A stretch of 64,000 nt of DNA from Octopus vulgaris. Taxonomy: Eukaryota. The notes below the pieces were generated by a model. That model was not told where the DNA came from and ran no database searches. It saw nothing but the letters and a program-made list of their open reading frames with translations. Below, piece by piece: positions 1 to 64,000 of the stretch (the stretch's first letter is position 1; every line of letters starts with the position of its first letter). A program made the translations under genes and the position numbers. Location: assembly GCA_951406725.2 (NCBI GenBank), contig OX597817.1, positions 34,534,001-34,598,000 on the forward strand. The letters run 5' to 3'.

Positions 1-139
1 CACCGTTCTAGAGTTTACTTGGTAGAATGTGTTTTACCAAGAGATTGGCTGTTTTTAGCGCATTCACAAATATTATGTTGGGCTTTGCGTTGATTGGCTG
101 TATGCAAACGAGTTCATTACTGGGGTCCGAAACTCTCGT

Positions 140-198
140 GGGAAAAGCATTTTGCGCCCCGGGCGGACCGCCCCTACTGCCCCCTAGCAACGCTAGTG
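140..198 (-). mobile_element. Probable terminus of a hAT-like DNA transposon or MITE
   Basis: Minus strand reads CACTAGCGTTGCTAGGGGGCAGTAGGGGCGGTCCGCCCGGGGCGCAAAA, resembling the G-rich CAGTGGCGTAGCTAGGGG-type ends of hAT elements; the partner end is not in the window. Confidence 0.35.
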
Positions 199-329
199 TC
201 TGGAGCAGACCAACTTTAATTCGTTGTTATTAAGGAAATGAAATGTACATTATAACAACAAAAAATGGTTTACATGAAAATTCAGTAGTTGAATTTTTTG
301 CCGTTTTGTATACCAGATAAGGCTACTTT

Positions 330-768
330 GGGGTGCCGCTTTCTCTATTGCGACGTACGGCTGCGAGTCGTGGACAATGTTGAAGGCAGACAAGAAAAGA
401 GTGAGCGCTTTTGAAATGTGGTATTACCGCAGAATCCTTTGAGTGTCGTGGACGGAGAGAAGGACGAACAACTAGGTACTAGAAAAGCTCGGTTGCGAGA
501 TGACGCTTCGGCGAAACATAACGAAGCGGAAGCTACGGTTCTTTGGCCACGTCATGCGACGGGATGGACTTAAGCGAACGGTCATAACTGGCAAGGTGAA
601 CGGCAGACGTAAAAGAGGCAGACCACCCACTTCTTGGCTGAAAGACATCACAGCCACAGGATTGTCTTTATTCTCAGCTGTCCATGGGGTAGAGGACAGG
701 AGAAGGTGGCAAGACATCGTGATGACCACAGCATCGCATAGTGCGGCACCTGACTAGGATGATGAGGA
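330..768 (+). mobile_element. 5'-truncated RTE-clade LINE, 3' end (decayed ORF C-terminus)
   Basis: Translates as ...ATYGCESWTMLKADKKRVSAFEMWYYRRIL*VSWTERRTNN*VL...KLRFFGHVMRRDGLKRTVITGKVNGRRKRGRPPTSW..., typical of the region after the RT domain in RTE elements; two in-frame stops; short gatgatga tail. Confidence 0.9.
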
Positions 769-1299
769 TCCCGTTAAACGAACACAGCCTTTGTCATCAA
801 GTTTTAATAGCACAGTTGGATCAATCAATTAATCTGACAATAGGTCTTTGTTACTAAATGTTCTGACCTATGCTTATAAAGTAACATTGCACCAATTTTC
901 TTACTTCATTCGGCAAACATCACCCTAGGTACGCCCATCTTCATCTTCACCCTGACACTATTGTTTGCGTTGAGTTGTAAAACATCATGTCAGTAGGTGC
1001 AGCTTCACTTGTACATTCTTTGTCTTTTGTTTTTCTTATTATGTTTCTTTATTAATGATGGCCTTGTTGTTGTTGTTGGTGGTGGTGTTCTTGTTGTTGT
1101 TATTGGTAGCGTTAGTTCTGGTGATTGGAAGGTGTGCAAGATAATGGGAGAATAATAAGAAGGAAGTTAATGAAGAAAAGCTGTAGATTGAAAACTAAAA
1201 GACTGATCTAAAACCTAAATACTAATAAGGCTCTACAGGTAATATGTCATTATTCATGACGAATATTATTATGAAATACCTGAAGCCTGATAAATGAAT

Positions 1300-1497
1300 T
1301 GTTAGAGCGTCGGTTGAAATGTCTTGCATTTTTTCCGGCTCTTTACGTTCTGATTTCTGTTCCCGCCGAGGTCAGCTTTGCTTTTCAACCTATCGGAGTT
1401 GATAAAATAAAGTACCCGTTAAGTACTGCGGTTGATGTAATCGACTTGCCCCTCCCCTCAAAATGAATAGCCTTGTGCCAAAATTAGAAGGAATCAT
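1300..1497 (+). mobile_element. SINE family B, old diverged monomer
   Basis: Degenerate match to the ...ccgccgaggtcgactttgcctttcatcctttcggggtcgataaa... core and the ...gccttgtgcc... tail seen in other copies. Confidence 0.75.
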
Positions 1498-2467
1498 TAT
1501 GAAATACTTTATTTACATCCCTGTCTGTAGAGAGAGAGAAAACTTTTAATTAGTATTTACCTAATTAAGATACTTCTTTTTCTATTTTATTTTAAAACAA
1601 AAGAAAACAATAAAACACCGAAACGTTTAATGCCATTTTGCTTGACCGAATCGAAATTCTGACACTAAAACAAGTTGCTTTCCATCTTGTTGAAATTCAT
1701 CTTTTCTACTACAAACAAGACATTTGCAATCTCAGTGAATCTCTATTAGAAGTGACAGCTGAAATAATGCCACTTTCATATATTGTTTGTCTTCATGAAA
1801 ATAGTCAAGTTTGCTTTAACAGTGCTAGCGCGACAACCATCTTGTTTTCATTTATGTGTGATATATCAGTCAACGAGAAAACAAAGATACGAAACGAAGA
1901 ACTGAAACGGTTAACATCAATCGTACTTTACTAGCAATTATTATGTCTTCCTTCAAACGCATTAACTATCGTACGAAATAACCTACAAAGCGAAGTTCAT
2001 GAGTTTGGGTAAGTTCACATGCTGTATATAGTTTTCGGTGACAGCACAGAGTACCACCAGTTCCTTGGATACTATTTTCTCTCCCACCTCCTTTTTTTTT
2101 CCTTCGTGAAATAATCTTTGCTTGGTACAATGCCATTACGTCATGTTCTGAGGTTAAACAGTAGAATCGACTTAAGCAATTAACCGACAAACATGATACA
2201 CGAACGTAGATAGTTAAGTGATTGGTGTAGTGGTTAACTAATTACTTGTCTGGTACGAATTAAGTTAGAGTTATGAAGATGTTTATGGTAGTGGCAGTGG
2301 TAATGCTGGTGGTACTACTGGCTGTGGTGATGTTAGTTTTGGTGTTGGGAAACGTGTAAGATGATGGTAGAATAAATAAGAAGGACGTTAATGATGAGAA
2401 TAGTCCATAATAAATAAGAAATAAGAAACTTGGAAAAAATACAAACTAACTTTAATGATTATAATAT

Positions 2468-2843
2468 TACTCTTTTACTTGTTTCAGTCATTTGACTGCG
2501 GCCATGCTGGAGCACCGCCTTTAGTCGAGCAAATCGACCCCAGGACTTATTCTTTGTAAGCCTAGTACTTATTCTATCGGTCTCTTTTGCCGAACCGCTA
2601 AGTTACGGGGACGTAAACACACCAGCATCGATTGTTAAGCGATGTTGGTGGGGGGACAAACACAGACACACAAACACAGACGCACATATATATATACATA
2701 TACAAATATACAACGGGCTTCTTTCAGTTTCCGTCTACCAAATCCACTCACAAGGATTTGGTCGGCCCGAGGCTATAGTAGAAGACACTTGCCTAAGGTG
2801 CCACGCAGTGGGACTGAACCCGGAACCATGTGGTTGGTAAGCA
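2468..2843 (-). mobile_element. SINE family A (tRNA-derived, CORE-like segment, internal TA/TG tract)
   Basis: Near-identical to about 9 other copies in the window; B-box GGTTCAGTCCC, ccttgggcaagtgtctt segment, tail ...gactgaaacaagtaaaagag. Confidence 0.9.
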
Positions 2844-3249
2844 CAGCCTCAAGATTCGAAATATCGAATTACTCAAGATTCGAAATATCCAAATATACAT
2901 ATTTGTCAAGAGTTCGAGAACTGGATCAAATATTGGTCTTTCGATTGACATGAGTTCATGCAACCCCTAATTCTGTTATGTATGAAATACTGCAATGGGA
3001 GTTCTGGACTAACAGGAAATTGATGTGTTTTAATGGCTTAGAACAATCGGGATCGAAACCTCACAGAACAGAATAAATTATGTCTAGCATAGGCACATGG
3101 CAATAAATTTTGTTAGTTGGAACATTCAATTAAATCTATTCCAAAATATGACTAGTATCTATTTTAATTTTATCAACCCCGGAAAGAGTGAAAAGCGTCG
3201 GTGGCATTTAAATTCAAAACAAAAAGGGACGTAACTAAACACTGCTAGG

Positions 3250-3272
3250 TCGTCATCATCATCACCACCACC

Positions 3273-3305
<33 letters not shown>

Positions 3306-3361
3306 GTCATCGTCGTCGTCGTCATCGTCATCGTCATCATCATTATTATTATTATTATTTC

Positions 3362-3416
<55 letters not shown>
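3250..3416. repeat. Compound trinucleotide microsatellite (CAT/CAC/CGT)n-(TTA)n
   Basis: Read directly from the sequence. Confidence 0.95.
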
Positions 3417-3419
<3 letters not shown>

Positions 3420-3822
3420 TAGTTTTTATATGTTTTATAGCGTGCTTTCACTTCACTACCGAGCGCAGCTCTGTGTGCCTTGGGTATGTGCTGTGATTTG
3501 TTGTGATGCTCTGATGGTTACTGTATGGAAAGTGTTCTGCGTAGGATGTGTGCAGTGCCTAGTAGTGCAATTTTCTGTATGTTATATGTGTTTGTAAGTC
3601 CTGGTGTTTTTGTTATGTATCTGTCTGAATATTTTTTTATCATGCCTAATGCACCTACTATAGTAGGAATTGTTTCTGTTTTTAGATTCCACATTCTGGT
3701 TACCTCTATTTCCAGGTCTTTGTATTTTGAGAGTTTCTCCATTTCTTTTAGAGACACGTTGTCATCAGCCGGTATTGATACATCAATTGCTTTTGTTATG
3801 TAATTGTCTGAATATTTTTTTA
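3417..3822 (-). mobile_element. Dong/R4-clade non-LTR retrotransposon, 3' end (restriction-like endonuclease C-terminus plus 3' UTR), inserted in (TAA)n
   Basis: ORF reads AIDVSIPADDNVSLKEMEKLSKYKDLEIEVTRMWNLKTETIPTIVGALG...IQKIALLGTAHILRRTLS*; flanked on both sides by (TTA)n, the known target of Dong elements. Confidence 0.9.
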
Positions 3823-3859
<37 letters not shown>

Positions 3860-3872
3860 CATTATCATCATC

Positions 3873-3962
<90 letters not shown>
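3823..3962. repeat. (TTA)n/(TCA)n microsatellite
   Basis: Read directly from the sequence. Confidence 0.95.
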
Positions 3963-4062
3963 TTGCCAGCCGTTATCATAACGATTCAAACCACTTACCT
4001 ATATTTAACAACGGAATAAATGAATAACTCAAAGATGGCTAAAATATATAACAACAAAGTTC

Positions 4063-4229
4063 CAGGAGTGGCTGTGTGGTAAGTAGCTTGCTAACCAACC
4101 ACATGGTTCCGGGTTCAGTCCCACTGCGTGGCATTTTGGGCAAGTGTCTTCTGCTATAGCCCAGGGCCGACCAATGCCTTGTGAGTGGATTTGGTAGATG
4201 GAAACTGAAAGAAGCCTGTCGTATATATG

Positions 4230-4262
<33 letters not shown>

Positions 4263-4481
4263 TTGTATGTCTGTGTTTGTCCCCCTAGCATTATTTGACA
4301 ACCGATGCTGGTGTGTTTACGTCCCCGTTACTTAGCGGTTCGGCAAATAGAGACCGATAGAATAAATACTGGGCTTACAAAGAATAAGTCCCGGGGTCGA
4401 TTTGCTCGACTAAAGGCGGTGCTTCAGCATGGCCGCAGTCAAATGATTGAAACAAGTAAAAGAATAAAAAAAGAAAAGAAC
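4063..4481 (+). mobile_element. SINE family A
   Basis: caggagtggctgtgtggtaag head through to the gaaacaagtaaaagaat tail. Confidence 0.9.
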
Positions 4482-4838
4482 AATTCATGAGTTCATATAC
4501 GATTTTCCAAAATTTAGAATAACAAATGAGGAAAATTAAACAAACCATTAGCTAATGCCACTTACCTCAGCTTAGTTCTCTTGAGATTACGTCTACGAAC
4601 TGAAAACACTTGAAATTAAATCTTTATAAGGGTTTGTAATACACCCAGCCCGCTAGTTACATTGCTTTTGATTGGTTAAGCTTCTAAGAGTTGACACCAA
4701 TCAACTGAAATGCGTTGAAATCTAAGTATCCGCATATGTATATATATAAGTAGATAATAACTAGATTTGTTTTAAAGAAAAATATTTTTCTTTATAATGA
4801 ATAAAGATCAATCAATATCAGTTATCATTTAAAGTTGG

Positions 4839-4873
<35 letters not shown>

Positions 4874-5149
4874 ATGAATGAATAAATATTTAGCTCGTGA
4901 CAAAGTTGATATGATGGAAAACGACGGAGAAAAGAGTAAGAGGATGAGGAGGCGGACATCAGGAGTGGGACAGCGAAAGATAAATATAAGGGAAATGTAT
5001 AAGTGTGTCTTGTTCTGAAGAAAAAAAGTGATGTGGTACGAGAGAGAGAGAGAGAGGGGGGTGGGAGAAAGAGAGAGAGAGAGAGAGTATTTCTTTATTC
5101 ACCATAAAGTTGAGAAAAAGAGGGGACAAAACAAACGTTGGGGTCAGGG

Positions 5150-5542
<393 letters not shown>

Positions 5543-5875
5543 ATTCTGCTATGTGCACCCAGCTTACGCTTTGTAAAAACAACTTTTATTTACATAACAT
5601 TTCTAAAGCTGGAAAATAAATTACTATCATGAAAAAAAAAAAAAAAAAAATAATAAATGATGACTAAACTTTGTTTTAACGACGCGATTTAAGTTTTCCT
5701 AAAATTATATAACTGAATATTACATCACGTTATACGACATTTGATATCGGTTAACTAAAAGTGTGGCAGAATTGGTTAACGCTCTTTATTTTTACAGTAT
5801 TTATTTTCGCTCTAAATGAGTTTGAGTTCAAATTTCGCCAGTAACTGCATTGCATTTCAAACCCCCGGGGAGGTC

Positions 5876-6476
5876 ACGGCGAGCTGGCAGAACAGTTAGC
5901 CCGCTGGGCGAAATGCTTAGCGGTATTTCGTCTGCCGTTATGTTCTGAGTTCAAATTCCGTCGAGGTCGACTTTGCTTTTCATCCTTTTTGGGTCGATAA
6001 ATTAAGTACCAGTTACGCGCACTGGGGTCGATATAATCGACTTTATCCCTTTGTCTGTCCTTGTTTGTCCACTCTATGGTTAGCCCCTTGTGGGTAGTAA
6101 AGAAATAGGTATTTCGTCTGCCGTTATGTTCTGAGTTCAAATTCCCCCGAGGTTGACTTTGCCTTTCATCCTTTCGGGGTCGATTAAATAAGTACCAGTT
6201 ACGCACTGGGGTCGATGTAATCGACTTAATCCGTCTGTCTGTCCTTGTTTGTCCTCTCTGTGTTTAGCCCCTTGTGGGTAGTAAAGAAATAGGTATTTCG
6301 TCTGCCGTTACGTTCTGAGTTCAAATTCCTCCGAGGTTGACTTTGCCTTTCATCCTTTCGGGGTCGATTAAATAAGTACCAGTTACGCACTGGGGTCGAT
6401 GTAATCGACTTAATCCCTTTGTCTGTCCTTGTTTGTCCTCTCTATGTTTAGCCCCTTGTAGGCAATAAAGAAATAA
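5876..6476 (+). mobile_element. SINE family B, head-to-tail trimer
   Basis: One tRNA-like head (ggcgagctggcagaa..gttag) followed by three ~184-bp units, with junctions gaaata|ggtatttcg at 6108 and 6292. Confidence 0.9.
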
Positions 6477-6927
6477 AGAAATAAGATAAAATGCAGCTCA
6501 TACACTGAACTGAGTCAATAGTATCAGCTTAAACAAACTTATCAAGACAAACACATTCGGTTGTGATGCATTCTTCAAATTTTATCACAATATAGAGAGT
6601 ACTGCACTCGATTTTTGTTCACTGCTTTATATCGCTGATCTGGATAAATATTATACTTTTAAGCCTCTAGAGGAATATCTACAAACCAAGATTCAGCTTT
6701 TTGTTGAGATTTGGCTTTATATAAAATCCTACTTAAATGACCAACCCACTTCAATATCTTATGCAAATTACATAACACTGAATGTAAGATATATAAACAA
6801 TTCGTATTACTTAATTCAGTCATACCAAGTTGTACTACCAGTTGATTAGAGAGCTTGTTGGTATCGTTTTGTCTCGACGCCAGCTTTTAAAATTGTTTTG
6901 TTTTGCCTTCTAAGTTATAATGAAATA

Positions 6928-7313
6928 GTGGAGGCGCAATGGCCCAGTGGTTAGGGCAGCGGACTCGCGGTCATAGGATCGCGGTTTCGATTCCCAGACC
7001 GGGCTTTGTGAGTGTTTATTGAGCGAAAACACCTAAAAGCTCCACGAGGCTCCGGCAGGGGATGGTGGTGATCCCTGCTGTACTCTTTCACCACAACTTT
7101 TTCTCACTCTTACTTCCTGTTTCTGTTGTACATGTATTTCAAGGGGCCGGCCTTGTCACTCTCTGTGTCACGCTGAATATCCCCGATAACTACGTTAAGG
7201 GTGCACGTGTCTGTGGAGTGCTCAGCCACTTACACGTTAATTTCACGAGCAGGCTGTTCCGTTGATTCGGATCAACCGGAACCCCCATCGTCGTAACCGA
7301 CGGAGTGCTTCCC
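6928..7313 (+). mobile_element. tRNA-derived SINE (head C + tail 1), full length with TSD
   Basis: A box TGGCCCAGTGG and B box GTTTCGATTCC; 11-bp TSD ataatgaaata at 6917-6927 and 7314-7324. Confidence 0.92.
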
Positions 7314-7889
7314 ATAATGAAATACATCGACAGCAGCCCTTATTTTATTGATAACGACCTCAGAACGATGAAATGTAAAGTGAGCTTAGGCGCGGTTTCT
7401 ACTCAGAATGCAAACAGACATAAGGAAATACCAAAAATATTTTGTCCGATACTCTACCAGTTCTAGTAACCATCCGTTATATTTCTCAAATATGCTCACT
7501 CTGTCCAATCTTACTACCTTTTTTTTTATCTTACCATATCTTCCCTGGATATGTTCCGTATATAAGGAATAAAATGACTGAATTAATAATGTACAGAGCA
7601 GCTTCCCAACAAATAGGTTGCTATTCTAAAATTTACTGGACATTATTTTTACTATCATCTGTAAATGATATTTCTTGGAGAGATGAAAAAAAAAAAACAA
7701 AGTCGAAATCCTGCACGATTTGAACTCAAAACAATGAATTATTAGATGCAGAAACAATTCACAGAAACGTACTATGTCCATCTATTCATCCATCCATCCA
7801 ATCACACATACATACATACATACATACATACATACATACATACATACATACATACATACATACATACATACATACATACATACATACAT

Positions 7890-8050
7890 ACTATATATGC
7901 ATGTATATATACATGTAGATGTAGGTACGTACATATATGTTTGTATGTATGCATATATTTTTATTTATTACATTATTGTCTGACAGCGCCTCGTGTCAGG
8001 TTCGTTTCGATTTATCGGTTCGTTCCACTTCTTGTCTCCATTTAATTTTT
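7890..8050 (+). mobile_element. Fragment of the microsatellite-associated element family also seen at 35.7 and 59.4 kb
   Basis: tatatgcatgtatatatacatgtagatgtaggtacgtacatatatg... is the reverse complement of 35700-35772. Confidence 0.7.
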
Positions 8051-8516
8051 ATATACATACATACATGTATCTATTTATTATTTTAAATTATTTTGAAGTG
8101 AGTGTTCAGTTGTTTGCTACGTCAGCTTCCATACAGATTCTTTCTTTTCCTTCCTAACATTTCCGTTGATAGCACGTGTCATGTTCTTCGAGGATGATTC
8201 TCACTGAATATATACTTGTTTACGACCAAATCGATAATATCACATTCTCTTCCGTCGCTACTTTCAGGCAAAGAGCAAATATCCGAAAAGTCAGATCATT
8301 CACTACTCTCATCAAATGAATTGATCAAACTCTTCTATTAATTCTCTGGATTAATTGTTACTGATAGAGGCCAGAACCACTTTCTTCGGATTCCTCATTT
8401 TATCCTATCTGTTTAAATTCTTTTGGAGCATTCACAACTGTTTGGCACATTATGCAAAGCCTTTATGATGTTCCATAGGAATAGTCTGAACTTTCTATGC
8501 TGAAGGCAATTTGAAG

Positions 8517-9005
8517 TATCGTTTATCGCGGTAGATTGGTTCCGAGACCGGTCGCGATAACTGAATTTCCGCGAAGTAGGGACACCATATTTACAGTGTT
8601 TATTTAACGTGTATTTGGACTTTTAAAACCCTCCCTGTACTGTCAACAACCCACCCATTACAGTAGTCTATTAGTAACAAGGACAACTGTTAAGCAATAA
8701 CACTTTAGATTTAAAAAAATAAAGATTGTTACTGTTACACAGGCCAGATTACAAAATAGAAAGCTGTGATTCGTCGTCTCTCTCCATTGCACCAATCACA
8801 GCCCGTCTTAAGTTCAAATACCTCTGTATATGCATTTTTGTTATTTTACGCTTGTTTTGTTGTTCCTAGACTAGGAAATAATATTTATTATTAATATTTT
8901 AATGGATTTAATGAAAAATTTTAGGCGTTCATATGTATATATTTTTAAAATTCGCGAAGTCGTGAGTCCGCGATAATTGAACCGCGAAGTAGCGAGGGAT
9001 CACTG
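8517..9005. mobile_element. Tigger/pogo-like MITE
   Basis: Right end ...ccgcgaagtagcgagggatcactg|TA; subterminal cgcgataa/cgcgaagt motifs at both ends; left TIR eroded. Confidence 0.7.
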
Positions 9006-10174
9006 TATTTCTATCATCATTCTAATGTATTCAGATAGATCTCTCACTTCTACAAAATATCATCAAGACTGTTTCTTTGTCGCTCAGTACGTCTAGTTTG
9101 AATGTTGACTGGGTTTCCACTCACTGTCTAAGGTTTTTGTTTTATTGTACAGAAAAGACGAAACCCGAAGTTGACACTAACTGGATTTGATATTGTGAGA
9201 ATGAATCACTACTCTAGTTGCAATAGATAATTCGTACCCTGTTTGAACGTCCTGCTGTCTCACAACTCAAAACCATTCCCTCAAGGGAAAAGAAGGTACA
9301 GGTTTACTGTCAATATTTGTTTATCGCCTGATTCATAAGAGTAAAAATTTCATTCTGTCTTATTTGTTCGTGGGAAAAGATCACTGTCTTATATAGAATT
9401 GTGTCAGCGAGTGAAGTCAACGTAAATGGTTCAAGAATGTCTCTTACCATGCCTACCTCATAAGCATATCATCCCAAATAAGCAGTGATATCATCGACAT
9501 CATTTTAGTGTTTATACTTTAGAAAATATTTGTCTTAGTAATTTGTTAATTCTCGGTCGCTTTCTAACTCAAACGCAAAAACCTACATCCTGTTTGATTA
9601 TATGATCTTGATTTTTGTTTTAATTCGGATTTTGACCCAATGTGTTACAGAACTCTTCACTTTTATCATACAGTCTCAAACAAAAGCAAAATTGTTTTTA
9701 TCATCAAATATAAGCACGATCCATCTAACTGACAGAGAAAAATATAGAATTCAAATTATTGAAATAATCTGATTAAAAAAGAATGATCTGATTATAAGAT
9801 ATTATCCGATTCCTTCATTTTAAAGAGAGAAGAACTCGTATTGAAGCTAACCATTGCTGGAGATTTATTATCTATTTCTCAAAGCTAAGTGGATTGAAGC
9901 ACGAACTACAGTCATTTTAGCACAAGAACTCCGGTTCTGACAACGCCGCCCTCGTGTTTTGCATTGAAACAAAATTTTGAGTGTTATCCTTGCACTATCA
10001 CGACTGATACTGGGCCCTTAATCACCTCTTTAAGATTGGTTCTCCTTTATTACATAACGCTATCGGTTCTGATTTAATCGTTGTGTTCAGAGTGCTCCCC
10101 CACCGGCTGTTGACGTTTGTCCTCGACAAGTTCCTTTAGCTTGTTCCCTAAGCTGTATTCTGCGGTCTTTGAAA

Positions 10175-10765
10175 TGTCAGTAATGATGCATTTGTAGAAA
10201 AAACAAATCGTCCTGAAAAAGTATCAACAGCTGCTTTATTTAATTACACTGCTCTGGCGCATTTTCATAGCATTTTGAAAGGCAGGAAAAAGCAGACTTC
10301 TCTTGATATGTTTCTAATGAAACGACCTGTAAGTATGAAAAGGGAAGAAAGTGTGTCCAAAAAGCCAAAATTAAGCGGAGAGAGAAAACGTTAGAAATTG
10401 TTCTTCTGAAGTCTTAATGGAAGGAGGTTCTCCTTCCAAACAACAATAAACCTCCTCCACCCCTCTCCATGGTCTTCCTCGTACACAAATCGTCCCATTT
10501 TTAAAGTAATTCAATTAATAAAACCAGATTACATATTTCTTTTGCATTCTCTTTTATTAGGTTTTTATAACTGTCCGTTTCCTTGTAACTGCACCTTTTC
10601 CGTTTTAAAACGCTTAAAAATGATTTTTGGGTGGTTTTGTAGGGCTGCAACGGATTAATGATGTTTTAATTAATTTCAATGGGGAAAATTGATTTGTAAA
10701 ACGAGTAAAACGTAAAACGAGCTCGGTCATGGAACGAATTAAACCCGTACTGCGAGGTTTCACTG
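10175..10765 (+). mobile_element. Tigger/pogo-like transposon, 3' portion
   Basis: Transposase C-terminal remnant HFHSILKGRKKQTSLDMFL; ends ...gcgaggtttcactg|TA. Confidence 0.7.
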
Positions 10766-10768
10766 TAT

Positions 10769-11184
10769 TACTCTTTACTCTTTTACTCTTACTTGTTTCA
10801 GTCATTTGACTGCGGCCATGCTGGAGCACCGCCTTTAGTCGAGCAAATCGACCCCGGGACTTATTCTTTGTAAGCCCAGTACTTATTCTATCGGTCTCCT
10901 TTGCCGAACCGCTAAGTGACGGGGACGTAAATACTCCAGCATCGGTTGTCAAGCAATGCTAGGGGGACAAACACAGACACACAACACACACACACATACA
11001 TATATATATATACATATATAAGACAGGCTTCTTTCAGTTTCCGTCTACCAAATCCACTCACAAGGCATTGGTCGGCATGGGGCTATAGCAGAAGACACTT
11101 GCCCAAGATGCCACGCAGTGGGACTGAACCCGGAACTATGTGGTTGGTTAGCAAGCTACTTACCACACAGCCACTCCTGCGCCT
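10769..11184 (-). mobile_element. SINE family A
   Basis: Full-length copy matching the family. Confidence 0.9.
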
Positions 11185-11484
11185 ATTACAACTTATTTAG
11201 TCACTGAGCAAAGTTGGCGATTGTAGCAAATTAGCTTACGATTAATTGATTTTATTTTTAGTGATACAAATCAACATCAAGCAGTTTAATTTTAATTTCA
11301 TGACGTTAAGATTAGTCAGTTAATTATATGTAGGAGATACTTGAAAATACATAGTTTAAAATTCTAAGGAAATAGCTTGAGGTTTATACGATCATCTGAC
11401 AATTGATTAATAAAATAACATTTAGGCTTGATTTTTTCTTTTTAGTCGATGCCGAAAAGATTTTTTTTTTGGAAATTTTTTTTT

Positions 11485-11695
11485 TCACTAGTTTCAGCTC
11501 AGAGCTGCGGCCATGCTGATGCACCGCCGTTGTGGTGAAAGAGTACAGCAGGGATCACCACCCCCTGCCGGAGCATCGTGGAGCGTTTAGGTGTTTTCGC
11601 TCAATAAACACTCACAACGCCCGGTCTGGGAATCGAAACCGCGATTCTACGACCGCGAGTTCGCTGCCCTAACCACTGGGCCATTGCACCGCCAC
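11485..11695 (-). mobile_element. Chimeric SINE: head C + family-A-like tail
   Basis: 5' part matches 6928-7097; 3' part ggcggtgcatcagcatggccgcagctctgagctgaaactag resembles the family A tail. Confidence 0.8.
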
Positions 11696-11950
11696 TTGTT
11701 TTTTTGTTTTTTTAAATATCGGCTTTAACAATGATGTTAGTGACAGTAGAATGATACAAAAGTTAAGAATGATTCATAGCTTTCCTTTAGCATTTAATTT
11801 AATGACACAAAGGACTTAAACTCTTATTATTGTCCTTGTCGGTGTTTATTATTATCGGTGCATTGTCTTTAATTAGTTCGTCTTCCATCGGCAATCTGTT
11901 TGCAAATTACACAGTAGCTTATTAGCGTAGTGTTTGTATATATGCAAAGG

Positions 11951-12085
11951 TAGGTACCGTCAATCGAAAAGTTAACTTCGTTAACCGTTAATCTGTTAAC
12001 CAAAAAGTTAACTTCGATAACCGTTAACCAGTTAATTCTTTTAAAATGTAACGGAAGTTATCGATAAACGATTAACGCTAATTTT
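11951..12085 (+). mobile_element. Probable hAT(Ac)-like element end with subterminal GTTAACC repeats
   Basis: Starts TAGGTACCGTCAA, followed by repeated aaaagttaacttcg(t/a)taaccgttaa motifs. Confidence 0.45.
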
Positions 12086-12267
12086 TAGTATAGAAAAAAA
12101 ATCCCCCCAAAATCAGTTTTTGTTCTAAAACCACCTAAAATCCCACCTTTTAAAAGTGCCAGAACTTTAAAATCAGCCCTTTTAAGGGCTTTAGAACTCA
12201 AAAACTATAGTTTTTTTTTCTTTGCTTTAGAGTTAAAGCAAAGAACTTAATTTGAAATTCATCATTA

Positions 12268-12598
12268 AAAAAAAAAAGACTCCGCCGGTTACGACGACGA
12301 GGGTCCCAGCTGATACGATCAACGGAACAGCTTGCTCGTGAAATTAACGTGCAAATGGCTGAGCATTCCACAGACACGTGTACCCTTAACGTAGTTCTCG
12401 GGGATAATCAGCGTGAGACAGAGAGTGACAAGGCTGACCCTTTGAAATACAAGTACAACTCATTTTTGCCAGCTGAATGGACTGGAGCAACGTGAAATAA
12501 AGTGTCTTGCTCAAGGACACAACGCGTCGCCGGGAATCGAACTCACAACCTTACGATCATGAGCCGAATGCCCTAACCACTAAGCCACGCGCCCTCAC
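12268..12598 (-). mobile_element. tRNA-derived SINE (head D + tail 1) with TSD
   Basis: 14-bp TSD gaaattcatcatta at 12254-12267 and 12599-12612; A and B boxes present. Confidence 0.92.
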
Positions 12599-13728
12599 GA
12601 AATTCATCATTACATTTCATCTCGATGACTTTCGCCTGGATATTTTCGTGTGCACAGTGAGGATCACAATCGAATGAGTCAACCATCCATAGCTGAATAG
12701 TGAAGTTAAATAAATCGGTAAATCTGCTTTCTAAATCATTTTTCAAAGCAGACAGACGGTCGCAACAAATACCAATGTCATTTTCACATAAGTCGATTTC
12801 CGCTAGTTCGGGCATATTATAAAACTGTCTTAGTTTTAAATTAACTTGGAAAAGATTGAGTTTTTCAACAAAAGCTCTCATCACCCGTTCGCAGTCTATC
12901 AGCGTTATCATTTTCCCCTGCAGCAGAAGAGAGACCTCGTGCAGATTACAGAAAATCTAACTAAGATAGTGTATGGTCTTCTTTTGAGCTTGAATCTCAG
13001 CGGCTAAGTCTGCGTGTCCTTCTGTTCGTAAGAATATAACTATTGTATTAAGTAAGTTTACAAATCTTTCCAAGCAGTTGCCTTTGGATAGCCAACGGAC
13101 ATCGGTATGCAAAAGTCTTATCTATTGTTCGTCAACATCGACATAAAGTTTTCGAAAATGACGGTCACATTTACTGTTAGATTTAATTTTGTTTATTGTT
13201 TTTATAACTGTTCAATGACTGGTTTAGAAAATGGCTTATATTTTTGGCCACGAGGTTATGCCTGTGTAGCACACAGTGTATAACTAGAATTTGGAAGGGG
13301 GGGAACAACTTTTTAAATGAGACATAAATCCTTTGTGTCTCCCAACCATAGACATTGCACCATCAGTAGCACATAAAACTAAATTTTCATAATATGGAAT
13401 TTCTTTTTCTTCAAAAAAACTTTTCACTTTAGAAACTATAGACGCACCCGTTGTGTCAGTCTCCAACAGTTTTACAAATAACAGATCTTGTAATGCACAG
13501 TTTCTATCAAAATATCAGACATAACCCATTAAAAGGGCCTTCGTCAATTTAATTAGAAAAATTCGTTGTATTCAATTTTTGAATTAGTACGTCTTTGATA
13601 TGACCTGACATTTTATCAATTCTCCTATGAATAGAATCATTACTTAAAGGTGGAGCTTCATTGATAGATGAAGGATCTTGATTCATAAATTCTACTATTA
13701 CTGCTTCAACTGTAGGCACAATAATCTT

Positions 13729-14136
13729 AGCTGGCAGAAACTTTAGCACGCCGGGCGAAATGCGTAGCCGTATTTCGTCTGCCGCTACGTTCTGTGTTCA
13801 AACTCCGTTGAGGTCGACTTTATCTTTCATCCTTTCGGGGTCGATAAATTAAGTACCAGTTACGCACTGGGGTCGATGTAATCGACTTAATCCGTTTGTC
13901 TGTCCTTATTTGTCCACTCTGTGTTTAGCCCCTTGTGGGTAGTAAAGAAATAGGTATTTCGTCTGTCTTTACGCTCTGAGTTCAAATTCCGTCGAGGTCG
14001 ACTTTGCCTTTCATCCTTTCAGGGACGTTTAAATAAGGACCAGTTACGCACTGGGGTCGATATAATCGACTTAATCCGTTTGTCTGTCCTTGTTTGCTCC
14101 CTCTATGTATAGCCCCTTGTGAGCAGTAAAGAAATA
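13729..14136 (+). mobile_element. SINE family B dimer inserted in the hAT transposase
   Basis: Unit junction at 13953; transposase homology continues on both sides; short aatctt duplication. Confidence 0.9.
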
Positions 14137-14924
14137 AAATCTTTTAAGCTACCGTTTGTGCATTACCTGTTTTTGCAATAATTTCTGCAATATTGTAGGA
14201 AACAACCAGTCCACCGTTATTAATTTTTGTTTGTTTCTTAAATAATGATTTAACAGTACTCCGATTTTCAAAATCAGTTTTCAATTACTCAAAACATTTG
14301 ATAGACTTACCGACTTTTTCGGGGTGTTTTGTTCTCATGTGGCCAGAAAGTCAAGGGGGCTTCATGACTTCATTGGACAAAGATTGATGACACATGATAC
14401 AAAACAGCTGCTTTGGGTCTGTAGAGTTCTTGATAAAACCATATTGTAAATACTCATCAATATACTGTCGATACTTCTTTTTCGACGAGCCTGCCATAAA
14501 AAGTGGGCGAAAACGAATGCAAATTAGTAAACACTAATCTGTAATATTATATCTGCGTCCGACGCTTAAGAGAGAGACCGTCAAATTCAGGCGAGTGCCG
14601 TGTATTCAATGAATCACGCAGCCCGGCGGCCAGTGTCATAGTAACAAGGGTAAGAAATTCAGTGATGAATGAGTCATTATAAATCGATGAACTAAATCCT
14701 GGAAGATAACGCACTTATTGAGGCGCATAGCTACTCTATTTGAATTAAGAAAAAGAGCTGGTTTTACGGCTTGACCGCAGTTATTGAGAAGAGCCTTTGT
14801 CATGATGCACTGGATGTGTGATTGCCTGTTGTGAGTGCAATCGCCGATCGAAGACTGATTCGTCTCTCCCCTAATTTGATTTTCGCCCCCAAGAGGGCGA
14901 TTCGCTCAGATTTGAGAACCACTG

Positions 14925-15200
14925 GCTTGCGGTTTCTGATTATCTACGTTCTGAGTTCAAATCCTATCGAGGTCACCTATACCTTGCATGCTTTCGGGGT
15001 CAATAAATAAAATACCAATCCAGTGCTGGAGTTGATTCTTGTTGTTATTATTATTATTTTATTATATTTCGTCCGTTTTAACGTTTTGATTTCAAATTCC
15101 GCGGAGTCGACTTTACCGTTCATCATTTTGGGGTTGATGTAATCGACTATCCTCCTTCCCCAAAATTTCAGGCCTTGTGTCAATAGTAGAAAGGATTATT
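14925..15200 (+). mobile_element. Two old SINE family B fragments
   Basis: Degenerate cgttctgagttcaaat..gaggtc core present twice. Confidence 0.65.
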
Positions 15201-15204
15201 ACTA

Positions 15205-15256
<52 letters not shown>

Positions 15257-15629
15257 CTTCACCCTCCCCTAGCTCTCTCTCTCTCTCACTCACGCTCTCT
15301 CTCTCTCTCACACACTCATTCTCAATCTCCTACTGGAAGTACTTGGCTACCTTCAGACTGGAGAGGGAGTGGCCTTTCCAGGTTTCGAAATGTCTAAGAC
15401 ACTTTGCAGATAACGAAGGCGCCTCAAGGATTCCATCAAGAACTGAAGTTCTAAGGAAGGAATATAACGTTAATGGCTTAAATTTATATCGTTGAGCATA
15501 CATCCGGTTGTCGTCCACTTCCTGCTTCGCCAACACAGCAAGCAATTTCTTTCTCTTCTTCTACTCTCTGAAAAAGGGCAAATGTCCATAATGTTATACT
15601 TTCTATTCTTCATGGTACTCATACTTATG

Positions 15630-15674
15630 GCATACGCCACAAAACAGACACGGGTTCGATTCTCGGCGAGTGCG
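15630..15674 (+). pseudogene. Possible decayed tRNA 3' half (Gly-GCC-like)
   Basis: gccac...cacgggttcgattctcggcgagtgc resembles the region from anticodon to acceptor stem of tRNA-Gly; no intact 5' half. Confidence 0.25.
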
Positions 15675-15747
15675 CGCATTATTTCCTTACCTGCGTCTTG
15701 TTTCAATTGATTAAACATATTATGTGCACACGTGTGTGTATGCGTGA

Positions 15748-15807
<60 letters not shown>

Positions 15808-16255
15808 CTATATAATATTATATATGCGTGTGCGTGTTGTTATTTTTATTTTCGGTTGCCTTTGTTAGAAGCTACAGCAACTTCACGACTTTCCTTATTT
15901 TTTGTGTTTGGGTATGTTTTTTTATCTTTTATTTTGTTTGTCATTTTCCTGTTTTTTTTTATTATTATTATTTATTTTTTATATATATATTTACCAGAAT
16001 TATCTGGAAGCTGTTTGTTGATTTCCTGGAATAATAATAATGTCAAATATAATTTAAACAAAATGAAAATAAAATACGATATAAAATAAAGTATCTATAT
16101 TTTTTTCTTTAATGGGTGGAAAATCTAAAAAAAAACTTAAAAGCACCTGCAGAATGTGTTTTCACCAAGGTTGTTAAATTAATCCAAAGTGATGGGCGAG
16201 GAAGGCGGTCAGGGTAAAAAAAAAAAATGTTCGTTTCTAAAACGTAAATAAGTCG

Positions 16256-16284
16256 TTGCTCTCTCTCTCTCGCTCTCTCAGTTG

Positions 16285-16330
<46 letters not shown>

Positions 16331-16340
16331 CTCTCAATTG

Positions 16341-16375
<35 letters not shown>

Positions 16376-16414
16376 GCTCTCTCAATTGTTCTCTCTTTCT
16401 CTCTCTCTCAATTG

Positions 16415-16445
<31 letters not shown>

Positions 16446-16458
16446 GCTCTCTCAATTG

Positions 16459-16501
<43 letters not shown>

Positions 16502-16502
16502 G

Positions 16503-16533
<31 letters not shown>

Positions 16534-17345
16534 AATTGTTCTCTCTTTCTCTCTCTCTCTCCATTTCCATCTCCCCCTCTCTCTTCTTCCGTCGCTCTCC
16601 CTTACACTATTTCTTGCTCTCCCTTTTCTCGTTCTTTCACCTTCTCTTACTCCCTGTCACTCAGTTACATACACTTATACACACACACTTACACACGCAT
16701 ACACGAACACACAACACACATCACAAAATATAGACACACAGAGACACTCACAGAAGCACACATGTACACATTCACTCTCTCTCTTATTTTTCTCTTGTTC
16801 GCCCCTCTTTCCCTTATTGTGTTATGCTATTAATTTTCTCACTCTTCCCCTCTCTCTTTCTCTATCTATCTATCTCTTTATTTATTTGTCTTTCTTTTTT
16901 TCCCTCCCTCCCTCCCTCTTTCTCCCCCCCCTCTCTCTCACATTTTCATTCAATTTTCTTACTCTATATTTCCCAATCAATCCCGCAATTACATCTGCTT
17001 ACACACACACACGTAAACGCAACACATACATCTTTGTCTCTCTCTGTCTCTGTGTGTGTTTATTTCACTCTTTCTCCCGCTGTTTTCCTTCCCTTTCCTC
17101 TATTTCTCTTCCTCTCTCTCTCTCTCTCTCTTCTTTTTTCTCGTCCTCTCTCTCTCTCTCCTGTTGTCACTCTTATTACACACATTCTCGTCCTCTTCTC
17201 TCTTCTCTTTCACAACAAACCTACATACATATTACCCTTTGTTACTTTGATTGCATAGTTTCTTGCACTCCTCTCATACCTCAACCTATTCCTCTCTCTC
17301 TCTCTCTCCTCATCTCCCCACCCCCTCCCCACCCCCGCTCTCCAT
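16256..17345. repeat. Pyrimidine-rich low-complexity tract; first 300 bp is a higher-order (CT)n repeat punctuated by CAATTGTT
   Basis: ctctcaattgttctctctttct(ct)n unit repeated about 7 times. Confidence 0.9.
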
Positions 17346-17666
17346 TTCTTTTCTATTTACAAAATCTCCTGTATTACCCTCACCTGTCTCAACTGAATGC
17401 AATAGAAACGCATATGTAATTGCTTATCTTCATTTTTTTTCTTTTCTTACCTTCATATTTTCTTTCCCATTCTCTCTCACACATTGGATAATTAACAGAT
17501 CGAAGTCTAATAAATGCTAGATCGGCTGTAAACACTCATTAATGCAATGAGTGTTTTATACATTTATACAGATCGGTTACAAATTTTTAAATGGCCGTTT
17601 GTAAATGTTGTTTTGCTCTGGTTGTTCAGTATATTGACCTTCTTACATAGTTGAATTTTTTTTTTG

Positions 17667-17835
17667 TGACTCAATGGTTAGAACATCGGGCTTACAATCG
17701 TGAGGTTGTGAGTTCGAATCCCGGACCGGGCTTTGTGTTGTGTACTTGAGCAAGACACTTTATTTCACGTTGCTCCAGTTCACTCAACTGTAGAAATGAG
17801 ATGCGACGTTACTGGTGCTAAGATGTACCGATCTT
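17667..17835 (+). mobile_element. tRNA-derived SINE, head D with a different 3' part
   Basis: B box GAGTTCGAATCC; cttgagcaagacactttatttcacgttgctccag segment shared with 12268-12598. Confidence 0.8.
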
Positions 17836-17956
17836 TGTTTATTCCCCGAAGGGGGGTCTTTACCCTACAAAAAGAAAAAGAGCTGATTGATTTTCATGAA
17901 AGAAACGAAGTTCCATCATTAGAATTTTAATAACAACAATGTTAAAAAGTTATATA

Positions 17957-18179
17957 CTCTCTCTTTTTTACTCTTTTACTCTTTTACTTGTTTCAGCCAT
18001 TTGACTGCGGCCATGCTGGAGCACCGCCTTTAGTCGAGCAAATCGACCCCGGGACTTATTCTTTGTAAGCCTAGTACTTATTCTATCCGTCTCTTTTGCC
18101 GAACCGCTAAGTTACGGGGACGTAAACACACCAGCATCGGTTGTCAAGCAATGCTAGGGGGACAAACACAGACACACAA

Positions 18180-18210
<31 letters not shown>

Positions 18211-18383
18211 CATATATACGACAGGCTTCTTTCAGTTTCCGTCTACCAAATCCACTCACAAGGCATTGGTCGGCCCGGGGCTATAGCAGAAGACACTTGC
18301 CCAAGATGCCACGCAGTGGGACTGAACCCGGAACCATGTGGTTGGTTAGCAAGCTACTTACCACACAGCCACTCCTGCGCCTA
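17957..18383 (-). mobile_element. SINE family A
   Basis: Full-length copy matching the family. Confidence 0.9.
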
Positions 18384-18955
18384 TATGTTGTACTTTAGAA
18401 AAAATATTATTGTTGCTGTTCCGTTTACAGATTGTATTTGTCAAGCCTGTGTTAGCTGGTCACTTTCTTTTTCCAGACTGTTAATTAGACATACACACTA
18501 ACTTACACACTTTCTCTCTCTCTCTCTCCCCATTTCCATCTCCTCCTCACTCTCCTTCCGTCGCTCTCCCTCACACTATTTTTGCTCTCACTTTTCTCGT
18601 TCTTTCACCTTCTCTTACTCCATGTCACTCAGTAACGATTGGCATAAATGTGAATTTATAATCTGGTTAGAGAAGCGATATGTTTCGAAGCAGTTATTGT
18701 ATAATTATCCTTCTCACTGATTTCGAAATAAATTTTCACATCTGCCAAACAGTTCACTCTAGTTGTTCGCTTTTTTTTCTGTCCCAAACAACTACACAAG
18801 ACAAGTTATATTTGCAACTGGCAGAAGTTTGATTGGAAATGTTCCACTAATATCGTTACATGTATATGTACTCACCATCAGAAAACGTTTTTATTTAATC
18901 TTCCGCACAAACATATTCATGTAATAAAATATTTACGTTATACATTTATATTATA

Positions 18956-19345
18956 CTAGCAGTATCACCCGGCGTTGCTCGGGATTGTTTCAACCCTTTA
19001 GAATTGGAATTTTTGAAAAGTAAACATTTTGCATTATGTAGCTTGTTATTCCCTTTAAGTGAACATTTTTCTGGTTGAAATACACTGAAAAATGGCGACA
19101 CAGCAGTAAAAAAAATCGTAAAAAATAGGGATTTTCATAGAAAAAAAAGCACCGTTTTGATGTAAATAATTTTTGGTGTTAACATGTCCGATTTGAATTT
19201 TTTTTTCTACGGAAGAAAGAGCAACCCTTCTTCTATCATACCCTCAATTTTGGTCAACTTGCGCAGCAGGGTCTCGGAGGAGATGTTAGTTGAAGGCTAC
19301 CAAGCCTGCCATACACAGACAACTTCAGCTTTATATATAGAGAGA
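18956..19345 (-). mobile_element. Non-autonomous Helitron
   Basis: Minus strand begins TC(TCTCTATATATAAAG) and ends with hairpin CCCGAGCAACGCCGGG then CTAG; inserted between A and T; no TSD. Confidence 0.75.
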
Positions 19346-19789
19346 TTTATATTGGCAAGTCAATATGGCGTGTCAATCTGGCCTTCCATATTTTCTTTTT
19401 ATATCCCAGAGCAGTCTTTCCAATAGATGGCACTGTGGTGTTATCGCGTAATGTTTTAGCAACAGCATTATACCGTATTGGAAGATCGATGACATTTTGG
19501 GGCAGTTACTACTGATATGCGTAATATTTTCCTCGGAGATATGACATAATCAATAATTTGAGTTGCATCTCGGTAGGTTTACGTAATGGATTTTCTATCT
19601 CTTTTCTTCATTAGATTTTTTGTAGTTACTCCCAGCTCTTTTATTGCTAAAGCATAGCCTTCGAAATATGATGTTATGCAACGACCACAAGAGAGATTAC
19701 ACTTTCTGTCAAAAGTAAAATAGTTAAGTCTACTGAAAACATAAGAAGCATAACCCATGCACAAATTTTTTTTATCTATTTATTATTCT

Positions 19790-20520
19790 AATTCCTTTTT
19801 CTTTGACATACAAAATGTTTCTCTTCTATGTCTTTATTGAAAGATTCTAGTCCAGCAATTCTGAGCTTGCATGGAAGGTCACCGAGAAATGAGTTCCTTT
19901 CGCACATACATAATGTTGTTCTTTCTTTAGTAGCAACTGATTGTCGCTGTTGTTTAATGGATGTTATCTGATGGACAAAATATATCAAAACTGACTCTCC
20001 TCTCTTTTGTTTTAAGGAAATCTATAAGTCTATAAATATCACTATTTATAAGTATCTATATATATCACTTTTTCAGTGGAAACTTTCAGTTGATGCCAGG
20101 ATTTTGTAGGTTTTAATGTATAGAGAGCAGATTTCTTTTGTAGAATAGTCAATATCCCAAAAGTTGTACCTTTACAGTTACTACAAATATATTGAGACAT
20201 CTTGTAAGAAAACTGTTCCAACTACCATGCTTTAAATCTAATATCTTTCAGTTTTTGTTCAGAACACCTTTATACGATACATTCTTGCAAATGCCAAGGC
20301 ATTTATGGAACAAGGAAGATAGAGAGCCAACCGATGTCTCTCTGAAGGTTTGGGGTTTGGTAAACAGTTTTCCTGCGTTTCTGTTCAAATTCCATCCTTA
20401 CATCAGTAGAAAATGCTTTGAATCTAGCTCTTTCTCAGAATTATGAATATTTATAGTATAAATTTTAGATCATTCACAAAGAAATTATATTTGACAGTGG
20501 TATCTCATGCTGTTGTAGAC
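19790..20520 (-). mobile_element. Heavily decayed R4/Dong-like RT fragment
   Basis: Frame-hopping remnants FFVNDLK, FSTDVRMEF, HKCLGI and IDYSTKEICSLYIKTYKILASTESFH match the FVDDLKLY / FSxDIxMEFG / YKYLG / DIKTRKIL pattern. Confidence 0.6.
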
Positions 20521-21045
20521 ATCGACACATAACTACTACTAGTCTTTTGAAAGAATAAGTGACCGTGAATGTTGTGTCAAAATAAACAGATATTGACTGA
20601 GTACCTCATTTAAATACGTATTCCTTTTGTGAGATTTATAACACCAGAGACTAATGTTCTACTTTCATTCATAAGTTTGGGGATTGTTGATTAGGTTTCG
20701 TGAGCCTTTCAAAAGCAGCAACAAGGATAGCAGATACTTTTACCAAGTGTAGTGATTTCAGTAATTATAAGTAAGAAATACAAAGTGTATAGAGGTGGGG
20801 AGGGTAGTCACGATTACCAGGTCGTCCACACGACTGTGACTTCTTAAAGGACGTTGATATCTAAGATGTAGACACTTGGTCTTCGTCATTGTGAGAGACC
20901 ACAAGGAGGCATCACATCTTTAAAAGGATAGAGGAAGAGAGTCAAAGAGGTGCTCATATTCAACAGCGAGGCGACAGCTATCACATATGTATCTATAAAC
21001 ATTTGTGTGTGTTTGTGTATGTATGTATATATGTATGTATCTATG

Positions 21046-23161
21046 TGTTGTGGCGAGAGTACGATACACTCTGGCGAGAATAGACGGGACCACTACATAT
21101 AAATAGTTGCGGTCTGACGTAGTTGGCAGTTGGTCTTCGAAGTTCAGGTACAGTTTACAGTTCGAGCTAGTGTATTGGAAATATTGATTGTTGGTTCGTT
21201 GTGTATTTGTTACTGCTACTGTTTCTATTTTGTATTGTTATAATACTGTTACAGTATATTCTTTATCTATCGTAGACAATATCAACCTTACTACCATATT
21301 GGAGGCGTAAGGATATAGCATCTGGCGACGAGGATTTTTCGAAGCTCACGTAGGTTATTTGGCAATTTGTGCGTCATACAAATTGTTAAATTATGGAGAA
21401 CCTATTAGCTGCAGTAATGCAGCTTCATGAGAAGCGACAGTAACAGCTACAGGAGTTGCAGAAGCAAATATTACAACAACACCACCAACAACAGTTAATT
21501 GAGTTACAGTCAAGGAAGTCCGAAAATTCGGTAAGTTCGTTTACACCAGACAGCGTGGTGGACTCGATATCTGAATTCATTTATAATCCGGAGGAGGGCA
21601 ATACGTTTCCTGCATACTATTGAAAGTACGAGGAAATTTTTAACAGAATGCAAGTCATGGTCGGATGAAGTGAAAGTGAGGCTATTACAGCACAAGGTAG
21701 TTCCGGTCGAGCTTGAACGCTACTGTAACTTTATATTGCCCAAAAAGTCGAGTGAGATTTCCAAGAAACTATTGAATTACTCTCAGAGGTCTTTTGTGAC
21801 AAAAGTTCATTATTTAACACTCGAATGAAGTGTTGGAACTTAACAAAAAATGTCAATGATGACTTTATTACATACGTCGGAGTAGTCAACCGTATGTGTG
21901 GAAACTTTAAACTTCAGGAACTTTAAACTTCAGGATATGTTTAAATCGCTTATCTTCGTACAAGGCCTTACAGCAACTGAAGATATAGAAATTCGGGCAA
22001 GGATTCTCTCAAAAATGGAGCAAGTGAACCAAGACTTAATCCTACAGACCATTGCAGAAGAAAGTCAAACAATGGTAAACTTGAAACACGACGTGAAAAA
22101 AATTCAAGAGAAAGATTCCGCAATAATACAGATGTGTCGACTCGGAAAGTACAACCAAAAAAGAGTGCCAGGTTCCAATCCATGTCACGGATGTGGAGGC
22201 CTACACTTCAGAAAACAGTGTCCGTTTAAAAACTGAAAATGCTATAGTTGTCAGAAACTTGGTCACAAGAGCTCACACTGCAGGACAAGATTACGAGGGT
22301 CAAACGCAAAAAATTCTAAGGTATTTTCAGCAGAAAGTGAATGCGACACAAAAACAAGAAAATTCGTAGACGTAAAAATAAATGGTGTAAATATTAAACT
22401 GAAGTTGGTTACAGGTAGTGATATTTCAATCATAAATGCGGATACATGGAAAAACGTCGGGAAACCAAGGTTACGTAAAACAGCGAAAATTGCGCGCGGC
22501 GTGACGGGCGATAAATTTCATTTCATGGGCGAAATGTGTAACCCACAATCCAAGTACTACGATTCAGGAATCTTTCATAGAGTTGGTGTTCGCGAGAAGG
22601 ATAAAATCGACTTTTGATAAGTTTTTGCAAGAGGAAAAAAGATGTGTAGGAAATACGAAAGATGCAACGAAGTATTTCGAACTAGGTGATAAAGTGCATT
22701 TTAAAATCTACTGAAATGGTAAAGAAGGCTGGGAGGATGGCCTTGTAACCAAAACATAGGAAGTATGATGTATCAAATTAAAGGACCACGCTGAGAACAT
22801 AGGAGACACATAAATCGGCTAAAGAAGAGACATACTGAAGAACGGAGAGAAATTTCTATGGAAGTATTTTTTTATGTATTCGATGTTCCAGCATCGAAAG
22901 TAATGGAGTCCCCTAGAACCAGCATGAGAAAACGGATGCAGACCGAAACCCCTTGAGATAAGGCCCTAGCGAAAAAGGTACTTGAAAAAAAAAATAATAA
23001 TAAATAAAATTTCTTTATTCCTTCGGAACTCGAAATCTCAAAAGGGGAGATGTTGTGGTGAGAGTACAACACACTCTGACGAGAATAGACGGGACCACTA
23101 CATATAAATAGTAGCGACAATATCAACCGTACTACGATATTGGAGGCGTAAGGATATAACA
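21046..23161 (+). mobile_element. Gypsy (Mag-like) LTR retrotransposon, internally deleted
   Basis: 5' LTR TG..CA at 21046-21320; PBS TGGCGACGAGGAT (complement of the tRNA-Ser(GCU) 3' end); decayed gag with two CCHC knuckles (CHGCGGLHFRKQC, CYSCQKLGHKSSHC); protease remnant LVTGSDISII; PPT aaaaggggaga; 3' LTR at 23051-23161; TSD ctatg/gtatg. Confidence 0.92.
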
Positions 23162-23349
23162 GTATGTATGTACGTTTTTCTTTGAGATTTATTTAAGTTC
23201 TTAAAAGAGTTCAAGCCGATCGTTAAAAAAAGCAGCCAGACATTTTGAGTTAAGAAGGTTCCTAGAGATTGTAAATATGTGGTTGAGTTAGTATATTGGT
23301 TCAGCTGTCGATGCACGCAACCAAATTTGTGCATCCATTCATTTATAAA

Positions 23350-24433
23350 ATCTCAGATTGAGTATTTTGGGAATGTCTTACAAATGTAAGAGCATTTCTG
23401 GAATGTCATTGTGCCACTAATAGATTGGATTTGGTGATCGCATGTCAGTTTCTTTTGCTTTTTCTTCGAAAAATCTAGCATTTCTAGGGTTTTGTGTAAA
23501 TCTGTAGTTACATAGCCTAATGCTCCTATGATGATAGATACAAATGAGAATCTATAGTCAGTGCACAAAAACCGTAAGCTCTGCATTAATTCCCCGTAAA
23601 TGTTCTCTTCTCTTCAGCAGTTTTAATGGCACATCCACATCCGCTGGACAGCTGATCTCTACAATAATGCATGACTTTTGTCCCACAGAACAATATAGAT
23701 ATGTTATGTTTGCATCGAATTGCTGCTTTTATTGAAGTATTCCAACAGTATTCCTTGTTTTTTAAAGTGGGAATACATTCTGGTTCTGACATCTATTTGA
23801 TGTATCCATCAGGACAATTCTTCCTGCGGGTAAGCATTGTAACTACATCAAATCTCAAGAATAGGTAGAATCTCTTAGACATTTTGAGCAGTTGCTGATG
23901 ACGTGGGTGATATCTTCCACACTAGTATAGCATAGCCGACATTTTTTTTATCACAACGTAGAGGTTTGGTGGTATCTTTTTCTCTCTTGCTTATCAGGTA
24001 TCTATCTTCTGTTCCTGGATAGTGAAGGTATATTTATCTAGATGGGATGTAAAGTATTTGTCACAGGTTCAGGAGAAGTACTCTTCCTATCGATACTGCT
24101 GCTATCCTCTAGCTTACAGGATATGTACCCATGTTTTGTTATTTTGCAGGCATGATACTTCAAGCTTCTGTTTAAGTAGGCTAATCCAACCTCTTTTGGG
24201 TCGTATGAGATAGTAATACTCTCAGAGTACCATCTCGGAAGTTCTTCCCTTACTGTGAAGATGTTGCTCTCACTTTTGGGTATGCATATATTGTACTCAT
24301 TTCTTTTATTACTGTACAACTTGTGTTGTCTGAGTGACACATTCAAAGACTGTTGCTTAATAGTTGTCAGTGATAACTGTTGACCATGGTGTGGTAATTT
24401 GTATGTATGTATGTATGTATGTATGTATGTATG

Positions 24434-24464
<31 letters not shown>

Positions 24465-24950
24465 TTACATCCATCTATTCATACATACATACATACATAC
24501 ATACATACATACATACATGCATACATACATACATACATACATACATACATACATACATACATACATACATACATACATACATACATACATACAAACCAGT
24601 GTTTTCATTCTTAGTAACTAAACTTGCTCATGCTCAGGTCTTGCATATTTTTCTTAAATATACATAAAGTGACTTTCTGTACAACGCCAACATCTAGTAC
24701 CGGTATCTAAATTTCAGGATGCTCCCTTGTGCTTTCCTTTTATGCAGCTTTAAGTCTCAAAGTTGATAGTATTCCTTCTTCATTTTTATCAAGCCATGAT
24801 GCATTTTGACCAAAATCGTTTTCATTCTAGTTCTAACACCAAACACATTAAAACATTTTACTTAGAAGTTATTTTACGATTGAAATATCTGCAGATGTCT
24901 CTTTAGTTCGACATAGTTATTATCTTTTACTCTTATCTTTTACATTGTGT
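23350..24950 (-). mobile_element. Decayed R4/Dong-like non-LTR retrotransposon, interrupted by a microsatellite
   Basis: CRLCYTSVEDITHVISNC zinc knuckle, VEISCPADV and IIIGALG endonuclease-region motifs; NASWL-type remnant near 24800. Confidence 0.75.
24400..24592. repeat. (TATG)n directly followed by its complement (CATA)n
   Basis: Read directly from the sequence. Confidence 0.95.
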
Positions 24951-26615
24951 TAACATCTAGAGATGTTGATTTTGGGAGACTTACGCACTTAATAAAAGAT
25001 GATAACATTGATGCTATTGACTGTGACACACAACATGAAATTTAGGACCTACCAAAGCTAATGGGGAACAGAAATTCCTAGCGCAGCGTGATAAAACGTT
25101 TTTCGGTTGCGGTTGCTTGAAGAAGAATTTTAACATCTGCTAGATATCTGACTTTTACTTCTGTGTATGGTCTCTATTCTCTGTCCTTATTCATTATATC
25201 TCTTGTGTTGTGTCTACAGCTTTTTTGAGAGGAACATTCCAGCACATGTGTGTATGAGTGTACAATGTAAGCTTAAATATTTAATATTACGGTAATCAAT
25301 ACAGCTTTATCTTTCGAAAACAAGCCACAGCCAGCGCCTCGTATTCTCTGACAACCTTTCAACGCGGGAATATATTCTCAAAATTTCTTTTCTCATCCTG
25401 CATTATATTATCTTTGCTGAAGTAATCTCATCAATCTCTAGGCAATCTCTTTCTCGTTTCCTCAATATTTCTTTAGATATTATTTTAACTTTCTTTCAGC
25501 ACATAAACAAATCCTGTTCGTTAGATATGTGGCTTAAACAGCTTCATCATTCTGAAATGAAAATTACCTTCCAATGGTGACGAGGCACAATAAACGGAAC
25601 CCATCATTAGCTGTGTATTTATTTTATTATTGTTACTTTCGGAGGTTTAGAAGCACTAACACGTTCCCGGTATAACACCACCTCTGGTCACTGAAAGATT
25701 TTAATTGAGCTTATTCTGTTGCAAATACTCGAAAGCGACACTCAGATTTGAAGACAACAAAAACACTTAACAAATAACTATCCATCGATGCTTTTTTTTT
25801 CAGCAGCGCCATTGATTTCTGGGCTGTGTTGGAAAACGTTTCCTAGCTGTGGTCTGCTGACAAACCGCACCAAGAATGAAACCCAGCGTTGTGTTGAGAG
25901 TACCCAAATCAACACCCAAAAACATGACAAAAATCTCTATTTTCTCGACACTTTTCTATGCGATTCCCTATGATCTTTCAAGGTGGCCATGTTTCTGTAA
26001 AATATACATTTTCAAAAAACCAAACTCACTCCTCAAAGCATATCCCCATTCATTTTTAATTCATTAAAATTTTATTGTTCCTTTCCTTACCTTCCTTGAC
26101 AAGAATTGCCATTAATGCTAAAAGACTTTCCTTCTCAATGCAGGTGATATCCCAATTGATTAAACTTATTTCTGCGAGAACATGCGTGTTTAGGATTGTT
26201 CGTGATTCTTTGTATACTCTTCTAGAGTGTGTTCCACTATGGACATAGTCCAGTAATTTAAACGAGTGAAAGAACAACATAAATATGTGACAGTTTAGCC
26301 GTTTTACTTACCATTACTCTGAACATCTGATGATGTTGACATGTTTTACGCTCACGAAATCTTCAGTAATGTGTGTCTAACTAAATGTGTTGAGAGCTAC
26401 ATTTTTCGTCTGTTTACTCACCCGGGTGTACACACACACACACACACACACACACGCATACACACACACACACACACATACTTACACAATGGAAGCTATT
26501 TAATTTAATCATGGGTGCTATCAGCCGCTTATTGTCATCAATATTTGGGAGTTTTAAAGCCATTATTTGCTTTCAATTATCGAAAGGGCTACGGCTTCCT
26601 CTTAAATGTGCGCGA

Positions 26616-26654
<39 letters not shown>

Positions 26655-26656
<2 letters not shown>

Positions 26657-26896
26657 GTAGTAAGCACATAAATGTGAAGCAAGGTGGGAGAAAGAGTACT
26701 CAAATACCAGAGGTAGAGTAATATACTTTATTTAAAAGCAGCAGAAATATAACAAAAGCTATTACTCATAGTTTCATGTTCCCGTTCGTCGGACAGTTTT
26801 GTTAAAATATTTTAACAAAACTGTCCGACGAACGGGAACATGAAACTATGAATAATAGCTTTTGTTATATTTCTGCTGCTTTTAAATAAAGTATAT
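26655..26896. mobile_element. (TA)n-embedded Penelope-like/retrozyme fragment forming a near-perfect palindrome with two degenerate HHRs
   Basis: Palindrome 26721-26896 with no spacer; each arm reads cugu CCGACGA acg ggaa cau GAAA cu aug a(g/a) UA auag. Confidence 0.65.
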
Positions 26897-26912
26897 ATAT
26901 ATATATATAATA

Positions 26913-27403
26913 ATTACATACAAAATTAAGAGGAATGACCACTAAAGTGAACTCCTAATATGCTAAATATAGACGTCAAATTACCACGAAAAGTGTGTTC
27001 TCAAGAAAAAATTTCAGCAAAACGTCAAAATGTAAAAATGAGCAAGGCAAATGAAAATATACGAAATAGCGTTCTGTGTCTAGTTCTAATGATCTTGCAG
27101 ATATTTACATACGTAAATATTAACAAGTGAAATCATGGTACGTAGGTAATCGTTTTTTATTTCGTATATTTTCATTTGTCTTGCTCATTTTTACACTTTG
27201 GCGTTTTGCTGAATTTTTTTCTTGAGAACACTCTCTTCGTGGTAATGGCGATTTGACGTCTATATCTAGCATATTGGGAGTTCACTTTAATGGTCATTCC
27301 CCTTAACTTTGTATGTAATATAATTTTTAATCTTCAGATTTTTTAAAATATGCTAAGCTACTGGTTTTAATTGATTAATATCAATTTCCACCCTCATTAT
27401 TTA

Positions 27404-27405
<2 letters not shown>
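26913..27405. mobile_element. (TA)n-embedded element with ~155-bp inverted arms
   Basis: 26913-27068 is an imperfect reverse complement of 27158-27319. Confidence 0.65.
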
Positions 27406-27499
<94 letters not shown>

Positions 27500-27502
<3 letters not shown>

Positions 27503-27748
27503 GCGAGTGGCTTAGTGGTTAGGGTGTCAGCACCATGACCATAAGATTGTGGTTTCGATTCCTGGACTGGGCGACGCGTTGTATTCTTGAGCAAAACACT
27601 TCATTTCACGTTGCTCCAGTCCACTCAGCTGACAAAATGAGTAACACTGCGATGGACTAGCGTCCCATCCAGCTGGGGAGCACATACGCCATAGAAACCG
27701 GGAAACCGGGCCCATGAGCCTGGCTAGGCTTTAAAAGGGCGCATTTAT
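27500..27748 (+). mobile_element. tRNA-derived SINE (head D + tail 2)
   Basis: Head matches 12598-12460; tail tgcgatggactagcgtcccatccag...gaaaccgggaaaccgggcccatgagcc. Confidence 0.85.
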
Positions 27749-27749
27749 T

Positions 27750-27789
<40 letters not shown>

Positions 27790-28439
27790 CAATGCATACA
27801 CACGTGTGAGTATGGGTGCATATATATTTTTACCACGTATTTACTGAAAATAGACCCTCCTAACACAAACCTATCCATACGCATACGCATTCGCATGCAT
27901 AAATATCTATATTTAATATTTAATATATGTTCGCCCGTGTGTAAGTGTTTTTGCGCGTATATGTGGGTCTTCCTATACATGTATGTGTACGTACTCGTGT
28001 TTGTACGTGTGTTGGCACCTCTGTAGAAGGTACGCCACACTTAGGTATTACTGTTCGCTCGCTATAAATTAAAGATTACAACTGCGTCATCTATCATTCT
28101 AAAGTCTCCTCAATTCACTGAGATTGTTGCACAGTTTGTTGCCGCATGATTAATGCTTTCCATGTTTACCCTTGTACAGAAATGCTTCTATTTAACCGGA
28201 ACCTGTTGTTGGAGTTATCTTATTGTTGTTAACATCGTCGTTGTTGTTGTTGTTGTTCTCAAACTTTTTGTTGCCTTTGTTTTTCTCTTTCCTTCTTTAT
28301 TTATTTATCTATTTATTTGATTTTTTTTTCTTTTCCTGTTTTTCAAATGCGATAAATCAAAATCTAGGAAACGTTCGTCTTTTTATGTTCCACAGCTCAC
28401 CCGGTGTACTTGCTACGCTGGGTCTTCTTCGAATCTCCC

Positions 28440-28442
28440 TCT

Positions 28443-28473
<31 letters not shown>

Positions 28474-28629
28474 TCCTTCCTATTATCTCTTTTTCTCTAT
28501 CACTTTTCTTTTTAATCCCCTTACTCTATTTCCCTCTTTGACTTTCGCTTTTCTTCAACTGCTCTTCTCTTTTCCTTTTTCTCTAACCTACACACACACA
28601 CTCATAAACACACACACACACACACTCAT

Positions 28630-28709
<80 letters not shown>

Positions 28710-28965
28710 TCTCTTTCTCTTCTGATTCTCCGTCTCTCTCGCTTTTCTCCTTCACAGACAGTCATGCGCGCACTCTCAGGCACGCACATTCTCTCTCTCT
28801 CCGCCTCTGTCTCTGCCTCAGTCAGTCAGTCAGTCTGTCTGTCTGTCTCTGTCTCTCTCTCACTCTCTTTCTCTCACTCATACTTTTATCTTCTCAAGTG
28901 CATAACCTGGGTTACACGTATTTCTTGCAAACATACAAACTAAAAGAATGTTTTTTTAAAAATTG

Positions 28966-29036
<71 letters not shown>
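28440..29036. repeat. CT/CA low-complexity region and (CTA)n microsatellite
   Basis: Read directly from the sequence. Confidence 0.9.
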
Positions 29037-29280
29037 GACATTATGTTGTTCAGAAAATAAACATGAAAGTCTTCTATGGACTCTTTCCGCCCAAATAAAC
29101 TGGTTTAACGTCTCTGGATTATGTACAGTTATAATGGTCTTTATCTAGCGAACATGGCGAACACACTAAAGCCAGCCCGGTGTATGTCAAAGCTACATCC
29201 GATGCTTGGGGTTATCAGAATGTATGTTTGTCTCAGTTCATCAATGAATAATACATATGCACTATTAATCATTTTATATC

Positions 29281-29346
<66 letters not shown>

Positions 29347-29358
29347 AATATATACGCA

Positions 29359-29575
29359 AGGCGGCGAGCTGGCAGACTCGTTAGCACGCCGGGCGAAATG
29401 CGTAGCCGTATTTCGTCTGCTGTTACGTTCTGAGTTCAAATTCCGCCGAGGTCGACTTTGCCTTTCATCCTTTCGGGGTCAATAAATTAAGTACCAGTTA
29501 CGCCCTGGGGTCGATGTAATCGACATAATCCGTTTGTCCCCTCTGTGTTTAGCCCCTTGTGGGCAGTAGTGAAAT
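29359..29575 (+). mobile_element. SINE family B monomer
   Basis: Complete head plus one unit. Confidence 0.9.
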
Positions 29576-29632
29576 ACATATAAATATATATAATCATGCG
29601 TACGTGCATATATGTATTATTTTATGTGTATG

Positions 29633-29693
<61 letters not shown>

Positions 29694-29780
29694 GAAAAAC
29701 TGGGGACAAAGAAAAGAATAAGAAATAGTTGCTTAAATTACCTACATTTATATGAATGTGTGTATAAATGAATATATATG

Positions 29781-30884
29781 CAAGGTGTCCTAAAACGTAA
29801 TGTATACACACAACTGAAAACTTTCTTAATTCAAATCAATTTTATTATATTTTTTCGGATTTATTCCATTAAAAATAATGAAGGGAACCAGACTAAGCTT
29901 TGAACAAAAGAAATTTGTCCTAAAACGCTGCTGGAAGTTTGAAAACGCAGTTAAAGTGTAAAGATAGTTTAAGAGAGAGTTTCAAAACAATCTACCTTTG
30001 ACTCTTACCATCACTCGAATTAGAGATAAGTTTGAAGCCGAATGTTCGGAACTATTCGGAATGTCCTCAAGAAACATTCTAGAAAATCGATGACATCAAT
30101 GAGCTCCACAAGGCAAGAAAAAGTAATAGAAACGTATATCCAGAGTTCAAAAGGTAAGCAAGTCATGAAATAATAATTTCAAACCAAGCGTCCATCGCAT
30201 CTTGAAGCGCTATCATGAGAAAGGTTACATTCCAAGAGTAACCCATGCTTTCAGCGAAGATGATCCGAACCTCAGAATGGAGTTTTGCGAGTGGTACGGA
30301 GCAAGAAGTGTAGAAGATGCACTCCTTGAGGTGGCGAGGCTACAGTTGAAGTAAATAGTTTAACCAACCTCCACAATTGCATCTGCTGGGGAGCCGAGAA
30401 TCCGCATATTACGGAACATAATGTTAATTTTCCAGGAATTGCAGTATAACGCAGCTTATCATCAAAAAGATTAAAGTGGACCATTCTTATTTTACGGTTT
30501 TGTGACTGGCCTTACTTAAATTTGTTGCGAAAATTTACCCTGTCAAGCATTCAGAGATCTTTGAAGAGGTGGGAGTTCATTTCTAGCTTGTTGGAGCATC
30601 CCCACACTACTATGGTAATATAAGGGCCTATCTTAATGAGATTTTGGCAAAGAGTTAGATTAAACGAAGATTCAGTAGACCACCCTCTGCGTCCACCGAC
30701 CATAATACCTCTAGGTCTTTTTCATGGACACACACACACACAAACACTCTCTCTCTCTCCCTTCCTATTATCTCTTTTCTCTAACGCTTTTCTCTTTAAT
30801 CCCTTACTCTATATCTCTCACTTTTTCTGCCTTACTCCCTTTCTCCATCCTCACTCTGTACTTTTCTTCAACTGCTCGTCTCTC

Positions 30885-30950
<66 letters not shown>

Positions 30951-31651
30951 CACACACGCGCGCGAGCGCACGCAGGAATAGCTGTGTGGTAAGAAACTTG
31001 CTTACCAAACACATGGTTCTGGGTTCAGTCCCACTGCGTGGCATCTTGGGCAAGTGTCTTCTGCTATAGCCCCGGGCCGACCAATGCCTTGTGAGTGGAT
31101 TTGGTAGATGAAAACTGAAAGAAGCCCGTCGTATGTATATATGTATGTATGCATATATGTGTGTTTGTGTGTCCGTGTTTGTACCCCCACCACCGCTTGA
31201 CAACCGATTTTGGTGTGTTTACATCCCCGTTACTTAACGGTTCGGCAAAATAGACCGATAGAATAAGTACTAGACTTACAAAGAATAAGTCCCGGGGCCG
31301 ATTTGTTGGACTAAAGGCGGTGCCCCAGCATGGCCTCAGTCAAATGACTGAAACAACTAAAAGAATAAAAGAATAAAAGAATACTTAAATGATAAAGTTT
31401 GCAGTACAAAACCTACAACATTCGACGACGAAATAGCGAACGAACTGTTTCATGATATTTGTGATTCCATTGCTTCTTGCTGTCAGCAGAGCCTGAAGCA
31501 GAAACAGCCATTAGTTTGAAATTAGGCATTCATGAAAAACTTAAATTTTGTCTGGAGATACTATTAAATTATGAAAATCACATGTATTTCATTTAGCACT
31601 GAATTTTGTAATCATTCAATACGTGAATACATTTACATATTTTGAGTACAT

Positions 31652-31654
<3 letters not shown>
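29781..31654 (+). mobile_element. Decayed Tc1/mariner-superfamily transposon, interrupted by CT repeats and a SINE A
   Basis: Eroded TIRs (caaggtgtcctaaaacgtaatgtatacac versus the reverse complement of the 31654 end); remnants LSFEQKK.., TITRIRDKFE, EDDPNLRMEFCEW, ENPH and YLNDKV. Confidence 0.7.
30971..31382 (+). mobile_element. SINE family A
   Basis: Matches the family. Confidence 0.9.
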
Positions 31655-31716
<62 letters not shown>

Positions 31717-31727
31717 CTTGGAGCTGG

Positions 31728-31800
31728 CCAGATTGGAGCAATCTCAAGAATAATGAGACGAAATTGCGAGGATAATCTGGTTCTTGGCTGAAGATAGAAA
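31728..31800 (+). ncRNA. Candidate permuted (pseudoknotted) hammerhead ribozyme with k-turn, within (TA)n-embedded element 31714-31912
   Basis: ccagauu gGA gcaa UC ucaagaa uaaugagac GAAA uugc GAG GAu aaucugg uucuugg CUGAAGA; stems I and III and the outer helix all pair; stem II not evident. Confidence 0.6.
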
Positions 31801-32029
31801 ACTTCGAATGACCCGTCCTTGTTTTCTTTGTATCGTCTATCTGGATGTTTTGTTGTCCCTTTTTGTATCACTTAGTTGTCCGGATGTTTTGCGTTCTTGT
31901 CCTATTTTGTATTATATATATATATTCAGCTTTGTAAAGCTTCTGGAAAATGTGGGCAGTTTCTGGCTGGAGAGGGATATATATATATGGTCAAATATGT
32001 GACACAACCCTCACTGGAGACACGCCTAA

Positions 32030-32660
32030 AGATCATCGGAGTTTGGGAGAACGTAGCTTTCATGATATGTAGGACATCACATGGATTACAGGTAAATCAC
32101 TTGTTCTAGGTGTTGTACAACTAGTCCCAGCAGAAGTCTTTTTCATCTGAGCAAAACCAAATCCGTGTGCCTCAGCTTGTTCAGGAGCTTCTTTGCCTTC
32201 GCCAAGGAATTCTCTTTGGCTTTGCCTATAAGAATTTGTTCCTTGCATTTCTTGTACGAGTGACTGCGAAGGTCCTTATTCAGAACCAGCTTCATGGTAG
32301 CAACTCTAACACTCATTTCTCGCCAAAGCCCCAATTCCCTTACTTGAACCTTCCATCACCTTGTCCTGATGCTGCCAGAACGCCTTCTGTGTCTCTTTAT
32401 GTTGGACATGTGTTTGTAGTCTCCGTTGCAGCTGTCCATGTCTCGTCCTACAGCCTTTGTGCAACAGTCATGTCGGATTTTAATATCCGGCGCGAATCAT
32501 TATGATACAGGTCTAACTCTTTTCCAATATTCAGATGGCTTTCAGTCCTCTACGTAAGATAACTTTTTCTCAATTTAAACTTTAATATTTATGCTCTCCA
32601 ACGCCGTTGACTGTTCCCTAATATATCAAGCTGTTCCTGAAAAATTTAACCTGAACACTC

Positions 32661-32662
<2 letters not shown>
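32030..32662 (-). mobile_element. Tc1/mariner (maT/DD37D-like) 5' fragment
   Basis: Terminus CAGAGTGTTCAG; remnants LNKDLRSHSYKKCKEQIL..KAKKLLNKL and DEKDF. Confidence 0.65.
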
Positions 32663-32734
<72 letters not shown>

Positions 32735-32781
32735 GATTTTTTTCCTCTGTCTTCCCTTCTCTGGATCTTTCCTTCTCCTAT

Positions 32782-32816
32782 GTTTCTGACGAAGAGCTCC
32801 GCTCGAAACGTTAAAC
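32782..32816 (+). ncRNA. Minimal type-I hammerhead ribozyme in (TA)n-embedded element 32730-32914
   Basis: guuu CUGACGA a gagc ucc gcuc GAAA CG UU aaac: intact core, 4-bp stems I and II, palindromic ACGU stem III (dimer type). Confidence 0.8.
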
Positions 32817-33065
32817 CCTCCTTCTTTCCTTCTTTCCTGAGCGTCCAATAATACTATATTTGTTCCACGTCCTCGCGTTGTTGTGTTTTTTTGTGCTTTC
32901 ATGTTTGGATTAACTATATATATATATATGTATATATGTGTGTGTATGTGTGCATGTGTTGTGTCTGTGCGTGTGTGTATATGTGTGTGTATGTTATGTG
33001 TGTGGTGTGATGTGGTGGTGGTGGTGGTGTTTGTTTGTCTGAATGAATGCATTTGTATACGCATA

Positions 33066-33898
33066 CGAGGTCTGATCAATAAGTATCCGGGCTGTTGTCA
33101 TAGTAACGAAGCTAAAGCACGCAGAGTGAAACCGCTGGGTAGAGATTGACCTTAAACTCTGCTGTGTATGCGCACTAAGTTTTAACGTTCTGTTTACTGC
33201 AGTGCTTGGAAGGAAAGTGTGTAGCGTGTGATCGTCGCATTGACCATGACAGAGAAAGTTGTCATGGTGATGCCTACTCAGAGGCCGACGTAAAGTTACA
33301 GAAAGTGTATGGAGAGGAGTGTATGAGCCTTACACAAGTGTACGAGTGGTAAGATGGCCAAAAAATGTCGATATTGATGAACGTTCTGGGAGACCCGCAT
33401 GCAGCCCTGAGGGAAAATCGTCGAATCACTATGTGTGAGTTATTAGAGGGTGTGCAGATTAGTTACGGTTCAGTTCAGTCCATTATTACTGAAGATTTGG
33501 GTATGAGACGCGTGTCTGCTAAGCATGTGCCAAAACCACTTTCAGCTGACCTAAAAGACACTCGGGTTTCAGTTGCACAAGATCTCTTTGAATGTGTCGA
33601 GAACGATGAAAACTTTTTGAAAACTTTGCGTTGGCCTCTGAGCAAGTATCGCTAACCTTTTGTCAAAATTTGATGCAGATTCTCTGCTTAACTTTCTCTG
33701 TCACGGTCAATGCAACGATCACACGCTACTCACCTTCCTTCCAAGCACTGCTGTAAATAGCGGATCTGATCTTGAACGTTAAAACTTACTGTGCATGCAC
33801 AGCAGAGTTTAAGGTCAATCTGTACCAAGCGGCTTCACTCTCCATGCTTTAGCTTCGTTACTATGGCAACAGTCCGGATACTTATTGATCAGACCACG
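33066..33898 (+). mobile_element. Non-autonomous mariner derivative with long inverted termini
   Basis: TA|cgaggtctgatcaataagtatccgg ... ccggatacttattgatcagaccacg|TA; internal HTH remnant QKVYGEECMS..VYEW, ENRRITM, LGMRRVSAKHVPKPL; no catalytic domain. Confidence 0.92.
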
Positions 33899-33980
33899 TA
33901 TATATGTATGTTTGCCTCTTTCTCCCTCTCTCTATATAAACATACATACATACATAAACACATACGCACACACGCACACA

Positions 33981-34019
<39 letters not shown>

Positions 34020-34756
34020 ACTCATATATATATGCTTGTATGTATGTATATATGTATGTATATATGCTTTTATGTATGTATGTATGTATGTATGTATGTA
34101 TGTATGTATTTATGTATGTATCTATGTATGTATGTATGTATGTATGTATGTATGTATGTATGTATGCTTGTATGTATGTATGTATGCTTGTATGTATGTA
34201 TGTATGTATGTATAAAATATTAAATTTATATATTTGAACTGAAATCGTATGTATGTACGTATGTGTATGTGTGTATGTGTGTGTGTGTAAGTGTTTGTAG
34301 GTGTGTGTAGGTGTGGTGTGTGTATAAACTACGCCATCTGTGCATGTACACCCACGCTCGTATGTATGTATCACGGCTGATAGTTTCATCTGCACGGGAA
34401 CTTTAATTCTGAGGTAAGCTGCTTCCGTGTAGTAAATAAAAGGCAGATTTTACTCCTACCGATCGTCTGCAGGTGTCAAGTTCTTTAAGCCAAAATAATC
34501 AACTTATTCACTAAGAGAGACAACACACAATTATTTTACGTGGATTATTTCCCCTGAAAAACTACACTACTTCGTTAATGTTGTACATTTTCAATGGTCG
34601 GAGATATGTGACTAACAAACTAAATATTTAATCAACAGATACTATTTTATTAACTTCAGTACTCAGGAGCCGTGTCTATCAGCCAGTAAATACTTGTAAT
34701 ACATTTATATATGCTGACCAGTAAAAAAATAAAAATCATAACTTGAGAAGAATTTT

Positions 34757-35131
34757 CTTTTCTTTACTAGGCACAAAGCCCGAATTTTTATTTTTTATTT
34801 TTTTGGTGGGGTGCAGTCGATTAAACTGACCCCACAATGCAACTGGTACTTAACTTATTGACCCCGAAAGGATGAAAGGCAAAGTTGACCTTGGAGGAAT
34901 TTGAACTCAGGATGTAAAGACCGACGAAATGCCTATTTCTTTACTAACCACAAAGGGCTAAACATAGAGAGGACAAACAAGGACAGACAAACAGATTAAG
35001 TCGATTATATCGACTCCAGTGCATAACTGGTACTTATTTAATCGACCCCGAAAGGATGAAAGGCAAAGTCGTCCTCGGCGGAATTTGAACTCAGAGCCCG
35101 GCGTGCTAACGTTTCTGCGAGCTCGCCGTCT
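34757..35131 (-). mobile_element. SINE family B dimer
   Basis: Two core units with the family junction. Confidence 0.88.
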
Positions 35132-35655
35132 TGAACAGTTTTTTATCTTTGAAAAATCTATCCTTCCATTGTGTTAATGTTTTTTAAATCTCCGCTATCT
35201 TTTAAACTCAAACTGCTTTACAATTATTTTAATATCTACGGATTTATTTAACATATTATTAACATTTTGATATTATAATGATCATTATAATTAAATATGT
35301 TTATTCCTAATATATATAGCTGTTATTCATATGACTCTGTAAAGTTCTATTGTTAAATATTTCTATTTCTGTTTTACTGCAAAGATCTGGTTGGGCATAT
35401 ATTCCTTTGGCCACTAGATGGATCTGAATTAAGATAAAGCTGAGTCTGGATAAAGATAAAGGTGGTTCTGGATAAAGATAAAGAGTGCAGAACGATAGTT
35501 TGCTGTTACAGGGATGCACGCTGAGAATTGATCAACCCTGGGTGAGCCAACTGGGTGAAGGGATCTGATGTTGAAAATTTCGAACACGCCCAGGAACATC
35601 AATGATGATGCTTTCCAAAGAGAATTCATGAGATGTATCTTGAAGTGTATTCTTG

Positions 35656-35694
<39 letters not shown>

Positions 35695-35698
<4 letters not shown>

Positions 35699-36161
35699 TA
35701 AATAAAATATATGCATACATACATACATATATGTACGTACCTACATCTACATGTATATATACATGCATATATAAATATATATACGTGAGTACAGGACACC
35801 ACAAATAGACGTAGAACTCAACGAGAGACGAAAACGTAAAAACAAACATGGAAACGGACCTTTTTTTAACAACAAAAAAACAGAGTACAAGACAAATAAC
35901 ACAAGGAAAATTCCCCTTCATCAGCTGTCCCTAGTTCGACTCCATGCGTGTTTCAAAGGTAAGGACAGAACACGACTCGTCGAACTAGCCCTTCCTGCGA
36001 AAGAATTAAACAAAATTCCTTTACAGAGGGGTAAAAACAAGGAAAGAAAAAAATGTGACAAAAACAGGACGTAAAAATAATACAAATAAAAAAACAAATA
36101 CAAAATAAAAATACAAATACAAAAAAATACAGTACAAGAAATAAAAACAAACAAGAAAACA

Positions 36162-36162
<1 letters not shown>
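35695..36162 (-). mobile_element. (TA)n-embedded Penelope-like/retrozyme-like element
   Basis: Flanked by (TA)n; homologous to 59445-59900; U-rich minus strand; contains a ribozyme-like motif. Confidence 0.7.
35913..35988 (-). ncRNA. Candidate permuted (pseudoknotted) hammerhead ribozyme with k-turn
   Basis: CUAGUUCGAC GA gu CGUG UU CUGUCC uua CCUUU GAAA CACG c AUG GA GUCGAACUAG GGACAG CUGAUGA AGGGG. Confidence 0.65.
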
Positions 36163-36226
<64 letters not shown>

Positions 36227-36949
36227 CCTGATTTCATTAAGTTTCATATACAATGTATTAGTCATGTCATCCAAGCGTCCACTGCACAAGAAAAGAAATT
36301 CGTGGCATCATAAGAAAATAACCTCATGTTCTTCAATATCATCACTGTTAATTTGGAGCATCTTGCATTCAACAGAAGTGAACGGCGGTGGTCTACAAGA
36401 ACGGAAAACAGCCTGCATTTTGAGAAAGGTCGAATTTTACAATCAAATTGCGAAACGTAATGCCCGAAAATTGCAGGCCGTTGAGGTTCTGTGTGGTAGA
36501 AGACCTAGAGATAGTCTCACACCTCTTGTCTATGGTTGCATTACATTTTCAAAAACCGGGTTTGTTAAAGGCCACGCTACTGGAGATGTACGTGGCATAC
36601 TTATATGCATACAGGGCCAGCAGGCTCATCGGAGTACTGATGTCCTCTATGTTCAAAGATGTACTCTTCTACTGCTGGCTGAAAATCCATTTTCGATGAA
36701 TGTGTAAGAGCGGTGCTGCTATTGCTGTGATTTTTGACGAAATTATTTACTATATTTGACAAAAGAAATATATAACAAAATCCACAGCGAGGCTGTATAA
36801 CAAACACAACGACTTTTATGACTGTTTCATGTATCTAGTAATTTAGTCAATTTAATTAGATTACGAATGTAGTGACGACTAAAATCTTTGGCTAAGTCCC
36901 ATAAATTTTAACACACACAGACACATCTACGTATGCATTATATAAATAA

Positions 36950-37010
<61 letters not shown>

Positions 37011-37013
37011 TAT

Positions 37014-37365
37014 AGGCGCAGGACTGGCTGTGTGGTAAGTAGCTTGCTTACCAACCTCATGGATCCGGGTTCATTCCCACTGCGTGGCATCTTGGGCAAG
37101 TGTCTTCTACTATAGCCTCGGGCCGACCAACGCCTTATGAATGGATTTGGTAGACAGAAACTGAAAGAAACCCGTCGTATATATATATGTGAGTGTGTGT
37201 GTGTATATATATATATATATAGCAGTTCGGCAAAAGAGACCGATAGAATAAGTACTAGGCTTACAAAGAATAAGTCCTGGGGTCGATTTGCTTGACTAAA
37301 GGTGGTGCTCCAGCATGACCGCAGTCAAATGACTAAAACAAGTAAAAGAGAGTAAAAGAGAGTAT
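37014..37365 (+). mobile_element. SINE family A (internal deletion)
   Basis: Matches the family. Confidence 0.88.
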
Positions 37366-37370
37366 AGAGA

Positions 37371-38284
37371 GAGAATAAAATTTATAATTATAATAGAGGG
37401 CACGTGAGGCACCTACTTGCTAGAAAGAGGAGCTAAATCCTCAACTAAACCACCGAATTATACTGAAATACACAACGGATCAACATAAATCGGGCAAGCG
37501 AGTAAAGATTAACAAATTCATCACAGCTCAAAGCTGTAGAAGGAAGAATTGGATATAGTTGGATCATAATTTCGAATTCTGTCTACGGCCTCAATTCTCC
37601 TCAGCAAGCATGGCCGTATAAAAAACGAATTCGCCTCGGAATCCGTGGCGTTTCGAACTGTCCCGCGTCAAATTCAAAACGACTTCAGTGTATAATATAT
37701 ATATATATATAAGGAGTAAATATTCAAACGAATATTCACAGAGATATTTTTATTGTTATTACTATCAGCAGGCGGCGAGCTGGCAGAATCATTAGCACGC
37801 CGGGCGAAATGCGTAGCCGTATTTCGTCTGCCGTTACGTTCTGAGTTCAAATTCCACCGAGGTCGACTTTGCCTTTCATCCTTTCGGGGTCGATAAATTA
37901 AGGACCAGTTACGCACTGGGGTCGATGTAATCGACTTAATCCGTTTGTCTGTCCTTGTTTGTCCTCTCTGTGTTTAGCCTCTTGTGGGTAGTAAAGAAAT
38001 AGGTATTTCATCTGCCGCTACGTTCTGAGTTCAAATTCCGCCGAGTTCGACTTTGCCTTTCATCCTTTCAGGGTCGATAAATTAAGTACCAGTTGCATAC
38101 TGGGTCGATCTAACCGACTGGCCCCCTCTCCAAAAATTTCGTGCCTTGTGCCTCGAGTAGAAAAGAATAATAGCAACAAAAATATAGGTGGTAGCAAGCA
38201 ATAATAACGTTTAATAGCTAGACAATAAAATTTAGTAAGTAGGCGCCTCGTGTGCCCTCTATTATAATTATAAATTTTATTCTC
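37371..38284. mobile_element. Segment bounded by 48-bp terminal inverted repeats (foldback/MITE-like)
   Basis: gagaataaaatttataattataatagagggcacgtgaggcacctactt (37371-37418) versus its reverse complement at 38237-38284. Confidence 0.55.
37769..38167 (+). mobile_element. SINE family B dimer
   Basis: Junction at 38002; the second unit has the short tail. Confidence 0.9.
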
Positions 38285-38299
38285 CCGCTATTTAATGCA

Positions 38300-38333
<34 letters not shown>

Positions 38334-38380
38334 ATCTATCTATCTATTTATCTATCTATCTATCATACGCACACACATAT

Positions 38381-38599
38381 ATTTCTTTATTGCCCACAAG
38401 GGGCTAAACATAGAGGGGACAGACAAAGGGATTAAGTCAATTACATAGACCCCAGTGCGTAACTGGTACTTAATTTATCGACCCCGAAAGGATGAAAGGC
38501 AAAGTCGACCTGGGCGGAATGTGAACTCACAACGTAACGGCAGACGAAATGCGGTCACGCATTACGCCCGGCGTTCTAACAGTTCTGCCAACTCGCCGA
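38381..38599 (-). mobile_element. SINE family B monomer
   Basis: Matches the family. Confidence 0.88.
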
Positions 38600-38751
38600 G
38601 ACACGCGCACGCACATACTTGCGTACATTCATCCACACGTAATATACGAGCGCACATGCGCAAGTAGATAAGTACATAGAACCACAAAACACATCCACAT
38701 ACATACATACATACATACATACATACATACATACATACATACATACATACG

Positions 38752-38784
<33 letters not shown>

Positions 38785-38796
38785 GTATATATATTA

Positions 38797-39171
38797 CTTA
38801 CCAACCACATATTCCGGGTTCAGTCCCACTACGTGGCACCATGGGCAAGTGTCTTCTACTTTTGCCTCGGGCCGACCAAAGCCTCGTGAGTGGATTTAGT
38901 AGATGGAAACTGAAAGAAGCCCGTCGTATATATGTATATATATGTATATGTTTGTGTGTCCGTGTATGTCCCCCCACCCTTCCCCAACATCGCTTGACAA
39001 CCGATGCTGGTGTGTTTATTTCCCTGTGACTTAGCGGTTCAGCAAAACAGACCGACAGAATAAGTACTAGGCTTACAAAGAATAAGTCCTGGGGTCGATT
39101 TGTTGGACTAAAGGCGGTGCTCCAGCATGGCCGCAGTGAAATGATTGAAACGAATAAAAGAATAAAAGAAT
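38797..39171 (+). mobile_element. SINE family A
   Basis: Matches the family; 5'-truncated. Confidence 0.88.
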
Positions 39172-39195
39172 ATCTATCTATCTAAGATATATATA

Positions 39196-39583
39196 TTCTT
39201 TTACTCTTTTACTTGTTTCAGTCATTTGACTGCGGCCATGCTGGAGCACCACCTTTAATCGAGCAACTCGACCCCGGGACTTTTTCTTTGTAAGCCCCGT
39301 ACTTATTCTATCGGTCTCTTTTGCCGAACCGCTAATGACGGGGACAAAAACACACCAGCATCGTTTGTCAATCAATGCTAGGAGGACAAACACAGACATA
39401 CAAACACACACGCACATATAATATATACATATATACGACGGGCTTCTTTCAGTTTCCGTCTACCAAATCACAAGGCTTTGGTCGGCCCGAGGCTATAGTA
39501 GAAGACACTTGCCCAAGGTGCCACGCAGTGGGACTGAACCCGGAACCATGTGGTTGGTAAGCAAGCTACTTACCACACAGCCA
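39196..39583 (-). mobile_element. SINE family A
   Basis: Matches the family; tail-to-tail with the previous copy. Confidence 0.88.
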
Positions 39584-39588
39584 TTACA

Positions 39589-39622
<34 letters not shown>

Positions 39623-40202
39623 TGTAAACACACATATACACATGTACGCACATACACAACCTAAAATTTAGTCCATTTGGCTAAGCGATGAAACATGTAC
39701 ACCTGTTCCTTCCGATGGGAGTTCTTCAAGCTTCAAAAGGAAAGAAAACAAAACAAAAAACAAACGCTCTCGATAATTCCTATACATCTACCATTCTGCA
39801 GAACAAAGAAATGGCAATCCCACAGGGGGATTTATTAAAAAGGTGTGAGATATACGGCAAAAGAAAATGGAAAAAAATTACCAGAAAAAAGAACGGAGAA
39901 TGAAAGAATACAGATAGAATTTTCAAAAAATAAAATGAAACAAAATGGTGGTATCTATTAAATCTTTGTTCTTGGTCCACCGTGGTTTGTTTTCTGGAAA
40001 TCGGTTAATGTCTTCAGTTTCTTCTGGGCCTTCGTATTTCACCTTAACGCTTTGTTCTATAGAAGTGAAGCGCTTTGTTCTATACAAGTAATGAGTTATC
40101 CCAAATTTCCAGAAATCTTACAAGGTCTCAGGTTTATTTGCTTTCGATAAAATATAATTTTCTTGTATCATTTTGCAACGTGTATATCGTCGTTTGCTTG
40201 TA

Positions 40203-40469
40203 CTGTAATCCCTCGACTATCGTGGGTGTTACGTTCCAAAACACCCCCGCGATAGCTGAAAATCCGCGAACTAGAAATAGTACTATAAGGTATATTTTTA
40301 AAAAATCATTTTTATAATTTGTATATATTTATCTTATTATAAACGAAAAGCAATACCACGGAGGAATCGACGTAAGCTTAGATAATAAACCGCGATAGGT
40401 GAACCGTGATAGGTGAACCGTGATAGGTGAACCGTGATAGGTGAACCGCGATGTGGCGAGGGATTACTA
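40203..40469. mobile_element. Tigger/pogo-like MITE with tandem 15-bp subterminal repeat
   Basis: TA|ctgtaatccctcg ... cgagggattacta|TA; aaccg(c/t)gataggtg repeated four times. Confidence 0.8.
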
Positions 40470-40519
40470 TATTTATATCCGACTGTATCGTTTTCTTTAG
40501 ATGTACACAATCTCCTTTG

Positions 40520-40576
<57 letters not shown>

Positions 40577-40640
40577 ACGCACACACACACACACATACAC
40601 ACACACACACACACACGCACGCGCATGCACGTACACACTG

Positions 40641-40957
40641 GCACTCCGTCGCTTACGACGACGAGTGTTCCAGTTGATCTAATCGACGGAACAGCCTGCT
40701 CGTAAAATTAGCGTACAAGTGGCTGCGTACTCCACAGACACGCATATCCTTAATATAGTTCTCAGGGAGATTTAGCATGACACAGAATGTAACAAAGTTA
40801 GCCCTTTGAATTACAGGTACCACTCATTTTTGCCAGCTGAGTGGACTGCAGCCACGTGAAATAAAGTGTTTTGCTTGAAGACACAATGCTTCGCCAGGAA
40901 TCGAACTTATGACCTTACGACTGTAAGCCAAGTACCATAATCATTGAGCCACGCACC
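40641..40957 (-). mobile_element. tRNA-derived SINE (head D + tail 1), older copy
   Basis: Colinear with 12268-12598. Confidence 0.85.
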
Positions 40958-41109
40958 ACACGCGCATACCCTTACACACACACACATAGAGACACATACG
41001 TACGTATGTACATTATACATGATGGCTGCAACATGATGGTTGTGTTAAACATCAACAGCGCACATCTATCTTTTCAGTCTTGCTAGGGACCTACACACTT
41101 CTGCGTATA

Positions 41110-41250
41110 TGGGGAACTTAGCGGTTCGGCAAAAAGAGACCGATACAATAAGTACTAGGCTTACAAAGAATAAGTTCTGGGAGCGATTTGTTCGACTAAA
41201 GGTGGTGCTCCAGCATGGCCGCAGTCAAATGAATGAAAGAGATAAAAGAA
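41110..41250 (+). mobile_element. SINE family A, 3' fragment
   Basis: Matches the family tail. Confidence 0.8.
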
Positions 41251-41254
41251 TATA

Positions 41255-41310
41255 TACATACGAACGTACATGCATGCGTAGATCCATCCATCCATACATA
41301 CATACATACA

Positions 41311-41342
<32 letters not shown>

Positions 41343-41655
41343 CACTTACACACATACATGCATACACACATACATACATGCAAACATATATAATCACATC
41401 TATACATACACACATACATACACACACACACACATACATACATACACACACATACATACACACATACATACATACATACATACATACACACACATACATA
41501 CATACATACATACATACATACATACATACATACATACATACATACATACATACATACATACATACATACATACATACATACATACATACATACATACATA
41601 CATACATACATACATACGTACGTACGTACGTACGTACGTACGTACTTACTTACTT
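41255..41655. repeat. (CATA)n microsatellite grading into (CGTA)n and (CTTA)n
   Basis: Read directly from the sequence. Confidence 0.95.
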
Positions 41656-41857
41656 ACGGGGGCAAGGCCAGAAGTTTTGCAAGAAGGGCAAACTGGATAA
41701 TGTCTTCCCACGTATTTTATCGACATCCGAACAAACGAAAAGATAATATCCTCCATATCAAGACCAGAAACAACGGCAACGAAAAGCTACTTTAAATTTT
41801 TTTAAAATTGGCATTAAAAGGGCATAAAGGTGTCAAAAATGAAATTCAAAACATTTT

Positions 41858-42237
41858 TACTAAAGGAACAAGGCCCGAAATTTCGGAGAAAGGGGCCAGT
41901 CGATTACATCGACCCCAGTACGCAACTGGTACTTAATTTATCGACCCTGAAAGGATGAAAAGGCAAAATCAAGCTCGGTGGGATTTAAACTCAGAACATA
42001 AACACGGACGAAATACCTACTTCTTTACTACCCACAAGGGGCTAAACACAGAGAAGACAAACAAGGACAGAAAAACGGATTAAGTCGATTAGATCGACTC
42101 CAGTGCATGACTGATACTTATCTAATCGACCCCGAAAGGATGAAAGGCAAAGTCGACCTCGGCGGAATTTGAACTCAGACTAAATACGGCTACGCATTTC
42201 GCCCGACGTGCTAACGTTTCTGCCAGCTCGCCGCCTT
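41858..42237 (-). mobile_element. SINE family B dimer
   Basis: Two core units. Confidence 0.88.
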
Positions 42238-42443
42238 GAAAAATGAAATACAGAATGGTTATAAAAGCCTTTCAATAAATAAAATAAAATAAAAAATTAA
42301 ATATAAAATATAAAATATAAGATCAAACACATACAATAAATAAAAATGGGGTGCCCAATATATTGAAAAGTAAGAGGCTAGCGAATATTGTTTCTTCATT
42401 TGGCGCGTGAATTTACGTTTATATTTTTACTACCATTTACAGA

Positions 42444-42703
42444 GGAGGCACATGGCCTAGTGGTTAGAACAGCAGATTTGCGGTCGAGGGATCGCGGGTT
42501 CGAATCTCAGACCGGGCGATGTGTGTGTTTATGAGCGAAACACCTAAGCTCCATGCGGCTCCGACAGAAGGTTATGGCGAACCTCTGCTGACTTTTTCGC
42601 CACAACTTTCTCTCACTCTTTCTTTATTGCAGCTCACCTGTAAAAAGGAAACCGGGAAACTGGCCCTTATGAGCCAGGCGTGGCTCGTGAAGGAACAAAC
42701 AAA
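42444..42703 (+). mobile_element. tRNA-derived SINE (head C + tail 2) with TSD
   Basis: 12-bp TSD accatttacaga at 42432-42443 and 42704-42715. Confidence 0.9.
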
Positions 42704-43110
42704 ACCATTTACAGAAACTTTCCCGGTAATTCTTCAAACGTTCAGATGTGTTTAAGCACGTTGTTTGGTTTTCTTGCTGTTCATGTCAGTCTTTTCTTTC
42801 TCCCCGTATAATACTTCACACCTTTTATTCATACATGCTTCGCCTTCTTTCACGCTCTTTTCATTCTTCTATGTTGACACGCAATATGTTGACATAGACT
42901 ACGTAAACACACACACACAAACACACGAATACATGTAAAATTGACGTACTTCCATGATGCTCGAACTCCCATAGGAGATAAACAGGTGTACATTTATTCG
43001 TTTAAGTAAATGATATAATTCACCTATCCTCCATATGCATATATATGCACACAGACGCAGTCATACATACACATACACACACACACACATGTATACTTAT
43101 ATATGTATGC

Positions 43111-43144
<34 letters not shown>

Positions 43145-43194
43145 TTGTATACATCTCTATCTTTCTTTCTCTCTCTCTCTCTCTCTTTCTCTCG

Positions 43195-43254
<60 letters not shown>

Positions 43255-43633
43255 AGGTGACATCCAAGGATCAAGCAATCCGTAGAAGATATGAAAAGCA
43301 ACTTTCAGGAGAAATAGCAGTGTATTGACGCAGAAGGTTCTGAATTTTCCCCGTATCGAAGCGCGATAAGCTGAAAAAAAGTTAATTACATAGTTCACGG
43401 TTAGCAACAGTTGTTGTGTATGCGAATAAACATTCAAAAATTAGGGAATGGAGTAGATAAAATCCATACCTAGCGGATTCTCGGAAGTAGTAAATTATCC
43501 AAACAAGGGTTAGACCGCAAGCTACTCTTCAGGCCAAAGAGACCTTGATTGTATGAAGTTTACATTGTCGTTAGGAGATCCCATGTTAACACGTTGGGGA
43601 TTTGATGTTACACACACAGATATATTATATATA

Positions 43634-44131
43634 TAAATAGAAACATTATTGTTCGTAAATCTCAACGAAAGATATTCAGTAGCAGTACTTTAAAGTAAAG
43701 GTTATTTGTCAACCTAATGTGACAGTCCTGGTTGGAATGAATGCTACTGTCATCGTCTCCAGCTGGTTGTACGACACACGATCTGTGTCCTTATATTTTC
43801 GAACAGGGATGTTTAGCACCTCACCCAGCACAAAGCAGTATCTATGGACCGCACAGAATAACTCTGCCGCAGAGTTATTCTGTGTCGGTGAAGAGAAATA
43901 ACCCTGAAACTCTGCGGTCCACAGATACTGCTTTGAGCTGGGTGGGATGCTAAACTCCCCTGTTCGAAAATATAAGAACACAGATTGTGTGTCGTATAGC
44001 CAACTGGAGACGGTGTCTCCTGGGGCTAAAGAACAGTAGCATTCGTCCCAACCGGGACTGCTACATTAGGTTGGCAAATAACTTTTACTGAATATCTCGT
44101 TGAGAGATTTAGGAACAATGTTTTTATTTAA
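43634..44131. mobile_element. Inverted pair of Penelope-like/retrozyme units centred at 43868, with a degenerate HHR at 43879-43925
   Basis: Arms are reverse complements around gcacagaataactctgc-c-gcagagttattctgtg. Confidence 0.7.
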
Positions 44132-44215
44132 TATATCAGTGGCTGTGTCTCACTTTGGAAATTATATATATTTTCGAACGAGAATTTAGCAGCGCCATCT
44201 CAGCCGAAGAGTTAT

Positions 44216-44262
44216 TCTGTGCTGATGAATGGAAATAACCCTGAAACTGTGCGATCCACAGA
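44216..44262 (+). ncRNA. Type-I hammerhead ribozyme (AUC site variant)
   Basis: ucugug CUGAUGA augg aaauaa cccu GAAA cugugcga UC cacaga. Confidence 0.7.
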
Positions 44263-44402
44263 TACTGCTTTGTGCTGGTTGGGGGTGCTAAACTCCTCAG
44301 TTTGAAAATATAAGAACACAGATTGTGTGTCGTATAGCCAGCTGGAGACGATGTCTCCTGGGGTCAAGCAAGCAAACACTTTATTATTTATATATATATA
44401 TG

Positions 44403-44462
<60 letters not shown>

Positions 44463-44463
44463 A

Positions 44464-44527
<64 letters not shown>

Positions 44528-44825
44528 ATAATAGTGAATATTGACAATGAGTTCCGATGGATACTTTATTTGCGGATTAACTATATATATATTGTTTTCC
44601 AAGCATATGTGTGTCCCAGTCAACATGAAGTGATCATATATATATATATAGTTTGTATGAACAGTTGGTAGCTTTGTTAATCCACAAATAAGGAATACAC
44701 ACACACATATATATATATACATGCATACATACATACATACATAAATACATACATATATATATATATATATATATGTGTGTGTATATATATATGTATGTAT
44801 TTATGTATGTATGTATGTATGCATG

Positions 44826-44856
<31 letters not shown>

Positions 44857-45129
44857 ATTCCTTATTTGTGGATTAACAAAGCTACCAACTGTTCATACAG
44901 AAACGTCGCTATACCTTAAGTGATTTACATATGAATGTTGGTAATCAGCCTTCATGTTGACTGGGACGTTCACATATTAGCCGGTTACCAACACTCTCCG
45001 GTGAAGTGCTTGGAAAACAATGGAATTTTCCGTATGAAACCATTGGTAGCGTAGTTAATCCCCAAATAAAGACTATATTTATCCATCGAAAGCAGAACTG
45101 AGAACTCATTGTCAATATTCACTATTATC

Positions 45130-45203
<74 letters not shown>

Positions 45204-45210
45204 GTGTATG

Positions 45211-45241
<31 letters not shown>

Positions 45242-45397
45242 ATATATATATATAAATAATAAAGTACCGGTTGGGACGAATGCTACTGTTGCTTGACCCC
45301 AGGAGACATCATCTCCAGCTGGCTATACGACACACAATCTGTGTCCTTATATTTTCAAACTGAGGAGTTTAGCACCCCCAACCAGCACAAAGCAGTA

Positions 45398-45444
45398 TCT
45401 GTGGACCGCACAGTTTCAGGGTTATTTCCATTCATCAGCACAGA
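45398..45444 (-). ncRNA. Type-I hammerhead ribozyme (GUC site)
   Basis: ucugug CUGAUGA augg aaauaa cccu GAAA cugugcgg UC cacaga: 6-bp stem I, intact core, one mismatch in stem II. Confidence 0.8.
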
Positions 45445-45507
45445 ATAACTCTTCGGCTGAGATGGCGCTGCTAAATTCTCGTTCGAAAATATATATAATT
45501 TCCAAAT

Positions 45508-45566
<59 letters not shown>

Positions 45567-45892
45567 ATATATATATACTTAATAATAGGGTTCAGCAAAG
45601 ATTTACTTTACCACATATATGTTTGTATGTGTGTACGTATATATAAAAATATACCTTTATACACACACATACACATGAACGAGTTTGTATGTATTAAAGT
45701 GGGTGTCAGTATAACTGATGTAATGGGCCAATAATATTTAAATAATTAAAATTGCACCCTTAGTGATGGGAACAATCAATATATAAATAACTAATTAATG
45801 TCAAAAAGTATTAGGAAGATATCATTGAAGTTCAAATATCTTAGAATATAAGTGACAACATTACTGTATAGAGTAGGTAATTACAGAGATAA

Positions 45893-45934
45893 CTCACGAC
45901 ATGTTTCGGTATTTTTAAACCTCATCAGGAAAAC
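45893..45934 (-). ncRNA. Minimal type-I hammerhead ribozyme with weakened stem I
   Basis: uuuuc CUGAUGA ggu uuaaaaau acc GAAA CAUG UC gugag; palindromic ACAUGU stem III. Confidence 0.65.
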
Positions 45935-46237
45935 ATTACACATTTTAGCTGCGATGGCAAAAATAATTAAAAGAAAGACCAGGAAGGGGGGAATCCTCAT
46001 GGACGCTTCCTCCTTGGAAATTTAACGGTAGAGTTGTTGCTATGGTACTTGATTCAGTAAGCCAACTAATTCTGGATTTTTCCCCCATACTAATTATGAC
46101 CAGTGTTAATTATTTACATCAAGAATCTTCTACCATTGAGGACGTAACTCTGATTAATTACAGTTTCTCTGCTTGAATATGTAGGCTTGCTTCCAAATTA
46201 GTCTTGTTTTTTTTTCTATACAAGATATATCACCACC

Positions 46238-46682
46238 AGTTGTTGCTGTTGTTGTTGTTGTTGTTCTTCTTCTTCTTCTTCTTCTTCTTCTTCTTCTTCT
46301 TTTTCTTCTTCTTCTTCTTCTTCTTCTTCTTCTTCTTCTTCTTCTCTCCTTCTTCTTCTTCTTCTTCTTCTTCTTCTTCTTCTTCTTCTTCTCCTTCTTC
46401 TCCTTCTTCTTCTCCTTCTTCTTCTTCTTCTTCTCCTTCTTCTTCTTCTTCATCATTTTCTTCTTCTTCTTCGTCTTCTTCTTCTTCCTCCTCCTTCTCC
46501 TCCTCCTCCACCACCACCACCCTCTTCCCCTTCTCCTCCTCTTCCTTCTCCACCATCACCTCCTCATCCTCATCCTCCTCCACCGCTTCTCCTCCACCAT
46601 CACCTCCTCCTCCAATATTATCTTTCCTCCACAATCACCTCCTCCAATATTATCTTTCCTCCTCTTCTACCTCCACCTCCAT
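46238..46682. repeat. (TTG)n-(TTC)n-(TCC)n compound microsatellite
   Basis: Read directly from the sequence. Confidence 0.95.
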
Positions 46683-47935
46683 AACCAGCGTGCGTGTGCC
46701 CGTGTGTGTGTGTGTGTGTTTGTGTGTGTATACGCGCGTGCTCGTTTTCATGCCTATAAACTAACATTTCAAATACTAACATTAAGGTTTACTTCACTAC
46801 CAAAACTTATTGCCAACTCACATATAAATGGCTGTAATTAAAACATTCACCCTAAGAGAGGGGAAGGTGGGGGAGAGAGTTAAATATTCTAATTGAAAAT
46901 ACGTTAGCATAATGGAGCGGACTTTAATTAACAATTTTACAGTTGATGATATTTTTATTGCAAATTTGTGGGAAATATGAGAAACATTTAAGAATATTAT
47001 GTCCAATATAATTTTTATATAAAAATTATAATATATATATATATATATGTATATATATAGTTTATAAGATATATGCTAAATATATTAGAAGGAAATTTTC
47101 CCCATGTAATCATTTCAAATTGCTTAGTCGATAAATAATTTTCCTCATTCTAAGGTCTGGTAAGTATGTTTTAAAATAGTATTTTCCAAAATAGGTGTCG
47201 CCAACGCCCTATGATGTCGTAGGGAAGAGTGATGCGTTTACGCTGTATTTCATTTAAATAATACAGTTGACAAAAAGCCATTATGAGTATCGGGTACTTT
47301 AAGCGTGAGAACGTAGCATGACGAGATCACAGAAGCATTGGAAGTTACTGTGTTGGGCTATACTTCGTAGAAGAGGAATAATAAAGGCGAAGCATGTACG
47401 GGATTGTCACCGTTCATATTTACGGAAGAACAGTCTTGTTCCACACTATATATCCTTATTTGATTTTTAACCAATTTGAATTTTGCTGTTCTCTGTCTAA
47501 CCTTTCTTAGCGAGAATGGTAATTAATACTATTGAATTTTCTTTTCACTGCGGGTGCAAATTCAATTGATAAAAAGTTCTTTTTGTGTTCACCCTACGAC
47601 GTTAAATATATTAGTTCACACATGTCTCAATTATTTCCATATCGCTAAACACCACTATATTATGACAATGTAATAACCATCACTAGAATGAATTTGTATA
47701 TCAAAATTGGCTAAAACGGTTGTTTAGAGCAACATAGAATAGTTTAAAGGGAAGATTTTACAAATTTTTCGTAATAATCATTCCAAGTTCTACAGCTATT
47801 TCAACAGTTAAAATTATCATCGTTAATATTAGGTACATAATTTATATATATTTATATATATAAGAAATACACAAATAATTCATTTAAATATGATAGATTA
47901 GCGTTTAATCATGAAAGGAAATTGAATCGTCGTCG

Positions 47936-47975
<40 letters not shown>

Positions 47976-48044
47976 TTATATATATGTGAAGTATATTCGC
48001 CACTTAAATGTGGTTAACCACTAAGGGTGAATGCTACTGTAGCT

Positions 48045-48078
<34 letters not shown>

Positions 48079-48088
48079 ATATATATAT

Positions 48089-48470
48089 TCGGTACACACT
48101 TACTGCTGCCTAAATCAATTATCTGTATACACATTAGCGATTCGTTAAATCATCCATAGATTTCTTTGGCATAGACATATATGCTGAGAGTGATTATCGT
48201 CCAGGAACAGCCGAGTCGGACCGATCCCACAGAAGAGGCTACGACAAAAGCCGGAACTGACCGATCAGTATAGGAATATCTCGAACGCTGCTTTTCGGTC
48301 GATTACGGTCCCTGTCAGCGTGTATGTATACAATTTTGTGTTTTGATTGTAGCATTAGAACGTTTAGCTCTTATTTCTAGCAATGTAGGTTCTTCTAACA
48401 CTCTCACTTATGTTTAATGAGGTTTATAGTTTTCTTTGTTCGTACACATTTGCTTACTGCTGCATAACCC

Positions 48471-48475
<5 letters not shown>
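48089..48475 (+). mobile_element. (TA)n-embedded ~350-bp unit with terminal redundancy and a degenerate HHR (48225-48275)
   Basis: gtacaca..cttactgctgc.taa..caattat at both ends; uccca CAGAAGA ggcu acgacaaa agcc GGAA cuga ccga ucag UA uagga. Confidence 0.65.
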
Positions 48476-48534
<59 letters not shown>

Positions 48535-48756
48535 TTATATAAACAATGATAAATCTCTGAACGAGGTATAAACAGTAACTGCACGACAATGCGAAGTATA
48601 TTTGCCACTTAAATGTGGCTAACCACTAAGAGTGGATGTTACTGTAGCTTGTAGCCCCAGGAGAACATCTTCTCTAGCTGGCTATTGACACACTTTCTGT
48701 GCCCTATCAGTATTTGCAAAGGGAAGCCATCCTTCCCATCGTCGACCTGACGTGAT

Positions 48757-48803
48757 ACGCACGGACCCGGGTTTCTGAATATTTACCCGTCGTCAGCGCA
48801 CGT
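48757..48803 (-). ncRNA. Type-I hammerhead ribozyme in element 48533-48805 (related to the 43.6-45.5 kb family)
   Basis: acgugcg CUGACGA cgggu aaau auuca GAAA CCCGGG UC cgugcgu; palindromic stem III, GUC site, eroded stem II. Confidence 0.75.
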
Positions 48804-48805
48804 CA

Positions 48806-49060
48806 ATCACCGGTCTTCGATGCGAAATCGCTGCTTGTGTCCATGAGTTGAGCGGTGATGAGCAAGCAAACCAGCGAAGATTGTGGCTCGTTGATTTTGT
48901 TGTTGTCACTCAAAGCATGCGGAACACATGTTCCATACATCTGAACCTTTCCCATCGAGTGAAGATGCTTCTCTATAGGAGTGTAGGAGCATTCCATTTT
49001 ACATTCAGCATGAGTGACAACGTAGAGACCCTTTGCTGGTTGGAACAAGGCACTTAGCTT
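48806..49060 (-). mobile_element. Mariner transposase fragment
   Basis: IEKHLHSMGKVQMYGTCVPHALSDNNK (WVPHEL-like linker) followed by TGD. Confidence 0.7.
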
Positions 49061-49582
49061 GTACAGTGGACCGAACTATTTAATGAACGAAACTGTGGCC
49101 TGCCTGCATTATCTCTGTTTATCCCAAACATCTGTTATCCACACACGTATAGGTCTATAAATATATACAAACATGCATTTATATAATTCGAGGGAAAAAA
49201 TACAAACCGCATTCCAATGTATACACCCGTTTCCACATGTATGCCATTTTTCACGCGAATCCACCTAGCCATTTGGCTATGAACCCCAAGACAAGAAAGA
49301 ATACAACGATCACCCATGTCCAATTTATATTATAGATTAAAATTAAAAATTCATTTGTTTGTGCGTACCTTGTAATAAGCAAAGCCAACCTAGTTTCTCG
49401 CAAAAATATTTCACCTTATGTTATTCTGCCTAAAATAACTTCTAGCACATTTCTGTGCCCTAGAATCCTGAAAACTGAGGAATCTTATATATTTTATCGA
49501 TATAGTGAAGTAATTTCCAGATAGAGGCTGACAAATCACGAGGTTACGAAGCTTGTACATTCTAGATATCATTGTCTCGGCA

Positions 49583-49816
49583 CCTAGGACTCGTAGGACC
49601 GGTTATCCGATTTCCTTGGTGTATAAGTGACTTAATTCAGAGCATTTCCCCTGAATGGGACGCTAGTCTATTGTAGGGCTACTTATTTACAGCTGAACGG
49701 ACTGGTGCGGCCTGAAATTAAGTATTTTACTTAAGTATACAACGCACCGCCTGGTTTGTGAATCGAAACCACGTTCTTGCGATCGTGAGTGCTACATCCA
49801 AACCTCTTGGCCATGT
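49583..49816 (-). mobile_element. Old tRNA-derived SINE (head D-like + tail 2)
   Basis: Degenerate colinearity with 27500-27748. Confidence 0.6.
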
Positions 49817-49951
49817 AGCTTTGATGAAAATAAATGATAAGAAATACTCAGAAGGGAGTAAACTAGACAAAGTTAAAAGATAGCGGTATATAGTTAAAAG
49901 GCAGCAAGACAACGGGGTTGTTATATTGTCTAATATTAAGGCTGAAACGTT

Positions 49952-50478
49952 AGCTGGCAGAAACACTAGCATGCCGGGCGAAATGCTTAGCGGTATTTCG
50001 TCTGCCGTTACGTTCAGAGTTCAAATTCCGCCGAGGTCGACTTTGCTTTTCATTCTCTCGGGGTCGATTAATCGACTTAATCCGTTTGTCTGTCCTTGTT
50101 TGTCTCCTCTGTGTTTAGCCACTTATGGGTAGTAAAGAAATAGGTATTTCGTCTGCCGCTACGTTCTGAGGTCGACCTTGCCTTTTATCCTTTCGGGGTC
50201 GATTAAATAAGTACTAGTTACGCATTGGGATCGATATGATATACTTAGTCCATTTGTCTGTCCTTGTTTGTCCTCTCTGTGTTTAGCCCCTTGTGGATAG
50301 TAAAGAAATATGTATTTCGTCTGTCTTTACGTTCTGATTTCAAATTCCGCCGAGGTCGACTTTGCCTTTCATCCTTTCGGGATCGATAAGTTGAGTACCA
50401 GTTGCGTACTGGTGTCGATTCAATCGACTGTCTCTACTCCCCCAAAATTTCGGGTTTTGTGCCTAGAGTAGAAAAGAA
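49952..50478 (+). mobile_element. SINE family B trimer with internal deletions
   Basis: Three units; last unit has the short tail. Confidence 0.88.
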
Positions 50479-51210
50479 TATTCGTATATTATGAAACGTA
50501 TTAGTATTCTGTAATTTGTTTCAGCTGGTTAACATCCCTGAGAAAGACATTTCCAGTTTTTATTTATTTCCTCTCACAAATCTGCGATTGTGTGCTTACA
50601 TAAGAAATCAATTTTTACAATCTTCCACTGTTATTCAGGTAAGTCTAAGAGTAACTTTTTTTCATATTATTTCCCACTCTTTCATTAGTTTCTCAGCTAG
50701 ATATCATAATTTAATTTATTTTAGAATGTAAAGGAAAGAAAAAAAAAATGATAGTATAACTGATATAAATTTCCAACATTCTACATTAGCATGTTATCGA
50801 GCAACAATTCGAAGTTTAAATTATATAGATATTTCTGCGTTTTAGCAAAGTATATTTTCATTTTATAAGCAGTTTTGTAATTCTATTACGATATGTATTA
50901 TTCTTTTTACATATACAACTTTTATGATAGCCAAAGTTTGAAATGGATGTATTAATATCTATGCTTTCCATACTTACGAATTATTCCAACAGCGCGTTTA
51001 TTATTATTTAATTTTTCATTCGTTTGAAATACCCCGTGGGATATTTTGGGGTCAGAATTGCAAGCTTAATATCTTGATATTTACGCGATAAGAAGAAACT
51101 TTGTGCGTGTTTTTATCATAGAAATGATATATTGTAGTGGATACCCAATGTAACGTATGTTCACTGCCAGAAGTCTAGGAGGTCTATGGAAAATGTGTAC
51201 GTGTGACTAT

Positions 51211-51616
51211 AGGCGCAGGAGTGGCTGTGTGGTAAGTAGCTTGCTAACCAACCACATGGTTCCGGGTTCAGTCCCACTGCGTGGCACCTTGGGCAAGTGT
51301 CTTTTGCTATAGCCCCGGGCCGACCAATGCCTTGTGAGTGGATTTGGTAGGCGGAAACTGAAAGAAGCCTGTCGTATATATGTATATATATAAGTGTGTG
51401 TGTGTGTCTGTGTGTGTGTCTGTGTTTGTCCCCCGAGCATTGCTTGACAACCGATGCTGGTGTGTTTACGTCTCCGTCATTAGCGGTTCGGCAAAAGAGA
51501 CTGATAGAATAAGTACTGGGCTTACAAAGAATAAGTCCCGGGGTCGATTTGCTCGACTAAAGGCGGTGCTCCAGCATGGCTGCAGTCAAAGGACTGAAAC
51601 AAGTAAAAGAGAGAGT
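51211..51616 (+). mobile_element. SINE family A
   Basis: Full-length copy. Confidence 0.9.
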
Positions 51617-51624
51617 ATATAACC

Positions 51625-53690
51625 AATACGAGCTAAGAAGGAAACTCTACATGATCGCACGATAGCAGTCAAACGTCCCTCAGAACGCAGACAACTGTCT
51701 TAATAATAAAAGAGCACTTAAAAAATATAATGTGTCTCTGAAACAATATGTCTGGAAAAGAATCGTGAGGGTCACGGCTGGAAGGCTTTTGATCATAGGT
51801 CTGATCAAACAGGGCTGGTCCGCAGTTAAACTAACATCTACTTATATATCGTTCGTAAAATAAATGCAGTATGACCGCACGCAGTCTATTGGCTTAAGGC
51901 CTGTGAAATAATAAAAGTATATCAATATTCAAGGATTGTGTAGGGTGACATAGGCAAATGTGAAGTTTAAATCTTTTCGAAGTGTGTTCACAGCCCGAAT
52001 GAAGTGACCTGGTTTTAATTAGGAGTCAAAACCCCAAATTGGGAACAATGCAATAGTCAATGTATAACTACCATATTTCTAGACATTGAAGATGCTTCGA
52101 TGTCGAAGACGAACTTCAATTTGGAGTTGAGATTTTAAAAAATAACCATAAAAGCAAGATCTCACCATTCCCACAGACTTTACCAAGATGTTTTGTTGGT
52201 GACTTATCAAGATAAAGGTTTGCATTTTTTTTCTTTCGTATGAAAAATATAACCTTTCAATCTTCTAGGACGCACTATAAATTTTCGAGATTTATTTTAG
52301 AAAAACGTTGAGAGATTTCACATTGAGATTCAGAGAGATACGCGAGGCATACAGCCATGAGTGAACGATTTAGACAGAAGTCTCCAACATCTTCCTTTGA
52401 AAAAAATCTAAAACTATCAAGTCTGTTAACTATCACACTTTCTCAGATGAAATACAAATTTCACAGTAATTAACTAATTGTTAACATAGCATTTGTTTTA
52501 AATTTTATTTTGGTTTCTGAAATGTTAATTTGTAATTGAATCTGTGAGACATAACTTTATTCATTTATTATATTCTTGTTGGTCTTTTCCCACCGCAGCG
52601 GGTGTTGAACTACATTCACAAACTGTCATACGAATTGATTATAATCTTGTTATGTTGACTCCACATGGCTCTATTTCAGGTTAGTTAAGGAAGTAATTAG
52701 ATAATTAAATACATGTATAAACGCACATATATTTTTGTATGTTTATACAAGTGTGTAATTAACTAATTAGTTTGTAAAATAGCCTCTGATTCAATGTATT
52801 TGTTAGTGAACACTTGTACTATAACCAACATAAATTCTTTGCTGAGCATTCGAGGGGGAAAAATAATGTTGTTTAGTCCTAGGTGGAGCAGACTTGTGCT
52901 CGAAGAAAATTCTTGCTATGACCTCCAATCCTTCAGGCACCAAGGGCTATGTTATCTAATGTGTGCTTCCATTTTAAAGGGATAGATAGTAAATGCAGAT
53001 CGAATTCGTTGCTATTTCTAGCGGGTCGAGTAACCATGTAGGGAAACGCTCATTAGCTCGAGCTCTCTTATTGCCTAAAGCGGTTGTTATTGTTGTTCAT
53101 CCCGATGTCTGTTCTGAGCAAGCAGACAAATAATCAAAGGCATTACTGCCGTGACCATACCATCTTTGTTGAAGTATCTAAGACTACATTATCTAATAAT
53201 TACATCCATTTTCAAGATGCTATGGTTGCTTTCAAGGAGAGCTGAGGGTTGTTTTAGCAGGCCAAGTATCACCTAAACTTTCCCTTATTGGTTCATGTGT
53301 GTATAGGACAGTCTTGTGCGCAAAAACTGTATTCAAGATTTGCAGGTCCGTATCCTATTTCCAACTTTAATAAGGTTCCCACCGTTAATTGAGCAGTATT
53401 TGAATATACTTATTTTATATCGAAATTAGTATTCAATGGATCAATCAGTGCTTAACTACATTTCTATGAGAATGATAAGTGAGTCTTTGTAACTTGGTGC
53501 AGAACAAATATCATAAGAGAGTTCGTTTGAAAAATATTGGGGTTTTTTTCCGATTTTCTTAGCGGTGTGTACATTCTTCGCCGATCTTCCTCTTTTAAGG
53601 CAGTAGAGTATTGTCCAAAGAAGAGTGGCTGCTATTTCTTGAAGATCCTGCAACCGTGTTGATGTTCCCTGACTGACTCGGGTTTCCGCC
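51625..53690. repeat. Several copies of an old, unclassified ~200-bp interspersed repeat (51625-51838 minus; 52866-53060, 53085-53295 and ~53590-53682 plus; also 63240-63420 minus)
   Basis: Shared degenerate motifs ttgtttag..gagcagac..atcaaaggcatt..gccgtgacc..ttatctaat..gctatttctagc. Confidence 0.5.
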
Positions 53691-54721
53691 TTATGCTTTT
53701 TGAACGTCTATATATATGTGTGTGTAAATGTCTGTCTCTGAACACAAGGATAAAGTTTATATATGTTTAAGTATCTATAAGCGTTTATGAGTATACATGT
53801 AGATAAGTATAAATATGTGTGTGTATGTTTATAAGCGTGTATATGTGTATATATGTATACAGACATATAATTGTGTGTGAATATAATGATTAAAAAGACC
53901 TGGCATTTATGTTAGCAGGGATCCATGAGTATGAGAAGCTAGAGAAGACACTAGTTTGTTTTTTTTTAATAAAAAACAAACATGGCTAAAACAAAAAAAC
54001 ATCTATTATCTCAGATATTCGCCATTGTTTTCTTTTAATCTCTCAATTATTATTTTGTTAGTTGTTATTGTTACCGCATTTTTGCTGTTGATTTTGTTCA
54101 TTTTTTTTATCTTTGAATGTCTCGTAAATGTTTAGTTTTGTTTCACTACTTATTGTAGCTGTCAATTCGACATCTGGATAAGGAAGAAGAGAAGCTAACC
54201 ACAGAAGTTAAAAGTTAATTGTCTGCAAATTATTATTTCTCTAGCGTTTTTTATAAGACTTAGCTAACTTCATTTTCCACGGAGATTACAATCACTAACA
54301 GGCTCATTATGTACTTACTGGTTCCCGCTTACAATGGTATTTTAGTTCAGAAAATCGCTTCACAAACAGCACGAAACAGCATGATGCGTCCCGTATTCGA
54401 TTTTATAACTGCAAAAATTATCGTTAAAATAAAAATGGTTTCAGTATGATGCCACTAAATCACTACCACAGTGATTAAGCCCAACACCAGCGGCAGTATT
54501 AGTAATGGTAAAGATGTTAGCTATAGCAGCAACGACAATATCAACACCAATATCACCGCCAACGATATCACTATAAATTCTATCACCACGAGCAATAACA
54601 ACGGTGACAATAATTTTTAAAAAATGGAAGAAATGCATCGAGGGACCCAGAAAAGAATACATTAGGCAATAGAAGGCCAAGAACCTGTAGAATTATGGTT
54701 GAATTTTTAAACACACACAGA

Positions 54722-54778
<57 letters not shown>

Positions 54779-54849
54779 TATATTAATAAATTAAGTTGCG
54801 TACTGAGGTCGATCTAATCGATTGGCCCCTCCCCCCCAAAATAGAAAGG

Positions 54850-54907
<58 letters not shown>

Positions 54908-55926
54908 GTAGTAGTAGTAGTAGTAGTAGTAGTAATTGATGATGATGAGGTGGGGAGAAGATATAATAGTAGACAAATTTTATGAGAATTTAGGGTTAAT
55001 TATTTCATTTTCTATTTTTGTTTTATTTGTGTGAATTTCTTGAGCTGAAAACCATCAAAAGATGCTTTCCAAGTTGTAGAGTTTCTATGTTGAGGAAAGT
55101 GGAAGAAGAAAACAAGCACGGTCACTTAGATTATTAGTGATAAATAGTGAAATAACTATCGCCTTGACAGGAATCTAGAGGCATGATTATTAGGAGAGTT
55201 AGTTTGAACACGCATGCGCAGATAAGAAAAACTGATTCTCTCAGGAAAGCAAAATGAGATATACACGATTCTTCTGATTACTCCATTTCCACACCGTAGC
55301 ATTATCTTGTACGCACTTCGTTAATTTTAAAGTCCTCTCAAGGACATTTATGGCCCATAACGATCCAGGTTTTTCAAGGTTGGTCGTTTTAAATAGGCGA
55401 AGATTGATTTCTCTTTCCAATCATTTCATGTCAAACGTTGCACAATAGAGAAAGGCAATTTAAATGATATATCTCGTTATCACTGCTTTTCCCTATTCTT
55501 GAAACCTTCCAAGATAATCTTATTTATAACCATAGAATATATTAATTACACGACTTGCACCTGAGCGACCTTTGTATAATAATTTCATCTTTCCCGCTTA
55601 TAACAAACAAGCTTTCTGCCGTTATATTTTGCTCTCAAATAATTTCTTTTAAGCAGATCTGATACATATTTTATCGTGTATTGTCATAATTATCGTTGAT
55701 GTAGAAGATTTCCTTTGAAGAGTTTAAAAAGGAATATTTTTGTTCTAAAGGAATTTTTTTTTAAAGAAAAGGTGACGAAGAAAACAAAATGTTCTGCCCT
55801 TCGTTTCTTTCAATTTTCTATTACTACTTCCTGTAACACTTTGCACGACTCATCTCACCGCCCTGTCCACCTCTCCCTCTCTTTTTTTCTCTCTCTCTCG
55901 CTCTCTTTTGCCCTCCCTCATTCTCG

Positions 55927-55958
<32 letters not shown>

Positions 55959-58914
55959 TTTTCTCATCCTTGAGTCTTTAGCACATCACACCAATTCTCA
56001 CTCACTTTTCTACTTCTGTTACTCTCCTATTCTCTTTCCCATTTCATGTTTATTGCTTTCAAATTCAATATTTCTCCATCTCCTTCTTCCTCTCCCTCTC
56101 TCTCCCCCTCTCTCTCTCTATGTCTCTTGCTCTCGCCTCTCTCATCTCTGTCTGTCTTTATAACATTCTTCTTCTCTTTGCCACTCGTATTTTAAATTCT
56201 TTCTTCTCCCCTTTACATCATTTCTTATCTGAAATAACGTCGTCTCTCTCTCTCCCTCCCTATCTCTCTCTCTCTTTCTCTCTCTTACTCATTCTCCCCC
56301 TCTCTCTTTCTCTTTCTCTTACTCGTTCTCCCCCCTCTCCCATTCATTCTTTCTCTGTTAATTTCGCTTTTCTTGGATCCAGCTTCCTGTTAATTGTCAA
56401 GTAATAATATCTATTTATATTGATCGATGAGTCATTGTATTCAAGCAACAATATTGATATACAACATATATAATGCTGAAGCTATTAGATAGTATTATAT
56501 CGATTGGAATCCTATTATGTGTGGATAATATTCAGGCATAATAACCAGTTATCATCATATTTAGGTATCAACACATAAACACACACGCGCACACACGTTT
56601 TCTAAATGTGAAATATATATTTGCTATAACACCTATGCATATATGCATATATAAATGCAGAGGTAATGTATGTGTATAAATATATTTGTGTATATATGTA
56701 TGTATAAAGGCAAGAGAAAGTATGGAGCAGAGAAAAAGAGAAAGGCATGAAATCTCAGTGCCTTTGTGACACACTGCAAGAACTCATTAAACATGTTAAT
56801 GAACACTTTAAATCTTAGAAATGGCGAAGAAGAATTTCTTGGTGATGGTGGCAAAGGTCGTTGTTTGAATTAATATATAAAATTGATTATTGATTAAGTC
56901 AACGGAGCATGAGATGAGATGAATATCAAAGTAAATTTTCAAGAAAAAAAAAAGAAAAAAATCAATAATTCATTTATATTTTCTTTATTATTACATTCTT
57001 TATCATTTTTATTTAAGTATGTATGGCTTTATTTGACAGCAAGAAAACAGGTCGAAAAAAAATGATAAATATATAAAATCAAGACGATAAGATTGGAACG
57101 TAATGGCTGACTTCAAAAGAAGCAAGATCACTTCACATTTCTTTAAAAATCAAATAATTATTATAATAAAGATGTTATTTTGAAAGTAATAAAAACCTAG
57201 TTAAATCCTAAACAAATGCTGGTTCAGAATTTGCGTCCTGGACTTTGGCTTTTCGTAGGGGTTCAGTTGATTGAAGATTAAATATCAAATGGAAATGGAT
57301 GTTAATATTTCAACAGAGTGATTTCAACCGTAAACTACGATTTATAAACATAATGTTTTAAATACATACATGTTTTATCAATTATTTGTGCATTAACAGT
57401 GTTTCGTTTCAATCCCACATGACACTACAGAATAGATCTTTAGATTTTAGCCGTTCTATTGACTTTATTTATAAACAATTAGATATTGTACGTATGCATA
57501 GATAAAAGAGATGTAAACACCTTGTTTGTTTATACAATATCTTCGTTCATAAAAATAGAAGTTCCATCCGAACTAGTTAAAATTCTGTATTGGGATTTCA
57601 TTCAGGATTGAGTAGCCTTTTTGCTCCTCCATAGAAATTCTACTTAGATACTCACAGTTACTAAAGACTCAAGTAAAATGGATTAACCAATGTGTATATT
57701 TAACGCATTCTTTATGAATAGTTTTATTAATAAATTACTAATGTGTTAAGTGTATAGTTTTTAGCCAACACTGAATATACAGTCAGATGTAAACACCTTG
57801 CCTACATACACAAAATCTGCGTGAGCAAATTCTTTTAGAAAATTTCTTGAAATTTCTTTGTCTTAAATTTTAGAGGTTTCGATTTTTGCGAAATAGTTCA
57901 GAAATTCATCTATTTTTCAAGTTGTCCTTCTCTATTTAAGCCATAACCCAAACTCTAAACACTAAACCGTAACCTTAATCCCTAACATGATGTTTAAACA
58001 TAAACGAATGTGATTCTTTCAGAGATGTAATCTCCTATGTTTAAACATATAATTCGGAAAAATATTTGTGGAAGAATCTGAAAAATTAAGATAATTACGG
58101 TTGGCTGCTTATTTCAAAACAGATAGGACAGGAGCTGCACAGAAAGGGGAAAAAATGTAATTTCACAACCTTTTCTATTTTTCCAGAGAATCGTAAAAAG
58201 GTTAAAAGAAAAAAAAAAGAAAAGAAAAAATTACGATTGTGTGTTTACTTAATGCGCCACTCCACCTACACACATATATATCATTGATGTCATAAGAATT
58301 TAAACATTTGAGAGAGCGCATAATTCTTTTCTAAAAATGGATCTTAATGCACATATAAAGATATTGGTTTCAAATATTACCACAGGGCCAGCTGCACGTA
58401 TAAAGATATTAATAATAACATGTAAATATTGAGGGAGGGGGTGAAAGCAGTTATGGATAGGAAAAAGTCGAATGCATCCGATGGGCATTCGACCATACTT
58501 CCAAAGCGATCCCTCGAAATTCTCTATCCATTTTAGTAACTTTATTCTTACCAGCGAGAATTGCATATTGTTGAGAACGTGGAATAATTCTTGTAGTGTG
58601 ATGGAAGAAAAAGACAACAGAAAAAGAAGTAAACGGGAGAAAGAAATACAGAGACCTTACCTGTTGACCTAGGCGGAATGAGCGATCACTCTCAAGCAGT
58701 AAACACGTCCTTGCACGCTGCTGTCTCTTATCGAACTTCCCGCACATGCTTCCGGCCCACGCATGCCCCGTGGCTGTTCTGCCGGCCCCTGCAGTCTTCA
58801 CTTCCGTCTACCTCATCAGCAATCCTCTCCACCAACACCACATAGCTCATCACAGCCCATAACACCACAATTCTTTTTGAGATTGGATCTCGATGTACAT
58901 ATAAAGATAATAAT

Positions 58915-59129
58915 AATTTCAAATTTTGCCACAAAGCCAGCAATTTTGAGGATGGGGTAAATCGATTTCATTGACCCCAGTTCTCAGCTGGTACATATTT
59001 TATTCAATCCGAAAGGATGAAAAGCAAAGCAGACCTCGGCGGAATTTTCAACTCAGAACGTAAGGACGAATGAAATGCCGCTGAGCATTTCGCCCGGCGT
59101 GCTTAACGATTATGTCAGCTCGCCACCTT
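58915..59129 (-). mobile_element. SINE family B monomer (short tail)
   Basis: Matches the family. Confidence 0.85.
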
Positions 59130-59416
59130 AAAGCTATTAATAGTAGCCTGTAAATATTAAGTAGAACGACTGTCATGTATATAGGAAATGTGGATTCGAG
59201 CCCAACAGGCGGCCTTCGACTTATCCAAAGGGATTTTTCTACCTCATTCTTACGTTATTAATAGCTTTATATGTACACCGTGATTCAATTTCAGGAAAGA
59301 AATATATATCAATTTATATACAATACCGTACTATAGACCCATTTCAACCGATTTTAACAATCGGTTTCGCACAGAAGAGCTAACAAAAAACACTAAGACT
59401 CCCGGCACTAATTAGA

Positions 59417-59444
<28 letters not shown>

Positions 59445-59447
<3 letters not shown>

Positions 59448-60416
59448 TGTTAATAAAATATATGCATATATATAAACATATATGTACGTACCTACCTCTA
59501 CATGTACATATACACGCATATATGTGTACAGGACACCAAAAAGACGTCGAACACATAGAGAGACGAAAAACATAGACACAAACCAAGGAACAAGACAGGC
59601 AAAAAAAAAAAAAAAAAAAAAAAAGGAGATACAGGACAATAAGCACAACGAAAAATCCCCTTCTTCAGTCGCTAAAGTTTCATCTACTAAACGTTTCGAA
59701 GGATAAAAGCGAGACGTATACTTCGAATGAAAAATTCCTTCCTGCGAAAAGCAAATCAATTAAAATTCTGAGATCTTTTCGCAGAGGGGTAAAAAAAGCA
59801 AGACGGTAACGACAGTACAAACATATAAACAGTAAAAAATATATATATAAACAGTGGAAAAATAAATATATAACAGTGAGAGACAGGACAAGGAGAACAA
59901 GATAAGAAGGGCTGTTAACGCCAGACGAAAAAAGTATTGCAAACGCTGGATTATAGTGGACGACGAGAGAGGAAGATGTCGACCAGTGGCCTTAGAAGGC
60001 GGGCGAGAAAGGACAGGATAGCAGTTACGACGGAAGTATCGTCGCAGATGGACGACGGGAATGGGGGAGGAGGAGCAAGAGGAAGAGAGAGAAGAAGGGA
60101 ATGGTGCGAGGAGACCATGAAGAACAGTGAGGGGGAGAGAGAGAGGAAGAGACAAGTTAAGTGAGGGAAAAAAGAAGAAAAAGGGAATGGGAGAGAAAGA
60201 AAGAAAGATGCAGAGTCGCGTGAGAGTTAATATCAAGGCGAACTTGATAAACAGAACAATCTTACTTAATAGGGTGCGTGCGTTTAGTCGTATAATATGT
60301 TAATAAAATATATGCATATATATAAACATATATGTACGTACCTACCTCTACATGTACATATACACGCATATATGTGTACAGGACACCAAAAAGACGTCGA
60401 ACACATAGAGAGACGA
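59445..60416 (-). mobile_element. (TA)n-embedded 850-bp non-coding unit with 122-bp terminal direct repeat (retrozyme/Penelope-like)
   Basis: 59445-59566 is repeated at 60295-60416; internal ribozyme-like motif; no recognisable ORF. Confidence 0.75.
59655..59735 (-). ncRNA. Candidate permuted hammerhead ribozyme (GUC site)
   Basis: ..ACG UC UCGCU uuua UCCUUC GAAA CGU ..GA ugaaacuuu AGCGA CUGAAGA AGGGG; stems I and III differ in sequence from the 35.9-kb copy but still pair. Confidence 0.6.
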
Positions 60417-60515
60417 TATATATATATATAGGGAGAATTCACAAAAAAAAAACCAAGACAGGTGGTGTAAACAACAAACAGATGTATTAGTATAACGCTC
60501 GGGAAGTGAAAAACT

Positions 60516-60551
60516 CTTTAACGTTTCGAGCCTACGCTCTTCCACAGAAAG
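60516..60551 (-). ncRNA. Minimal type-I hammerhead-like motif with variant core CUGUGGA, in element ~60431-61090
   Basis: cuuu CUGUGGA a gagc guag gcuc GAAA CG UU aaag; same layout as 32782-32816. Confidence 0.6.
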
Positions 60552-61279
60552 GAACACAGAAAGAAACAAGGGGAGAAAATAAAGAATGTATAGTGGCTAG
60601 CGATCTATCATGGCAAATGCCGGACAAAAGGGTCACACAGGAGAGCTAGGGAGAAGGGGAAATAATAAAGTAGTGGTGATCCCAAAACGAGGGTGCGCGT
60701 GCGTGGAAGAGGGATGGAGATCTTGACGTGTGCGTGCGTGTTTGTGTAGGTGTGAAATTGTGGGTCTGGGAAGTGGTATGCGTGGTGAGGTGTTGTGTGG
60801 TATGATGGTGTAATGTGTAGTGGTGTGTGGTGTGGGGTGATGGTGTTGGGAGGTGGGGAGGCGAGAGTCGAGAAAACAAGGGTGGGGTATGGGTTAGGCA
60901 GAGGGTGGGGGTAAAGGTGTGGCATGTGGGTAGGCGGAGGGTGGGTGTAGAGGTGGGGGTATGTGGGTAGACGGAGGAGGGTTAGAGGTGGGGTATGTTG
61001 AAGGGGGTGTAAGGGATGGAGTGGGGTGGGATGGGGAAGGATAGGGTCGATGGGAGTGGGATGGGCAACTAAGGGATAGTACCTATCCAATATACTGCTG
61101 GTAATAGTATACCCAATTATTTATATCCGAGTGCTAGTTATTGCATGGGAATCACACAATTAGGTATTATATATGGGCCGGGGTAACAAGTAGTTTACCC
61201 GTGATTTATACGGCAAAATAAGTATTGTTCTAAATGTTTAAAGTGCGCTTCTTCTCGGATTTATGACCTACTGACTGAT

Positions 61280-62550
<1,271 letters not shown>

Positions 62551-62765
62551 GCCCGGTGTGTTTTTGTTTACATTCGCATCACTTTAAAGCCGGACTGAAG
62601 TAATTAATGGTTTCTATACGATTGACTAAACCCTTGTTGCTGGCACCTCTGTATATCTGTAATTTAGTGACTGGTAATAATAAAAGAATATGTACATTAT
62701 ACATAAACTATATCACCCAATGTGTACGTGTATGTAGCTATGTGCAAGTGAGCTGGTGCTTAATA

Positions 62766-63154
62766 TTCTTTCCTACTCTAGGCATAAGGCCCGAAACTTT
62801 TGGGGTGGGGGCCAGTCGATTAGCTCGAACCAGTACTTAATTTATCGATCCCGAAAGGATGAAAGGCAAAGTCGACCGCGGCGGAATTTGAACTCAGAAC
62901 GTAGCGGGCAGACGAAATACCTATTTCTTTACTACCCACAAGGGGCTAAACACAGAGAGGACAAACAAGGACAGACAAACGGATTAAGTCGATTATATCG
63001 ACACCAGTGCGTAACTGGTACTTATTTCATCGACTCCGAAAGGATGAAGGGCAAAGTCGACCTCGGCGGAATTTGAACTCAGAACGCAGCGGCGGACGAA
63101 ATACCACAAAGCATTTCGCCCTGCTTGCTAGCGTTTCTGCCAGCTCGCCGCCTT
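62766..63154 (-). mobile_element. SINE family B dimer
   Basis: Two units with the family junction. Confidence 0.9.
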
Positions 63155-63562
63155 TAATAATAACAATAATAAAAGCAACGATAGTAACAACAAGAACTAT
63201 AACAACCACAAGACAAACAATAGCAACAATAACTAGATCTCTTTCAAAGCAGCCATAATTATCTTAAAAGAAAGAAGACCACGCTGTGTAATGTAGTATT
63301 AGATATACCATTCCTGAGAGATACATAAACAAAGATTGAGTGCTCAAAGCAAGAACGTTTTTGATCATAACTATAGGTGTACAAGAGCAGAGCTTTCCTA
63401 GGGTTAAACTATAACAACAACAGCAGCAACAACAACAACAACAACAATGACATACAGTGTTTAATTAACTCCTGAAACAGACTGAGCTAATTGTTTTATT
63501 ACATTTCTGTCTGTTGTTGATCATCAGGCATTTTTTTCATTTGATCATCAAATGTTTTAATA

Positions 63563-63867
<305 letters not shown>

Positions 63868-64000
63868 CACCCCTATCTCTTTTTCTCCTTCTCCGATGTA
63901 ATGATGACCTACGGGTTACATTATATTTGTCGTGATAAGATTATTTGAGTTATTTAAGAATCAAGAATCTTGTAAGAAGTGGCTCACGGAAATAAATTCC

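Follow-up and report, generated by a model that had tools for sequence, protein, structure and literature searches.

Within a 64,000-nt stretch of the Octopus vulgaris genome that was analysed as a whole (the window), a short element carries the core motifs of the hammerhead ribozyme in a permuted order. The initial annotation saw in it a second, sequence-unrelated example of a layout also present at 35.9 kb, argued from the recurrence for a selected structure, and considered that stem II, for which no pairing was visible, might be dispensable or that the copy might be decayed. 

Layout and decay of the window copy

The element (31714..31912, + strand) is the 5'-truncated 3' end of a non-coding, (TA)n-inserted repeat, denoted family A. 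As first described, it is short and embedded in (TA)n, occupying 31714 to about 31912 between runs of this dinucleotide repeat. All elements of the permuted layout are found at 31728-31794, where the initial annotation placed them, but the motif itself begins 6 nt earlier, at 31722. Its order is stem II 5' strand, outer helix, stem III, cut site, stem I, short linker, stem II 3' strand, GAAA, stem III, outer helix, stem I and CUGANGA.

The stem II 5' strand (positions 10.1-10.5; 31722..31726), which has no bond to A9, precedes the 5' strand of the outer helix (31728..31734), which forms 7/7 pairs with 31774-80 at a pair probability of 1.0. The non-bulged strand of the k-turn (3n, G2n, A1n; 31735..31737) is followed by the stem III 5' strand together with U16.1 and C17 (31738..31743, C17 at 31743); stem III pairs 31738-42 with 31763-67 in all 5/5 positions. 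The predicted cut, after an AUC triplet, stays at 31743/31744. The post-cut strand of stem I (31744..31750) forms 7/7 pairs, one of them U.G, with 31781-87. Further downstream, 31755..31763 comprises the stem II 3' strand (31755-59) and GAAA (31760-63); 31764..31780 comprises the stem III 3' strand, the bulged strand of the k-turn (3-nt bulge, GA, U) and the outer helix 3' strand; and 31781..31794 comprises the stem I 3' strand and CUGAAGA (31788-94; C3-A9). A9 is the last base of the motif; no stem II strand follows. The outer helix passes into stem I with zero linker. The three helices, the k-turn elements and the missing linker are all as originally proposed.

A k-turn consists of a canonical helix, a 3-nt bulge and tandem G.A/A.G pairs. 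The window copy fits this sequence consensus, with tandem GA pairs, a 3-nt bulge and U.G as the next pair (31735-37/31768-73), and both GA steps are kept in 39/42 family-A copies. The claim that the k-turn is preserved thus stands for family A but does not extend to the layout at large: a strict automated rule recognizes a k-turn in 17/54 unselected hits across families, and by eye it is absent from the squid and clam-shrimp Naiads discussed below.

The core (CUGANGA, GAAA and NUH) is intact in the window copy and in 33/42 family-A copies, and stems I and III stand beside it as a hammerhead requires. In the notation of Eckert et al. 2023 (PMC10085705), hammerheads are assembled from block S (the cut site), block G (GAAA) and block C (CUGANGA with the adjoining strands of stems I and II). 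In the octopus element these blocks follow one another as S-G-C, and the motif does not form the nested junction with circular block order that defines types I, II and III. The permuted architecture, annotated initially as A-C-B, is thus present, although the block order itself had already been published as type SGC.

The remaining element is stem II. At its usual position, after CUGANGA, 0/5 pairs form in the window copy, as noted originally, and also in 38/42 family-A relatives. In the relatives, the five bases just before GAAA complement the five bases at the start of the motif, 1 nt ahead of the outer helix. Among 42 distinct family-A copies that span the motif, this upstream stem II (31722-26 with 31755-59) has 5 pairs in 30, 4 in 11 and 3 in one; the window copy has 2. 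A survey of genomic copies, as initially proposed, thus restores stem II in the family, by an upstream strand and not by the bases after CUGANGA. Likewise, the stem II closed by G10.1-C11.1 beside GAAA exists in the family through the upstream strand but not in the window copy. Because the 5' strand of stem II is the 5' start of the motif, the chain opens between A9 and G10.1, starting at G10.1 and ending at A9.

The window copy departs from the family majority at four positions, 31722, 31755, 31758 and 31787. The substitution at 31722, which turns G10.1 (G in 39/42 relatives) into A, and the two in the stem II 3' strand, at 31755 and 31758, break stem II, whereas that at 31787 gives the U.G pair in stem I; the window letters at 31755 and 31758 are shared with 2/42 and 0/42 relatives, respectively. 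In the predicted fold of the window copy, the mutated strand pairs over the cut site. Since stem II is down to 2/5 pairs where 30/42 relatives have all five, this copy is decayed, the second of the two options raised at the outset; stem II is lost here, not dispensable. The 31.7-kb copy is probably dead, and the interest lies in the family instead. Minimum free energy folding gives the 199-nt element an unremarkable z-score (+1.15), pseudoknots being outside the reach of this method; for the same reason, single-strand folding gives either stem II or the outer helix with stem III.

Host repeats and copy ends

The segment 31714-31912 has 2,320 first-look candidate matches in the genome, and the best 40 of the 2,320 show 93-100% identity. 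Family-A copies stop at a fixed 3' end at (TA)n and vary in how far they extend in the 5' direction; among them are partial tandems as well as 5' pieces in inverted orientation. Seven tandem pairs from related families consist of non-coding units of 699-926 nt with one hammerhead-type motif each. A young subfamily (L262, L263 and L264) has units of 844-855 nt that are 96-97% identical over their whole length, with identical motifs at many loci. Elsewhere in the window, 5922-6475 and 13770-14136 are arrays of a common interspersed repeat with a 184-nt tandem unit (3 and 2 copies, respectively), and an open frame after a (TA)n run at 36200-36707 (+ strand), with about 160 non-repetitive codons, is possibly a gene or transposon fragment.

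These features resemble those of the Naiad Penelope-like elements (PLEs; Craig et al. 2021, PMC8557442). In the accessible text of that report, Naiads prefer (TA)n and 'lack canonical HHR', and eight are flagged as containing a 'half core', GAAA lying at a distance of 35-50 nt in either direction. Naiads and the octopus repeats share (TA)n targeting, 5' truncation, partial tandems, inverted 5' copies and tails. The Naiad ORF combines an N-terminal GIY-YIG with CxC, the DKA motif and RT, whereas families A and B, which, we infer, are linked to Naiad proteins, yielded no credible ORF either within the repeats or upstream.

Nineteen Naiad 3' ends from the supplement of the same report were parsed by eye rather than by script. 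The core-opened layout is recognizable in 4/19: Naiad_Ovul and Naiad_Obim, whose 3' UTRs also show a GUA site and a box C/D-like k-turn; the squid element Esco, which has a weaker stem II; and EuTe of a clam shrimp, which has a 6-bp upstream stem II. Neither Esco nor EuTe has a k-turn. By the same visual parsing, five nematode Naiads (Naiad_Ppac, Naiad_Parc and Naiad-1/2/3_Nbra) represent type CSG with full stems I-III and an extra (interaction) helix between the sequence before stem I and that after stem II, and the 3' UTR of the spider Naiad_Smim resembles plain SGC: its stems I and III are long, and CUGACGA is followed by a short stem II. The other nine of these 19 ends (Omin, Adux, Skow-1, Ppla, Dst-1 to -4 and Sdum) yielded no parse by eye. 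In the octopus genome itself, a 13-mer from the Naiad 3' UTR layout has 688 exact matches against 96 for the control. Of eight loci retrieved with a reverse transcriptase (RT) motif, two carry RT fragments that are followed, 1.3-1.45 kb downstream and in the same orientation, by the layout (family C, whose motif is also that of Naiad_Ovul); the RT fragments are broken and match RVT_1 with E values of 2e-4 and 1e-5, below the Pfam cut-off.

The 5' ends of repeat copies were mapped on sets gathered by their 3' part only. In family A, 13/40 ends lie 0 to +12 nt past the predicted cut (p 2e-7), with 3.2 ends per 100 nt at risk at the cut compared to 0.1 just downstream and 0.4-1.0 in the upstream bins. 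Six further ends cluster in an AT-rich stretch at -169..-144, implying that microhomology or joins to (TA)n shape some of the 5' ends. Family B has 7/39 ends at 0..+12 nt (p 1e-3; 0.03 corrected for 28 windows), in a peak within sequence that lacks a TA step. In the autonomous Naiad family C, 3/30 ends are at the cut, which is not significant (p 0.19), and in an unselected set 17/87 assignable hits start at the predicted cut (0..+12 nt). Stalling of the RT would be expected at the 3' edge of the structure, where ends are rare. One tandem (L264) has a first copy that starts at the cut. For the 844-nt unit of L262, an 874-nt contig equals the unit plus 30 nt and closes into a cycle with no differences; that this run is RNA is only a guess, and tandem DNA would produce an identical cycle. 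At L262:1274 and 2118, an identical foreign sequence in three runs abuts a related motif, with the junction 7 nt past the predicted cut, which makes it another insertion starting at the cut site. Intact copies likely cut themselves.

We consider it probable that the window site is a decayed hammerhead-type motif whose chain runs from G10.1 to A9, and that intact copies, which are predicted to self-cleave after NUH, likely cut Naiad-related tandem transcripts into unit-length RNAs. The strongest competitor, itself unlikely, is a selected fold that does not cleave autonomously: a hammerhead-derived end structure that is bound by the Naiad RT, cut by a host nuclease or dependent on a k-turn-binding protein. 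The missing A9-G10.1 bond, the retention of the k-turn in family A, the weak 5'-end signal in the autonomous Naiad family and the weak in vitro cleavage of minimal PLE hammerheads (PMC4209133, in its accessible text) all point this way. Against it, CUGA-GA, GAAA, U16.1 and a non-G at position 17 persist across families with diverged helices, which is hard to account for without catalysis, and 5' ends are found at the predicted cut in two families.

Recurrence of the layout and covariation of stem II

The layout is real and occurs far above chance. A descriptor that combines GAAA and a downstream CUGANGA with stem I of at least 5/6 pairs, stem III of 3/3 pairs and UH identifies three places in the window, at 31.7 kb (+ strand), 35.9 kb and 59.7 kb (both - strand), against one place in 300 Markov-resampled 64-kb windows, the false-positive check on randomised sequence that had been called for. 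The family-B copy (35918..35994, - strand; predicted cut 35969/35968) has the same layout with the same upstream strand and 5/5 stem II pairs, as does the third copy, from another family (59662..59741, - strand; predicted cut 59713/59712; 5/5 pairs). BLASTN detected no similarity between families A and B, in agreement with the description of the two copies as sequence-unrelated. In the whole 2.8-Gb genome, a sequence-only pattern (CGAAA-N6-9-GA-N13-19-CUGA(U/A)GA) has 7,814 matches with CUGAUGA and 12,062 with CUGAAGA, 19,876 altogether, compared to 227 and 379 (606) for the reversed pattern used as the control; 19,876 is a lower bound because the pattern spans 2/4 N7 variants and its last letter loses about 1/4 of the sites.

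Upstream pairing was surveyed in the first 70 CUGAUGA and first 30 CUGAAGA hits in contig order, of which 64/100 retain an intact cut-site block. The upstream strand forms 5/5 pairs in 44/64 hits and at least 4 in 54/64, as opposed to 0 and 3 for two decoy windows of equal size, and the cut triplet is NUH in 61/64 intact hits. The strand pairs themselves vary by family: GGCUG/CAGCC, GGCCG/CGGCC, GAAGG/CCUUC, GAGCA/UGCUC, GACAC/GUGUC, GACGC/GCGUC and GCCCA/UGGGC.

Covariation was assessed in 24 variants aligned with MAFFT, that is, 27 hand-picked representatives minus four that are truncated or poorly parsed (L270, L273, L275 and L287), plus the window copy. In this alignment, which leans toward the structure because each row was trimmed 4 nt before a strand picked by pairing, the upstream stem II reaches 94.2% pairing, and 4/5 of its pairs have changed on both sides. 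Its first pair is G-C in 23/24 variants, the window copy being the exception, with the C imposed by the search pattern. Stem I is 91% paired, compared to 25-52% in slid registers. Across families, stems I, II and III all show compensatory changes, and the covariation score is reached by 0/500 shuffles, a result inflated by the relatedness of the 24 variants. The argument that one layout with different helix sequences reflects selection is thus borne out by covariation across families and by the excess over resampled chance. Another helix that seems plausible by eye, joining the flanks before stem II and after A9, does no better than shuffles in 25/27 representatives and is rejected.

Two further readings bear on these data. 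It is very unlikely that the motif is an ordinary type-SGC hammerhead with stem II after CUGANGA, or one able to dispense with this stem: the block order fits, including the short stem I-stem II linker, B-type families reach up to 4/5 pairs after CUGANGA, and by eye the spider Naiad_Smim looks like plain SGC, but 0/64 hits form 5/5 pairs at that position, 60/64 are mismatched at 10.1-11.1, and pairing there (36.7%, against 33.3% in shuffled sequence) shows no covariation, in contrast to the strong covariation with the upstream strand. With no such pair in the window copy either, a stem II after CUGANGA is rejected. Even less credible is a chance pattern amplified by a repeat family, since, although copy number reflects transposition rather than selection and conservation within family A does not separate the core (0.98 of bases kept) from the flanks (0.96-0.99), many families with different helices retain the layout, resampled windows hardly ever produce it, it recurs by eye in squid and clam-shrimp Naiads, and covariation across families contradicts it. 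The reading that remains favoured is a hammerhead-type core whose stem II is closed by the upstream strand.

In several B-type families, including L182, L250 and L268, the sequence of the stem II 5' strand recurs in the bases starting at G8, so that this end of the core could compete for the stem II 3' strand; at slide -2, these bases are 65% paired with it. Such competing pairing is a possible off state.

Proposed mechanism and comparison with known hammerheads

In the proposed fold, the outer helix would connect all three stems at their distal ends, giving a closed cage in place of the loop-loop contact, the k-turn would bend stem III back to reach the outer helix, and A9 would stack on G10.1-C11.1 with no covalent bond between them. 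Tandem transcripts, once cleaved, would yield monomers with both ends held by stems II and III and the outer helix; with the ends staying paired, closure of circles by tRNA ligase or by self-ligation would be favoured. Supplied in trans, the Naiad RT/endonuclease would use (TA)n as its priming site; copying of cleaved RNA would leave short copies that start at the cut, and copying of uncut or circular RNA would leave partial tandems. The fold would be a circular permutation of the SGC/CSG class, and head-to-tail duplication could interconvert the forms.

More broadly, and with somewhat less assurance than for the window site, we favour the view that Naiads carry ribozymes that represent one closed-cage fold opened at different bonds, namely, CSG in nematodes, SGC in the spider and the form opened at A9/G10.1 in cephalopods and the clam shrimp. 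On this view, the core-opened form would be active, would break the inseparability of CUGANGA and stem II and would drive tens of thousands of circular-RNA retrozymes in the octopus, possibly gated by a host k-turn protein. It would be a hammerhead topology outside the six thought possible, with the backbone absent at a bond inside the core, and would bring non-circular permutations from rare metatranscriptome RNAs to an animal genome with tens of thousands of copies; the octopus copies offer many natural variants for structural work. Self-cutting by intact copies would explain the processing of Naiad RNA despite the reported lack of standard hammerheads, a published puzzle, and the head-to-tail repeats of Naiad-type elements would provide an evolutionary route between permutation types.

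Rfam gives no gathering-score match in 6 loci, and the best 150 of 256 window matches are only repeat-driven noise of the miRNA type. In the literature searched, which covered few subscription papers, we found no precedent for an active hammerhead without the A9-G10.1 bond, no description of permuted hammerheads in Naiads and, the accessible text of Eckert et al. included, no earlier description of the core-opened form.

The closest relatives are the non-circular permutations described in the accessible text of Eckert et al. (PMC10085705), in which blocks are assumed to be uninterruptible, leaving six possible orders, with S-G-C as the validated non-circular type. Type SGC and the octopus motif share the order of cleavage site, GAAA and CUGANGA, a pseudoknotted core and a short linker between stems I and II (1-6 nt here). 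In SGC and CSG, moreover, a helix joins the sequence that precedes the block-C stem I strand to that following the stem II 5' strand, as it does here. The outer helix, which follows the stem II 5' strand as in Fig. 1C of that paper, appears to be the equivalent of this stem I-stem II 'interaction' helix; joining the ends of CSG and reopening the chain at A9/G10.1 would yield exactly the window layout, with the outer helix as Eckert's interaction helix. The differences are equally clear. Block C is contiguous in type SGC, whereas here it is split, with the ends between A9 and G10.1, a form that the six-type scheme excludes; and, unlike in the SGC and CSG types as described there, the interaction helix continues on both strands into stem III, in many cases via a k-turn. 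That search began from metatranscriptome contigs bearing hairpin ribozymes, with CSG known from only two similar sequences, whereas about 20,000 matches come here from an animal genome.

As repeats, the octopus elements are most like the metazoan non-LTR retrozymes, non-coding tandem units with one hammerhead each that have been proposed to be non-autonomous PLE derivatives (PMC7229834; bioRxiv 10.64898/2026.07.22.740005, both as far as accessible). The two groups are alike in having non-coding tandem units with a single hammerhead-type motif per unit. According to Cervera and de la Pena 2020 (PMC7229834) and Li et al. 2026 (bioRxiv 10.64898/2026.07.22.740005), processing of retrozymes yields both linear and circular monomers, and the metazoan monomers have been circularised in vitro by RtcB (PMC7229834). 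They contain type I hammerheads, the defining feature of non-LTR retrozymes, in units of 150-450 bp, whereas the octopus motif is not of type I and has a non-circularly permuted core in units of 699-926 nt that target (TA)n (PMC7229834; bioRxiv 10.64898/2026.07.22.740005).

A hammerhead of the minimal type I PLE kind, with canonical features (CUGACGA, one extra base, a 4-bp stem II and GAAAC), is present in the window at 32786-32810 (+ strand); it adjoins a (TA)n run 1 kb from the core-opened copy, so that both kinds occur in one genome. As described in the accessible text of PMC4209133, minimal PLE hammerheads resemble the octopus motif in their location near the PLE 3' end, the conserved G10.1-C11.1 and the irregular 9/10.1 step. 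They keep an extra base between 9 and 10.1, which suggests that this link tolerates change, and cleave poorly in vitro. The minimal forms are nested type I hammerheads that act as dimers, their stem III being very short or absent, whereas in the octopus motif stem III is complete and a monomer could fold by itself.
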